The notes under the pieces: generated by a model
Databases searched by the model: none
Told to the model about the DNA's origin: nothing
What the model saw: only the letters and a program-made list of their open reading frames with translations
Part shown: positions 1 to 64,000 of the stretch, in pieces
How the letters are laid out: each line of letters starts with the position of its first letter
Numbering within the stretch: the first letter of the stretch is position 1
Origin: Parasitella parasitica NRRL 2501
Taxonomy: Eukaryota > Fungi > Mucoromycota
NCBI GenBank assembly: GCA_025201805.1
Contig: MU619362.1
Span: forward strand, 29,141 to 93,140
Length of the DNA: 64,000 nt
Direction of reading: 5' to 3'
Made by a program: the position numbers and the translations under genes

Positions 1-642
1 TTGGTCGAGGTCTGGTTGGCCTATGATATGGTTGGATATACTGGGTTGGAAGCCCTCGTTTATCGAGCATTTGCCCGAGTCATGGAGCACACAGAATCAG
101 GACAAGTCGTCGTGCGCAATCCCAACAGTGATGATTCGAGCAATAGTACAGACATGGATCCTACTCACCGCGATCTGAACATGTGCGACTCTATCATCGA
201 TGGCACCAAGCTTGCAAAAGCAAACATTGACCATTTGATTAAGCAGCATTTTGTACCAGAGGAAAAGAGGCAGGGAGAAACCTTCCACCCTCAATCAGGC
301 GCTGTTCCAGTCATTCAGTGTCCTGTCTTTATGGCTATTCAGCCAGTTAAAATCGTCATGGCACCTATTGACGACCATGATACAGAGCAGCATCAAGTCA
401 GCTTCATCATCCTCATGGTGGACCCTACGCACCACCTGAAATTCAAGACATATTCTCAATCTTTGCCCCTAAGCTGGTTGGACATCCCCTACGAAGAAAA
501 CGAGTGGGTCGAGGATAAAATGGTAGACATTATTGGCATGTCTGTCACTTCAATTGCTCAGGATTATGTCTGGACCCGTATGTCTGGTAATACCACTAGT
601 ACAGCTATCCCAACGGAAAGTGATCAAGTACAAGAGGTCTAA
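1..642 (+). CDS. 3' part of a maintenance of telomere capping 1 (Mtc1/DUF5427)-like protein; 5' end lies outside the window
   Basis: Motifs LAYDMVGYTGLEALVYRAFARVME, FKTYSQSLPLSWL and EWVE...IAQDYVWTRM resemble fungal Mtc1-family proteins; stop codon ends at 642. Confidence 0.65.
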   Translation: MVEVWLAYDMVGYTGLEALVYRAFARVMEHTESGQVVVRNPNSDDSSNSTDMDPTHRDLNMCDSIIDGTKLAKANIDHLIKQHFVPEEKRQGETFHPQSGAVPVIQCPVFMAIQPVKIVMAPIDDHDTEQHQVSFIILMVDPTHHLKFKTYSQSLPLSWLDIPYEENEWVEDKMVDIIGMSVTSIAQDYVWTRMSGNTTSTAIPTESDQVQEV

Positions 643-1156
643 TACTTGTTTTATTTTATTTTTTCTTTTTGTTTGTAAAGTAATAAATGCGCCCGTGCAT
701 GGCAAGCAGATTTATGTAGCCAATGCATTATTTTCAATATCCATAAACATGTACATCGTGTGTGTCTTTAGGTTTAGCCGAAAAACAAACGTTAGCCTGA
801 GAAGTACATTGTTTATGGAAAAATCTTCATTATATAATGCATTTTTCCTGTGTAAATTTCTGGAATTACCAAGCTACCTTTTCCCACAATGGTAAAGTGT
901 TTGCAGAGAGCTGTCATGAATCGATAGAATCATCATGTATAGAGAAAACAAAGGTTTCATCAGATTGGCAAAACAAATACACCAACAAGCAGAGGCCAAT
1001 TGCGAATGGAGAAATAAGCAAAAAAAAAAAAAAAAAAAGTGTCAATGCATCGCAAGGTTTGTCCAACCTTATGCAAGATTACTTTTGTGTATAAAAAGGG
1101 AGGAAAAGATGGGTGTTTCATACTATTTTCTCTCTCTTTCCTATATTTTTCTTAAT

Positions 1157-2305
1157 ATGCTGGCATCTGATTCTTTCTCAAATTTAAAAGGCAAAGTTGC
1201 TGTTCTTACTGGCGCCAGTCGTGGTATTGGTAAAGCCATCGCTGACGTTTTGGTTGAACATGGCGCCTTTGTTGTCATTGGTGATATTTTGGAAGCAGAA
1301 GGAGAGCAAGTTGTTGCTGATTACAACGCCAAGGCCGGCACCAAAGTAGCTGCTTTTATTCGTACCGACGTAACAAAATACAGTGATAACCAGGCCCTTT
1401 TCAAACTAGCAGACGCTGAATTTGGTGGTGTTGATGTAAGTACTTTTTAGTCGGCCCTTCAGCGAAACGCTCCTTTGACATTCTGTTGTGTCTTTAGTAT
1501 GCCTTGCTGAATGCTGGCATTGGCTCCAACGCAAACTCGATGTTCACCGAGATGGATGATGAGCTGGAAGAAAGAATGATTGATATCAATACCACGGCTG
1601 TCATCAAGGGGACAAAGGTAGCCCTTTTGCATATGTCTAAGCGAGGCGGTGGATCTATTGTCCATCTGGCCTCTGTTGCAGGCTTCTTTTCTTCGCCGTA
1701 AGTCTATGATACAATCACCAGGTATGCATAATGTCTGACAAAACCTTGTAAATGAAAAAGGAGCCTTGCTAGTTATAACGCTTCCAAGCATGGTGTTATT
1801 GGTTACACTCGCTCCTTCCAACTAATGCCACATATCTGCAATGTTCGTGTCAATGCTATTTGCCCATACTGGGTTGGTAAGGATGATACATTTGAAACAC
1901 ACACATACACACGCACACACGCTAATTTATCATTTAGAAACTGATTTGATCTCATCTGTGAAAAGCACAGGAGAGGAAGAGGATCCCTATTATAATGTTA
2001 TTCAGAATTCTCCTCGCACCTCAATTAAAACTGTCATTGACGGCTTCTTGACATTGGTGTTGGATGAAGCAAGAAACAGTAAGCATCAAATGTACTGCTA
2101 CATAGCCATTTGAGCTAATTTTGCTCCACATATAGCTCAGACATTGATGGCTGTTCCCGAGGGTCTAAAAGTTATGGAGCCCTTGGTACCATTAGCCTCT
2201 TTCAGCAATGAGAAGACCGCACAACTGCAAGAGAAATATTTGGCTGCTGCAATTCAAAGTGGCAGAACCCAGCTCGCTGCAGCAATCGAAAGATACGGCA
2301 TCTAA
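1157..2305 (+). CDS. Short-chain dehydrogenase/reductase (15-hydroxyprostaglandin dehydrogenase-like), multi-exon
   Basis: TGASRGIG Rossmann motif, LNAGI, SxAG, catalytic YNASK, RVNAICP; 4 short GT-AG introns. Confidence 0.9.
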
Positions 2306-2450
2306 CAAGCTTCAAGAACTAATGAAAAAAAAAAGGCTATGGTATTGAATAAGCAAAAGAGACTTATCAAATAGGCCTTAGTTAGCGCAGGCATCCTGAT
2401 TTATCGTTCAAATGCATTAAAGCTTTTTTTTTTTTTTTTTTTTTTTTTTT

Positions 2451-2460
2451 NNNNNNNNNN
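2451..2460. other. Assembly gap (10 N) next to a poly-T run
   Basis: nnnnnnnnnn in the sequence. Confidence 0.99.
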
Positions 2461-3897
2461 TTTTATCCGATCAACTGCGTGGTTGAACTTGAGCGCCAAC
2501 ATAGTGGATAAATGTAGCTTACATTTTTAGTTTAAAGAAGCCCAAGTTTGATCAGATGCAAATTCACCAAACAAAAGGCACTTTTAAATGTGATGATTTG
2601 CAACACACTCATTTTACCATCAGAAATCAAATGTGCTTTCGTAGATTTACGATTGATCTTGCTTGTGAAATCAACAGAATGATATGCCCTGACTTTTCTA
2701 AAAAGTCAATGATCACAAACTAAAGGAACGACACGTTTCTGTGCTAGGAGTAGTGTTTTAAACCGCATTTTTAGTTGTGTTGAAATACAATGCAATTGAA
2801 TAAATTATTTGAAAATGTATTTATAGTCTAAATGTATCAATTGCGGCTGTTTTAGCCGAGCAGTAGCACTGTGCATGTATTTTTATACCGAGAAAACGTT
2901 AAGCAGGAGGTGCAAAGATTCATTAGTATTAGCAAATGATCAATTCCCCCCCCCCCCAAAAGGCATGTAAGAAAGAAAGAAGGAGGGTCCGTAGAAACAC
3001 TCAAAGAATCACTCAAAGAAGCCATGCAAAGCATTTACAGTAATGTTCTACGAGATGTATGAACATGCTCATCACGGTTGCTCGTTAGTGTATTTTTCTT
3101 TACAAATATACCAAGGTAATGATCATATAAAGACTGTATATTTGGGAAAGTTTAAATTGTATAATTTCACTAGTCCAAGATTGAATATTTCCCTCCCTTG
3201 CCTCTTATTACCACTCGTAGTAATCAAGCTCTCTTTTCTATATAAAATGTATAAATCCTCGAGAATATTTTGTCTCCTCTCTTGCTTCGAGAGGAGGAGA
3301 AGAAGGGGGAGGTAATTTTATATTAATTCCAAGGGCTTGTATATACAATAGTCTTTTTTTTTCTTTCTTTAAATGACAAAAGAACGATATGCATTTATAC
3401 GTTGACGAGAAGAGGGTACTGTATATATCAACGATCATTTATATTGATATTTTCGAACAATGAAAAATATGCGGATCAGCTGATGTGCATAGTATAAGGC
3501 AATTACGAGCATGTAATATGCATATAATTCAATTGTAACTAATCTCCAGTGGCAAATTCCATATTAATCAATATTTTAAGGAGCTTTTGGATTTTTGGAT
3601 ACAATCAATAAAGTTACGTTCGAAATCTGGTTATTGCCATAAACATATCAAGCACGTTGCAGCATGCTTGATTCGCATATTGAAGATGAATATATATAGC
3701 TTTACTATTACCAGATGCTCCCCCTGTCTTTTCAATTCTTTATATTCAAATAAAACGTGCATTTTTACTGTTTGTATTCTTTCACAGCCTCCTGAAAACT
3801 GACATTTCTGATCTCGTCAAGTATAAAAACTTTTTCATTTTCAAGCTTTCCTTCCCTCCTCTCCCTTCCATTTCTTAAATATTTTATTATACTTGCA

Positions 3898-4625
3898 ATG
3901 AAATTCTTATTGATTGCGTACATTTTTACATTCCTCTTTACATTTTCCAAAGCTGCAAATAGCACGCCATTCGGTAGACGTGGTGTTGCACGTATCATGG
4001 ATCCGAGCCAGTATGGCGGCATTAACAGTAATAGTTTAGACAAAAGACACAGAGTCACCTGGTTAGTTTGCTTGATTTGCAGCTGTTGGCAGTAACTGAC
4101 TCTATTTATACAGGTACTCTGGTAATGATCTTAAAAAGGCTGCTTGTTACTCTGGCAGAAACAACTTGCCCCGTGTTGATGCCAAGATTACAGACATGAT
4201 TGGAGCCATGGTAAGCCTTTTTTTTTTTTTTTTTACCAACTCAATTAATCAACAAACCTGATTGATTTTTTTCAATCGCAATACTGATGTATATCATGCT
4301 TTTTTTTTTTTTTTTTTTTTATAGTAAGCTTGACAGTTAGACTTACATGAAAACCACCATGTTCTTTTAGGCAATGCATAATTTTGAGCAGTGTTACAAG
4401 TGCATGGAAATCACAAACAACCGCCAGAAGCACAAAAAGATTATCGTCAAGATCATTGACTTGTGCGCAGCATGCAAGGTTGGAAAAGCAATCGACTTGA
4501 CCCCAACAGCCTTCAAAAAACTTGCTCCTCAAGGAGATTTGGATATTGGTGTACTTGATATTAGTTTCAGGCCTGTGAAATGCCCCAAGGGTGGTATATT
4601 TGACGTACTTAGCAAGATCTTGTAA
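3898..4625 (+). CDS. Secreted RlpA-like double-psi beta-barrel (expansin/barwin-like) protein, 3 exons
   Basis: Signal peptide MKFLLIAYIFTFLFTFSKA, KR site, VTWY...AACY, CYKCMEI, VKIIDLCAAC, IDLTPTAFKKLA. Confidence 0.85.
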
Positions 4626-5606
4626 GCCCACATGTTATTTGTTGATAATTCATCGTTCGGTTTATTCGTTGTAACATCTGTTATTTTAACATTGTTGTAA
4701 AATCAAAATCTACTACATATCCATGCACACCATACCAAATATAATAAACAACATCTGTTACCTCTTAGAATCAGATATATCCTTATAGCTGCTTTTCTTC
4801 ATCACTCTAAACCACATAACGTACACACAGTGGAACATGTGTTTATTGCTATTTCAAATTTAAATGACTTTCCAAGATAATCAATATTCTTTTGAGGAGC
4901 CTCTCTATGGCGAACCAGTGGTATGTCAAGGGGAATGCTTGCAAAAAGACCGTAAAACAACTATTGCCATTGGGGCACGCAAGCTTCCAAATGTACCAAT
5001 TGTTATCCAGAATTATGTCCAGAATCCCGATCTGCGCACCCCCATAAGAACGAAGGTCGAATTTTTCACCGTAGCTCGGTGTGTGTGTGGGGGGGGGTAG
5101 ATTACAGCCCACGTCTTGTGCGTTTTTCTACACATGTGATTGATTTTGCACTCGAAATTTCGCTTACATTGAGACTGCCATTAGGACAAATTTAATTTGA
5201 AAGTAATCTAAAGATGGATAAAATCAGACAAGTATAGATGAAGCCACTACCAGAACAAATATACAGGGAATCCGAGATTGCGCTAATCCAATGGGTGTAG
5301 CTGGCTTTGGCGCGCAAAATACTTTTTAGATGCAACCATGTACCGTACGTCATGTTCAATACAATCGGAAACAAACGGCGCGACCACGATGTTAAATAGT
5401 ATCAAGGCGTTGGTTCGTTCGTATTCAGGGTTCCAGACTCGATTATGTAAACGCAAACAAAGTTTTCATTGGTGTAGCTGATGATGTTGGTGCTTCGAGT
5501 GATTTTATGTCACAAAAAGGGAATGATACTGTACAATACTAATGTTTTATTTCAATTGATGTAAGGAGGCTGTTTTCTATCTGTATGTTATGAGTCTCAA
5601 GTGGAA

Positions 5607-6153
5607 TTAATTAATGCGTTGGCGCATAAAGACATGCACATGAGGCAATTTACGAACGCTTTGAATTTCTGGTGGGTTTACAAAATACACCCACTCGTAC
5701 TGCTTGTGTCCATAGTTTGATTCCAAAATGTGTTCAATGTAGTCTCTAGAAAGAGGAATTTGGGACCAGAGCAGGATGTGCTGGATACCTGCCTCTACCG
5801 AATAAGGGAAATCATTGGGGAGGATGACGACAGGTGGGCGATTCCTATCTTGAATAGGCTCGAAGCGCAGCTTTGTAGAGAGGAGGTAGTTTTCAATAGA
5901 GCCATATTTGCTCAGTGTATCCTCCATCCATTGGTTGTAGACAGCTTGGACTTGCTTGCTGCGATGAATCGACTTGATTTGATTTGTAGCTGTTTCGAGG
6001 GTGCTGGTGTTAATATGCAATGCAAATGTAATGTACCAGATGCTTACAAACATAATAGTGGACCTCGTCCCAAGTGAATACTTGATCTTGATCGTGTTTT
6101 GAGGGAGTGGCTAAACCAGATGTACGAGCAGCAAGAACAACGTTTGGCGGCAT
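5607..6153 (-). CDS. DUF3605 / GIG1-like (HIT-like HVHVF) protein, 2 exons
   Basis: Exon 1 MPPNVV...FTWDEVHYYV, then an intron, then ILPNDFPYSVEAGIQHILLWS and FVNPPEIQSVRKLPHVHVF. Confidence 0.8.
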
Positions 6154-6421
6154 ATTTTGAAGCTAGTCTATGATAGTTGAAAGAAAAGAGCAGGGCTAGC
6201 AAAATTAAGGGTCCATCCGTTTTTATATATGCGATAATGAGTGGGTCAACGTTTTTGCATTAAACGTCATTGGACTACACTGTCATGCAAGCAAACCAAT
6301 ATAAACCCTGCTTCTGCTTACCAAAATTGGAAAACCTCATAAGCACGCCCCCTTCTCTCTCTCTCTCTCACTCTCTCTCTTCTTTTTAGCTTCTTTTTTT
6401 CTTTTTCTTTCCACACAATAA

Positions 6422-8565
6422 ATGGCATCATCGCATTTTCACAAGAAAGGTACCCAAGATGAGTATATACAGCAACTACTAGCACTGTTTCCAAGAGGAG
6501 GTAAATTCGTTGCGCTATGCATATGTGTGTATTTGATGACAGCTGGAAAGATTCACAGCGCAAATCAATAGATCCAGACTATTTTCGCCATTGCCTCGAA
6601 TACTATAAACAGAATCCAGTTGAAAGAATCACGGAGAAAATCCTGGTCGATTTAGGCGGTCATTATCCACAGATACCAGTGCCCCAGCAGCCACATGATA
6701 ACCGATTAAATTCGTGCCTACGTATACTCGCCCTCGACATATTTCCAGGCTGCGATATTAGTTTTTTGAGGGAGCAGTTACTGCAGTGTCAATTTGCTCA
6801 TGTCGAGAGCGTAGTGGATGTTTTGCTGGAAAAGGGCAATAAATGGCCAGAGAGGTTGAATTATGGCAAAATGGATTCTTCCGAAGGAATTAGAAGCGAG
6901 AAGTACAAACGCCAGGCTCAACTGCAACTGACAAAGGATTATCCGCAGGTAAGAAAGCAACAGCCATACGCTGTGCCCATCGTTCTCTCAGCACTCGTGT
7001 ATTTATTTATATAATATACATATATATATATGTGTATATACAGGTTTGGAAGTCGTCTATTCGAGCTGTGCTGGCAGAAAATAATTGGGATTATATTCAC
7101 AGTTTCGATCAGCTCAAGGAGATGGGATCAGGTGGATTTTGGAATACGCTGCGGAACCTTCTCATGCATTGGTCAACAACAAGCAGTCTGCCTGCACATG
7201 GCCCAATTTCGGATCATGACTTATTGGAGCAATTGAAACAAATAAATCAACGCAGTATTGATTTGCAAATCCTGGACGACAAAAATTTAGCACTGAAAAT
7301 CAATCTAATCGAATACACAGATAATCAGCAGCTGATGGCCTGTGATTGTTGCTATGGGGACCTCACTTTTGAGCAGCTTTCATTTTGCACAGAAGGGAGC
7401 CATGCATTCTGTCATGACTGTATCAATCACTACATGTCGGAGGGACTATTTGGCCAAGGTGCATTGCGGGGCCAATCACGTATTCAGTGCATTTCTTCAA
7501 CAGTCGACTGTCAGGGCTGCTTACCTACACAAATGTTACAACGTGTGGTGAGCCAAGACGTTTGGAAGGCTTACGAGAATGCATTGTTGGAAAATTGCCA
7601 CCGTCTTGACGAGCAACGTATCCAATGCTGCGGCTGCTCCTACTTTGAGCTAGATAAATCCACAAAACCTCTGCATTCCACATTAGTCTATGCAAATCAC
7701 GCAATACAGCATATAGCTCGATGGATCATGGTAGTTGAAATATTGGCCTTTAGTTTTGTAGCGTACAAAGAAGATAACCTTTCTCTTCTTTTTCTTGCTT
7801 CATCATTGCTATCATTACTCATTCAATCGATTTGTTTCCATCAGTGGGACCTGAAGAATGACTTGGAAATTGCGTATGCCAGAGTAGCTCGATCAAGACG
7901 AGGTGTTTCGTTTGTGTGTCAAAATCCAGCTTGTAGAACCATCACATGCTTGGATTGCCGCCGTCCTATGCGGGGGCCACATAAATGCTGGGAAAAAGAA
8001 ACGGATGGTCTTCGACTCTATGTAGAAAAGGCTATGGCAGATGCAGTGAAGCGCACAGTAAGCAAAATTTCTATCGTAGGGCTCTTATTGCAATCATATA
8101 TATATCTATATATCTACATTTATATCTAGTGTCCGAATTGCTCATTGTCGTTTCAAAAATCGGATGGCTGCAACAAAATTGTGTGCCGGTGTGGTTATGC
8201 AATGTGCTATGTCTGCAGAAAAGACATTGCAAAAGGTACATATCGACTCTTTGTCCAAAATGAATGACGACTTAATCCAAATAATAGAATCCTACTCCCA
8301 TTTTTGTCAGCATTTTCGTTATAGACCTGGCACAAAATGCGTTCAATGCAGCAAATGTGATTTATACAAGACAGATCCTGAGGATGAACTCGTTCAGCGT
8401 GCGTCTGCAAGAGCCAAGAAGCAGTATCTTCAGGCGCATCCTCAAGTGGCAAATCAGGCAAATCGCAATCGCATTGGACCCAAAAGTGCCGTTGATAAAA
8501 TTGTAGAATACAAGCAAACGTATGTATTATGGTGTTTGGAAAAAGTGCTTGATTTGGTAGTGTAA
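6422..8565 (+). CDS. RBR (RING1-IBR-RING2) E3 ubiquitin ligase, RNF216/TRIAD3-like, multi-exon
   Basis: RING1 CDCCY...C..HAFCHDC...C....C, IBR cysteine ligands, RING2 CPNCSLSFQKSDGCNKIVCRCGYAMCYVC, C-terminal YSHFCQH...CSKCDLY. Confidence 0.88.
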
Positions 8566-9790
8566 CCATTTTGCAGTGTATTATACCCCCCTCCCTTATT
8601 TTTTTCTTTTTTCTTTATTTGTTTTGAATACAGTTTCATCAATCTTCTTTATCTTATTCAAAGAGCAACTTTGCAACAACCTTGTGTTATACAAATGTAA
8701 TAAAATTATGGATTTGCAGGATCTGCGCTTCATATTTTTTTGAAACTATAAGGAGAACCTAAAACACTGCAAGAAGTCCTGCTTTTGACATTTTGTGGTC
8801 ATTTATTTTGGTAAACAATAAAGGCTTATTTGTTTGTTATTATGGCCTAATATTAACAACTTATTAGATCATAATAATGTCCCATAGTATGGCTATAAAC
8901 ATGCTACGTTAGTAAAAAAAAAAAAAAGTACCAACATGCCCTCCGTGTAATGTGATGATAACATCAAAGTTGTTTATATAGAAAGAAAAAGAGTCAACCA
9001 CTCCAGAGCAGGTGGGAAATAGACTATCATCATCTGTTACAAATTTATACAACACAATCAATACACTGGTAATGTGGCGATTAGAGTGCATTTAGCTAGT
9101 CAAATACTACCTCGTCTGACTACTGAATAATAAAATGTTGTAACTGCAGCAACACAGGCAAGGCCAAATCACGATCTTGCCATGTTTACTGTTAATGCTT
9201 GAGCACCTCTAATCGTTTAATAATAACGAAATAGTACAGAATATCGCATCATAGCAGTGCAATAAAGTTTCATCATTGTAAATACCAAGTATATGATAAT
9301 GTAACTCTCAGGCTAATTTTATTCTTTAATGCATGATTGGCAACATGTATTGTATTACAATGCGAAACTGATTGGCAAATGTACAATGTGATAATACATG
9401 TATTGTCAACATTCTCGTATCTTATCAATATTTTATACGCGCACCGAATACACGTGAAGGAGACGCTCCTGCTCCTTATCATCTCACATAAAAATGCGAA
9501 AGCCAGGTATTGTGTAATGAAAGATAATTATTTTCACACGATGGTCAGTAGAGAGGGTGGGTAGGTTAGATTTCCTTTTCGAGTGAGTTTCTCGCAATAA
9601 GAAACGGAAATGTCGCCATAAAATGGCGCAATCCAGTTATATCATGATATGAACATTCCGATTTTATCATTACATTTCAGGCACAAAAAAGAGAGAGAGA
9701 ACGAGAGAATTTCGTTTCTCGTTCTTTTCTCTTTCACTTTCTTTCACTTTTTTTTTCTCAGTTTTGTGGTTCATACATATTATAGAAACG

Positions 9791-11016
9791 ATGGCAAACG
9801 AATCCAGCCCGTCCAACATTTTACCCCCAATTTCCATGCTCACATCTAGATCAACCAGCAACCAACAGACATTCATGCCAGCATCACCGCCTTCCTCTGG
9901 CTACGATAAACCACTGAAATCATTGACAATATTACCAAAACCACACCAGAGAGAGTATTTCAACAAGGAGAGGCAGTCAGAGTTGCTGTCTCCTCCTCTT
10001 TCTTCATCTACATACCATCAAAAACTACCTTCTACTCATTCTCCATCTTCTCCATCCTCATCTTCTTATACCCCAGCTACTACACCAGATCAGCATACCT
10101 TATGGGCATTATTCAGTCAATTTCAACACCACCAACAGCAACAACAGAAACAACAGCAACAACAGCAACAACAGCAACAACAGCAACAACAGCAACAACA
10201 GCAGCAACAGCAGCAACAGCAGCAAGAGAAGCAGCACAAAAACACAAATGCCTATAGATACTCTGTAAACGAAGCAGACTCAAGCCACCGACCGTCGGAT
10301 CCACTCTCTTCAACCAACACATCAGATCGAGTATTATCATCTGAAGAAGTTTTGGCAGAAAAAAGAAGAAGAAATGCAGGAGCAAGTGCGAGATTTCGCG
10401 ATCGTCGTAAGCAACGAGAACGAGAACTTCAAGGCAAATGCGATCAACTGGAACAGCGTTCCAAGGAATTTGAAAATGCATTAAGACGTATTGATTCAGA
10501 CCATCCGTTATTAGCATCAAAGCAACTATTACTTTCTGAGTATGATAATCGATGCTTCATGACATCATCTCCTCTACCTTCCTCTACTTCCACCATTACT
10601 TCCACTTCTGCTGTCACTGCTCCCTCTAGCACCAGCGATTATTCTTCGGATCATACTCTTTTTGATCGTGTTGGGCAATTGGAACATCTTATGGCTCGCT
10701 TCAAACAAGAAAAAGAAACAGATGTACAAAAGTTGGAAAAGCTTGAAAAGGAGGTATGTAAAAAAAGCTATTTCATTTGTATAATAGAGGAATTTACACT
10801 GACACATAATCCACTCATTAGAATGAATATCTGCGTTCTTTGCTAGTGCCAATGGGCTTACCTTCCGTATCAAGAAGAGGCAGCGCCACTGATAGCGATA
10901 GCTCCTTTACCAGCCATGCTTCTGCTACCAATAAACGTAAACAGCATTCTTCTCGATACCAGCAAGACTATAAACGCATACATTTGTCTCCATCGTCTCG
11001 TCATTCCGACGATTAA
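9791..11016 (+). CDS. bZIP transcription factor (MetR/CYS-3-like basic region) with a polyQ tract, 2 exons
   Basis: EKRRRNAGASARFRDRRKQRERELQ basic region plus heptads; intron about 10754-10821; exon 2 NEYLRSLL...SDD*. Confidence 0.85.
10133..10225 (+). repeat. CAA/CAG trinucleotide repeat encoding polyQ
   Basis: About 30 Gln codons interrupted by one Lys. Confidence 0.95.
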
Positions 11017-11767
11017 ATAGATTTGAACTAGTATATTAAATTACTATGCATACACACCCCAATGTAATGAGTTATGATGAATAATAAAACAGTATTTATG
11101 AGATTTTCTCATGTGAACCGCGCATTAAAATACAAGTATATTCTACTTTTATGGTTTTCATTCATGGCAGTGTCATAGAATGACAAAAATGCTTGTCATT
11201 CAAGTCTCGCTGTCTACTTTATGAACACATTCTGCAGCCGTATATTCATTCTAAACTATCGCAATACGCTTGCTACCAAGTTTGTTGTGAAATAAAAGGT
11301 CTTGATTTAGCATATTGACGTAGATGTGAATTAGCAGTATCCTACTTATTCGAAATTAGCTTGGTAGACTTAAATTTATGGATCAAATAATACACTTCTA
11401 CTATTTGAAAAGCTGTCTTATCCGTCTTTGATTTGAATAAATGATCTAATGCAGCAAATAATGCTGCAAGAGTACTAGAACCAGTAGCAAATAGTGCCTT
11501 ATTTTAATTCGTCAGTTTAAGGATTTGTTAGGGACAAACTGCTTTGCACATTGCTTTTGATACACATATCGCCCAATGGAAATCAAATTCCTATGGGATA
11601 GTCCTAATTGTGTATAAGTTTAAGACAGGCTTTATTTTGCTTTGTATTAAAACGTATATGCGGATATATGTAGTTTTTATATGAAAATCACTGGTTTCGG
11701 CTTATAACTTCCTATATTTATATCAACTTTTTTTATCGATAGTACGAATATACTTATAAGATAACGC

Positions 11768-12009
11768 TGTGTTATCCAGGTTAGACCTTGCTTCTATGGT
11801 TCATTTAGCAGAAGCTATGACGAAATGTTTGTTAATTATGAAAATCAAAACTGTTTGGAAGACGGTCAAGGTAAAACAGTTGATAAGCAAGTGATGCTCA
11901 GATAGCCCTGGTTATGCCTATATAAATCAAACTTTAAATAGATTTTATTTTGCTCTTCATTAAAGCGTGCCCACGTTTATGTATAATTTTTGTAGCGATT
12001 CACATTACA
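11768..12009 (+). mobile_element. Putative solo-LTR-like remnant
   Basis: TG...CA ends with internal CCTATATAAAT and ATTAAA; no TSD found. Confidence 0.35.
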
Positions 12010-12249
12010 TTGATGTCTCATTTTTATATAAAATATCCAATTAGTATAAATAGGCCTAACTTTTACCAGATATTGGAACCTTTGTGAAAACAACCATCTA
12101 ATTCTAGTTCTGCTTGTTCTTGTTCTTGTTCTTGTTCTATTTAATACTATAATTAAAACTTGGATTAGATCTTACTACTCTAGTCGATCTGCTCCTTCTG
12201 ATCAACATATATCATCATAAAGGAGTTTATCACCATAAACTTACACTAT

Positions 12250-12382
12250 ACATTGCTGTCAATTACTACTTGTCTGGTAATATCCACAATGTATATTATA
12301 TAGTAAGCAATGGCCAAAATAGTAATCTTAGCAATTAGAAATGCCACCTTGACAATAAAATAATACATCATTCTACCCTTTT
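12250..12382 (-). repeat. Dispersed repeat, inverted copy of 22992-23123
   Basis: Reverse complement aaaagggtagaatgatgta...tgtcaag...atttctaattgct...gtggatattac...agtagtaattgacagcaatgt aligns by eye with 22992-23123. Confidence 0.8.
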
Positions 12383-13371
12383 GCCGATAAATTATTTTAC
12401 TCCATCACATTTCAAAGATAGTTTTGTATACATGCTTTTTTTTTTTGCCAATACAAAAAATTTCATATAAACGCACGCATATTTTGATAAAGAGAAAAGC
12501 AAGATAATTTTTGTATTTGGCTGATAGAAACGCAATTGCTATCTGGCGAGTATCATAGAGTTGGTAATTACACTAGACTGAATATATAGAGATTATACAA
12601 AAAAAAATATGATGATGAGGCTGTGATATACACACACACTGGCTACATGTGTAGTACCAATTCTTACAAGCACTACACGCATTCTGGTTTACTACGGATC
12701 AGCAGTATACAACATTTCATATCAAATTGCCCTCACTGAACAATATCGTAATATCTCTCACAGTTGCCATGGTAATGCCAAGATAAGGCAGAGGGCTTTG
12801 CCACGTCAAGGCATAGGCCAACTATTTAGTATGTCACATCTGCCCATGTTCCTGGGTCAATCTTGAGAATGAAACATATCACACTAAGTGATAGTGTCAT
12901 TTGTATACAAATAATGGTGTTGTATCCGATATTTTCTATCTCATCAAAGTGGGATCTACAGACTCTGAAGAATCGATTATGTATCAAGCTTCCCGTTTTT
13001 AAAACCTTGAGCATGACCATCCATGTACACATTGAGCTGCTGATTGATTGAAGAAAACATCAGGAATAAATTGTTTTGCTATATTTTTATAGGGTAGGAT
13101 ACCAGATTTTATGACTATATTGATGCTTTCATATTCAAATGAATGTACTGTAAACTGATTACTTTTTGTGATTGTGCAAATAAATAAGGAAAGGGAAGGA
13201 TTTGAGCGTGCGGTTGTAATTCAAAAAATGAAAATTTTGTGCGATTAACTTAAAAATATTCTATGTCAAAAGGGATGGAAGGGGATATAACGAAGGATAT
13301 AGGGGAAAATTTGGGTATCATAGATTCCTTTTTTTGTGAGGTTTTCGCTCTCTTTTTTTTTTTCAGGTATT

Positions 13372-16300
13372 CTACTGATGTGGAAGTGTTGTTTTTGTTT
13401 GCACTTTAGTGTCATTTTGTTCTCCATAATTCACGGGCGTTTGAGCAGTGTGGCTGTGCGTTGCAATGTTTGTTGCAGCTGTCGCCGCTGCGGCAGCTGC
13501 ATAGAAATTGGCCACCATGAATGCAGTTTGCTCTTCGCTAACGCCATCTTTGTCTGTAATCTTGTATTTGGCTTGCAAAGCGGCTGCTAGATCTGGATTA
13601 ATTGAAAATTGACCAGGTAATGTAACCCCTAAACTTGCACCAGGGGTTGAATCGACCATCACCATATTGATTTCTTCCATCAATCGTTTGTATCCCTGCA
13701 CATGTTGTAATTTTAACTTGCATAATATCTGCTTTACCCGCTCAGCAATACGCTGTCTTTCTCTCAATTCGATGTATGAACTGGAGAGGATTTTCTGAAC
13801 TAGACTCACGCCATGTACCTGGTCATGGAGCACCTCATCAATCAAAGGAGAAACTTCGCTACTGCTGCTGTTGTTTGGGCTGAAAAATAGAGCATCTATA
13901 ATGAGAGCCCTTGCCTCGGGCTCCTGTCGCTGGTTAATAAGCTTGAGTACGGTAAGAGAGGCTAGCTTATGAGTGCATAACTGCGCTAGATGAGGTAATA
14001 AACGAGGTGCTAAGACGCGATAACGGCCCGGTATGCCAGAAGTGTCTAGCAGCCAAATCAGCAAAAGTGCTCCATTTGCGTTGGTGGCTAAAAGCAAGGC
14101 ATGTTGCACAAGCGAAGCAGCTACATATTTCTGTCAAAGTGAAATACGAATAATCAGCAAAAACGTCAGTTTAGTAACCTGTAGCTTACATTGACACCTG
14201 CCATACCTGTTGTCTCTTTGTCACATGTGGGCTTTCCAATGTTGCTCTGACTGCTCGTGCGCCAAACCTGCCCTGTGCAATCTCCCAGCACGAATCCACA
14301 ATAGCATCAAAAATAAATTGGTTGCGGCTAGGGCCCAGTCCTAAGCAACACTGCACCACGTAATTCCCAAACTGGTCTAATAGCAATGCAGGCACGTAAG
14401 GTTTGATATGGCCACAAATAAGAGAAATATGCGCGGGGAATCTGGTCGTATCGATGATCTTTTGTGCCGCCCAGGTTCCGTTTTTATGGACGCCGATAGA
14501 AGCTAAAAATGGCGCTACGGCTTCAAGCATAATCGATTTTGTCATTTCCGAACATCGCTCAAACAGTCTCTGGATAACTGTATTCCCAATGTAATCTGTA
14601 AGCCATGTTTAATTGGACCATATTAACATTCTCATGCAACGCAATTATTTACCACTGCACAATTCTACGAGCTCGTCGACGCATTCAATAGCAATGATTT
14701 CCAACTCTTTTGTCGAAACATTTCCGGTGTCTAATCTTTTTCTAATGTCCCTCAGGCGGGAGATGTCTACCTTTCTTGACTGGCCCAGTTCTGGAGCAGC
14801 AGGGATACCGTGGTAATAGTGATGAGGTAAATGAAGGCCTAATTTTGTTTAATTAAGGAGAGACACCGTTCCGTTTTTAGCTGTTGCAATTTTGAGGGGC
14901 AATGTTATTAATGTTTACCGTCAAAGATCGGACCATCCGAATCATCCTCGCCAAACTCTTGCATAATCAATTTACGTTCAGTTATGATGCCAGAGAACAC
15001 ACTGGCACTAGCACTGGCACTGCTTCTTTTGCTGCTGCCCATCATATCCATCATGTAAACCATCATTTGCTGCTGCTTTTGGTGGTCGCTCAGCGTGTGT
15101 TGGCATTGATTCGTGGTGTCGCTCGGGCTCCCCAATATGTGATACTGTTGTAGTTGATGCTGTGCGACGTCTATCGTTTTTGTTGTTGTTGTTGTTGTTG
15201 TTGAGGGATATTGAAAACCAGCAACGACATCTGGAATGCTACCCACAAGGCCGCCATTGGTAGTTGCATTATTGTTGTTGTGTAATTTGATTGCAGGAAC
15301 TTTTGCAAATCCTATTTTCACTGGACCAGTGCCAGGGCCCATTATCTCGCTATTTTGAAGCGAGTTTTTAGCCTTTACAGCATCTTCTTGGTGAAAGAAG
15401 TTGATAAAGCCGCAATTTTTATGAGTCAGAACACGAACAGATTCAATCTTACCAAACGAAGAGAATACAGAGCCCAAAATTGCCTGCGTGGTGTTGATTG
15501 GAATATTACCCACCCCTATAAAAACAACAGCATGTTAGTTTTACTATGACATATAACAAGCTGTAAGCATTACATAGCGCTCTTGTGGGCCCTTGTGCGC
15601 TTTCGTTTGTCCCCATCGCCAGGTTGCTATTTGCTGTTGCGGCTGTAGCTGCAGTAGCACTAGTTGTGGTGGTGGTGGTGGTAGGTGACGATGCCACAGA
15701 GCCGGGTGGCACAGCATCCGGTTTGCCAAACCCTACTTTAACTGAGGACATCGAATGAGAATAAAGCCGGTTTCCCATCTTGTTGACTAGCGCATCTCTT
15801 GCTTTCAGTGCTTCTTCCACGGTTGTAAAGTTGATGAAAGCGCATTCTCGGTCGGGTAAAATACGGATGCTCTCGATGATGCCAAATTTGGAAAAAATCG
15901 TTTGGAGTTCGTTTGTCGATTGATTCGTTAGTTCAAGCTGGCCCAGCCATAGCGATCGAGTAGGCAATTGGTCGAATATCGAGGAAGAGGATGCGTCCAT
16001 CACCATGTCTGCCAAATTGATGCTGCCGTTCGATAGTTGTTCGTACGATGAAGATAGACTTCCGCCAGCCGTAAATGAGTCCTATAAATATACACCAGAA
16101 CATTTCTATTTTAGTACCATGTTTTAAGAAAGGGGAAAATAAGGGGAAGATGGAAGTTATATTTATACATGTACAGAATGATTCATAGACACACAGGAGG
16201 GGGGGATAAGGGCAATATCAATTACGACAACAAAATGACAAGTGAGAGAAAGAATAATACGTTACCCTTGTCCATCCATTCATATTGGCCTCTACGTCTT

Positions 16301-17040
16301 CATTCTGAATGATGGAATGCGAGCCGCTTGGAGAGTTTGCAGCAGTGGCCGTCGTTTTTCTTTGTCTCGCAATCATCTCCAACAAGTCAGCAGAGCTGTT
16401 GGAGCTTCTCAAGAACGGACGATTGTTAAATTGCTGCTGCTGTAAATCCGAATACCAAATAGATCGATGAGGCAAAAGGGGGCTACTATCCTCTTGCTGC
16501 TGTTGGTCTACAGCGCTCATAGCACGGGGTCTATTTTGTTGATGATGAGAGAATCGAAGATTGGCAACCGAGGAACGAAGGTCTTCACTCCTAAAATAAT
16601 TTGCATTGTACCATTCAGCTTGGGATGGGTGGTTTTCAGACAGTGTTTGCAGAGATGACAACGAAAAACTTGAATGAATAGTGCTGGAAGACGAGTTGCT
16701 TTCGTCCAAACCTAATGAAGCAAATGTGCTTGCAATCGTATTGCCATCATCCCCTTTTAATAATTGATCTGTTGTAGGCGTAGTTGGACTTTGTATGGTC
16801 TCGTTTATCCAATGATGATGGTGGCGGTTCGGATCAATCATTAAATGAGATGTTGATTGCGTCGGCATGGTTTCAGCGCGAGGTCGGCGGACAGTTCTGC
16901 CGTCTTCCTCACCCTCTTCTTGTTCATACCAATGATTTAAACCACTATATCGCGTTTGAATTTATGTTAATATGCATAAATTGTGAATCATAAACGAACG
17001 AAATTAATGCAAACCTTGAAATATGGTTGCTGGTATCCAT
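13372..17040 (-). CDS. Pumilio-repeat plus RRM RNA-binding protein (JSN1/PUF1-PUF2-like), multi-exon; start is approximate
   Basis: Two RRMs (TRSLWLGQL...CAFINF; GNIP...NCGFINF...VKIGFAK); Pumilio repeats GNTVIQRLFE, HKNGTWAAQKII, DQFGNYVVQCCL, GRFGARAVRA. Confidence 0.9.
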
Positions 17041-19000
17041 TGTGTGCAATACAATTGAATATAATGTATTTTCTAAATGGATCGCCCTTGTATATTATAT
17101 AGCGAGAAAACTGTAAATCAACTTTGCTCTTCTCTCTTTTATTTTTTTTATTTTTCTTTTTTTGCGTGTGTGTGTGTGTGTTTTTTCCTCGTAGTTTATG
17201 ATATAGTCAGATTTTGGGTTCCTGATTTATTTTTTCTTTTGATTTTCTTCGTGTGGTATAAATTAAATGTACAGTTTTTAAGTGATACACTGAAAATTAT
17301 CAAACAACAACCACAAAAATAAAAAGAAAAGGAAAAAAAGATAGAGAGTGAAAGAAGAAGGGAGAGAAACACAATGTTGTGTTAATTTAGAAATTTAAAT
17401 GGTGATTCTAAAAAAAAACAATTTGGGGCTTACTAAAAAAAGTATTGGCAGTTTGAATTCATTAAAGGTGTATTTTATCTCGACAATAACTGATATGACG
17501 CTTAGAGTGGCCACAGAATCTACAAAGATTACTATCACGTACAATGTTGCAAGCATCAGCAATCCTTTGAGATAAATTTTCCACAGCCATTAGGTTCTCA
17601 TGCTTTACCTTTCTTTTTTACGAGAGCCCAGAAGTTCTCAAATGAGTTCAATTCTGGTGAAAATGGAGGTAAATATATGACTCTGTAGCCTTTGCCCTCG
17701 ATCTTTCTCATCATTGAATGTGATTTGTGAATGGTACAGTTATCCATCACAAGATAGGTTCGTTTAATTTTTGTTATATTTCAATTGCTAGAGGCTGACC
17801 ATTAAACATTAAGCCTATAACATTCCATTATACTCCAAACAGAAACGACACTTTTTTGCAGACCTTCTTGAGATAATTGACATACATGAAAAGTATGTAT
17901 TGCCATTCCCTTCTTTTTTAACGCGTCGTTGATCTGTGAGGAAGTAGCAAACCGGATTATGCTACATGCGATCATGCCTCATAACAGGTCATCAGAAAAT
18001 GAACTTCACTTGAAAACCAGAGCGAATTAAGCGTATCGAAAGCATGAAAAGTTATTTGTGCTGAATATTTCTATTCAATCAATGCTTGTAGTAGGTATCG
18101 CTAAGTACCTTTATCAGAGAGTATATCACCATGGAAATGGTATCCAATGGCCCTATACCAACACTTCGAGAGGCGGACAAAAAAAAAGAAAATTGGCCTG
18201 CAAAACGCAAGTTTGGGACATTTACTATAGTTGATGTATTCGCAAAGAACATATACCAGTGCAAATCTACAAAATATACAATTGAGTTTCTTTTTAAGGT
18301 ATTCACTTGTTGCCGTAAGCAACGCTACCACAGCAAATCTCGATCAACCTGCCATTAATGCGTAAACATTGCTACTGCAATGCCTAGGCTTACCTACTCC
18401 TTTTTCTTTTTTCTTTTTTACAAACGCAAATGACGCACAATAAAGTATAGCTTTAATTTAAGCCTTTCAATGCTATTAACATTGGGTTAAACAGGCCTGG
18501 AAATAACAATGGCTTTACTGATGTCTTGGAGTTAGTCTTCCTAATTCTTTGAGAATACGGTTCATCAACCTTTGCTCTAATCTGTCACACCAATAACGTA
18601 GTTGTTCGCAATTTATTGATGTTGCTCAATTGTAGTCTTTTTCCTTTTTAGCCATTCTTAATACATACAGGTTGAGTGAGCATATCATTTATGTACCTGT
18701 GCAAGTCATCTACATTGTGTAGACGACCCCTCACAATAGTATATCATGTATCATCTGACAGAATGTGACGATTCTCATCCATACAAAAGGCAAGCTGTGT
18801 TGTCTTGTGTGGTTATTCCCCTTCTTTACATATACTTCTTTCTTTTCTTTTCTTTTTCCTCTTGTCTTTTTCTTCTGCGTCTTTTTCTCTTCAATTACAT
18901 ATCTGCAATTGAACATCTGCGCCTGTGCCTGTGTCTATCTGTGTGTAAATACTTATCTATCCTATAAAAAAGAGCTCAATCATTAAACCATCCAGCTGTT

Positions 19001-19576
19001 ATGGGACTTTTTTATCGCACCTACTTGGAGGGCCCATCCATTGTGTTTGGCTGCTCTGAATGCGGTGCCCATCTAGCAACATCGGAAGCTATTATATCAA
19101 GCGTAAGCTATTATTTATCTTCGTCATGCATATAGGATAAACTCTAAACTCAACCATATAGCAATTTCGAGGTCAACACGGTCCAGCTTTTCTATTTGAA
19201 AAAGTGTAAATACGCATCTAATGCAGGCTGCATTTACATTTTACTCATTATAATTGAATCATCTGAAAATAGAGTGAACATTATATTTGGTAAAGCAGAA
19301 GATAGAGACATGACGACTGGATTACATAAAGTTCGAGATATATCATGTATTCAATGCTCAAAGATGCTTGGATGGACATATGTTCGTTTCTGAATTAATG
19401 AGCTGTTGCTGTGAAATATCAGAAACTGACCTTTTATTTTTTTTTTGATCTATTAGGTTAAAGCATATAACGCTGAAAATAGATATAAAGAGGGGAAATT
19501 TATACTAGAGAGAAAGCTGTTTAAGGATTTATCATCAAAGGCCAATCTTGGGAGCATTGAAAACACATTTGAATGA
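19001..19576 (+). CDS. Yippee/YPEL (MOH1-like) zinc-binding protein, 4 exons
   Basis: MGLFYRTYL..FGCSECGAHLA, QFRGQHGPAFLF, MTTGLHKVRDISCIQCSKMLGWTY, YKEGKFILER. Confidence 0.9.
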
Positions 19577-20116
19577 CCAAAACTTGATATTGTATCATAT
19601 CCAACACCGCCATCAACTTCTTTTTCTCAATTAGATTAGTTAAATGCCTTGCCATCCAAATATTGTATTACAATTCTTGGATTTTTATCATCATACAATG
19701 TACAACCCAACATTTACACTCGGGTATCTTTTTATTCATGGAATCAACATACGAGAATAGTTTTTTTATTTTTATTTTTACAATATGAGGCAATATATCC
19801 CAAGAAAGTAACTCTCAACTCAAATAAATGTCACTAAATGTTATCATCTGCAAATCTTTGTCGCTCCCAATGGCCCGTTTTTCGTACTAGAGAACCATAA
19901 ACATGATAGCATGGCGAGCATCAACACCATAGACTCTGTAGGTCTTTCGTGACTAACAACGTGACATCATGGTCAAAAATTTTCTAGTTTGTAAACTGAA
20001 AAGCAAACCATCGAAGTTGATAGAACTCCTTCTCCATTGTAATCTATACTTTACAGTAAGTATCAAAATCATGCTCAAAAGTGAAAAGAAACAGAAGTTT
20101 AATGCCACGATCAGTC

Positions 20117-21448
20117 ATGCCACCCAAGAAGGCTGTCAAGGAAGAAAAGACCATGCTGGGCCGCCCCTCCAACAACTTGAAGATTGGTGTGGTTGGTCTC
20201 CCCAATGTCGGTAAATCCACCTTCTTCAACGCCCTCACAAATGCTTCTGCTGCTGCCGAGAACTATCCTTTCTGTACCATTGGTATGTACTGGAGACAGT
20301 TATACTTCTAGATCCTAACCAAAACCGCATTCTTGTTTTTGACATCTGCCAGACCCTGAGGAGTCTCGTGTTGCTGTTCCTGATAAGCGTTTCAACTGGT
20401 TGTGTGAGCATTACAAGCCTGCCAAAGAAATCCCTGCTTATGTGAGTATTCGCCGTTGACTTTTGCATAGTCATGTTAATTCATCGATCCTTTATGTAAA
20501 TAGTTGACTGTTATTGATATTGCCGGGCTTGTAAAGGGTGCTTCCTCTGGCGCTGGCTTGGGTAACGCTTTTTTGTCGCACATCAAAGCTGTTGATGCGA
20601 TTTTCCATGTTGTTCGTGCTTTTGATGAGTCCGATGTTATTCATGTTGAAGGTGAATTGGATCCTATTCGTGATTTAGAAATCATTCGTGAGGAATTGCG
20701 TTTGAAAGATGAAGAATTCCTCACAAAGCAATCTGCCGAATTGAATGCTGCTGTTCGTCGTGTTGGTAACGGTGGCAATGCTAACGATAAAGCTAAAAAG
20801 GAGGAGGCTGCTACCATTGAAAAGGTGCTAGAATATGTTAAAGAAGGTAACGATGTTCGTCATGGTACTTGGACCAACAAAGAAGTCGATGTTATCAACA
20901 ACTTCCATCTTATCACTGCTAAACCTGTTATATATCTTGCCAATCTGTCTGAAAAGGACTACATTCGCAAGAAGAATAAGTGGCTTCCCAAGATCAAGGA
21001 ATGGATCGATAAGAAATCTGCTGGTGACCCTATGATTCCTTATTCAGCTGCCTTTGAATACCGCCTCACACTCGCTACTAGTGAAGAAGAAAAAAAGGCT
21101 ATCGAGGCCGAAGCTAAATCTGCCTTACCCAATATCATCATTAAGGGGTACGCTGCTCTTAACCTGATTTACTATTTTACTGGTGGTCCTGACGAAGTCA
21201 GAGCTTGGACTGTACGTAAAAATACTAAAGCTCCTGGTGCTGCAGGCGTCATTCACTCCGATTTTGAACGTGGTTTCATCATGGCTGAAATTATGAAATT
21301 CGATGATTTGAAGGAGTTGGGCTCTGACAATGCAGTTAAAGCTGGTGGCAAGTATATGCAGAAGGGTAAGGACTATGTTGTTGAAGATGGTGACATTATT
21401 TTCTTCAAGTTTAACGTTACCGCTCCTGCTGCTGGAAAGAAGAAGTAG
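20117..21448 (+). CDS. OLA1: Obg-like ATPase 1 (YchF/OLA1), 3 exons
   Basis: [34 protein letters not shown] domain [39 protein letters not shown]. Confidence 0.96.
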
Positions 21449-21897
21449 ACGATATATTTTTACCAAATAAAATATAAAATATACATTTCAACATTGTAAC
21501 TTGGGGGATTTGATATTACATTTACTTTTCGTAGTGTGTCACTTGGCGATATCATATGTTTAGGTCTGAATCGTACGTACGACTCATTCATTCGCTATGA
21601 ATGCATCTTGGCGAATTAATTTAAACACAAGGTCAAGACGATACTTGATAGGTACGATAATGTTGCAACGCATGTGCGTAAGATGCAATTTTTGGCCTTT
21701 TCCTCCCAGATAATTTTTTTTGAAAACATGAATGTAGCAATTGAAGTTGTAGCTCAGGTGATAATTTAGAAGAATAAGACGATAAAAGAACTATAGGGTA
21801 TTTGATTTTTTGATCATTACATTATGTTGTATTGATGAGGGTAACAATCAGAGCTCAGAAGGGTAAAGGAGGGGGGCGGAGGCCGCAAGCGAATATA

Positions 21898-22289
21898 TTT
21901 TTTTTGTAGTTAATATTTTATTTTATTCAAATATTATTTATAGAGGGACACATCGCGGAGTGGTGGACCTCGAACAACGAAAAAGACTAGCTGATATATG
22001 ACTATGTTTGTGAAGGGAGCAGTTTGTCAATGTGACAAACTGTCCGAGAGAGAAAGTGGGATATGGAGGAGGAAGAGAGTGGTGCCAGATTTTGTCGGCC
22101 GTGAAGCCAGTACAAGTTCCACATTTGCCACAAGGTCGTAGAGATGACAGCGATATAGCGGGAATGATCTTGGATAAAACGTGGGAGATGGAGATAGCGC
22201 ACGGTGCCATAGATAAGTTCAACAGTCAAGGGATAGTTGGCATAGTAATATCTTTTGAATATTATGGCTAGCCAAGAGTTGCAGATCAA
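21898..22289 (-). mobile_element. 3' fragment of a non-LTR (L1-like) retrotransposon: ORF2 C-terminus, 3' UTR and short A tail
   Basis: ORF 22002-22289 contains STTLWQMWNLYWLHG, the W-x-x-W C-terminal motif of fungal L1-like ORF2; AATAAA and an A8 run follow on the minus strand. Confidence 0.55.
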
Positions 22290-22379
22290 AGTTTTGATCT
22301 CGCTTCAGAAGCATGGAACAAGTCCAAAAATAGAAAAGGATCAATATTTTAGAAGTTGCTTTTTATGAAAAGACACAGG

Positions 22380-23690
22380 TGTTATGTCGTATGTATTTCT
22401 TATATGTAAATTTGTGTTTTCTGTTGATCACTTTAAATGATTATGGATATAAATCTATATTATATTGGATTTTTCATCCAGGATGTCTTGGTAGCAAAGA
22501 TTGAGAAAGAGAGAACCAATGGCAGATTTGACGAGTGTTGGAGTTGCTTCTATTTGTTCTTGATATTGGATTACGTCTTCTTAAAGCCATGCTAGCCTGG
22601 TCTTGATGATTGTGATCTTTGTGGAATATTCTGTGTAATTTAGAGTTCATATTCATAATAATTACAGAGATTCTTTTTATGCGTTGACTCACTTAATATT
22701 GATCTATAACATGTCTATAATTATAAAAATAAAACTATTATTGTATATAACTTTGGATATACACATCACTTAGTGGATCAAGTGATAGCTCAGGTAGCCC
22801 TGATCATGCTTGTGAATCTGGCTGAAACAATCATATGATTGTTTGTACAAAATGGTACAGACATTTTCAAGTATTTCTTGTATGAAAATCGTTGTTTCCT
22901 GCCAATATCTTTTTTCTATGGGTAAAAATGCTTTTATTCGAAAAAGCTGAGTTGTCGCTATGTTTGTGATAGAGTACAACTATCTAGTAGTAAAAGGGTA
23001 GAATGATGTACTATGTTAATGTCAAGTTGGGATTTCTAATTGCTGATATTGCTATCTTCTGGACCATTATTTACTATTCAATAAACGTGGATATTACTGG
23101 ACAGTAGTAATTGACAGCAATGTGATTTATCAGAATGAGAAATTATTCAAATAAAACGGTTGTGAATTAATCAGGTGAAGATCTCGTTTATTACATGGAA
23201 AAAATGATGGTTTATATACTAGTGAATCTAAGTGGACTGATGGGAGGATAAGATACAAGTGTGAGACATGGTGTGATTTAGAGAATGGAACGATATGATG
23301 TGAATTACTGGCAGTCTTTCACACATCATATTGAATTAGTAAAGCAGATCTTAGTTCTTGACTAAGATCCTGAGAATAAAGTATTAATAATAAGAATTAT
23401 ACCATTAATATTATACATTTAAAGACGATTGTACAACTTGTACTCCACATTAATCAAACACAGCTTACTGCTTTCCCATGAAGCTTAATTTAATCAAGAT
23501 CAAGTTATTATATTAGTAACTTGAATTCACTATATTTTACTTTACTATAAATAAGATGAAGTGCAAGGAGCTAACCAGAACTTCACTTACATTTTAACTT
23601 TAATAAACCAAGAAGAGTTATAATTGTATTTTTCTAAGCTTTTTTTAATTTTTATAGCACGATAGATCGTATCTATTGTCCATGAACATG
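22380..23690. mobile_element. Cluster of degenerate LTR-like/repeat remnants
   Basis: AT-rich, no credible ORF, several TG...CA segments with TATAAATA followed by AATAAA (e.g. 23546 and 23602); includes the copy shared with 12250-12382. Confidence 0.45.
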
Positions 23691-23796
23691 TCATTGTTAT
23701 AAATAAGGAACATGATCCATTGGGACATGTTCCTGAATTGTGTTCAGGATTGAGTTTACTTGAGTTTGACTTCCGGTTGGGAAATTGACATATTAC

Positions 23797-24103
23797 TCTG
23801 TTTCAAATCAAGAAGGTTATTACTGTAAGTAACACAGATCTGAGCACCAGGATAAAGGTTAAAACACTTTCAGAAGATCAAAGACGTGTAGCCCTTGCTG
23901 TATAACCTCAAATCGTACCCTGTCAAGTAGATTGTCACTGTGAACTAGTCTTGTCAATTAGTAATCTAAATAAGTGACCATAAATTCATGTAGCTGTAAA
24001 AAGTATAAATAGCAGATGCAATTTCGATCTTAAATAAAGTATCTATTTAAGCTTCCGTATCTTGTAAACATTTGGTTTTTATTATCTTTTTTGACCAAAC
24101 ATC
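23797..24103 (+). repeat. LTR-like repeat, copy A (inverted partner of 24783-25089)
   Basis: ctctgtttcaaatcaagaaggttatt...gtataaatagcagatgcaatttcgatcttaaataaagtatct...; the reverse complement is at 24783-25089. Confidence 0.9.
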
Positions 24104-24439
24104 TCTAATACCGTAATTGCTGAACCTCATGGCTCTCGGGTAGACAACGATTAAAACGTTACAAATCAAATCGGAGTTCAAAATAACAAAATTTAAACAC
24201 CGAATGCATTGATGAATTACATTATTGTATTCTTCCAGCAATACCAAAAAAACATGCAGTAAAAACAACAAATTTGGTCGACACTTATGTATCAATCGCT
24301 CATTATTTTTGTCAACCTTACAATTGTTGTGTTGTATCCATATAAAGGCTACATATGTCATATCTAACTTAGTCATAATGCACGGATCATGATATTAATT
24401 GTTGGTAATTCTTTTACAAATAAGGAATAAGCTACAAGT

Positions 24440-24755
24440 TGTAATTGGACCTCTTGCAAGGTTCCAGGCTTATTCAAAGAATACATCTAGATCAGATCGC
24501 GGGATGTCGGGAAGACATCCTACCCAATCTTCTCTTTAATGTAAAATAGAAAGATAGGTCTGTCCTGGAAATGCTGTGATTTAATAAGGTTTGACACTTC
24601 TTGTCAAACATCAGATGTTATGTGGATAAACATTGATTGGGATATATTTTAGTATAAATAGAGATCATATCTTATGTCAATAAAAGTCTTCAGTTTTGTA
24701 TCTGGTTTTATTCAGAAAGTCTTTATTACTTTATACAAATCTTATTTACATAACA
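24440..24755 (+). mobile_element. Solo-LTR-like element between the inverted pair
   Basis: Begins TGTAAT and ends ATAACA; internal GTATAAATA (~24652) then AATAAAA (~24679); no TSD detected. Confidence 0.6.
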
Positions 24756-24782
24756 TTACGCTGCGCCCTTTGACACTGGCAC

Positions 24783-25089
24783 AACATGTTGGATCAAAAA
24801 GATAATAAAAAAACCAAAGGTTAACGAGATACGAAAACTAAAGATACTTTATTTAAGATCGAAATTGCATCTGCTATTTATACTTTTTACAACTACATTA
24901 ATTTATGGTGACTTATTTAGATTACTAATTGACAAGACTAGTTCACAGTGACAATCTACTTGACAGGGTACGATATGAGGTTATACAGCAAGGGCTACAC
25001 ACGTCTTTGATCTGACAGAGCCTTAACCTTTATCCTGGTGCTCAGATCTGTGTTACTTACAGGAATAACCTTCTTGATTTGAAACAGAG
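24783..25089 (-). repeat. LTR-like repeat, copy B (inverted partner of 23797-24103)
   Basis: agatactttatttaagatcgaaattgcatctgctatttatac...ccttcttgatttgaaacagag is the reverse complement of copy A with scattered substitutions and indels. Confidence 0.9.
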
Positions 25090-25868
25090 ACTTTATTCTC
25101 CAATTTACACAAGCGTATCACATCACATCATTGGACAATCTTCAATCTTCAATTGAAGTACATTGCCATGATCTCCTATCTATAATTATGGCAGATCAAC
25201 AATCTCTTCCTTGTCTGGTACGGCACTATATTTAGGCAATGTATACAAACACTTTACATTTTTACAAAAAGCAAGTGTAATATTGTCGGTCTCAAGTATA
25301 CCGCGCCGGCCGGTCGTCTCAATATATTGGTCGGTCATATCTTCAGCGACAAAGTACCGACTGGGTAGATTCGTCGGTCTCATTTCTGCCCACTCGGTAT
25401 AACTCTCGGTCTTATCGTACCGAGGAAAATATTTAAACACCGAAACACGTAAACTTTTCAAGGCTGGAAATATAATTTACTTTAATTGTTGTATAGCACT
25501 GTATGATATATGTAGACGAAAAAAATAAAATTTTCTCCTACTCAGATGGCAATTAGCAGAGAATATTCTTATGTTTGTTTTTCGCTGCTGTGTTTATTTT
25601 ATTCAGAGAAATGGGCTTAAGTCTATTCGGTAGTGACCTAGTCGCAAGACTTTTTCGCTACAGTATAATCTAGGCAGTCTCTGCCCTAGAGTGAAGATTT
25701 GGGTAACAACAGGTGAAAGTACAAGTGGGGGCCGTTGCAGTGCAACTTCGTTTATTGTCGTCGCACTCCGTAGCTTTTTGAAATATATAGGGGGGGGGAG
25801 AGCGGGTTCGCTCTGTTCTTTTTCATCTGTATATCTTTCCAGATAAAATGTCTCCTTAATCATTTAGT

Positions 25869-25973
25869 TACCTGGTTGATCCTGCCAGTAGTCATTTGCT
25901 TGTCTCAAGGATATTAAGCCATAATGCATGTCTAAAAGTATAAATAAATTTACAATGTGAAACTGCAAATGGC
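25869..25973 (+). pseudogene. Degenerate fragment of the 18S rRNA 5' end (about 105 nt), preceded by probable 5'-ETS sequence
   Basis: TACCTGGTTGATCCTGCCAGTAGTCAT(t)TGCTTGTCTCAA...GCATGTCTAA..GTATAAATAAATTTA...GTGAAACTGC..ATGGC matches the universal 18S start with small insertions; preceded by TAGT as at the A1 cleavage site. Confidence 0.92.
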
Positions 25974-26005
25974 CCAATCAATTACGATATCTACGTAACC
26001 TAGCG

Positions 26006-26920
26006 CTATAAATGAGGAGCAGCGTCAACAGAGTGATAGTCAAAAGACAACGACATCAGTTTGTGGTCAGATCCCAGGGACAAATCAGAGCAAATACTAA
26101 TTTTTGGGGATGAAAGAGATAAAGATGAGGTACCCAGAGAGGCAGAAGACAATGACGCTACATTCGTAATGTAGTAATCGACAATGCTACTTACATTCTG
26201 CCCACGACGACGATCCTCTAGAGTAGGTGTGCCGTGGGCTAACTGGCAGTTCAGAACATTTAACTCGTTGTCAGCACAGTATTCTTGCAAAAGGTTGCCA
26301 CGGGAATTGGTGGCATAATCACCAACAAATGCACCCATTCTAGCGTTAAGATCACCGCAGATAATAGTATCGTGATCCAGAGGGATCGCATTCAAGATAG
26401 CAGAGACCTCAGCTGTATAGAGACCAGCCTGTTCAGGCGGTATATACAGGCAGATGAGCCGAAGCTCACGACCCAGTTGAATCCCAAGTGCGAATTCATG
26501 CAAGGCAGAGGGCAGAGGTGTTTGGAACGCGGTAAGAGGGCAAGAGGGGTTGATCAGGCAAGAAATGCCTCTTGAGCCTCGACCGCCACCAGCGACAGGA
26601 ATTCCAGGCAAGTGGAATTGCTGCCAGGTTGTGGGTATATGGACCGGAAGACGATGTAGCCATGTTTCCGTAATAAAGAGAACTGAAAAGGATTGGCAGT
26701 ATCGGAGGACATCATCAATTGTTGTGTCTCTAAGACCGCGAGCGTTCCAGAGACCAATTGTGAGTGGGGTGAGGGAGGCGCTATTAATGATGGTGGCCGA
26801 AAGGCCGGGAGGAGTTGTAGGATTATTGTTATTAAGGAATGTAGTTGGAGTAGTAGTAGTTGTAGCAGTGATGTTGGGAGACATGGTTGGGTTATAATGA
26901 TTGAGTTCACACTCAATCAT
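26006..26920 (-). CDS. LINE ORF2, apurinic-like endonuclease (EEP) domain only, 3' truncated
   Basis: IGLWNARGL, LFITETW, LICLYIPP, IICGDLNAR, TNSRG, PT, SIVDYYIT, LGSDHKLM. Confidence 0.92.
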   Translation of the reverse strand: MIECELNHYNPTMSPNITATTTTTPTTFLNNNNPTTPPGLSATIINSASLTPLTIGLWNARGLRDTTIDDVLRYCQSFSVLFITETWLHRLPVHIPTTWQQFHLPGIPVAGGGRGSRGISCLINPSCPLTAFQTPLPSALHEFALGIQLGRELRLICLYIPPEQAGLYTAEVSAILNAIPLDHDTIICGDLNARMGAFVGDYATNSRGNLLQEYCADNELNVLNCQLAHGTPTLEDRRRGQNVSSIVDYYITNVASLSSASLGTSSLSLSSPKISICSDLSLGSDHKLMSLSFDYHSVDAAPHL

Positions 26921-27843
26921 TATAACATTTCCACTTCGGAGTCATGCATGGCAGCATCGCCATCCACGGGGCGACGGTAGCCAAAGAGACCCTCCTCAGG
27001 GGCCAAGGCTTCAATGTCTTCAGAGGTAATCCAACCTGCAGTCTGAAAGTAAGCAGCGACAGAGGCAAAGAGACGGGAACGGCGAGATGCCAAGTAACGG
27101 AGGGACTGTGTGCAGCGCTTGATCTGCAACTCAAAGGCAATATCCTCGCGCTTTGAGATTGAGAGCTCACGGTACTTGGGATCAGCAACGTGCTGCGGGT
27201 CAACAGGGTCAAAGTTGGCCACAACTGCAACTTTGTTCTTGGACAACAGGTCCAGAAGGGTTTCCTTGTATTGGACATGGATCAGAATGCCAATAACGTT
27301 GCGAGCGGGGAAGGTAACATCAATGATGCGAGATGCCTCTGCACCGATGAGGTGCAAGTTGTTGCGAACTTCAGTTCTGGTGAAGCGGCGAGAACGGTTG
27401 ATATAAAGGCATTCATAGCCCTTAGGTCCGTCTGCTTGGGCATTAAAGCCACGGGTAATAGCCTGACGGTGCTTTTCAGTCACCTCAGAGGGAGCTTTGA
27501 TCTTTCTTGATCTGGGCTTCTTCTGGACAATTTCAGTCCAAGTGGAGGTGGTCTTGGGGGCGCCAGTTGCTGCCTTGCTGTGCTGCGGCTGCTGATTGGT
27601 TGCAAAGGAAGCTGGGTTATGTTTGACAGCTGAAGGGGAAGCAGTAAGATCGGCAATCTGTTGACGAAGACTGGCATTTTCTTGAGTCAAAGAAAAATTT
27701 TTGTTTTTCAGATCTAAAATGGCACTTTTAAGAGTGTTCAACTCTTCCAGGGCGGTACGGTGAACAGAAATATCCTTCTGCATACTGATGACTAACGTCT
27801 GCAAATCTAGTTGCGACATAAGAGTGGATGGTTCTGGCTCCAT
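26920..27843 (-). CDS. LINE ORF1 (coiled coil plus conserved C-terminal domain)
   Basis: N-terminal heptads (LTQENASLRQQIADL), TWTEIV, GYECLYI...RIIDVTFPARNVIGILIH...FDPVDP; lies directly 5' of the APE ORF. Confidence 0.85.
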   Translation of the reverse strand: MEPEPSTLMSQLDLQTLVISMQKDISVHRTALEELNTLKSAILDLKNKNFSLTQENASLRQQIADLTASPSAVKHNPASFATNQQPQHSKAATGAPKTTSTWTEIVQKKPRSRKIKAPSEVTEKHRQAITRGFNAQADGPKGYECLYINRSRRFTRTEVRNNLHLIGAEASRIIDVTFPARNVIGILIHVQYKETLLDLLSKNKVAVVANFDPVDPQHVADPKYRELSISKREDIAFELQIKRCTQSLRYLASRRSRLFASVAAYFQTAGWITSEDIEALAPEEGLFGYRRPVDGDAAMHDSEVEML

Positions 27844-28095
27844 GGTCTGTTTACCGGTTGCTAGATGATCGAGTGAAAAAATATTTGCGGTGTTTTTGGG
27901 GTTTTTTGTAAAACAGGTAAATACTTGATCAATCGTTTTGAAAGTTGAACAGAATATACTTTAAGATATTAACACTTAATGTATATTCTATTGACGGTTG
28001 TTGCTTTGGCTGTTTACTGCTATGGATTTCCTTGTCTAATATTAATATCACGTGTACCTGAATTCTGAGGTCAAAACGTAATAAAAAAAAAAAAT

Positions 28096-28168
28096 GGGGA
28101 TGTAGCTCAAATGGTAGAGCGCTCGCTTAGCATGCGAGAGGCACTGGGATCGACGCCCAGCTTCTCCA
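28096..28168 (+). tRNA. tRNA-Ala (anticodon AGC)
   Basis: GGGGATGTAGCTCAAATGGTAGAGCG-CTCGC TTAGCAT GCGAG-AGGCA-CTGGG ATCGACG CCCAG-CTTCTCCA cloverleaf with the G3:U70 Ala determinant; T-run Pol III terminator follows. Confidence 0.96.
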
Positions 28169-28776
28169 ATTTTTTTTCCATTTTTTTTTTTGGTGATACG
28201 TTTCACTTTTTTAAAAAAAAAAAAAAAAAACCATTTTGTTTGCTTAACAGAGAATTCAAATAAAATGTCAAGCTTTGTGGTGAAGGCTTATTTTTATGAT
28301 GGAAATTTGATTCGAACAGTACTGATTGTAAAAGGAAACTTTTCTAATAATCGATGGCATTTAATAATCAGTAAAAGCCATTAAGTTTTGAGTCTGATTT
28401 TTTTTTTTTTTTTTTTTCATAATTGTCTATAACCTGCCTCGCTTATTTCCAATTCAGACCCTAATTATCTCTTTCTCATTCAAGTTAATAAACTTTATTT
28501 AACTCAGGCAAGCGTAGGCTTGCGAAACTACTATTAATTCTCTGAGTATCTCAAGTCTAAGGCGACTTGAACACTTGAATTCCTTTGTGTAGTAACTCTT
28601 GGGTCCCATGTGGAGACTATGAAGATTAAGTATTTTATGCAACTCAGTCTCTGTATTCACAAAGAAGATTATTCCAATGAGCGGAAAAAAAAGGGGTGAC
28701 AAAAGAACTAAAACTTGATTGCTACAGCTGTTACACACAAGTGTATATTGTAGAACGTTATAATGTTGTGTATTTC

Positions 28777-28809
<33 letters not shown>

Positions 28810-28821
28810 ATGTATTTTTTC

Positions 28822-28853
<32 letters not shown>

Positions 28854-28909
28854 TTTTCTTTTCCTCCTCCTTACTATACATAAAAAAAAAAAAACAAAAA
28901 AAAACTCTA

Positions 28910-30366
28910 ATGAATTACTCTCATAATCAATCATCATTAGTTCCAAGCCATTCAACCGTATCCGGCTTTCCGAATGATTCTGATACTACCTCACCTTTTC
29001 AAAGGCAATGGAGCATACGACAGGCGAATAGTAGACTTCATGCCTATGGATTACAAACAGCGTTAGAAAATGACCTTGCAAGACAAGTTCAAGATGATGA
29101 AAAGAGGCAAATTAATTATGGGGCGGCTATTCCTCTCAACGAATTAAATGGCTCAACAGAATCGCAATTCGGCACAAACAACCCATATTTATCTGGCACA
29201 TCAATGATACCTCCAAGTCGATTCTCTGCCCAGGGCAGTGTTCGACACAAAACATACGGCTTCCAGGACCCATTCGCAGTAGCGCCTATGGAAGCATGGC
29301 AAGAAATCAAAGATTATAATTTAAGGGTTAATGGATTACCGACATTGGATCAAATGATGCGATTGCACACATATAGTCCACTTACACAGTCAAATTTTGC
29401 AACATTTCTACGACGACGCCGTGTTCACCAAAACCTAAACTTTTTGATGGAACTCGAAACGCACGATAAGTTGTGGAGAGCATATTTACAGAGCATTGAC
29501 AGGCAAAACAGACAGAGATTATCTCGGTTTTTAGAATCAGCGGCCGAAAAGGATCCATTACAAAACAAACAGAGCCTGTCTTCATCTCCTTCGTATGCGG
29601 AAACACCCGATACAGATGGCTTGCTGACACCATTACCACCGCAACCATTGACACCAAGGTCGCCTTCGTGTGAAGTTTATGCATCTCGTGGCGATAAATC
29701 ACTCAATCGACATGATCTTGTGCAGAATGCAACCCGAATCTATAGAACGTATTGTTCGCCTATTATGGATGCAGCACAGACAATCCATTTGCCAGACGAT
29801 CATAGACGAGCATTAGAAGAATTAGTTGAAAATAACGAAAGGCCAGAACCCATCGTCTTTGATTCCGCAAGATCGCATGTATTTGAAATACTCAATGTGT
29901 TTTACTACCCACTCTTTGTGGATGATGTGCTCCATAAGAACATATCTATCGGCACTGCACGCTTATTTTTGATACTGGGTATTATTATCTTGACACTGGC
30001 TTTCTCTGTCGAGTTGTCATTGATCTTTTTGGATGCTGGTACATCAGCTACTCGTTGTCTTGGTTTGATACCTTTTTTTTTCGGCTGGTCCTTGTTGCTT
30101 ACCAGTACGACAGAATTTGCGTGGTGGTTTGGTATATTTAGCAAGAGGTAAAAAAAAAAAACTCCTCTCCTTCGTTGGTCTCCTTAATAATTTTACTAAA
30201 CTGTGTTATCTTTAGTGAGGTGCAATTCATGGTCTACTTGGATTTGCAAGATGTCACAGTGCAAAAGATTCATCGTAAACGGGGGTGGCTATGGCTTTTG
30301 TCCATATTAACATTATCTATAATTTCAACCATCCTATTTGTATTTATTCCATCTCGTCGATTATAA
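28910..30366 (+). CDS. RGS-domain membrane protein, Rax1-like (polarity landmark), 2 exons
   Basis: LPTLDQMMRLHTYSPL..FATFLRR...LNFLMEL, RIYRTY, FDSARSHVFEIL...YPLF, three C-terminal TM segments; ATG follows the poly-A tracts. Confidence 0.78.
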
Positions 30367-30777
30367 CAAAATACTATTACCTTTCTAATATTGATAAACC
30401 TGCCAATTTTTTTATACAGTTCGTCTCATTCAGGCACAAAATCTCATGTAGCATTTTTGATCCCTAGGCCATATAAAGCTTTGCTACCACGTGCATTTGC
30501 ATTACAACCTGAATTCTTTATTTTTGTACGATAATAGAAAACAGCACGTTTCAAATTAATTTGCAGTGCAGGAATGATATTTTGCGCATACAAAATGCGA
30601 GAGTGTGCATTTTCTCACTGACCTGGTGTTACATTTTTAATTAAAACCGCCAATTTAGAGCTTGGCATAACTAAATTGACAAGTAGTGAAAGAGTAGCTT
30701 ATTTCAATGTAAAAAATGCATTTATTTAGACATGGAAGGGGGATGCAAAATGTAGATTATTACGTGGAGTTTGCTTT

Positions 30778-32803
30778 TTACTGGTAGCCAAACGTCCACA
30801 TGCGCTCCTTAACATAATTCTGGTACTCACTGGGTTTGATAGATTGGAGTTCCTTAACAGTGGCAATCTTATCACGGACAGCTTGGTCAACTACAGCAGA
30901 TGCAACAGTGGTAGAAACATCACGGATACGAGATAATTCAGGGTAAAGCCATCCATTGGCACGCTCTTGCTCAGTGAGGGAATCAGCCAAAGCCATAGCA
31001 GCGCGAAGAATGATACGGTTAGTGATAGATTCAGGCTTCGCAATGATACTTCCTAAACCTAATCCAGGGAACATGTACATATTATTGCCTTGGCCAGGCA
31101 TACACACTTGTTTTGTTTCGGGCACAATGTACGCAGGGAATGCGGTGCCTGAAGCAAAGACAACCTTATTGTTGGTAGCCTTCATAGCATCTTCAAAGGT
31201 ACATTCGGCCTTGGTGGAGGGATTAGACAGGGGGAACACAATGGGCTGATCGTTAATCTGGCTCATGCGTTCAAGGATGCTCTTGCTAAAGGCACCAGTG
31301 GAAGAAGAGAGGCCTATGAGGGTAGTGGGCTTGACGTAGTCGATAATGTCAGCCAGCGACTGAAACTGAGTGCCATCATTATCGTGTCTAGCATAGTAGA
31401 CCTTGTGCTCAGCTAGGCGATCACCACGATCAGCCGTTACAAGACCCTTTGAATCGCAAATATAAAAGACTTTTTTAGCCTGCTCCTCTGTCAGCCCATG
31501 TTCAATTTCCAAATACTCTTGGATCTGTCGTGCAACGCCAATAGCGGCCGATCCAGCGCCATAGAAAACAATGCGATGATCAGAAAGGGGAATCTTCGAC
31601 TCTGTTTCAACCTTTCTAAACGCATTAATTAGGCCTGACAGAATCACAGCGCCAGTACCTTGGATGTCATCGTTGAAGCACAGCATTTTGTTTTGATATT
31701 TCTCCAAAAGACCAAAAGCATGCTCGCTGGAGAAATCTTCAAACTGGACCAGCAGATCAGGGAATGCACGAATCAAAGATTTGAGCACTTGGTCCATAGC
31801 ACTGTAAAATAACTTGTCATTGGGTCTGTTTTCACGCACGCCGAGATAGTGGTCGTCACTCAAATTCTTCTCATTGTTAGTGCCAAAATCAAGAACGATG
31901 GGTAATGTTTTACGAGGATCGACACCTGCACCAGCAACATAGAGTTGGAGTTTACCCATACTGATAGGCATGCCATTCATGCCAAGATCGCCGAGACCAA
32001 GAATGCGGGATCCGTCTGTCATGACGGTGATATCCGGAATTTCTCCTGATCTTTGTTTGTAGTCCGCAATGATTTGATCCAAGTGTGGAAGATCCTTTAA
32101 CGTAAGGTAAAGACCGTCAGGCGTGCCTGTATAGACGTTGTACTTGTTAATGACAATGGTGATAAACTGATTCGTCATAGGACAAACCTGGTGGAGTCAA
32201 AAAGGGGTAAATATCAGAATATTTTTGACAAGCTTCGCCGACAGTAGGTGTATAAATAATAGGGGCAAATTCCTATTAATAGTAATCTTTAAGTTTTTTG
32301 TTGTAAAAAATAACTTTTTTTTTTTTTAAACTTTTACCTCAATATGGTCATTCAGCAATTTGTAGAATAATCTTGTATTATTATTTCGTAATTGAGCCAT
32401 AAACGTGTATTTTTCTAATTGTGTCTGTCGGGATCTAACAACCTTGAGGGCTCTTGCAGCCTGGTTCTCGATAGAATCAACAGCAGAAGGGATTTGACCT
32501 ATTAAGTGCAGCTTTTGGCGCATGTTGGTGGGTAATGCCGTACCTGGTAAAGATTTGTCAAAGGATGATTTTTGCAGAAAATGTGACACTATTACCATTG
32601 TTATAGTAAGCTGAATGAACAGCATCTACTGACTTGGCAGGCTGATGTAATTGACTCGATTCCTCTTTCAAGGCGGGCATGATAGTAGAAGAGGGTGATT
32701 GAGTATGAATCTTTTTGGTAAAGAAAGATGGCTTATGAGCCAAGAATCTTTGATTTCGTAAAGATTTAGATAAAACAAGACTGGAAGATCTATAAAGACT
32801 CAT
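30778..32803 (-). CDS. Malic enzyme (malate dehydrogenase, decarboxylating), probably mitochondrial, 4 exons
   Basis: PIIYTPTVGEAC, TDGSRILGLGDLG, VQFEDF, FNDDIQGTG, GAGSAAIG, PLSNP, GQGNNMYMFPG; basic/Ser-rich N-terminal presequence. Confidence 0.95.
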
Positions 32804-33064
32804 ATTTTTGTTGGTTGTTTAACGAAGAAAAAAAAACAAGAGAAGGATTAAATGATTTATATATATGCAGTTTACAAAATTTTAAGACATTGAATGCAGC
32901 AAATAGGAAAGGAACCGAGTCATGATGATGCTTGATTTTTCATTTGTTGAGAATCCATGGCTTCTATGAGTATGTATGTACCGGAGTATGAGCCGTATTT
33001 TCGCGTTTCCTTGAGAAAAAGCTGTATATACATGAAAATGACAAATCAATCTTAGTCGCACAAA

Positions 33065-33706
33065 TCAAGAAAAGAAATTGCTTGGGAATTGCGGATATAA
33101 AAGTCTTCTTCTGATCCAGTACAAGAATACTTGGATTGATATGATTTGAAATGTTTTTATCGCAGTGATGGGCATCACATTTGTAATTGTGCGTTTCTGG
33201 CATCTACTCTTTTGATTGCAAATGGCACAGTCCTGTTGATAGCACAATTGGCAGCGGTAACGAATGGAGAGACCTGGATGAGGCTCTTCCACTTGGTCAC
33301 CTTGTTTCCATGGCAATCTAATCGTTGCATTCTCCATATTGATCCAATGCGAGCAATGGATGCTCATCGGTTCAAATTGAGCATTATCATCTGATAGCTG
33401 GAAATGACCTAGTTGTATTATTCCAAAACGCAAATGCTGAAATTGTGAGCAATAGCCTTTACAAATAAGGGATGTGATTGGTGTTACCCAACGTATCATT
33501 TCTTTGTTACAAGTGATGGCAAAATAAGCAGATGGTCTGTAAAATGTTAGGGTCCATTCTTCTCTTTTAATTCGATTCATTAATTCTTGCTTAATTAACA
33601 TTTGGCATGTTGCGAACGGTGGTGTCTTTATTACCTGGCATACACAAGATAATGGTAAGAAAGCCAATATATGCAAGGTTATATCTGCAGGTTATGACTG
33701 GATCAT
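33065..33706 (-). pseudogene. F-box-like gene with a nonsense codon at position 5
   Basis: ATG ATC CAG TCA TAA CCT GCA GAT ATA ACC TTG CAT ATA TTG GCT TTC TTA CCA = MIQS*PADITLHILAFLP, then open for about 200 codons. Confidence 0.5.
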
Positions 33707-34022
33707 TGTAAATTAGAGAGCATAATCATTAACAGTGCGAGAATAATGAAAGTTGCGAATTAAAATAGCTTAAATGTTCAAAAATACAACAGCAAAACCC
33801 TTGTTTGCAAATGATTTCATTGTCTCACACAACCCGCTCATCCCCCTTTTTCAATTAAATAAGTTGGTTTGTCATTACCAAAGAGGAAGGGGGGGGAGAT
33901 AACTCATTTATAATCTAATGATCACCGTTTGCTATAAATATAATTTGATTTTTTCGTATAAAAAGATGGAATCAAGCTGATTGTTTCTCTTCTTCAACTC
34001 AACCCATTCCTTTCCTTATAAA

Positions 34023-34277
34023 ATGCCCTCTCGTTTATATCCTCAAGATTTTGATACCAAAAAAGTCGAATCTCGCTCGCTACTTAACACAGTCAAAAAT
34101 CGCTTGCTTCTCAAAATGAATATGATTCCACTATGCTGGAAAAGTCTGCTAGATCAAGAGAAAAAATGGCATCACTGCAAACAATGCGAAGTGAGTTTCG
34201 GCTCCAAAAGTCGTCATGATTGGCACCTAGATATCTGTGGCCCCATGAAAGTTGAATTCCCATCCACCACCTACTAA
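34023..34277 (+). CDS. Small hypothetical protein with a zinc-finger-like motif
   Basis: 84 aa; CKQCEVSFGSKSRHDWHLDIC; upstream TATAAAT and a good ATG context. Confidence 0.55.
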   Translation: MPSRLYPQDFDTKKVESRSLLNTVKNRLLLKMNMIPLCWKSLLDQEKKWHHCKQCEVSFGSKSRHDWHLDICGPMKVEFPSTTY

Positions 34278-34637
34278 GAATTACGCAAATAATTATGTTA
34301 TATGTTACATGTTTACCCTACCTATTATAGACAAAAATTAGAGATATTGGCCCATAGAAACAACTTGGTTGGATGTCATTTTCAAAGAGATTTAAAATAA
34401 ATAACTTTTATCGCTTTTCTTCCTTCCAAATGTAACTAGAACCAAAATCGTTTATAAGATTTGAGTTATATTAATTGTTTGTAAACATTATATGAAATGT
34501 AAATTAGTGTTTGATTTTGTAATTATAAATGCTAATTGAAGATGCAGTGAAAAGGGCTACTTTTTTTTGTTCAGAATGTTGATGTTTTCTAATTTTTTTG
34601 TGATGAAATATTTAGGGTATAAAGACTGAAGTTGGAA

Positions 34638-34987
34638 TTATTCCAATAAGCTGTAACGAGGCACACTGGAAGAGCCTATGTAACTAAAGGCGTCCTGGTG
34701 CGTACGAGTGGATTTGCTGATGGTGATTGAAGTGCGTCTTTCATGGTTGAATGATGAAAAGAAGGGGTCCAGCAATGGAGATGTTGGTGGCGAACAAAGA
34801 GGACTGGAGCTGGTGCTTGAAGCAGCACTAGAGTGCTTGCCGTTGAAGTCTTGAATGCGACATGTCTCTGAGCAATACAGCTATTATTACAGTTAAAGTG
34901 AGAATTCTTGTACAAAACTCATACAGCCACACTTACGTTCTCTTCAACACAATGACGATCGCAGATGATGCACCAGGAAAGATCCAT
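34638..34987 (-). CDS. Ecl1/2/3-like (extender of chronological lifespan) small zinc-binding protein, 2 exons
   Basis: Spliced product MDLSWCIICDRHCVEEN|LYCSETCRIQD...SPPTSP...SLLE*; intron gtaagt...taatag. Confidence 0.8.
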
Positions 34988-35979
34988 ATTTGACTTGGTT
35001 TGAGTTTGCTACTTTTTATTGCTATAAATGCATGGAATGAAATAAAACAAAAAGGGTGGAAAAGCTCCCGTAAATTGTGCATCTACTTTATATCGTTCGG
35101 AAAAAAATAGATTCAGATTTAATCATTGCTTTGCAAATCGGGTGTGTGAGGATGAGTAATCCTGACCCTCGCATTGCGGAGATAGCCAAACACTCATCAA
35201 TGCGGTAGATTAACCAATTGTGCACGGCACGTTTTTCTCACACTTTTCGTTATCGTTGTATCGTTAATCCCCAAGCGAAAGGGGACGTGCGCACGTTCAG
35301 AAATACTTTCAATCCATGGCATATTGAGTATACAAATATACACGAAACAAGCACTTGTATAAAAATTATTGCAACCATTTGTGCCCGTGGAACCCTGTTG
35401 CGAAAAAATTCACACAATGATCTTTATCTATGAGCACACAAGCACATAATAGAGACCCAATCATTCTCACTCCTGCTGAAATCATACGAAGTTTCTGTGC
35501 TACACGATGTAGAGGAGTAACTTTGGTTACAATTCATACCAATTCAAATTGTTGGAGAGTGTCAATGTCATTTATAACCTCAAAACACTATTTTCGAAAT
35601 ATTTACTTGGTCCCTTGAAAAATAAAAATGATAGTTTCATTACAAGATCATCATATGTACGTAATAGCACTACTTTATGTAAATATCCACGTATGATTTA
35701 AGACAGGGTGTTGCTTTTGAAAGCTATAAGTTGGATTGATGAAAATAGATTGGCTACAAAAAAAAAGAAATCATGGTATATAAGTCATGCATCTTGTTAC
35801 CAAACGGATTCCTATCATTGCGCAGACAACACACAAGTCAAGCACCTTAAAACGCGGCCACATCTTTGATACCATCTGATAAATAGCTGCCCAAGCAGAT
35901 ATATCAGGCAGGAGCGACTGCCAAAATGTCATACTTCTGCATACAAATGTTAATTTCTTCAACTCATTTCATCTTACCA

Positions 35980-36845
35980 GCTGCAGGTGCCGCCTTGGTA
36001 TTTCTTATTCACCTTTCTATCTTTGTAAATTAACAAGAGCACAATTTTTATAAAAGGGGGGTGGGAATGTAGTTGACGAGAACGGTGGTCTTTAACCCAA
36101 GGGACTATTTTGTTGATCAGAATGAATTTATAGTTGACGATGGTTAGCTTAATGGGTCCAAAGTACGGTTATTTTGGAGATCCATAGCTTCAGGGTGTTT
36201 TCTCAATTCAAAGATAGCAACTCTAGCAAGGTTAGGAATGTACAGGAATTGATATCCTTGTAGAGACAGTAGATGGCTATTTGCAAGAGTTTTCAGCCGC
36301 TAGAGTTGAAGGAGTGGTAACTGTGGGCGATGTTGGTGAAGGTGTACTAGCAGCCACTGAAGCCCATCGAGAAGCGTACGAACCCTTTGATTGTTGGGAG
36401 GAGCTCGCAGGTAAATGGAAAGATTGTGCACTAGCTGTAGGAGGAATGAGAGCCTCCAATTCGGCTATACGAGCAAGAGCACGATCGAGGTCAGCCTGAA
36501 GCTGGTTGTTGTGATCGGCTAGATCAGTAAATTTGGCCAATTGGGCATTGTATTGGGTCAACATCTGATCCTATCGTTTGATATGATCATTGAATTCCTG
36601 TATCCAGGAAGGCACAGCAGCATAGGAATGCAACTCTCCCGGTTGGGGAACAACCAAGGAAGGAGTCATATTGAAAGCAAATGAGGCATCTCCTGGGAGC
36701 ACAGGGGTATGCTCAGGAGCAGATGAGTCTATATTTTCGATAGTAGAGCTAACAGGTGGATCGACAGAGGCTGGAGTTGCTGTAGTTGAAGTGAACTTGC
36801 GTGAGGAGCGACGAAGTGGCGGATCGCGCTACTATCCAGTCCTTT
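35980..36845 (-). mobile_element. Degenerate LINE remnant; ORF1 of the same superfamily as 26920-27843
   Basis: Coiled coil LQADLDRALARIAELE, GSYASRWAS, and after a frameshift GYQFLYIPNLARVAIFELRK...NNRTLD; stops and frameshifts present. Confidence 0.7.
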
Positions 36846-38656
36846 CTGCACTTTTCTGCTTTCATGTCTACATTGACTGTTTATCCCCCACTTGCGCAAA
36901 TCGGAAGGCCCAAGCACTAGACAAAATTAATGTTTGATCAATTGTTACAAATGCAAATGAAGTGTAAACGTTATGCTATCCATATATATATATATTATAT
37001 GATGAGATGCACGCTTTGGCAAGTTTTTATACGCCTCAGACTTTTGGTTTTTGTACCTACTCAATACAGAAAGACCTTTTCGGCATCCAAAGATGGGTAA
37101 TGTCTTGAATATAAAATACAGTACAGCTTTTTTCTTGGTCCAATTATTATACCTGAAATATAGGCCTTGTTTTATTGTGTCATGAATGTCGTGAATCAAC
37201 TGATTTCAAATGAAAAAAAAAAAGGTTGATATTACTCTAATCAAAGCTGTATTCCTGGATGCATTGAGAATATTTAAAAAGCATAAAAATAGGTTTTATG
37301 TTTATTTATTCACCATTTATTTTGTTATTTTGTTTTATAAAAAATAAAATGCGTAGTTCTATTCATCCGGGGGAAAAGGTACACTGAAGAAATACTTACA
37401 GAAGACAACACCAAAAACTTAGTTCTATTTATCCTAGAACTACACTGAAAAAAATAATTAAAGAAGACAACACACACACACACAAGACCACTGAAAACAC
37501 ACAGCAATTGAAATCACAAAATAACACAAACCCAAGAAGACAAGAAGCTTAGCAGTGCCTTTAAAAACCCCCGGGAATGAGAATAACACCTAAACTTGAC
37601 TACGCATGAGAGAGAGAGAGAGAACGCCAGAGAACACCAAAGAAAGAACACCAGAGAGAGAACCATCTACGGTGCAATACTGCTGTTAGTATCAAATATC
37701 AAAATAAAAATGTGATTGTACTTACAAGAATCTATACAAAATGAAAAGAAAAGGTTGTTGTTTTTTTTAGCAGATGAGTCAAGGGATCCTCCTTTATACT
37801 TTTATCTCTAGGTCTAGGCTATCAATCCTAATCAGTTTGAAAAAAAAGTGAGGCGTAAAAATGGTTTACTGGATTTTTGCAAGATATTCCAGTCTGCTTG
37901 TGATGCGATTAACACCATTAAATTCTTTGAAAAATTTACTACAATTTGAAGGGTCGCAGCATTTGTAGCTTATATTGTGAATTTCTCGCAAATCAATGAA
38001 ATGAATATTCATGTTTGCTCGTAAAAGTAGCTTTTGTTTACTTTTCATCGATTTTACATGCACCTGACGAGAAATGGGTATTCTGATTTGTTTTCGGATA
38101 TACAAATGTAACCCCAATTCATATGCAAAAAACAAGAAATAAAAAACGGGTATGACTTCAGTGATACTTGATTTGAACGTATTTAATTGTTAACGGACTC
38201 GATCGACGAAAGAAAGAGCATTCAATTCAAGCTTACAAACGCCATCAGTAGCAGCTGTCAGTTTGCAAGTAGCACAGACAGCAAAGCGCATTGTACTTTC
38301 TGTCATTTTAGAGGAGAGGGAAAAGTGGTACACACAAACAAATAACATGATTATCACATGTAACTATGTTATAAACCAACAGGCAGCTATTTCAGTTGCT
38401 CTTGACCATATGCTATCGCCATACTGTAAACTATTGCCCGATGCGTAGTCTTGTTGCCATGGTTATTTCAGGTACGAGAGCCGCAGACTAAAATTTATAA
38501 TGGGGTACCAACCAATCTACTGTGAATTTTTTCTTTCCTTTGTAACACACAGCTTCAATTCTGTTTATGCAATATGAAAGATGCTTCTCAAGTAAACGCA
38601 AGGCACCCACGTTCACGAGAAATCTTCGAGATGGTAGGAACGTCAAAGAGATTGAC

Positions 38657-38945
38657 TACAGAAAATTGGCTTCAAATTATCATCCTGACAAGGTACAGCT
38701 GTAAGCGCGTTTTGTTGTTTATGTATTAACGTTTCCACAATCGAATCTTGGAAGCCGGTGACAAGTTTAAAGAAATATCTCATGCTTATGAGATTCTTGC
38801 TGACCCGCAAATACGGCAAATGTATGGTCAGTTAGGCGAGGAAGAGGGATTAAATGGTGGACCTGGTATGGGTGGTGGCGCACATAGAGGTCACTTCTTT
38901 GTCAGATTCGGAATTGAATTCCCTGAACCAAAATGGATCTCTCCC
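38657..38945 (+). pseudogene. YDJ1/DnaJ type I pseudogene with an internal deletion
   Basis: YRKLASNYHPDK|intron|EAGDKFKEISHAYEILADP...GLNGGPGMGGG joined directly to C-terminal HRGHFFVRFGIEFPEPKWI; no N-terminus, zinc finger or CTD-I. Confidence 0.8.
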
Positions 38946-39169
38946 AATTTGAAGAAAAGAGTGGGTCCAAGAATGGTCTCAAATAGACATGGACTAAAAG
39001 ACGAGCAACTGCATATTTTTGGTTCAATTAAAAGCCCACAACAGCAAGATCTACTAAGGGCACTTTAAATATTTGTGCTGTATTCCAGTATCAACTTTCC
39101 CTTCCTAACATTCTGCATGGCGTACGAAGATTCGACAACAACGACTTCACCCACGTGAAGAATTTGGGT

Positions 39170-40487
39170 GATAAAAATATCATGTCCCACTCTGCATATC
39201 CGTCTTGTTTGTTGCATTATTCAGAGTTATCGCTTCTGAAAGAACACGCAAATGACACACGTTTCAAGGAAGAGAGCAGCGCCGAACGATAATGGCCTGT
39301 GCTTTGATGACTCATCAGACGTAGAATCAGCATGTTCGGCATTTACAAGTGAACCCAATTGACCAAAATTACCAATTGCTACAGCGCAAACTTTCGCTCC
39401 CCTTGTCACTATGGCTGTTAAAGATTCTCAATCGTCATTGACTACGCTCAAGTCGTGGAAAGCTGCCTACGTTTTCCTTGTTGATACTTTAAAACAAACC
39501 CTGTCGATTTTTGCCTATTAACTGGAGGTTGAATCTTATCCCAATCCCAATATTGACACTGACATTCCGTGATATGATCGCTTGGAGTCTCTTTATTTAA
39601 TTGTCTCAAGAAAACAATCGCTATTAATATCGAAATAACTCTCAAACACAAAGCGAATTACCCTATTGGCTATGAAAATATGAATACCCAACAGATATTG
39701 ACGAATATGAAAAAGAACTTATCCGAACAATTTAGTTCGCGTTGACTGATTTTGCAAGCAAATGTAACAGACAAAAATGTAAATATGCCTTATCCAAGAA
39801 GGTCAACTAACACTATCATTATTTCCTTACAGCGACGATTAATCTGTCTAATTCAGAGCGTACTTTCTGGGTGGATAGAGTTGTTCCTTTATTCCAAATA
39901 GTCGGAGGTCAACCTGGTCTATTAAATTATCAGTGGTGTGAGGTGTTCTCCATAAAACACGCGGAAGATACTATGAATATCAAAAACTATACATCAGGAA
40001 AAGCGCGTTTTGTGGACGGAATGAGTTACGATATATATGATGAAGAAAGAGTAGTAATAGAACCCTCAAGCGGAGCGACCAAGGAGAACATTAGACATAC
40101 CGTAGACGATATCGTGAAACAAGTATATAGCACATTGCCATCTTGAATTCTGATATATGCCATCACATGACCGGAAGTTCTCGCACTCACACTCTGGCCA
40201 AAACTTCAGCTTTTGGAATTCATTTTGTGCGAACCACAATGACATTATCAGCGGTCCGTGTTAACAACGATTGTAAAAGCTGCACCCATGAGCAGATCCA
40301 ATGTTGCGAGGTAAGGAATTTTCACGAGCAACGAACCAAATGGCTGTGTACATTTGATTTAATGGCCAAGTTGATGAAGCTGCTGAGAAATCAAAAAGTA
40401 ATTTTCGATCTATTGAAAGCTGAACAAGGTGGTGCCGTTGAAATCGATGAGAGCGAAATTATTGGAGCAATGCTACAGCGAGAATGA
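39170..40487 (+). pseudogene. Degraded copy of a Mucorales multicopy PD-(D/E)xK-like (Crinkler-type REase) gene family
   Basis: YQWCE...RFVDG...ERVVIEPSSG..KENIRHTVDDIVK, then a frameshift to FGIHFVRTTMTLS...EVRN; several stops. Confidence 0.45.
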
Positions 40488-41127
40488 TTCTCTTGTCAAA
40501 CATAATGATAGAAATTGAACTTTTTAATAAAGTACAGAATGATAAGCAGACTCTGACGAAATGTTTATTTCTGACAACCCCAGCTACATCGATCGACTTA
40601 GCTCCAAGAAGAAAATGCGACAATGGAAATACCATGTCGTATTTCTCAAAATGCATACCACGACAAAGGCGAAGGTATAACAGAGGGGGTTAAACAACTT
40701 CCAAACAATATACGAAAACGACTGCAAGCTCCGCTTGGAGAGGTCAGTGTTCTGTCAGCGAACCCCTACTATCTATATCTTGCAGTAGCCTTTTGAAACA
40801 TCACCAAAGTTGCAGAAGCAAAGGATGAAGAAGTGGTACAAGCCCTCTGAGCTACACTTTCTTCTCAATTGCAATAATAAAGAAACAATGATATTCTCTA
40901 TTTTCCTCAGGTTTTAAACCAACGTTAAAACACAATTAGAGAAGAGAATGATTTCCGAGATGAAGCACATTTGATTTTTGGTGTATAATACCATGTTAAT
41001 TGCATGATACGATGAACTGTATATTTATTGTTGGTTACGAAGTTTAAATTGAAAAAAAGAAGATATATTAAGCAATGCCCACTTGGAGGCAAATTGCAAA
41101 GACAATGAATGGTGTTGGAAAGATATT

Positions 41128-42634
<1,507 letters not shown>

Positions 42635-44368
42635 TTTATTATTTCAACTATTTTTTTATACAAATAAACGTGAAGGAAGAAGCATTTAGCTGGTGGATGC
42701 ACTTTCTATTTAAAGGAAAAGCTGTGACGCTAGAGAGGAGATTTCATGATCCGGTTTGTGCGCCGCCCTCCTTGAAGCCAAGAGTTACCATTTCGGCACC
42801 TTTCGGCGGCTGCTCAGATCTATATAATCAGTGTTAAAAGCAACGTCTATTGTTTAGCCAAGACATTGCTTGTCCTAGTCCACTTAAAACATCATCCATA
42901 GTATACTATTGAATAAAACTTTTGTATCATTGAAAGTGGCATGGCATATTTTAAAGTCAATATATATTTATATGACAATCAAAGAAATAATTCATAGTAT
43001 TGTGTATTCACAGCAGTTCTCTTTCGTTTCATGACAAAAACCAAGAGTACCAAGCTTCGATTTACAAAATACTCACCAAATCATCACCGCAACAAGTGTA
43101 TCTCAAACATTTCCACATTGTTCAGCTTGATAGAAACGCTAATTTGTCCAAGTGTACATGTGACCTATTCTACCAAGTACATCACATACATGAGTGCAGA
43201 CAATTGACATTTTCCAAACATATGCATTATAAAAGTTTGTTTGTTTCTTTACTTGACCCTTCTTGCAGTATTGTTTAAAATACATGGAACTAAGAAGAAT
43301 GCATGCCTACACTATCATAATCTTTTAAAGTAGTATCGCACTATAGTTCCATAAGAATCTTTTTATACATCGTATGCAGAATACTCTCGTATGTCATGAT
43401 CCAAACTGAGTATTGAGTATTGCTAAAAATTGAATTCTAACAAAGTTTTCTTCTCTAGATACTTGATGATGAATCATAGTATTAGAAGAGGTTGAAAGGA
43501 CCGCTGTGCTCAAGACATCTTTTCTTGAGCTTGATGACTTACATACAAACAATCATCTGCAAATAACGGTGATTATCATAGACATATTAATAGGGATGTT
43601 ATGTGTTCAGCCTTCTTGACGCTGCCTTGTGTACGACCAAGATGAGGTCTTACATGCTTGAATAAGCTTAGGTGAATTACAGCATCAATGACAGGTTTAT
43701 GAAAAATCATAGCCATTTGGACAAATCAACCATTTTACAGTTTTAGTTCAAAGTAGTGGATTTAAAGCCTGATATGCTGGGGTTGGCTCTTGAAAAAATA
43801 AAAATAAAAAGCTCGAGTTCTTGGTATTTAAAATGTTGGTGGAGTCGTCGTAGATTAGTCCTAATCATTCAAAAACAAGGTATTGTCAATTATACGGGTA
43901 GGCCCAATACAAAAAGCATGGTATGCCAAATACAAACGAAAAAAAGACTGATTTAGGTAGCTAACCCTCCCTTTCTATTTATTAGTCGTTTATCAAATCC
44001 ATTTCCTTTCTGGCTATGGTGTTTACATCATGATCATTGCAACAAAAAGTTTTGAACTAGTCTTTCTTCATGATCCCTCTTTAGGCTAAATCGCTGCAAT
44101 GGCCGAGTGGTATTACATAATTTTTTTTGTGAAAAACCTGTGCTCATTGTAAACATCTCAGGTAAAAACAGGATGTTTACACGATAACACAATCAAGTAA
44201 ATGTAGCATAATAATGATACAAGTGTACCTGAAAACTCCATAGTAGGCTAAAATCATGGCGTGATTGTACAAAATATATTACGGAGTAGTGGTAACACAC
44301 ACCTTGATAAAAATGGACTACGAGAACCCCTTTTCCTCTTTTCCTCTTTTCTTCATACAACACACAAC

Positions 44369-46212
44369 ATGTCTTTTCATCTCAAAAAAAAGAATGGCAA
44401 AGAAAGACAGAATTCTGGCCCATCCGGCTCAACGACATTCGAAGACGCTGAGTACGCCAAGGTAATTGAAGGCATCAAGCGAACCTATAAAACGAAAATC
44501 AAGCCAGTGGAGACTACTTACAATTTTGAAGGTAATCATTTCATTGTGATTACATCTCTTGTGTACCAATACTCTCTTAGGATTTCACTCTGCCCCTTTG
44601 ACGGATTCTGATATCGAAGCAAAACCAATTGTTCTCCTTATCGGCCAGTATTCCACTGTAAATATCCCCTATTAGCACCTTGAATGAAATGACTCATGTT
44701 GATATACACATATGCTCATTACAGGGCAAAACGACGTTTATTCGGTATCTGCTGGATAAGGCATACCCTGGAGAGCATATTGGCGTTGAGCCAACGACTG
44801 ATAGGTTTGTGTCTGTGATGCATGGTACAGAGGAAAGAGTGATTCCTGGCAATGCTGCTGCTGTGAATCAGGAACTGCCTTTCCGTGGCCTGAATAAATT
44901 CGGTCAGGCATTCTTATCGAGATTTCAGGTAAAAAAAAAAGCAGCGGACGCTAACGATAAAAACTTGTGTCTGATAGCTGGCTTAGGTTTCCCAAACAAA
45001 TTCGCCTGTATTAGAGAATATGACCATCATTGACACACCAGGTATTCTAGCAGGCGACAAACAAATGGCAGAGCGTGGCTACGATTTTACTCAGGTTATT
45101 GAATGGTTTGCGGAACGTGCTGATTTGATTTTGCTCATGTTTGACTCGCACAAGCTGGACATTTCAAATGAATTCAAGATGGCCATCCACAGTCTTCGGG
45201 GACAGGAGGAGAAGGTGCGAGTGGTATTGAACAAAAGTGATATGGTCAGTCAGCAGCAATTGATGCGAGTGTATGGCGCCATGATGTGGTCTTTGGGCAA
45301 GGTTGTCCAAACTCCTGAAGTGATGCGAGTCTATCTGAGCTCGTTCTGGACTGAAAAGCCTCCCAATTGTTTTGAAGATTGCCGAGAACTGATTGAAGCT
45401 GAATCCAAGGATTTGCTGAGGGATTTGAAGGAATTGAGACGCAACGCAGCCATTCGGAAAATCAACGAGATTGTGAAGCGTGCTCGTTTGGCTCGTGTGC
45501 ATGCTTTGATTGTCAGCCATTTGAAGAAGGAGATGCCTGCAATGTTTGGCAAGAAGAAAAAACAGGAGGCATTACTGAACAATCTGGCCGCTGAATTCGT
45601 CAAGATCCAACAGCAGCACCACTTGCCTGCTGGCGATTTCCCTAACCCTGAAAGATTCAAGCAGAATTTGGCTCTCTATGATATGGACAAGTTCAAATCA
45701 CTTAAAGACGATTTAATGTCGGGTGTAGACGAAGTAAGTTTTTTTTTTTTGCGAGTGATCTGATCCATTTGTGTGTGTATTCACATGGAAGATGTTAGGC
45801 TCTGTCTACAGATCTGCCGCACCTCATGACACAATTTCCTTGTGCAAATCCAGAGTTGGAGAAAAATGAAAGAAACCCTTTCCAGGCTGATAGCGCACCA
45901 GGCCCAGGTGAATTTCCTCCTTCTTACTGGCATTTTGAGGCTATTGACAAACAAAATCACCTGCCTAAATTCAACTCATTGCGTTCGCGCGATGGCAAGG
46001 TTTCTGGTGCGGATGTCAGACCTGTATTGATGGAAAGTGGGCTCAAAAATGATCAATTAGCCCATGTTTGGAGACTCGCTGATTTTGACAATGATGGCTA
46101 TATGGATATAGACGAATTCTGCATTGCTATGCATTTGATTCAAGCAGCTCAGGGTGGGGCAGAGTTACCAGAGAAGTTGCCAGCAACTTTAATGCCAAAC
46201 AGAAAGTTTTGA
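44369..46212 (+). CDS. EH domain-containing dynamin-like ATPase (EHD1/RME-1/Past1 family), multi-exon
   Basis: GQYST|GKTT P-loop, EPTTDRF, IPGNA, IDTPGIL, FDSHKLDIS, LNKSD, LMRVYGAMMWSLGK, C-terminal EH domain VWRLADFDNDGYMDIDEF. Confidence 0.95.
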
Positions 46213-46261
46213 TTTTGCAGCAGGTCCTTTTCTTTATTGGATATTTAATAAAAGCTGCTGC

Positions 46262-47222
46262 TTATGACACAGCAACTAACCAAGCAATGATAAGATAAAA
46301 GAGAAAGAGAGGGTATACCTGATGGTTAAAGCGTTAGGGCCATGTTCTGTGATTGACATGCACAGATAACTTACTGCTAATGCTCGTCGATTGCTTAAAT
46401 GGGCCTTTGATTCTGACAGAAATCCAATGGAGGCTGTTGCAGAGATGGAAAAAAAAAAAAAAAGAATTGAGCAAACATGTCATTGAGCCTACTATTAACC
46501 TTATCTACCATAAGTCGACCATCCAAACGCAAATAAAGAAGCAGGCACTCTAAACCAGACTGTCTCCACAAATATGCTTATCAATGCCACCACCACCAAG
46601 GGAAAGATACAGTATCCAATAACGCAGACGGACTGGAAAAATGACACGGATCCACCAAGCAGCTTAGCATTCATTGTAACCACTGCTGCACCCAACCAAA
46701 CAATGACAAAGACACCTGTAAAAATAGGCACCGACTGATCCGAGGGCACGCTTGTGCTCAACGTAATAGCCAAAGCCAAACACAGGATAAGAGGGCCCCA
46801 CAAATCCCAATCTTTCAGTACGCTGCGATCGCCTTTAGGATGTAGTACCTGCTGCAACTTTCTTCCTACTTGCTTCATATCGCGAAGCTACGGACAGTGC
46901 GTGTGTTGTAGTTAGTAGCTTGTGCACATGGTTTATGTTGCCAACTTACAACAGTAACAGAGACCGGCTCGTCCAATGTGTCTTCTCCACTATACACTCT
47001 GTTAAATTCAGTCTCTTCAACTGACGTCGAAGGAGCAGCAGATCCGATAGAGCCACTCAAATTGGCAAAGGGGTTTGCTAGCGATTGTCTCTGCTGTTTC
47101 GTAGAAGATTGGCCGGTCAAGTCAACATCAGGTTCAATGGTCGCGTCTGCTTGATAGAAATCAAACACATCGTCATTGCGAGCAAAGGGATTGTCGTGCT
47201 CTTGCTGAGTATGTGATAGCAT
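46262..47222 (-). CDS. Yip1-family Golgi membrane protein (YIPF6/Yip4-like), 4 exons
   Basis: DTLDEPVS, DWDLWGPLILCL, NAKLLGGSVSFFQSVCVIGYCIFPL, RRALAVYPLFLFY. Confidence 0.92.
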
Positions 47223-47406
47223 ATTCAGATATGTTTTTCTGCGAGAATGAGAAAGGCAAATAATTGAACACAGTCAAGTCAGCATGCCTGTATAACCATG
47301 GCAAACACAGCCTACAGCATTTTGACCGGAATTCCCAATCAGGTTCCGATTGTAGTAGAATTCTTCTTTTCCTCAAAACTATTGTTTGTAGCTTGCAAAT
47401 GTTACA

Positions 47407-49191
47407 ATGAGCGCCATGACCAATTCAGCTTGTAAGCGTTCGACTCGATTACTGTATAATTCAGTTCGAACATATTCCAAGAGATCAGCTACGCCAAGGC
47501 AAAGGAGTTATTATCTAGCGGGGACCACTTTTCTCTGCGCAGGTGCTGGCTTCACTTGGTATGAATCAGACTCCCAGGCTCGCCATGTCACACTTGCTGT
47601 TAGACGCATAAGCACTGCAACCAAAATTGGTGTTAGCGTTGCCATTGACTACAAGAGAACGCAATCAACAAAGTACAGCAGTGAAGAAGAGCAATTACTC
47701 GCAAAAAGCGACTGCCATAAACGCTGCGCTGAAAGAGTGCTTGCAGGCTTACAAAAGCTTGGTGGTATCTATGTCAAACTGGGCCAACATGTATCTGCAA
47801 TGACCTACATTTTACCGATAGAGTGGACGACGACACTATCAGCTTTACAGGACCGTTGCGACCCAACATCAGAAGAGGATATCCGCAAGCTATTTTTGAC
47901 AGATTATGGAGTGCCTTTAGACCAGGTTTTTGACGAGTTCGACTGGCAGCCACTTGGTGTAGCCTCTTTGGCTCAAGTGCACAAGGCACGACTCAGCCAT
48001 AACTATGGTAACCCAGTAGATTGGGTAGCTGTCAAATTCCAACATCCTCGATTAGACGAATTCTGCCGCATTGATTTGCAAACCGTCTCTTTTATTATTG
48101 GAACCATCAAACGCATGTTCCCTGATTTTGGGTTTGAGTGGATCCTACAAGAAATGCAAGAATCCTTGCCGCAGGAAATGGATTTTGAGTACGAAGCCGC
48201 CAACTCTTAAACTTTGCAAACGAAAAGAAGCTCCATAAAACAGCGTTGGTTGTACCTGAAGTTATTTGGGCGAGAAGAAGAATCCTTTGTATGGAATGTG
48301 AGTATTTTTTTTTTAAAAAAAAAAAGCTTGTGTTTTTGTCTAACTTTCCATCAAGTCATCAAAGGGGCTCGCATCGACGACTTGGAATTCATGAAAGAAC
48401 ATGGTATTGACCCTAGCCAGGTTTCGACAGAAATCACCGAGATATTCTCGAAAATGATGTTTTTGGATGGATTTGTCCACTGCGATCCACATCCCGGCAA
48501 CATCTTGATTCGACCTGCAAAGGATTCGAAATCAAGATTCAAATTTGATGTCGTGCTGCTGGATCATGGCCTTTATCGCACTCTGACCGACCAGCTGAGG
48601 ACCGATTATGCCCACCTATGGACTTCGCTTATTCGAGGAGATGAGGGGGGCATTTGCACTTTTTCATTGCGCGTTGGATGCCGCCCAGAATCTCATCGTC
48701 TCTTTGCCTCTTTACTCACGGGTCGCGAATGGTCCACCATTTCAGCAGCTAACCTTTCATCAGACAGATCCATCACTGAAGTCAGCCGAGTTTCTGGCCG
48801 TGCTAGAGGATTTATCAGTCGTATCTATGATATCTTAGAGACACTGCCTCGCATTGTGCTTTTATTACTCAAAACAAGTGATTTACTGCGAGGATTAGAT
48901 GAAACTTTGAGGCAATCTGGAGACAAATACATTACTTATGCCTTGATGGGTAGGTTCTGTGCCGAAGCTGTATGGATTGATGCGAAACAGCATTTGATCA
49001 AACGTATCAAAGAATCACCAAGCGTCACTGCCAGTCTCGGACTGATCAAGAGCTTATTCAAAGCTTGGTGGGAGTACCAAAGCTTGGAATATGGTTTATG
49101 GATCTACCAGATCCAATCAAATGCTCGTGCGAAATGGGCATTGATATGGCATCATGGTGTAGCAAGCAGTAAAGGTTATAAAATAAATTGA
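47407..49191 (+). CDS. ABC1/UbiB (ADCK1-like) atypical kinase with an apparent frameshift at about 48208
   Basis: GIYVKLGQ, LQDRC, GVASLAQVHKA, VAVKFQHP, EMDFEYEA, ILCME, FVHCDPHPGNI, LLDHGLY. Confidence 0.88.
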
Positions 49192-49335
49192 AGCTGCCGC
49201 TGCATATAACAAAGTTCTGTGGAAATAATTTAATAGACGCATGTAAATATACATAGATGACATGGTTTAACAAATAATGATCCCTACTTTGCATATCAGG
49301 GCTACAAATATACGCTTTTGCAAACCTATGCCTCT

Positions 49336-50676
49336 TTAATGCCCTTGTTGGTATAAATGGGTTGCCATTTCCATGTAGAAATCTATAGTATCAAACTTGC
49401 TTCTGTCTGAAAAGGGTCTTGTGTACTTCCACCTGTATCTAAAACTAGTGTCAATTGTTTATCATCACACTAGTATAGAGTGTATTTTACCTCTGTCCAT
49501 TCAAATCCCAGTGATCCGCTTGCAATGTCTTGATATATGTACCCCACTTTGCACTCTCGACGCTGACAAGCCCATCATTAATGCCCTCTTTCTCTTTGAT
49601 CCATTTCGACGGCATATTCAACAAAGACCAAGCAGGAAAAGAAGCATTTGCTCCATAGGAATAGTAAGAGATTTTAGGGTCATTTGGTGTATTTGGATTA
49701 AAGTAGTTTCTGCAATAGTCAGTGCTTAAATTGGCGTATGCTTCGGCATCCACTAGTCGGATTAACTGCTTCATGACTTTGGGTGATTTTGCGAATTCTG
49801 CTACAAGAGACCAGCTCAATGACGATGGCGACAAATTATTCAGTTTTTGCTGTTTTTCTACTAGGGTTTCCTTCAATTCACGGGATAGCAATGCTGAAGG
49901 CACTTTTTGTTGATTAATTTTCTCAATTGCTGCAGCCAATGCACCAGCCATCCCTACACCAACATTATCCCTGAACCAATCCATAACAGGCGATCCACGA
50001 TGTGGCGTTGAGATTGTTGTGAGCGAGTTGATTTTGTAGGGTCTGTCAGATATATGTGAGATCAAGTATCGGCAATCCAGTCCACCCTACGTTGCGCGAG
50101 ATTATTAAAAGCTATAAAAGTGCAACGACATATGCAAAAAGGTACCATTGAATGTGCTACAAAGTTGACGTCTTTTCCATCCAGTATCGACTTTAGAATA
50201 GAGTGAAGTGTGTGTGCTCGATCCCAAACACTGCCAGTCGAAGGCACTTTTGTCACAATGACCTTGGCGCCTAATTTGGCCAGCTCGTTTTCAATGCCAC
50301 CCCAATACTGAACCTGCAGCAAGGGCAATGCGTCGGGCCCTAGTTTATCGAAACCATACAAACCATGACATAATACAATGGGCGCTCGGGGAGGAACATA
50401 ATGCGGTGTAACAGGCATGCTCAGACCAGAGGTAGCAGGCGCAATTTTTGCCTTTGTCGGTGCATTAGTATCCGCCGACATGGTAAATGTTATCTTATCT
50501 CGATCGGTGCGGCGTGGATACAGTACTACTGGCCGAGTCATGTCAACATTTGGGATACCCATGCTGATATCGCCTGCCGATTTTTGCTTGACAACTGCAC
50601 TGGAAGAAACGCTTGCTTTACTAAGTATTGAACCTTTGATTTGCTGCGTGATGTGCGATAGAAACAGAAGCACCAT
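49336..50676 (-). CDS. Triacylglycerol lipase (TGL2-like alpha/beta hydrolase), 3 exons
   Basis: PIVLCHGLYGFD, YWGGI, VAHSM|GGLDCRY, TTISTPHRGS, NDGLVSVESAKWG, ADHWDL. Confidence 0.9.
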
Positions 50677-53436
50677 AGTTTTTAAAAATAAAAATAAAAC
50701 GAAAATAAAAGAAAGAGGAAAAGAAAAAGTGAATCGTTCAAAACTTCCAATCAAATCTAGAATTCAACATTTCTGTGGGGTCATCAGAAAAAGGTACACC
50801 GTAATAGAACAACACAGAATATTAACCATATTTGGCATCCATCGCTGTCTGAGAAATTTATAGATATTATTACATTTGATCATTAAAATGTGAAGACTCC
50901 AACCAGGACCCTTGTTGACAAGGAAACGGTTCATCCCAAATTGCTTCTTTGCAATTGAATATGCATTTCCACGGTCAAAGTCGTGGATGTAAGCACATGT
51001 GCTTTTTCCCGCGATTTTTGATAGTAACATCAACTCACATGCTCAGCGTATCTGCAGAGGACGGCCCATATCAATTTATATAAATCAGCATTGCTTTTCG
51101 ATTCAAACATATCAATTTTTATTGTGTTTCGAAATAGAAATACATGCACAAAAGTAGTATTCTTTTCATTGGTTTTTATTCGTTGAATTGCCATTATTGT
51201 GTGTGTAATGTGGGTGGAGATAATAAACATGTAGGGAAAGTTTTAGGTTGTCAGCTTTTTGGATTCAAAATAGGTCGAATAATAGTCAAATCTAGAGTTG
51301 TAAAAGTACATGGATCCTAAATTGCTTCAAGAAAACAATGTATAAATTAGCAATGACTTGTGAGCCAGAATAATTTCCCAAGCATGTGTATGCTCAAAAA
51401 GTGAAACTTTACTGTACTATATACCTGCAGCCGGCTCTATAATCAAAGTTGCTTGTTTGAGTAATACTTTCACATACTCTTATCGAGAGGAATGATTTCC
51501 TTGATTTTTTTCAGTTGATTGGGCATGAGCAACCAGAGGACCTCTTATTTCAAAAACCCCAAGGAAAAAACGTGCGTTTTCCAAAAATAGCTTGATCTAG
51601 AGCTATTTTGAAAGAGCTTTAGACAAAAACAATATTTTGAGACAAGAGTTTTTGAAAAACCTTCGACATTTTACTCAAGTTTCTCAAATGTATTTTTGTT
51701 TACAATATTTTAATTAGAACTCATGCAATTATATGCAGGATTTTTATCTTGTTGCAAGATTAAGCGTTTTAATTTTTTGGATGTTTTCAGGGTATCAGTG
51801 ACGATTTCGATCTGCCGATGCTTTTTGGTTATTAGTAAAACAAAAATCAATATAGGCGCTTCTAGTAGATCAATACATCACATGAATTCATAAAAAGATC
51901 GTGCTTTATGTAAATATCACATGAAATATACTAAGATCTACCCGAGACTACAGATATCTAAAAGGTTTGGAAACTGAAACGGCGGTGGCACAGGACTCTA
52001 AATCGTTATCATTTGTTCATTATGTATGGACAATGCGTACATTCATCTTGAGACAAATTAGACAGATCAATATATAGGGAATGCATATTATATATAAACA
52101 ATGAATCTTTGTATATACGCCACATGCTCAGGATATCGATTTTGTTCTATAGATAATGGTATCGCTTTTAATCTAAATAAATCATATAATTTTATTGAAG
52201 CACGCAAGCTTCGAATGGGCCAAAGTTTCTCATGACCTATATTACGCTGAACCGTGCTAGGATTATTAAAGAGTAGGCTTTTGTCATTGAATACTGAGGT
52301 TCATGAGAACACAACGAGAACGTAATGACTGATATTTTATTTAATATATTTTGCTACTATGATCAATGAAAGACAGGAGAAAGTGCTACTAAAATTTTGA
52401 TCTTGTGTCTACGGTAATTGTCGCAGATCATTTAATTGCTTGTTGGTAGCTAAAATGCTTTGGTGGCACTATAATCGAAAAAGGCTAAAAAAAAAATCAT
52501 TATTACATCATGAATTCTAACTTGTATGTTCTACTTATATCTTTAAAGTAGATGGATATTGGTAGAAAAAGTATGATAACCCACAACTTGACTTTGGATG
52601 AAACTGTGCTATGGAACGACTCACAAAGTTTGCAAACAGATCAAACATTTGAGTAAGCGCTCTATGTCAAATTCCAGATCTCGGTTGCTTTTACCCGATG
52701 TTCTGTGCCGAATGAGTTGCTAGAGTCAACATGAACTGTCCAAGCACCCATTTTTTAGTTAGTTGGTCATATTTACCAATATTAAAGAGGGTCGGTAGAG
52801 TCGTAAATGTTTTCAAAAGAAAAGAAATAAATAACAACTGCATGTTTAAAGTAAATAAAAAAAAAACATTTCGGTGTAATGGAACTCATGAGCTATCCCA
52901 AGTCTATTATGTAAAATGACGAACCAAAATTAAATACTACGATCGCCACTTGATGGCTAAATTTGTAAAAATCTCGATTTTGTTGGGCAGGATGATGATA
53001 AAGATATGATACAAATTTTTGATTTTAGTGCAAACTTAAAAAAATACAAGGGTAATACAGTGTAAGAGTGTTCCAGAATAGGACTCCCAAAATAATGTAC
53101 AATATACTTCCATGAATACAACATTGCATTATCCGAGTGTGGTATGTAACGTCAGAATTGTGCAAGAAATTTCATGGTCTTGGTTCTCAATGACATTTAA
53201 ATCCAATGTAACTTAAAACTACATTTATGATGGACAGATTTGCAGCAGACTACTCCGCGTAAAAATAATAATAAAAAAAAAAAAAGATTTCTGCATATGT
53301 TGCAATGTTATGCGGGTTTATCATATCATCGTATCATCAAAACCTATAAAAGAAGGTTTATTTTGGGGGCTCTTTTTCTCTTTTTTTTTTTCTTCTCTTT
53401 CTTCTATAGTTTTTTTTAAATAATTTTATTTTATCT

Positions 53437-54721
53437 ATGCCACCCTATCTACATCCCACATTTGAAGAAATTGAAGCTAAAGAATGGGCCATCAACACAA
53501 TTAGTAACATCTTTACTGGCATTTCGCCTGTATCATTTGAAATCGAGACATCTACAGCTGACAGTGATTGCCATGACAATATCAATCTAAGAAGATCATT
53601 TTCGGTTCTAGAGGGCAACTTATTATCATATCTACCACCACAAAAAGAGGCCAGAAATTCTCGCAGATCACAGAGCACCATTGTGCCAAGCACTATTAGT
53701 GATGCATCTAAATCTACAATGACACGATCAGCCCCTACGACACCTACAGACCAGCCAGTGCCTCCATCTTCCTTTTCTAGCCGTATTAGACACACTTGGT
53801 ATATGGATCGTGCATCTGTAAAGCAATTGTTTAACACAATTGACACTTATGACACTCATAAAAAGTCTTCCAAGGAGCAGAAGGGTATCGCTATTTGGGA
53901 ATCTACACGCCAAGCATACATGCTGCAGACGCCACCTTCATTGGAGATCGAAACTAAATCACAAACCAAAAAATCAATCCAACTATCTAAATTTATCATG
54001 GGCGAATTGCTTAGTACAGAGAAAACCTATTTAAACCATTTACTCACTATAAAAGACGTAAGTTTTTGTTTGATTTGGGGGAGTCTTTTAGTGTTTGTTT
54101 GTTAAGCTAAACATTTTTTTTTTTTTTTTATCTCGCTGTCTCTTTCTCCTTTTTAGTTTTACATGGATCCACTCATGGAAGCTGCCAAGGGTCAAAAATC
54201 GCTTGTCAATCTTAAAGACATTGAAATCATTTTTGGATTTATACCTCAGTTAATTAGCTTATCCACTGCGCTTGTCAAGCGACTGGACGACACCATCATC
54301 AAGTACCTAGAGGATGATTCACAGTTGGCTCAGGTTTCTATTGGCAGAGTATTTTGTAATTTGGAATCTCATTTCGACATCTACATTTCTTACGCTGTCA
54401 ATTTCCCTAAATCAAAGAAATACCTATCGAAGGCTAGCTCCAATATTGTATATAGACAGCTAGTTCAGGATACCATGAGGAAAAAGAAAACAAATAGAAT
54501 GGTATTAGCAGATTATATGATTGCACCTATCCAAAGAATCACGCGCTATTGCCTTTTATTAACAGGTAATTCCGAATTGCATGAATATTTGCTGTTGTAT
54601 GTTAATTCCAATATGCGTAGAGCTTCAAAAGCATTCAGACAGATCTCAACCTGACTATGAATATTTGGCTAAATCGCTCAAATCTCTCTCTGCTCTTGCA
54701 TTTGCTATGAATACGATATAA
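53437..54721 (+). CDS. Dbl-homology (RhoGEF) domain protein, 3 exons
   Basis: IMGELLSTEKTYLNHL, IEIIFGFIPQL, IGRVF, YISYAVN, LADYMIAPIQRITRYCLLL|ELQKHS...PDY. Confidence 0.88.
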
Positions 54722-55011
54722 TAGCTTATCTTATACCCTTCACTGTCATTTCTTGTATGTAAATCTCGCCCTCCTTTCTATGCCCTCTTCAGTCTTGGAT
54801 TCCCCCCCCCCCTTTTTTTTTTTCTATGTGCGAAATAAACTATATATAATATATAAGTATGAATGAACAATAAAATATACTACTGCTACTATGTTATGCA
54901 CCATTGTAGGACAGAAAATTGGGTCATGTGCTAAATTAGCAGCTGTAAAAGCGCCAACATCCCATTCATACATTTCTCCCTTTTCTTCTTTCCCCTTCCA
55001 TTTATACGGTT

Positions 55012-56642
55012 ATGGACCTTACATTATTTCAACAACAACGGCCACATCAACAAACACAACAACAACAACAGCAGCAGCAGCAGAATTTCGTCATTGATGG
55101 TGGTGATGATGATAAAACTGCAAAAAAGAGGATAGATTCTGCCATTGCAATGAAGTCGAGTAATCAGCTACTTTACATATCGCTTGGATATCCCTTGGAT
55201 CACATATATTTGCCAGGAGAACAAGTAACCGGTACGTAACTGGAATAACAAGAATCCTTTTGTTTTAATGCAAATGTATACAGGTACGATAAATATCAGC
55301 CAATTTTTACTGTCCACTACCTGGAAGCAATCAACCGCTAGAATCGACATCCACCTAGCTTGCTCATTTAAGGTGTGCGAGCCCACAAACAACACGAAAA
55401 AACAATCCATCTTTAAAGTCATGGCAAATCCTATATGGATCTCGCTATCTGACACAAACAAAGCGCCGTTTTCGCTCACTATTCCGTCTCACTTGCCAGC
55501 CTACACCACGGATGATAAGGTAATCACCTGCTCCATACACACCTGTATCTGCTTGTTTTTGATATAAATTTGAATAGTCTATCAATGGCAGAATCGAATA
55601 CAAGCTGAAAGCCGTGTATGAAATCAAAGATCTGCCCTTGTCGCTATACCCCAAAACCTCGATCCCACTATTAATCAGTGCACAAATATCCACAGCGGAT
55701 CCGGACTATACGACGCCCATGCAAAACCAAAAAGACATTATGATTACTATACCACGCGATGTCGTTTTGAAAAAGTCCCTGGCAATGCTGCGAAAGGGGG
55801 ACACGGGCTTGGTCTCTGCAAGACTCTGTATTCCACATTCGTGCTTCTTGCCCGGTGAGTCCATACCATTCACACTGTACATCCAGCACGTTGCGCCCAT
55901 CAGACAGGCCCAAGGCATCCATATTCTCCTCGAACGCATCACCACAATCATTACATCGGCAGAAGAAAAAAGAAGCGTCATGACCATGAGAACTCTAACT
56001 TTGCCACTGCTGTGTAGTGCAGACGACAATACAGCGACCATAAACAGCAGCCAACAACTGAAAATACCTAAATCAACGTCGCCAACGATCAAAACCAACA
56101 AGTTGATACCATTTTCCATTGAATATCGGCTAAAAGTACTTGTCAATATGGACATGCATCATTTTATGGACGACATACCACAGCGGAAAAGAGATCGTGC
56201 GTACAACATGATGTCCAAGATGATTATGGCAGCAGCCAGTACAGATCAACAAGGTGAGGGCCCTGCATTCTCTTACAATACGACTGTTGAGCTGGATCTG
56301 CCTATCCAGATTGGCACGACACACGACCCTATCATCACAACAGCACCCAAGCATCATTCCTTACCATACCCACTGCATACTGCTCTATCATCTTTGCCAT
56401 CTTTAACTTCCCCGTTAATAACATCTCCTGACCAATACGACCATCACAATGACACCTCAACCCAAAATCACGTCAGCATACATCGTTTTGATAGCGATCC
56501 TACATATGATAGACCCTCTATATCCGCCACTAAATATTTAACATTGCCGTCGCCAACTGAGGTCGATCTGTCTCAAAGATCTCCATCAGCTCCACCTTTG
56601 GCTGATCTAGTCGACCCTCCACCTTGTTATCTAGCCGAGTAA
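55012..56642 (+). CDS. Alpha-arrestin (arrestin_N/arrestin_C) protein with a C-terminal PPxY, 3 exons
   Basis: YLPGEQVTG, FSLTIPSHLP, GRIEYKLKA, CFLPGESIPFTLYIQH, LKIPKSTSPTI, IEYRLKV, LPIQIGT, PPPCY. Confidence 0.85.
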
Positions 56643-56771
56643 AAAAAAAATAGAGTTTAATGACAAGAGTTAATAGTTACTATTGAACGTTTATTATTAC
56701 CATATAAATCAAATATGGGAGAATTTACAGACTGTATACAATGCGAAGAAAGTGTGTGTACAAGCGTCAGA

Positions 56772-56810
<39 letters not shown>

Positions 56811-56839
56811 GGGTGGGGGTGGGGGTTAAAGCATGGAAA

Positions 56840-59278
56840 TTAGTGATGTAATTTTGCCTCTGGTTTAGCGTTTTTGAACAACTGGTTGTCATCTGAACTG
56901 CTATTATTATTGCCCTGAACAATACGCATCGCAATCTTTCTAGCATCTTCAACCATGCCAGTCATTTTCATGCCAACCACCTGAAGCGCTAGTTCCATTA
57001 AAGCACGGTCGTTCTGCACAAGGTACGTAAAGACCATTACATCATTCTTGTCAGTGGGTGGAGCTTCTTTGAATGAGACAACAACAGCTCCAGGCTGTGT
57101 TGCTGGTGGTAATGTGCAAATAACTGTATTGGCAGACCAGTATTGTATATTAGTAGCCGGTTTATCACCAAACATAATTGTCATTCCAGGTCGAAAATTG
57201 ATTCCTAATACTGTTATTTCAATACCTCCACCTGTAGGCGCTTCATTTGGAATCATTCGTTTCATTGTAGGCTGCTGCTGTTGTCCTGATGATGGCTGAT
57301 TAACGGTGTTATCATTATTATTGTTATTAACAGTAGTGGCAGTAGTAGTGGTAGTAGTAGTAGAAGGAGAAGGATTAGTAGGAGTAGTAAGGCTATAGAT
57401 ATGTTGATGTTGTTCCTGTTGCAGAGAAGTTGGCGTTAACATTGACTTTATCACTGATCGCATATCTTCTATTTCAGATGATGTTATTGATGATGAGGAA
57501 GAGGTAGAAAAGTTTTTGTGGGTACTTGGGTATAGTGCCGTCAGGGAAGATGAACCTGGTGTCAAAGTTCCATGTGTTGGTTCAGTTTTAATAATGCTGC
57601 TACCACTGTTGTTCCCGCTAAACGGCAGCGATGATTTGATCCAGCTCAGTGAAGGGATGCGAGGTTCAGGCAATACTTCACTCTCGGCACGACGTCTTTT
57701 TGATCCAATCTTTACTTTGCTGGATTTGTGATCATCTGTGATCATGATGGGTGGCGAAATACCTTCTGCTACCTTTTTGCCTGTATGGTCTAGCATTTCA
57801 AAGTAGATGCTATTTCCAACTCATGAGAAAACAGGGTTGCATATCGTGCAACTTTACTTACCAAAAGCCCAGTCTTTCATTGTGATGTCTGCAGTAACAA
57901 GTAATCCGAGTGGGCAATATAGTATCGCCAGCACTGAAATCGACTACTTCTGTACAATTGAACAACAAGACCCTCTCTTTATCAAATGCAAGCGAATGGT
58001 CTTCATCCGTCCTATCATCCCCTGCTTCGTCACTATTTTGCTGCTGCTTACTTTCTTTCCGTCTTTGAGATCTCTTTCGCTCCCGTTGAATGCATCCCAA
58101 GCAAGTAAGCACCTTTTTCGTTGGATCACTTGCACAAAGGACTCTTGCTTGGAGATAGAGTGTCTTGTCTGGGTTGAAAGATGGGCCATTTTCACTGGTA
58201 TTACTACTGTTACTGGACTTTTTTAACTTGTCTTTTGTTACGATGTACTCGGGTAATTTGAGATGAGACCACCACTGCGCTTTGTCGCCGCCGTCTGTCA
58301 CTAGCTGAATGCATAGCTTAATTTGTGTTTCGACTCTGGATTTCGCACCTGTTTGAGGAATACCTAGTACTCTGATTTGCAACCTATCTCAAAAGGTCGG
58401 CATACGACATGACACTGAAGTGACGAAAAGCACAACTTACCCTGTGTCTGATCGCTCTAATGCGTGGTTGAATTGTATCGTAGGATCGAAATCCATGGAA
58501 GACGAGGGCATAGGAGAAGAAGCAGGCGAGGAAGTCGGCGCATTACTGCAAAACAAGATGGATTAGCTCTAATACGCAATTGAATTATATGACCACTTAC
58601 AAAGAGCTCAAAAACGGCACAGGATGGTTTGCCAAATACTCTTGAAAGCTTCGAGCAATATTGGGAAATGCTGGGAATATATTGTTGTGTGTCACATTTG
58701 AGATAAACTAAAATATGAGGTAAAACAGTGTCAGTAGTGCTTGAATGCATGTATTACCAGAAACTTGCATTATTCAACCCGGTCCAGAAAGAAGGGGGTT
58801 GTTCTCCAACAGAAGTAGTAACAGCTGCCTGGAACGATTCCATGCTAGGAGCTATTGAGTGAGCCAATGTAGCCGAGGACCCATTCATGGCTACACAGTT
58901 ATCCGATGAAGACCCAGCAGCATTCTCATTACTGGCAGCTTCTTTTAAAAATTGATCTTGGAATAGGGATACTGTTTGTTGCTCTTGTTGCCGTTGCTGC
59001 TGTTGCTGCATGAAATATAAATAGTTATCTGAAGCTAATTGGCCAAGGCCATAGAAAAACGACTGATCCATAAACGCTGGCTGTTGCTGTTGTTGGCCAT
59101 GCTGCTGTGGTTCAAGCTGTAAATTGTTAGGTGCTAGTGGCTGCGTAAAATTTTCAAGTTGAGAAGAGGGTGGCATTGCAGGTCTATGTTCGTTTATAGA
59201 TCCACCACTCATATCTCCACTTGACCGAGTAGACTCATCAGCAGATAATGCTGGCAAGTCCATATTAGCTTCAGACAT
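56840..59278 (-). CDS. Spt23/Mga2-like transcription factor (DNA-binding region plus IPT/TIG domain), multi-exon
   Basis: GAKSRVETQIKL, CLGCIQRERKR, PTRITCYCRHHNER, SPPIMITDDHK, IPT (RMIPNEAPTGGGIEITVLG), DRALMELALQVVGMKMTG. Confidence 0.9.
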
Positions 59279-59285
59279 ATTTTGC

Positions 59286-59286
<1 letters not shown>

Positions 59287-59362
<76 letters not shown>
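59287..59362. repeat. Poly(dA:dT) tract of about 76 nt just upstream of the Spt23-like ATG
   Basis: Uninterrupted A run. Confidence 0.95.
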
Positions 59363-59364
<2 letters not shown>

Positions 59365-60384
59365 TAAAGAGTAAAAGGGATTATCAAGAGGCAACTAAAG
59401 CAAACCCAGGTTTGGGGTAACTTGTAGTCATGAATGGCCAATCAAAACGATCAAGGCTGTACTATCACGCGTGTTTTTCAACCATTTCATAAGCCATTAC
59501 GGCTTGCTGAATGAACATTTGATCAAATTTTTGAATGCAGTAGCTGGGCGACAGTTGAAATCATTGAGAATAACTGACATTTCATCAGTTGAGTTGATTG
59601 CGTTTGTCCTACATTTATATGTTATCACGCAAATCAAGATCTTTAATTTTGATGCTATTGAGGATATATACTACACTATGCCAAGCTTTAAATGAGCGAT
59701 TACATGTCCTTCTTTTTCTAAATAATATCTGCAAGAAGCAGCTCTCTGAAGTAACAGTGGGCATGTATTTTGTTCGGATATCAGTCCATCCCTAAACAGA
59801 AGCTAATATGTGCTAAATTAGATAAAGTAATACAAGTTTTGTGCCACCAACTATAAGAGCGATCGATACTGGTACCTTTTGAAACCCAAATAGTGAGGAT
59901 TTGATCATATCTGTAAATCATCATTTTTTGTTTCTTGACAAAATCAATATTCACATAGTTTTCACTACACATTTGTAAAAATTTGGTAAAACCAGGACAG
60001 TCAAGTTGCACAATGAGACGTTCTTTGGCAGTACAGCAATCCTTGAATGTTTATAGCCACTATTCCTCAAACAATCCTTGACAAATTCATCGAGAATGGT
60101 GGATTTAACATTTTCCAAACGCCACTTTAAGCATTCAACCTGAAATGAAAAGGTTAAACTAAATTTGTTTGTAAACCTTTGGTAAATCTCACAGATTCAA
60201 TAGATTTCGAGGAAAACCTTTCAGAAAAAAAAAACAAGTGCAATTGCATTTGGGTTTTATGATAATTTCAAAACGTTATTGGGAGATCTTTGTGTGCACT
60301 GGACATGTACATGGTGTTCTTATATATGAGGTCAAATCCTCCTGGTCTTCTTTGTTTCCGAGTGCTTCATAAAGGTTCTTCAGG

Positions 60385-62400
60385 GTGTTACTAATAATCG
60401 CCTACTCCAAGTACGTCAGTACTATATGCAGAAATCGTGTTAAAAAGTATTACCTTGATCTGATTGAGCTTCTCCATTATGGTGGGCAAAAGCAAAATAT
60501 CATCAGATGTCGTTCTGATGAAGTTAAACTCACTTATCTTCATCATTCTGTATTGGTCATTATATTTAAGATCTATTTTAAATGCTGTTGCTACATGATC
60601 TACAATATACAAGTATAGATAAATTAGTAATAATATGGTAGCTTCTACGATGTTATTTACCTTCTTTAATAAGCAACCCAACGACTTCTGGGTTGGTGAC
60701 CTTTTGCAATATGAGCTTATTGATACTAATTTGCATTTCCTTACCCATTTTTACTAAATCAGACTCATAATTCCCTTTATAATGGTTTCCCTTTCTCTTG
60801 ACTTCAACAAAACAAAGCTCGAAAGTAATTGATGAGTAGGGTTCAACGAATAAAACGTAATTAGGCATCATTAACGGACTTGAGGAGAATTCTGGAGGAG
60901 AAAGTAAATGATAGGTTAACCTAAAAAGTAAAAAATGAACACACAAATTCAAGTCTATTCATGCATTCTTACCACTCGTATTTCGTTCCAGTTAGCTGTG
61001 AAGTCCAGCAATGTAATAAAAAATGGCCTCATTCAATGATTTGATTGGCTTCACCTTCTTGTCTGTTTGAAAATGTGAGGAATAACATCCTTAGTTATTT
61101 TGACGGCTATTTTCATTTGTTTACTATTGCTGCTGTTCTTTATCAGATCGACAGCGTCTTCCTCGTTCATTTCTTCATTATACAATGACCTCTGCATTTT
61201 ACGACATGCTATCAACATATCGTCTTCCATGAACTCCAAATATTGCTTTAGATTAAGATTCTTCATTACTGCAAGCTGTTGTTCGGGGGAGGAGCCGAGA
61301 TAAAGAACAATGCTCGCTGTCAGATATAAGGAAAATATACGACAAATAACTATTTGTGAGCCCATTAATAAAGTATTGAGCTAATGCTAAGAAACAAATG
61401 AAATAAAACAATGACTTACATTTTTTTTTGTAGGTGTGAAGATTTATTAAAATAAACTCATAAAATTAAAAAATTAATAAGGGAGCAACTGTATTAAGAA
61501 AAGTGACCTGTCTCGAGGAGGGGCAAAAATACTATATTACAAAATGTTGAGAGCTGATAAGTGTGTCGCAAATTGACCATGGTGCGATCCACGATGGATT
61601 GGTTGTCAGAGGCAACTGCATCAATATGGTGTTGCCATTTGGCACGCCAGACAGAAGTCAGTAGACATGTAACCGCTTCGAAAACAGAAACTTTCAATTT
61701 GGAGTCCCGAAGACGTTATCCTTGAAGGTTTAAAGACATTGCATCTTGAGATACCTGATCCATGTTCAGTGGACAAGAAGGCACAAAGAGCAAGGCAAAG
61801 TAGTTTTGCCAAGCATCAGCGTGAGATGGGCAAGTGAACAACATGTGGGCAGTAGTCTCACGACCAATGACTTACGGAATACGAATGGCGGACAAATATT
61901 TGCGCATTTGCGCGCCATTTTCTGTGATTTGGCGGTACTCTCTCAATACAGTTGTCATGTTGAAATTGTTAATTATCCACTAATAGACTGAAATGTTTAG
62001 AAAAAAAATCAAAGTGAAATAAAATCTAGCCTGAGGGTATTTATCATCTTCATCCCCGAAATTTGTTTTGCTATAACAATTACTCGTGTAAGCATCAATA
62101 TACTTTGATTTTCTTTTTTTTATCAGCGCTATGCCACGACCAAGGAGCACTTTCTTCATCTCCAGAATGATGACTACGCTTTGAAGGCGAATCTATATTT
62201 GGCAAAAAAAAAAAAAAATTAATATTGTTTTATCATTGTTCTTCACAGAGCAACACTTGCCGAGTTGTGAGGTGTTTGGTCCTGTAGGAGGTTGATACAT
62301 ATTAACAACTCCGTGTTCGTTTGTAATGGACACTCCATAGTTGATATTTTGTGTGTAGGATTTTTTTGACACGCTTGGGAGCAAGTGAATCCTTTATAAT
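60385..62400 (-). pseudogene. Degraded Mucorales multicopy PD-(D/E)xK-like nuclease-domain gene, interrupted by a LINE fragment
   Basis: MMPNYVLF...ELCFVEVKRKG...ESDLVKMGKEMQISINKL...VVGLLI, DLKYNDQYRM; upstream exon LREYR...LSAIRIP|YLSYIF; frameshifts present. Confidence 0.55.
61420..61864 (-). mobile_element. 5'-truncated L1-like LINE insertion (ORF2 C-terminus, 3' UTR, A tail) with an 11-bp TSD
   Basis: ETTAHMLFTCP zinc-knuckle part and LTSVWRAKW; AATAAA and A9 tail; CAATGACTTAC at 61409-61419 and 61865-61875. Confidence 0.88.
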
Positions 62401-62521
62401 CTAGTATAAAATAAGAACAGATGGTTTAAGTGTATCAGTTTAAGAATGGAAATGCTTGCCTTCCAATCATCTAGTATACTCACTTATAATAAATCAACTA
62501 TTTGTAGTAAATTTAAGGAAA

Positions 62522-64000
62522 ACGAGCTGTATCACACCGCCACGTTCGGTTAAATTTTCACCTTCGCTTCGCTACGGTAAATTTACCCTTCACTAAAGCG
62601 GTGTACAGCTCGTGCTGCCGCAGGCCTGTTTTACCATTGAAATAAAGTGCTTATAATTTGAATTTTATTTGTTCTTATGCATTGTAGAAAACTTCTTGAT
62701 AAACGATATTGTGAGTATATGACCCAGTATGATTGTCTATTCGGGATATATCATCAGAGATCATTACTTTGATAGAAGTTGGCGTCCTCACACGCGATAA
62801 TGCGACATACAGTTGACCGTGACCAAATAAATGGCCTGGCAGGTACAAACCAACAGAATTTAGCGTTTGCCCTTGCGACTTGTTGATGGTCATCGCAAAT
62901 GCCAGTCTTACGGGAAACTGGATTCGTTGAAAATCAAAAGGTGAGAGGCCTTCAGTGGCAAGAGAAATGAATTTGATTTTAGGGATAAGAACAATGTTGC
63001 CAGCATTGGGCCCAGTAGCAATGATTGCTTCGATGACATTCGTCATGAGAGAGTTGACGATTAATCTCGTACCATTACAGATGCCAGCCGCAGGATCAAT
63101 ATTTCTGATTGCCATAATTGGAGCACCAATTTTCAAATCAAGAATATGAGGAGGCAAAGACCCATTTTCGATGGTGTTAAGCATCTCAACCGGCATTGTC
63201 AATTGAGATTCATCTTCGCAGGCTTGATCACTACTGACGTACGACATTTTGCGCCCTTCAATACACTCCAAGAGTATATCGTTTATCACCTTGACATCTC
63301 TGTTTTTTGCAGTCAAGATAGCCCTCCCAGCAAAGTAATTAAGACTGTTGGCCGCAGTCGCAATATCAAAGAATATGCTTCTTATCAAATTAATCAAATT
63401 ATCTCCAGGTATGAGCATCTCCTCAGGAATTTGGATAAAATCTGTAGGTATGTCTCTGGGCAGAGTAATTGTAGGAACAGTACCTTGACCAACCTGAAGT
63501 AGATAATCAGCGAACTGTTGAAGTTCATTGGCAAGACCTGGATTGTCAGTTTGAAGAGCCTGTTGAACTCTCATGTTTGTGTGCAATTTCATTGAGACCA
63601 CCAATGGCCAAAAGCATGCTTTGTTCAAGCACTGGCCGACAATAACCGATCTGCTGGCACCACGGATTATCGGTAAAATCTGACGAAAATCTCCACCAAA
63701 AACCATGAGAAGGCCACCAAAAGGGAGATCAGCATTCATTATATCACGAAATGAGCGATCAACTGTTGCTATCAAGTCCTTGCTAATCATTGAACATTCA
63801 TCCCAAACAATAATTTTTGCTCTTTGGATAAATGATGCTATATTAGAGCGGGGCGAAATGTCGCACATGCTAGTATTGCCTACTTCTAAAGGTATCTTGA
63901 AGGTAGAGTGAGCAGTACGTCCGCCTTTGAGCAACAATGCAGCAGTTCCACTTGATGCCACAGCAATTGCAATATGACCTTCTCGTCTCACACGATTAAG
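62522..64000 (-). mobile_element. Helitron 3' end (PIF1-family helicase plus terminal hairpin); continues beyond the window
   Basis: Intronless PIF1-like ORF followed about 60 nt later by a long imperfect palindrome ending CTCGT|T. Confidence 0.85.
62675..64000 (-). CDS. Helitron RepHel PIF1-like DNA helicase, C-terminal part
   Basis: AVASSGTAALLLKGGRTAHSTFKIP, WDECSM, FGGDFRQILP, RNIDP..GICNGTRL, QFPVRLAFAMTINKSQGQTL, GQLYVALSRV. Confidence 0.93.
   Translation of the reverse strand, partial: LNRVRREGHIAIAVASSGTAALLLKGGRTAHSTFKIPLEVGNTSMCDISPRSNIASFIQRAKIIVWDECSMISKDLIATVDRSFRDIMNADLPFGGLLMVFGGDFRQILPIIRGASRSVIVGQCLNKACFWPLVVSMKLHTNMRVQQALQTDNPGLANELQQFADYLLQVGQGTVPTITLPRDIPTDFIQIPEEMLIPGDNLINLIRSIFFDIATAANSLNYFAGRAILTAKNRDVKVINDILLECIEGRKMSYVSSDQACEDESQLTMPVEMLNTIENGSLPPHILDLKIGAPIMAIRNIDPAAGICNGTRLIVNSLMTNVIEAIIATGPNAGNIVLIPKIKFISLATEGLSPFDFQRIQFPVRLAFAMTINKSQGQTLNSVGLYLPGHLFGHGQLYVALSRVRTPTSIKVMISDDISRIDNHTGSYTHNIVYQEVFYNA

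Follow-up and report, generated by a model that had tools for sequence, protein, structure and literature searches.

In the stretch of 64,000 nt analysed here (the window), a LINE lies head-to-head with a tRNA-Ala(AGC) gene and points away from it, an arrangement which, by analogy with amoebal retrotransposons, we are slightly inclined to ascribe to tRNA-directed insertion. The element is a Mucoromycota APE-type LINE with two open reading frames and is 3′-truncated in this copy. It is located between the OLA1/YchF and RGS genes, in flanks as gene-dense as a reading of the sequence alone had described them (genes there include OLA1/YchF, RGS, malic enzyme and actin); the window's right end holds a piece of a PIF1 helicase. 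The tRNA gene and this main LINE comprise the following features:

28096–28168, plus strand: tRNA-Ala(AGC) gene (Rfam RF00005, 54.4 bits; ARAGORN 28095–28169), with a T run directly 3′
27844–28052, minus strand: 5′ untranslated region of the main LINE, minimum extent (contig ends of run X3)
26920–27843, minus strand: intact ORF1 of the main LINE, an open frame of 307 amino acids (AlphaFold mean pLDDT 84.8)
26006–26920, minus strand: 3′-truncated ORF2 fragment with the APE endonuclease only (Pfam PF14529/PF03372)

The tRNA-Ala gene is the sole tRNA gene detected in the window by ARAGORN and Rfam. The sequence-only reading had reported a LINE with intact ORF1 and APE facing this gene, which the 307-aa frame, PF14529 and RF00005 bear out, and had placed the ORF1 ATG 252 bp from tRNA position +1, a distance confirmed by the coordinates (252 nt). 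Its further suggestion that the 5′ end of the element lies only tens of bases from the tRNA agrees with run X3, where two main-LINE subfamilies (contigs with 1 and 62 differences) both stop at 28052. Because both subfamily contigs end there, the LINE extends to within at most 43 nt of +1, and its true 5′ end lies somewhere between 28052 and 28095; the shared stop fits either a true element end or the merging of the subfamilies into a common longer end. Depth and 5′-end data for the main LINE come from this one isolate run, in which the subfamily contigs reach depths of 231 and 258 against 34 for single-copy sequence (about 7x each). The main LINE is multi-copy, and the present copy is the youngest-looking element of the adjoining repeat island (contigs with 0–1 differences).

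The ORF1 protein is predicted to consist of a coiled coil (residues 9–68), an RRM-like domain (about 139–211) and a helical C-terminal part, and the best fold matches of the model are RRM/ferredoxin-like (Z at most 7.8). Among 50 fold matches the RRM of human L1 ORF1p is absent, while its coiled coil appears amid many generic coiled coils. Neither a zinc knuckle nor a zinc finger was found in ORF1 by Pfam, motif scan or AlphaFold model; the CX2CX4HX4C motif occurs in 0 of 143 ORF1 relatives, and antisense-tRNA peptide motifs gave six matches in the same 143, none at a telling position. An ESM Atlas search with ORF1 returned Mucoromycota clusters only, and at 50% identity the ORF1 family spans 777 clusters. 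ORF2 starts at an overlapping TAATG at 26920 (PF14529, E 7.6e-11) and matches residues 1–297 of a 1259-aa relative (P0010) at 78%; this similarity ends near 26030 and the frame at 26006. No RT match was obtained anywhere in the window, and the RT half of this copy was probably removed by a later deletion. Full-length ORF2 relatives carry both APE and RT as well as a C-terminal Cys/His motif noticed by eye, with zf-RVT absent from the two that were scanned (P0010 and P0012). No target duplication of at least 9 nt was seen around the main copy, where such a duplication is unreadable because the 3′ end is lost.

Relatives of the main LINE were sought in further genomes and sequence collections. 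In Mucor velutinosus, 11 NCBI-annotated ORF2 proteins belong to the family, and the relatives form clusters of near-consecutive locus tags on common contigs, a pattern that agrees weakly with the idea of stacking at preferred sites, whatever their kind. Viral contigs yielded no family loci with ORF1, full ORF2 or APE alignment queries. The ORF1 query likewise found none in metagenomes or prokaryote genomes, and none came from plasmids. With the ORF2 query, metagenomes gave at least 80 distant LINE loci at 22–31% identity (7 of 64 parts scanned), and prokaryote genomes a single contaminant-like contig (L081). Among the 81 loci fetched, this contig is the only family member; it begins 239 nt before the ORF1 ATG, without flank, and no flanked copy of the main LINE was found in the genome containing it. 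ARAGORN detected tRNA genes in 0 of the 81 loci, a result which is uninformative because 80 of them are unrelated elements. Run X11 represents a diverged relative which also contains the main LINE family, and its OLA1 contig stops at 21461. Differences in run X10 are almost exclusively C>T and G>A, even within the OLA1 gene, which therefore suggests a converted library rather than another strain. An empty insertion site was seen in neither X10 nor X11.

Behind the main LINE lies a repeat island which starts at about 21898, the single-copy contigs of two runs ending at 21927, one word-length inside. From the break in ORF2 outward, it contains the following pieces:

25869–25978, plus strand: degenerate 18S rRNA 5′ piece carrying small insertions, adjoining the ORF2 break (RF01960)
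25708–25798, plus strand: short repeat piece with a G run at its end (X3 and X5 contigs have loose ends at both borders)
25202–25707, no strand assigned: unclassified repeat-like stretch (bin 25326–25579 at depth 17,783 in X5)
24787–25201, minus strand: LTR-like unit (TG...CA ends, TATAAATA and AATAAA)
24330–24786, plus strand: LTR-like unit with a terminal inverted repeat of 6 bp and perhaps a target duplication of 5 bp (TGTTG)
23799–24101, plus strand: LTR-like unit, the 3′ part of a longer unit (self-similarity, depth)
23296–23659, plus strand: nested 364-bp TG...CA insertion, solo-LTR-like (5-bp target duplication CGATA)
22965–23123, no strand assigned: old repeat piece (80% identical copy at 12250–12409 of the window; self-BLAST E 9e-33)
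21898–22250, minus strand: tail of a LINE from a second family, truncated on its 5′ side and comprising the C-terminus of a zf-RVT type ORF2, the 3′ UTR and poly(A)

The sequence-only reading had described stacked LTR-like remnants, and the repeats at 23040–25325 are indeed high in depth (summed contig depth about 33,000 against 34 in the flank in run X3, which is not a copy number), while the LTR label itself is taken solely from termini and motifs. Gag or pol sequence was not identified in the island. The unit at 24787–25201 is 91% identical over 311 nt to an inverted copy at 23796–24102, and this pair has TG...CA ends without target duplication; a DNA-transposon terminus was rejected for it, as TG...CA ends occur in both copies together with a poly(A) signal and a TATA box. 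At 25198, 32 X5 contigs depart from the window sequence (agreement 0.39). The longer unit holding 23799–24101 probably begins near 23100. A scan for TG...CA ends with target duplications gave 22 candidates, most of them surely due to chance; one is the unit at 24330–24786, a candidate only, where depth is high and a joint falls at 24330, whereas the nested unit appeared in the scan on a range imposed by hand, and 23289–23659 is skipped by four contigs in X3 and four in X5. None of the alignments between the remaining LTR-like units reached significance (z −0.4 to 2.5).

The 18S piece scores 68.9 bits (E 1.2e-18) with RF01960 on a 251-nt stretch and goes unreported in wider scans. Other copies of the piece at 25708–25798 run on into an A run, and it may represent the 3′ end of a different retroelement. 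The bin at 25326–25579 has depth 0 in X3, X10 and X11, and Pfam gave no match for the two ORFs of the stretch at 25202–25707. The distal tail, which the sequence-only reading had correctly recognised as another LINE fragment, shares 94% identity with the C-terminal end of P0091, a zf-RVT protein, and 60–84% with nine others, with PF13966 present in 9 of these 10 relatives. It shares the orientation of the main LINE and lies 5.8 kb from the tRNA. Its identification as the missing 3′ end of the main LINE was rejected, the two being different families (the RT of the distal-tail family is 27% identical to P0010). As a whole the island is no clean stack, with the 18S scrap and several LTR-like units in between, an observation that speaks against targeting.

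The closest parallels are TRE5-A, TRE5-B and TRE5-C of Dictyostelium discoideum and NLTR-B of Polysphondylium pallidum, described in the available portions of the literature as two-ORF APE-type elements like the main LINE (PMC5006619; PMC5911963; PMC3159450). They too reside in gene-dense genomes, their 5′ ends turned to the tRNA gene from a few tens of bases away. In the sections consulted, the 5′ end of TRE5-A is oriented toward the tRNA gene's 5′ end (PMC3159450), insertion distances are given as 40–54 bp for TRE5 (PMC5911963) and 37–90 bp for TRE5-A (PMC5006619), and the TRE5 ORF1 protein is stated to bind TFIIIB subunits (PMC5911963). The bound of at most 43 nt found here falls at the edge of the 40–54 bp range. 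Typical of TRE5 is an ORF2 in which APE and RT are joined by a zinc finger at the C-terminus; this has its counterpart in the full-length relatives, the present copy being without RT. Differences lie in the fungal host and in an ORF1 from a Mucoromycota family; moreover, TRE5-A targeting has been demonstrated by experiment according to the same sources, whereas the main LINE is known here from the position of one copy.

By this analogy, the Pol III machinery on tRNA genes would serve as a tether for the integration complex, as for TRE5-A in Dictyostelium. An ORF1p/ORF2p particle may bind TFIIIB or TFIIIC, the nick made by APE would fall upstream of the tRNA by a few tens of bases, and the element's 5′ end would come to face the tRNA gene through target-primed reverse transcription. 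Every new arrival would displace older DNA outward, and the LTR-like units probably nested into the gene-free patch thus formed. If insertion is uniform over a 33-Mb genome, a given tRNA gene would have such a neighbour with a probability of about 1e-5 when 14 copies are counted, which makes chance unlikely for one family, and of about 1e-3 when 1000 LINE 5′ ends are allowed, the latter corresponding to 0.1–0.3 chance cases per genome. The locus is a single one, picked for its adjacency amid very many windows read, which likewise counts against targeting.

Mixed retroelements might instead have accumulated passively in a tolerated, probably silenced patch that ends at the tRNA by chance, a possibility to which we give appreciable but clearly minor weight. 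The mixed content and orientations, the 18S scrap and the nesting of one unit in another with a target duplication are all expected of such a patch, as is the copy of an island piece at 12250–12409, far from any detected tRNA gene. In Mucor lusitanicus, the examined text of PMC9963178, which does not look at tRNA genes, reports only GremLINE1 in a specific region. However, passive accumulation does not predict that the youngest-looking element should lie nearest the tRNA, with a distance and orientation resembling those of TRE5.

L1-type endonucleases nick AT-rich DNA, and the APE may simply prefer the AT-rich, nucleosome-free DNA of tRNA leaders, with no fixed distance and no tethering. The leader does carry a long A tract (28073–28094), yet there is no A/T run in the bases immediately past 28052 and the nick site can no longer be read, the 3′ junction being lost; we regard this explanation as improbable. 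An assembly artefact joining a collapsed repeat contig to a multi-copy tRNA gene appears more improbable still. No listed contig spans the stretch, the element–tRNA junction is without contig cover, and at 26121 all X3 contigs placed there disagree with the window; against this, the unique island parts 20500–21927 and 22606–23016 match two runs with 0 differences, and the LINE copy has its own break point beside a unique neighbour.

Among mucoralean elements, Grem-LINE1 of Mucor resembles the main LINE as an L1-like element with APE and RT (10.1101/706580; PMC9963178). As far as these sources describe it, Grem-LINE1 has several ORF1 zinc fingers, zf-RVT and a location in gene-free pericentric regions, in contrast to the main LINE between ordinary genes. 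Identity of the two was rejected, given an ORF1 without zinc fingers and relatives with an ORF2 without zf-RVT. Relatives of the distal tail do share the zf-RVT domain with Grem-LINE1 as described there. No element coordinates were found in those supplementary files of PMC9963178 that were examined. The sequence-only reading had also proposed that LTR families perhaps target Pol III genes and had regarded such targeting as apparently undescribed for Mucorales. The locus gives no sign of the former, the LTR-like units lying 2.9–5 kb from the tRNA and one of them nested. The latter was mistaken for the LTR part, as Ty3/gypsy LTR elements of Rhizopus oryzae were reported in 2009 to co-localise with tRNA genes (PMC2699053), a statement made in the available text for LTR elements only, without distance or orientation. 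The Rhizopus case, as reported, resembles the present one in that a mucoralean genome has LTR-type repeats in the neighbourhood of a tRNA gene, and differs in that the units here lie kilobases away and show no identified gag or pol. The unit at 23296–23659 does display the TG...CA ends and 4–6 bp target duplication (CGATA) of a Ty3/gypsy solo LTR.

In the parts of the reviews consulted, tRNA-upstream targeting by non-LTR elements is listed for social amoebae only, and no fungal tRNA-targeting LINE was found in the literature searched. Beyond the single copy, we suggest only tentatively, and with considerable doubt, that a large Mucoromycota LINE clade homes upstream of Pol III genes via its coiled-coil/RRM ORF1, as an independent TRE5-like origin which seeds retroelement islands in pin moulds. 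If tRNA-directed insertion at this locus is false, the locus is an ordinary nested repeat island. If it is true, the case would represent another convergent origin, in a group with the genetically tractable model Mucor lusitanicus, and would allow one to ask whether different ORF1 proteins reached the same TFIIIB surface. It could also partly account for the gathering of repeats around tRNA genes reported in Rhizopus in 2009.

A single tRNA gene, tRNA-Ala(AGC), was detected in the 64 kb by ARAGORN and Rfam, and a LINE on the opposite strand faces it head-to-head, with 252 nt between the ORF1 ATG and tRNA +1. This arrangement of a LINE carrying ORF1 and an APE endonuclease had been proposed in the sequence-only reading, and the ORF, domain and tRNA scans agree on it.

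Features of the tRNA gene and the main LINE
28096–28168, plus strand: tRNA-Ala(AGC), mature part
27843–26920, minus strand: LINE ORF1, a 307-aa ORF
From an overlap with the ORF1 stop to 26006, minus strand: LINE ORF2 fragment with matches to PF14529 and PF03372, both APE endonuclease models

The ORF2 fragment aligns with residues 1–297 of a full-length relative of 1259 aa (78% identity), and none of the 51 proteins compared gave a reverse transcriptase (RT) match in the window; this copy is therefore the 5′ 2 kb of an element whose 3′ part is gone. The ORF1 stop overlaps the ORF2 start in a TAATG at 26918–26922 (minus strand), a motif which suggests coupled termination and reinitiation. At the corresponding junction of a related LINE on another contig (L081), the overlap is ATGA.

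Sequence words of the main LINE were present at 82–92% in six of the 16 sequencing runs listed, and contigs of four runs were compared with 20500–28094. In one of them (X3), the LINE 5′ region is covered by two contigs that both stop at 28052; one, at depth 231, shows a single difference, and the other, at depth 258, shows 62. Their depths are 6.7× and 7.5× that of the unique flank (34), taken as several copies each since contig depth is not a copy number. Position 28052 is either a common LINE 5′ end with differing flanks or the point where two subfamilies merge into a slightly longer shared end; under both readings the LINE reaches to within 43 nt of tRNA +1, in line with the earlier expectation of tens of base pairs. 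L081, the sole other family member with upstream DNA, extends 239 nt ahead of its ATG before the contig ends, similar in length to the minimum leader of 209 nt in the main LINE; its ORF1 is about one third identical to relatives. This fungal-type contig (ORF1 and APE) lies within a bacterial metagenome-assembled genome and is probably eukaryotic contamination.

A word search returned nine ORF1 relatives; the named ones are from Mucor velutinosus and from Parasitella parasitica, which has the best match (76%). A further 42 longer APE-bearing relatives have sources that include Mucorales. A profile search yielded 777 ORF1 clusters at E ≤ 0.001; in the three Atlas clusters displayed, members are 97–100% eukaryotic, with Mucoromycota commonest. 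Five of the M. velutinosus LINE proteins (P0005, P0065, P0067, P0095, P0096) bear unrelated enzyme names at source, among them msh6, glutamate synthase and dihydrosphingosine phosphate lyase, which are misannotations. The predicted ORF1 structure (pLDDT 84.8) starts with a long helix at the N terminus, followed by a domain of four strands and a helical tail; RRM/ferredoxin-like folds are the best matches to this domain, at modest Z (7.8 at most). This order of helix, RRM-like domain and helical tail resembles L1 ORF1p. Grem-LINE1, the L1-like element described in Mucor, has ORF1 zinc fingers, a zf-RVT domain and a pericentric position according to the available portions of its descriptions (10.1101/706580; PMC9963178), whereas a CX2CX4HX4C knuckle occurs in 0 of 143 ORF1 relatives of the main LINE and both full-length ORF2 relatives scanned have APE and RT without zf-RVT. 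The main LINE thus belongs to another family.

The LTR-like remnants and second LINE fragment reported behind the main LINE are likewise present.

Features of the rest of the island
25869–25978, plus strand: degenerate 18S rRNA 5′ end with small insertions, at the ORF2 break (68.9 bits, narrow scan)
25708–25798, plus strand: short repeat with a G run; other copies continue into an A run
23296–23659: TG...CA unit of 364 bp with CGATA on both sides
21898–22250, minus strand (orientation as main LINE): poly(A)-ended LINE tail of zf-RVT type, 94% to a Parasitella protein

The 18S piece, not reported by wider Rfam scans of the window, could represent an rDNA pseudogene or belong to a repeat; a loose end at 25839 in X3 reveals related upstream sequence elsewhere. 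The short repeat is possibly the end of a small non-autonomous retroelement. Repeats of very high contig depth occupy 23040–25325, where two LTR-like units in opposite orientations are 91% identical over 311 nt; both carry TATAAATA and AATAAA as well as TG...CA ends. The label is kept at LTR-like because no gag/pol was identified. The 23296–23659 unit is absent from four contigs in each of two runs, which together with the CGATA duplication marks it as a true nested insertion. The distal tail differs from the main LINE in family (RT 27% identical). By contig comparison, 22606–23016 is single-copy. An 80% copy of 22965–23123 lies at 12250–12409 within an AT-rich intergenic stretch (11300–13300), and no tRNA gene was detected near that copy or in the stretch.

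As anticipated, ordinary genes flank the island on both sides and occupy most of the window. A PIF1 helicase frame at 62678–64000 (minus strand) continues past the window end and is probably part of a Helitron; weak tblastn matches to zf-RVT proteins (E 0.3–0.4) lie near it at about 61630–61870.

The geometry of the main LINE resembles that of TRE5-A, the Dictyostelium element which integrates about 50 bp upstream of tRNA genes with its 5′ end toward the gene (PMC3159450, available part). For TRE5-A, the B box is required and the ORF1 protein binds TFIIIB, as stated in accessible sections of a 2018 review (PMC5911963). On balance, we lean slightly towards tRNA-directed integration of the main LINE. 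Were insertion uniform over a 33-Mb genome, the probability that a given tRNA gene has a 5′ end facing it head-to-head at 44 bp or less would be about 1e-5 with 14 copies, rising to about 1e-3 with 1000 LINE 5′ ends. At the higher number, 0.1–0.3 chance cases are expected per genome, with tRNA gene counts taken over from relatives (174, Lichtheimia; 239, Rhizopus). Against directed insertion, however, the locus was selected because of the LINE–tRNA adjacency, the 3′ junction is gone with any target duplication, and the upstream flank is seen for one family copy only. That the LINE came to lie beside the tRNA gene passively, within a repeat island, is a possible but clearly less probable reading, and a loose sequence or chromatin preference is doubtful. 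The element–tRNA junction is also without contig support; misassembly is nevertheless very improbable. The further suggestion that LTR families perhaps target Pol III genes gains no support at this locus, where the LTR-like units show accumulation rather than targeting.

An association of Ty3/gypsy LTR elements with tRNA genes in Rhizopus was reported by Ma et al. in 2009 (PMC2699053). In the table of the 2018 review, the non-LTR elements entered as tRNA-targeted are all dictyostelid (PMC5911963, part available). No fungal tRNA-targeting LINE was found in the literature within search reach (Repbase and subscription papers lay outside it) or described in any literature match, one search being aimed at Grem-LINE1, and the accessible text of PMC4133162, PMC12019607, PMC11258239, PMC5604411 and PMC9963178 with its preprint contains no mention of one. 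The main LINE is a real and well-defined candidate, in one copy, for TRE5-like behavior in a new host group.
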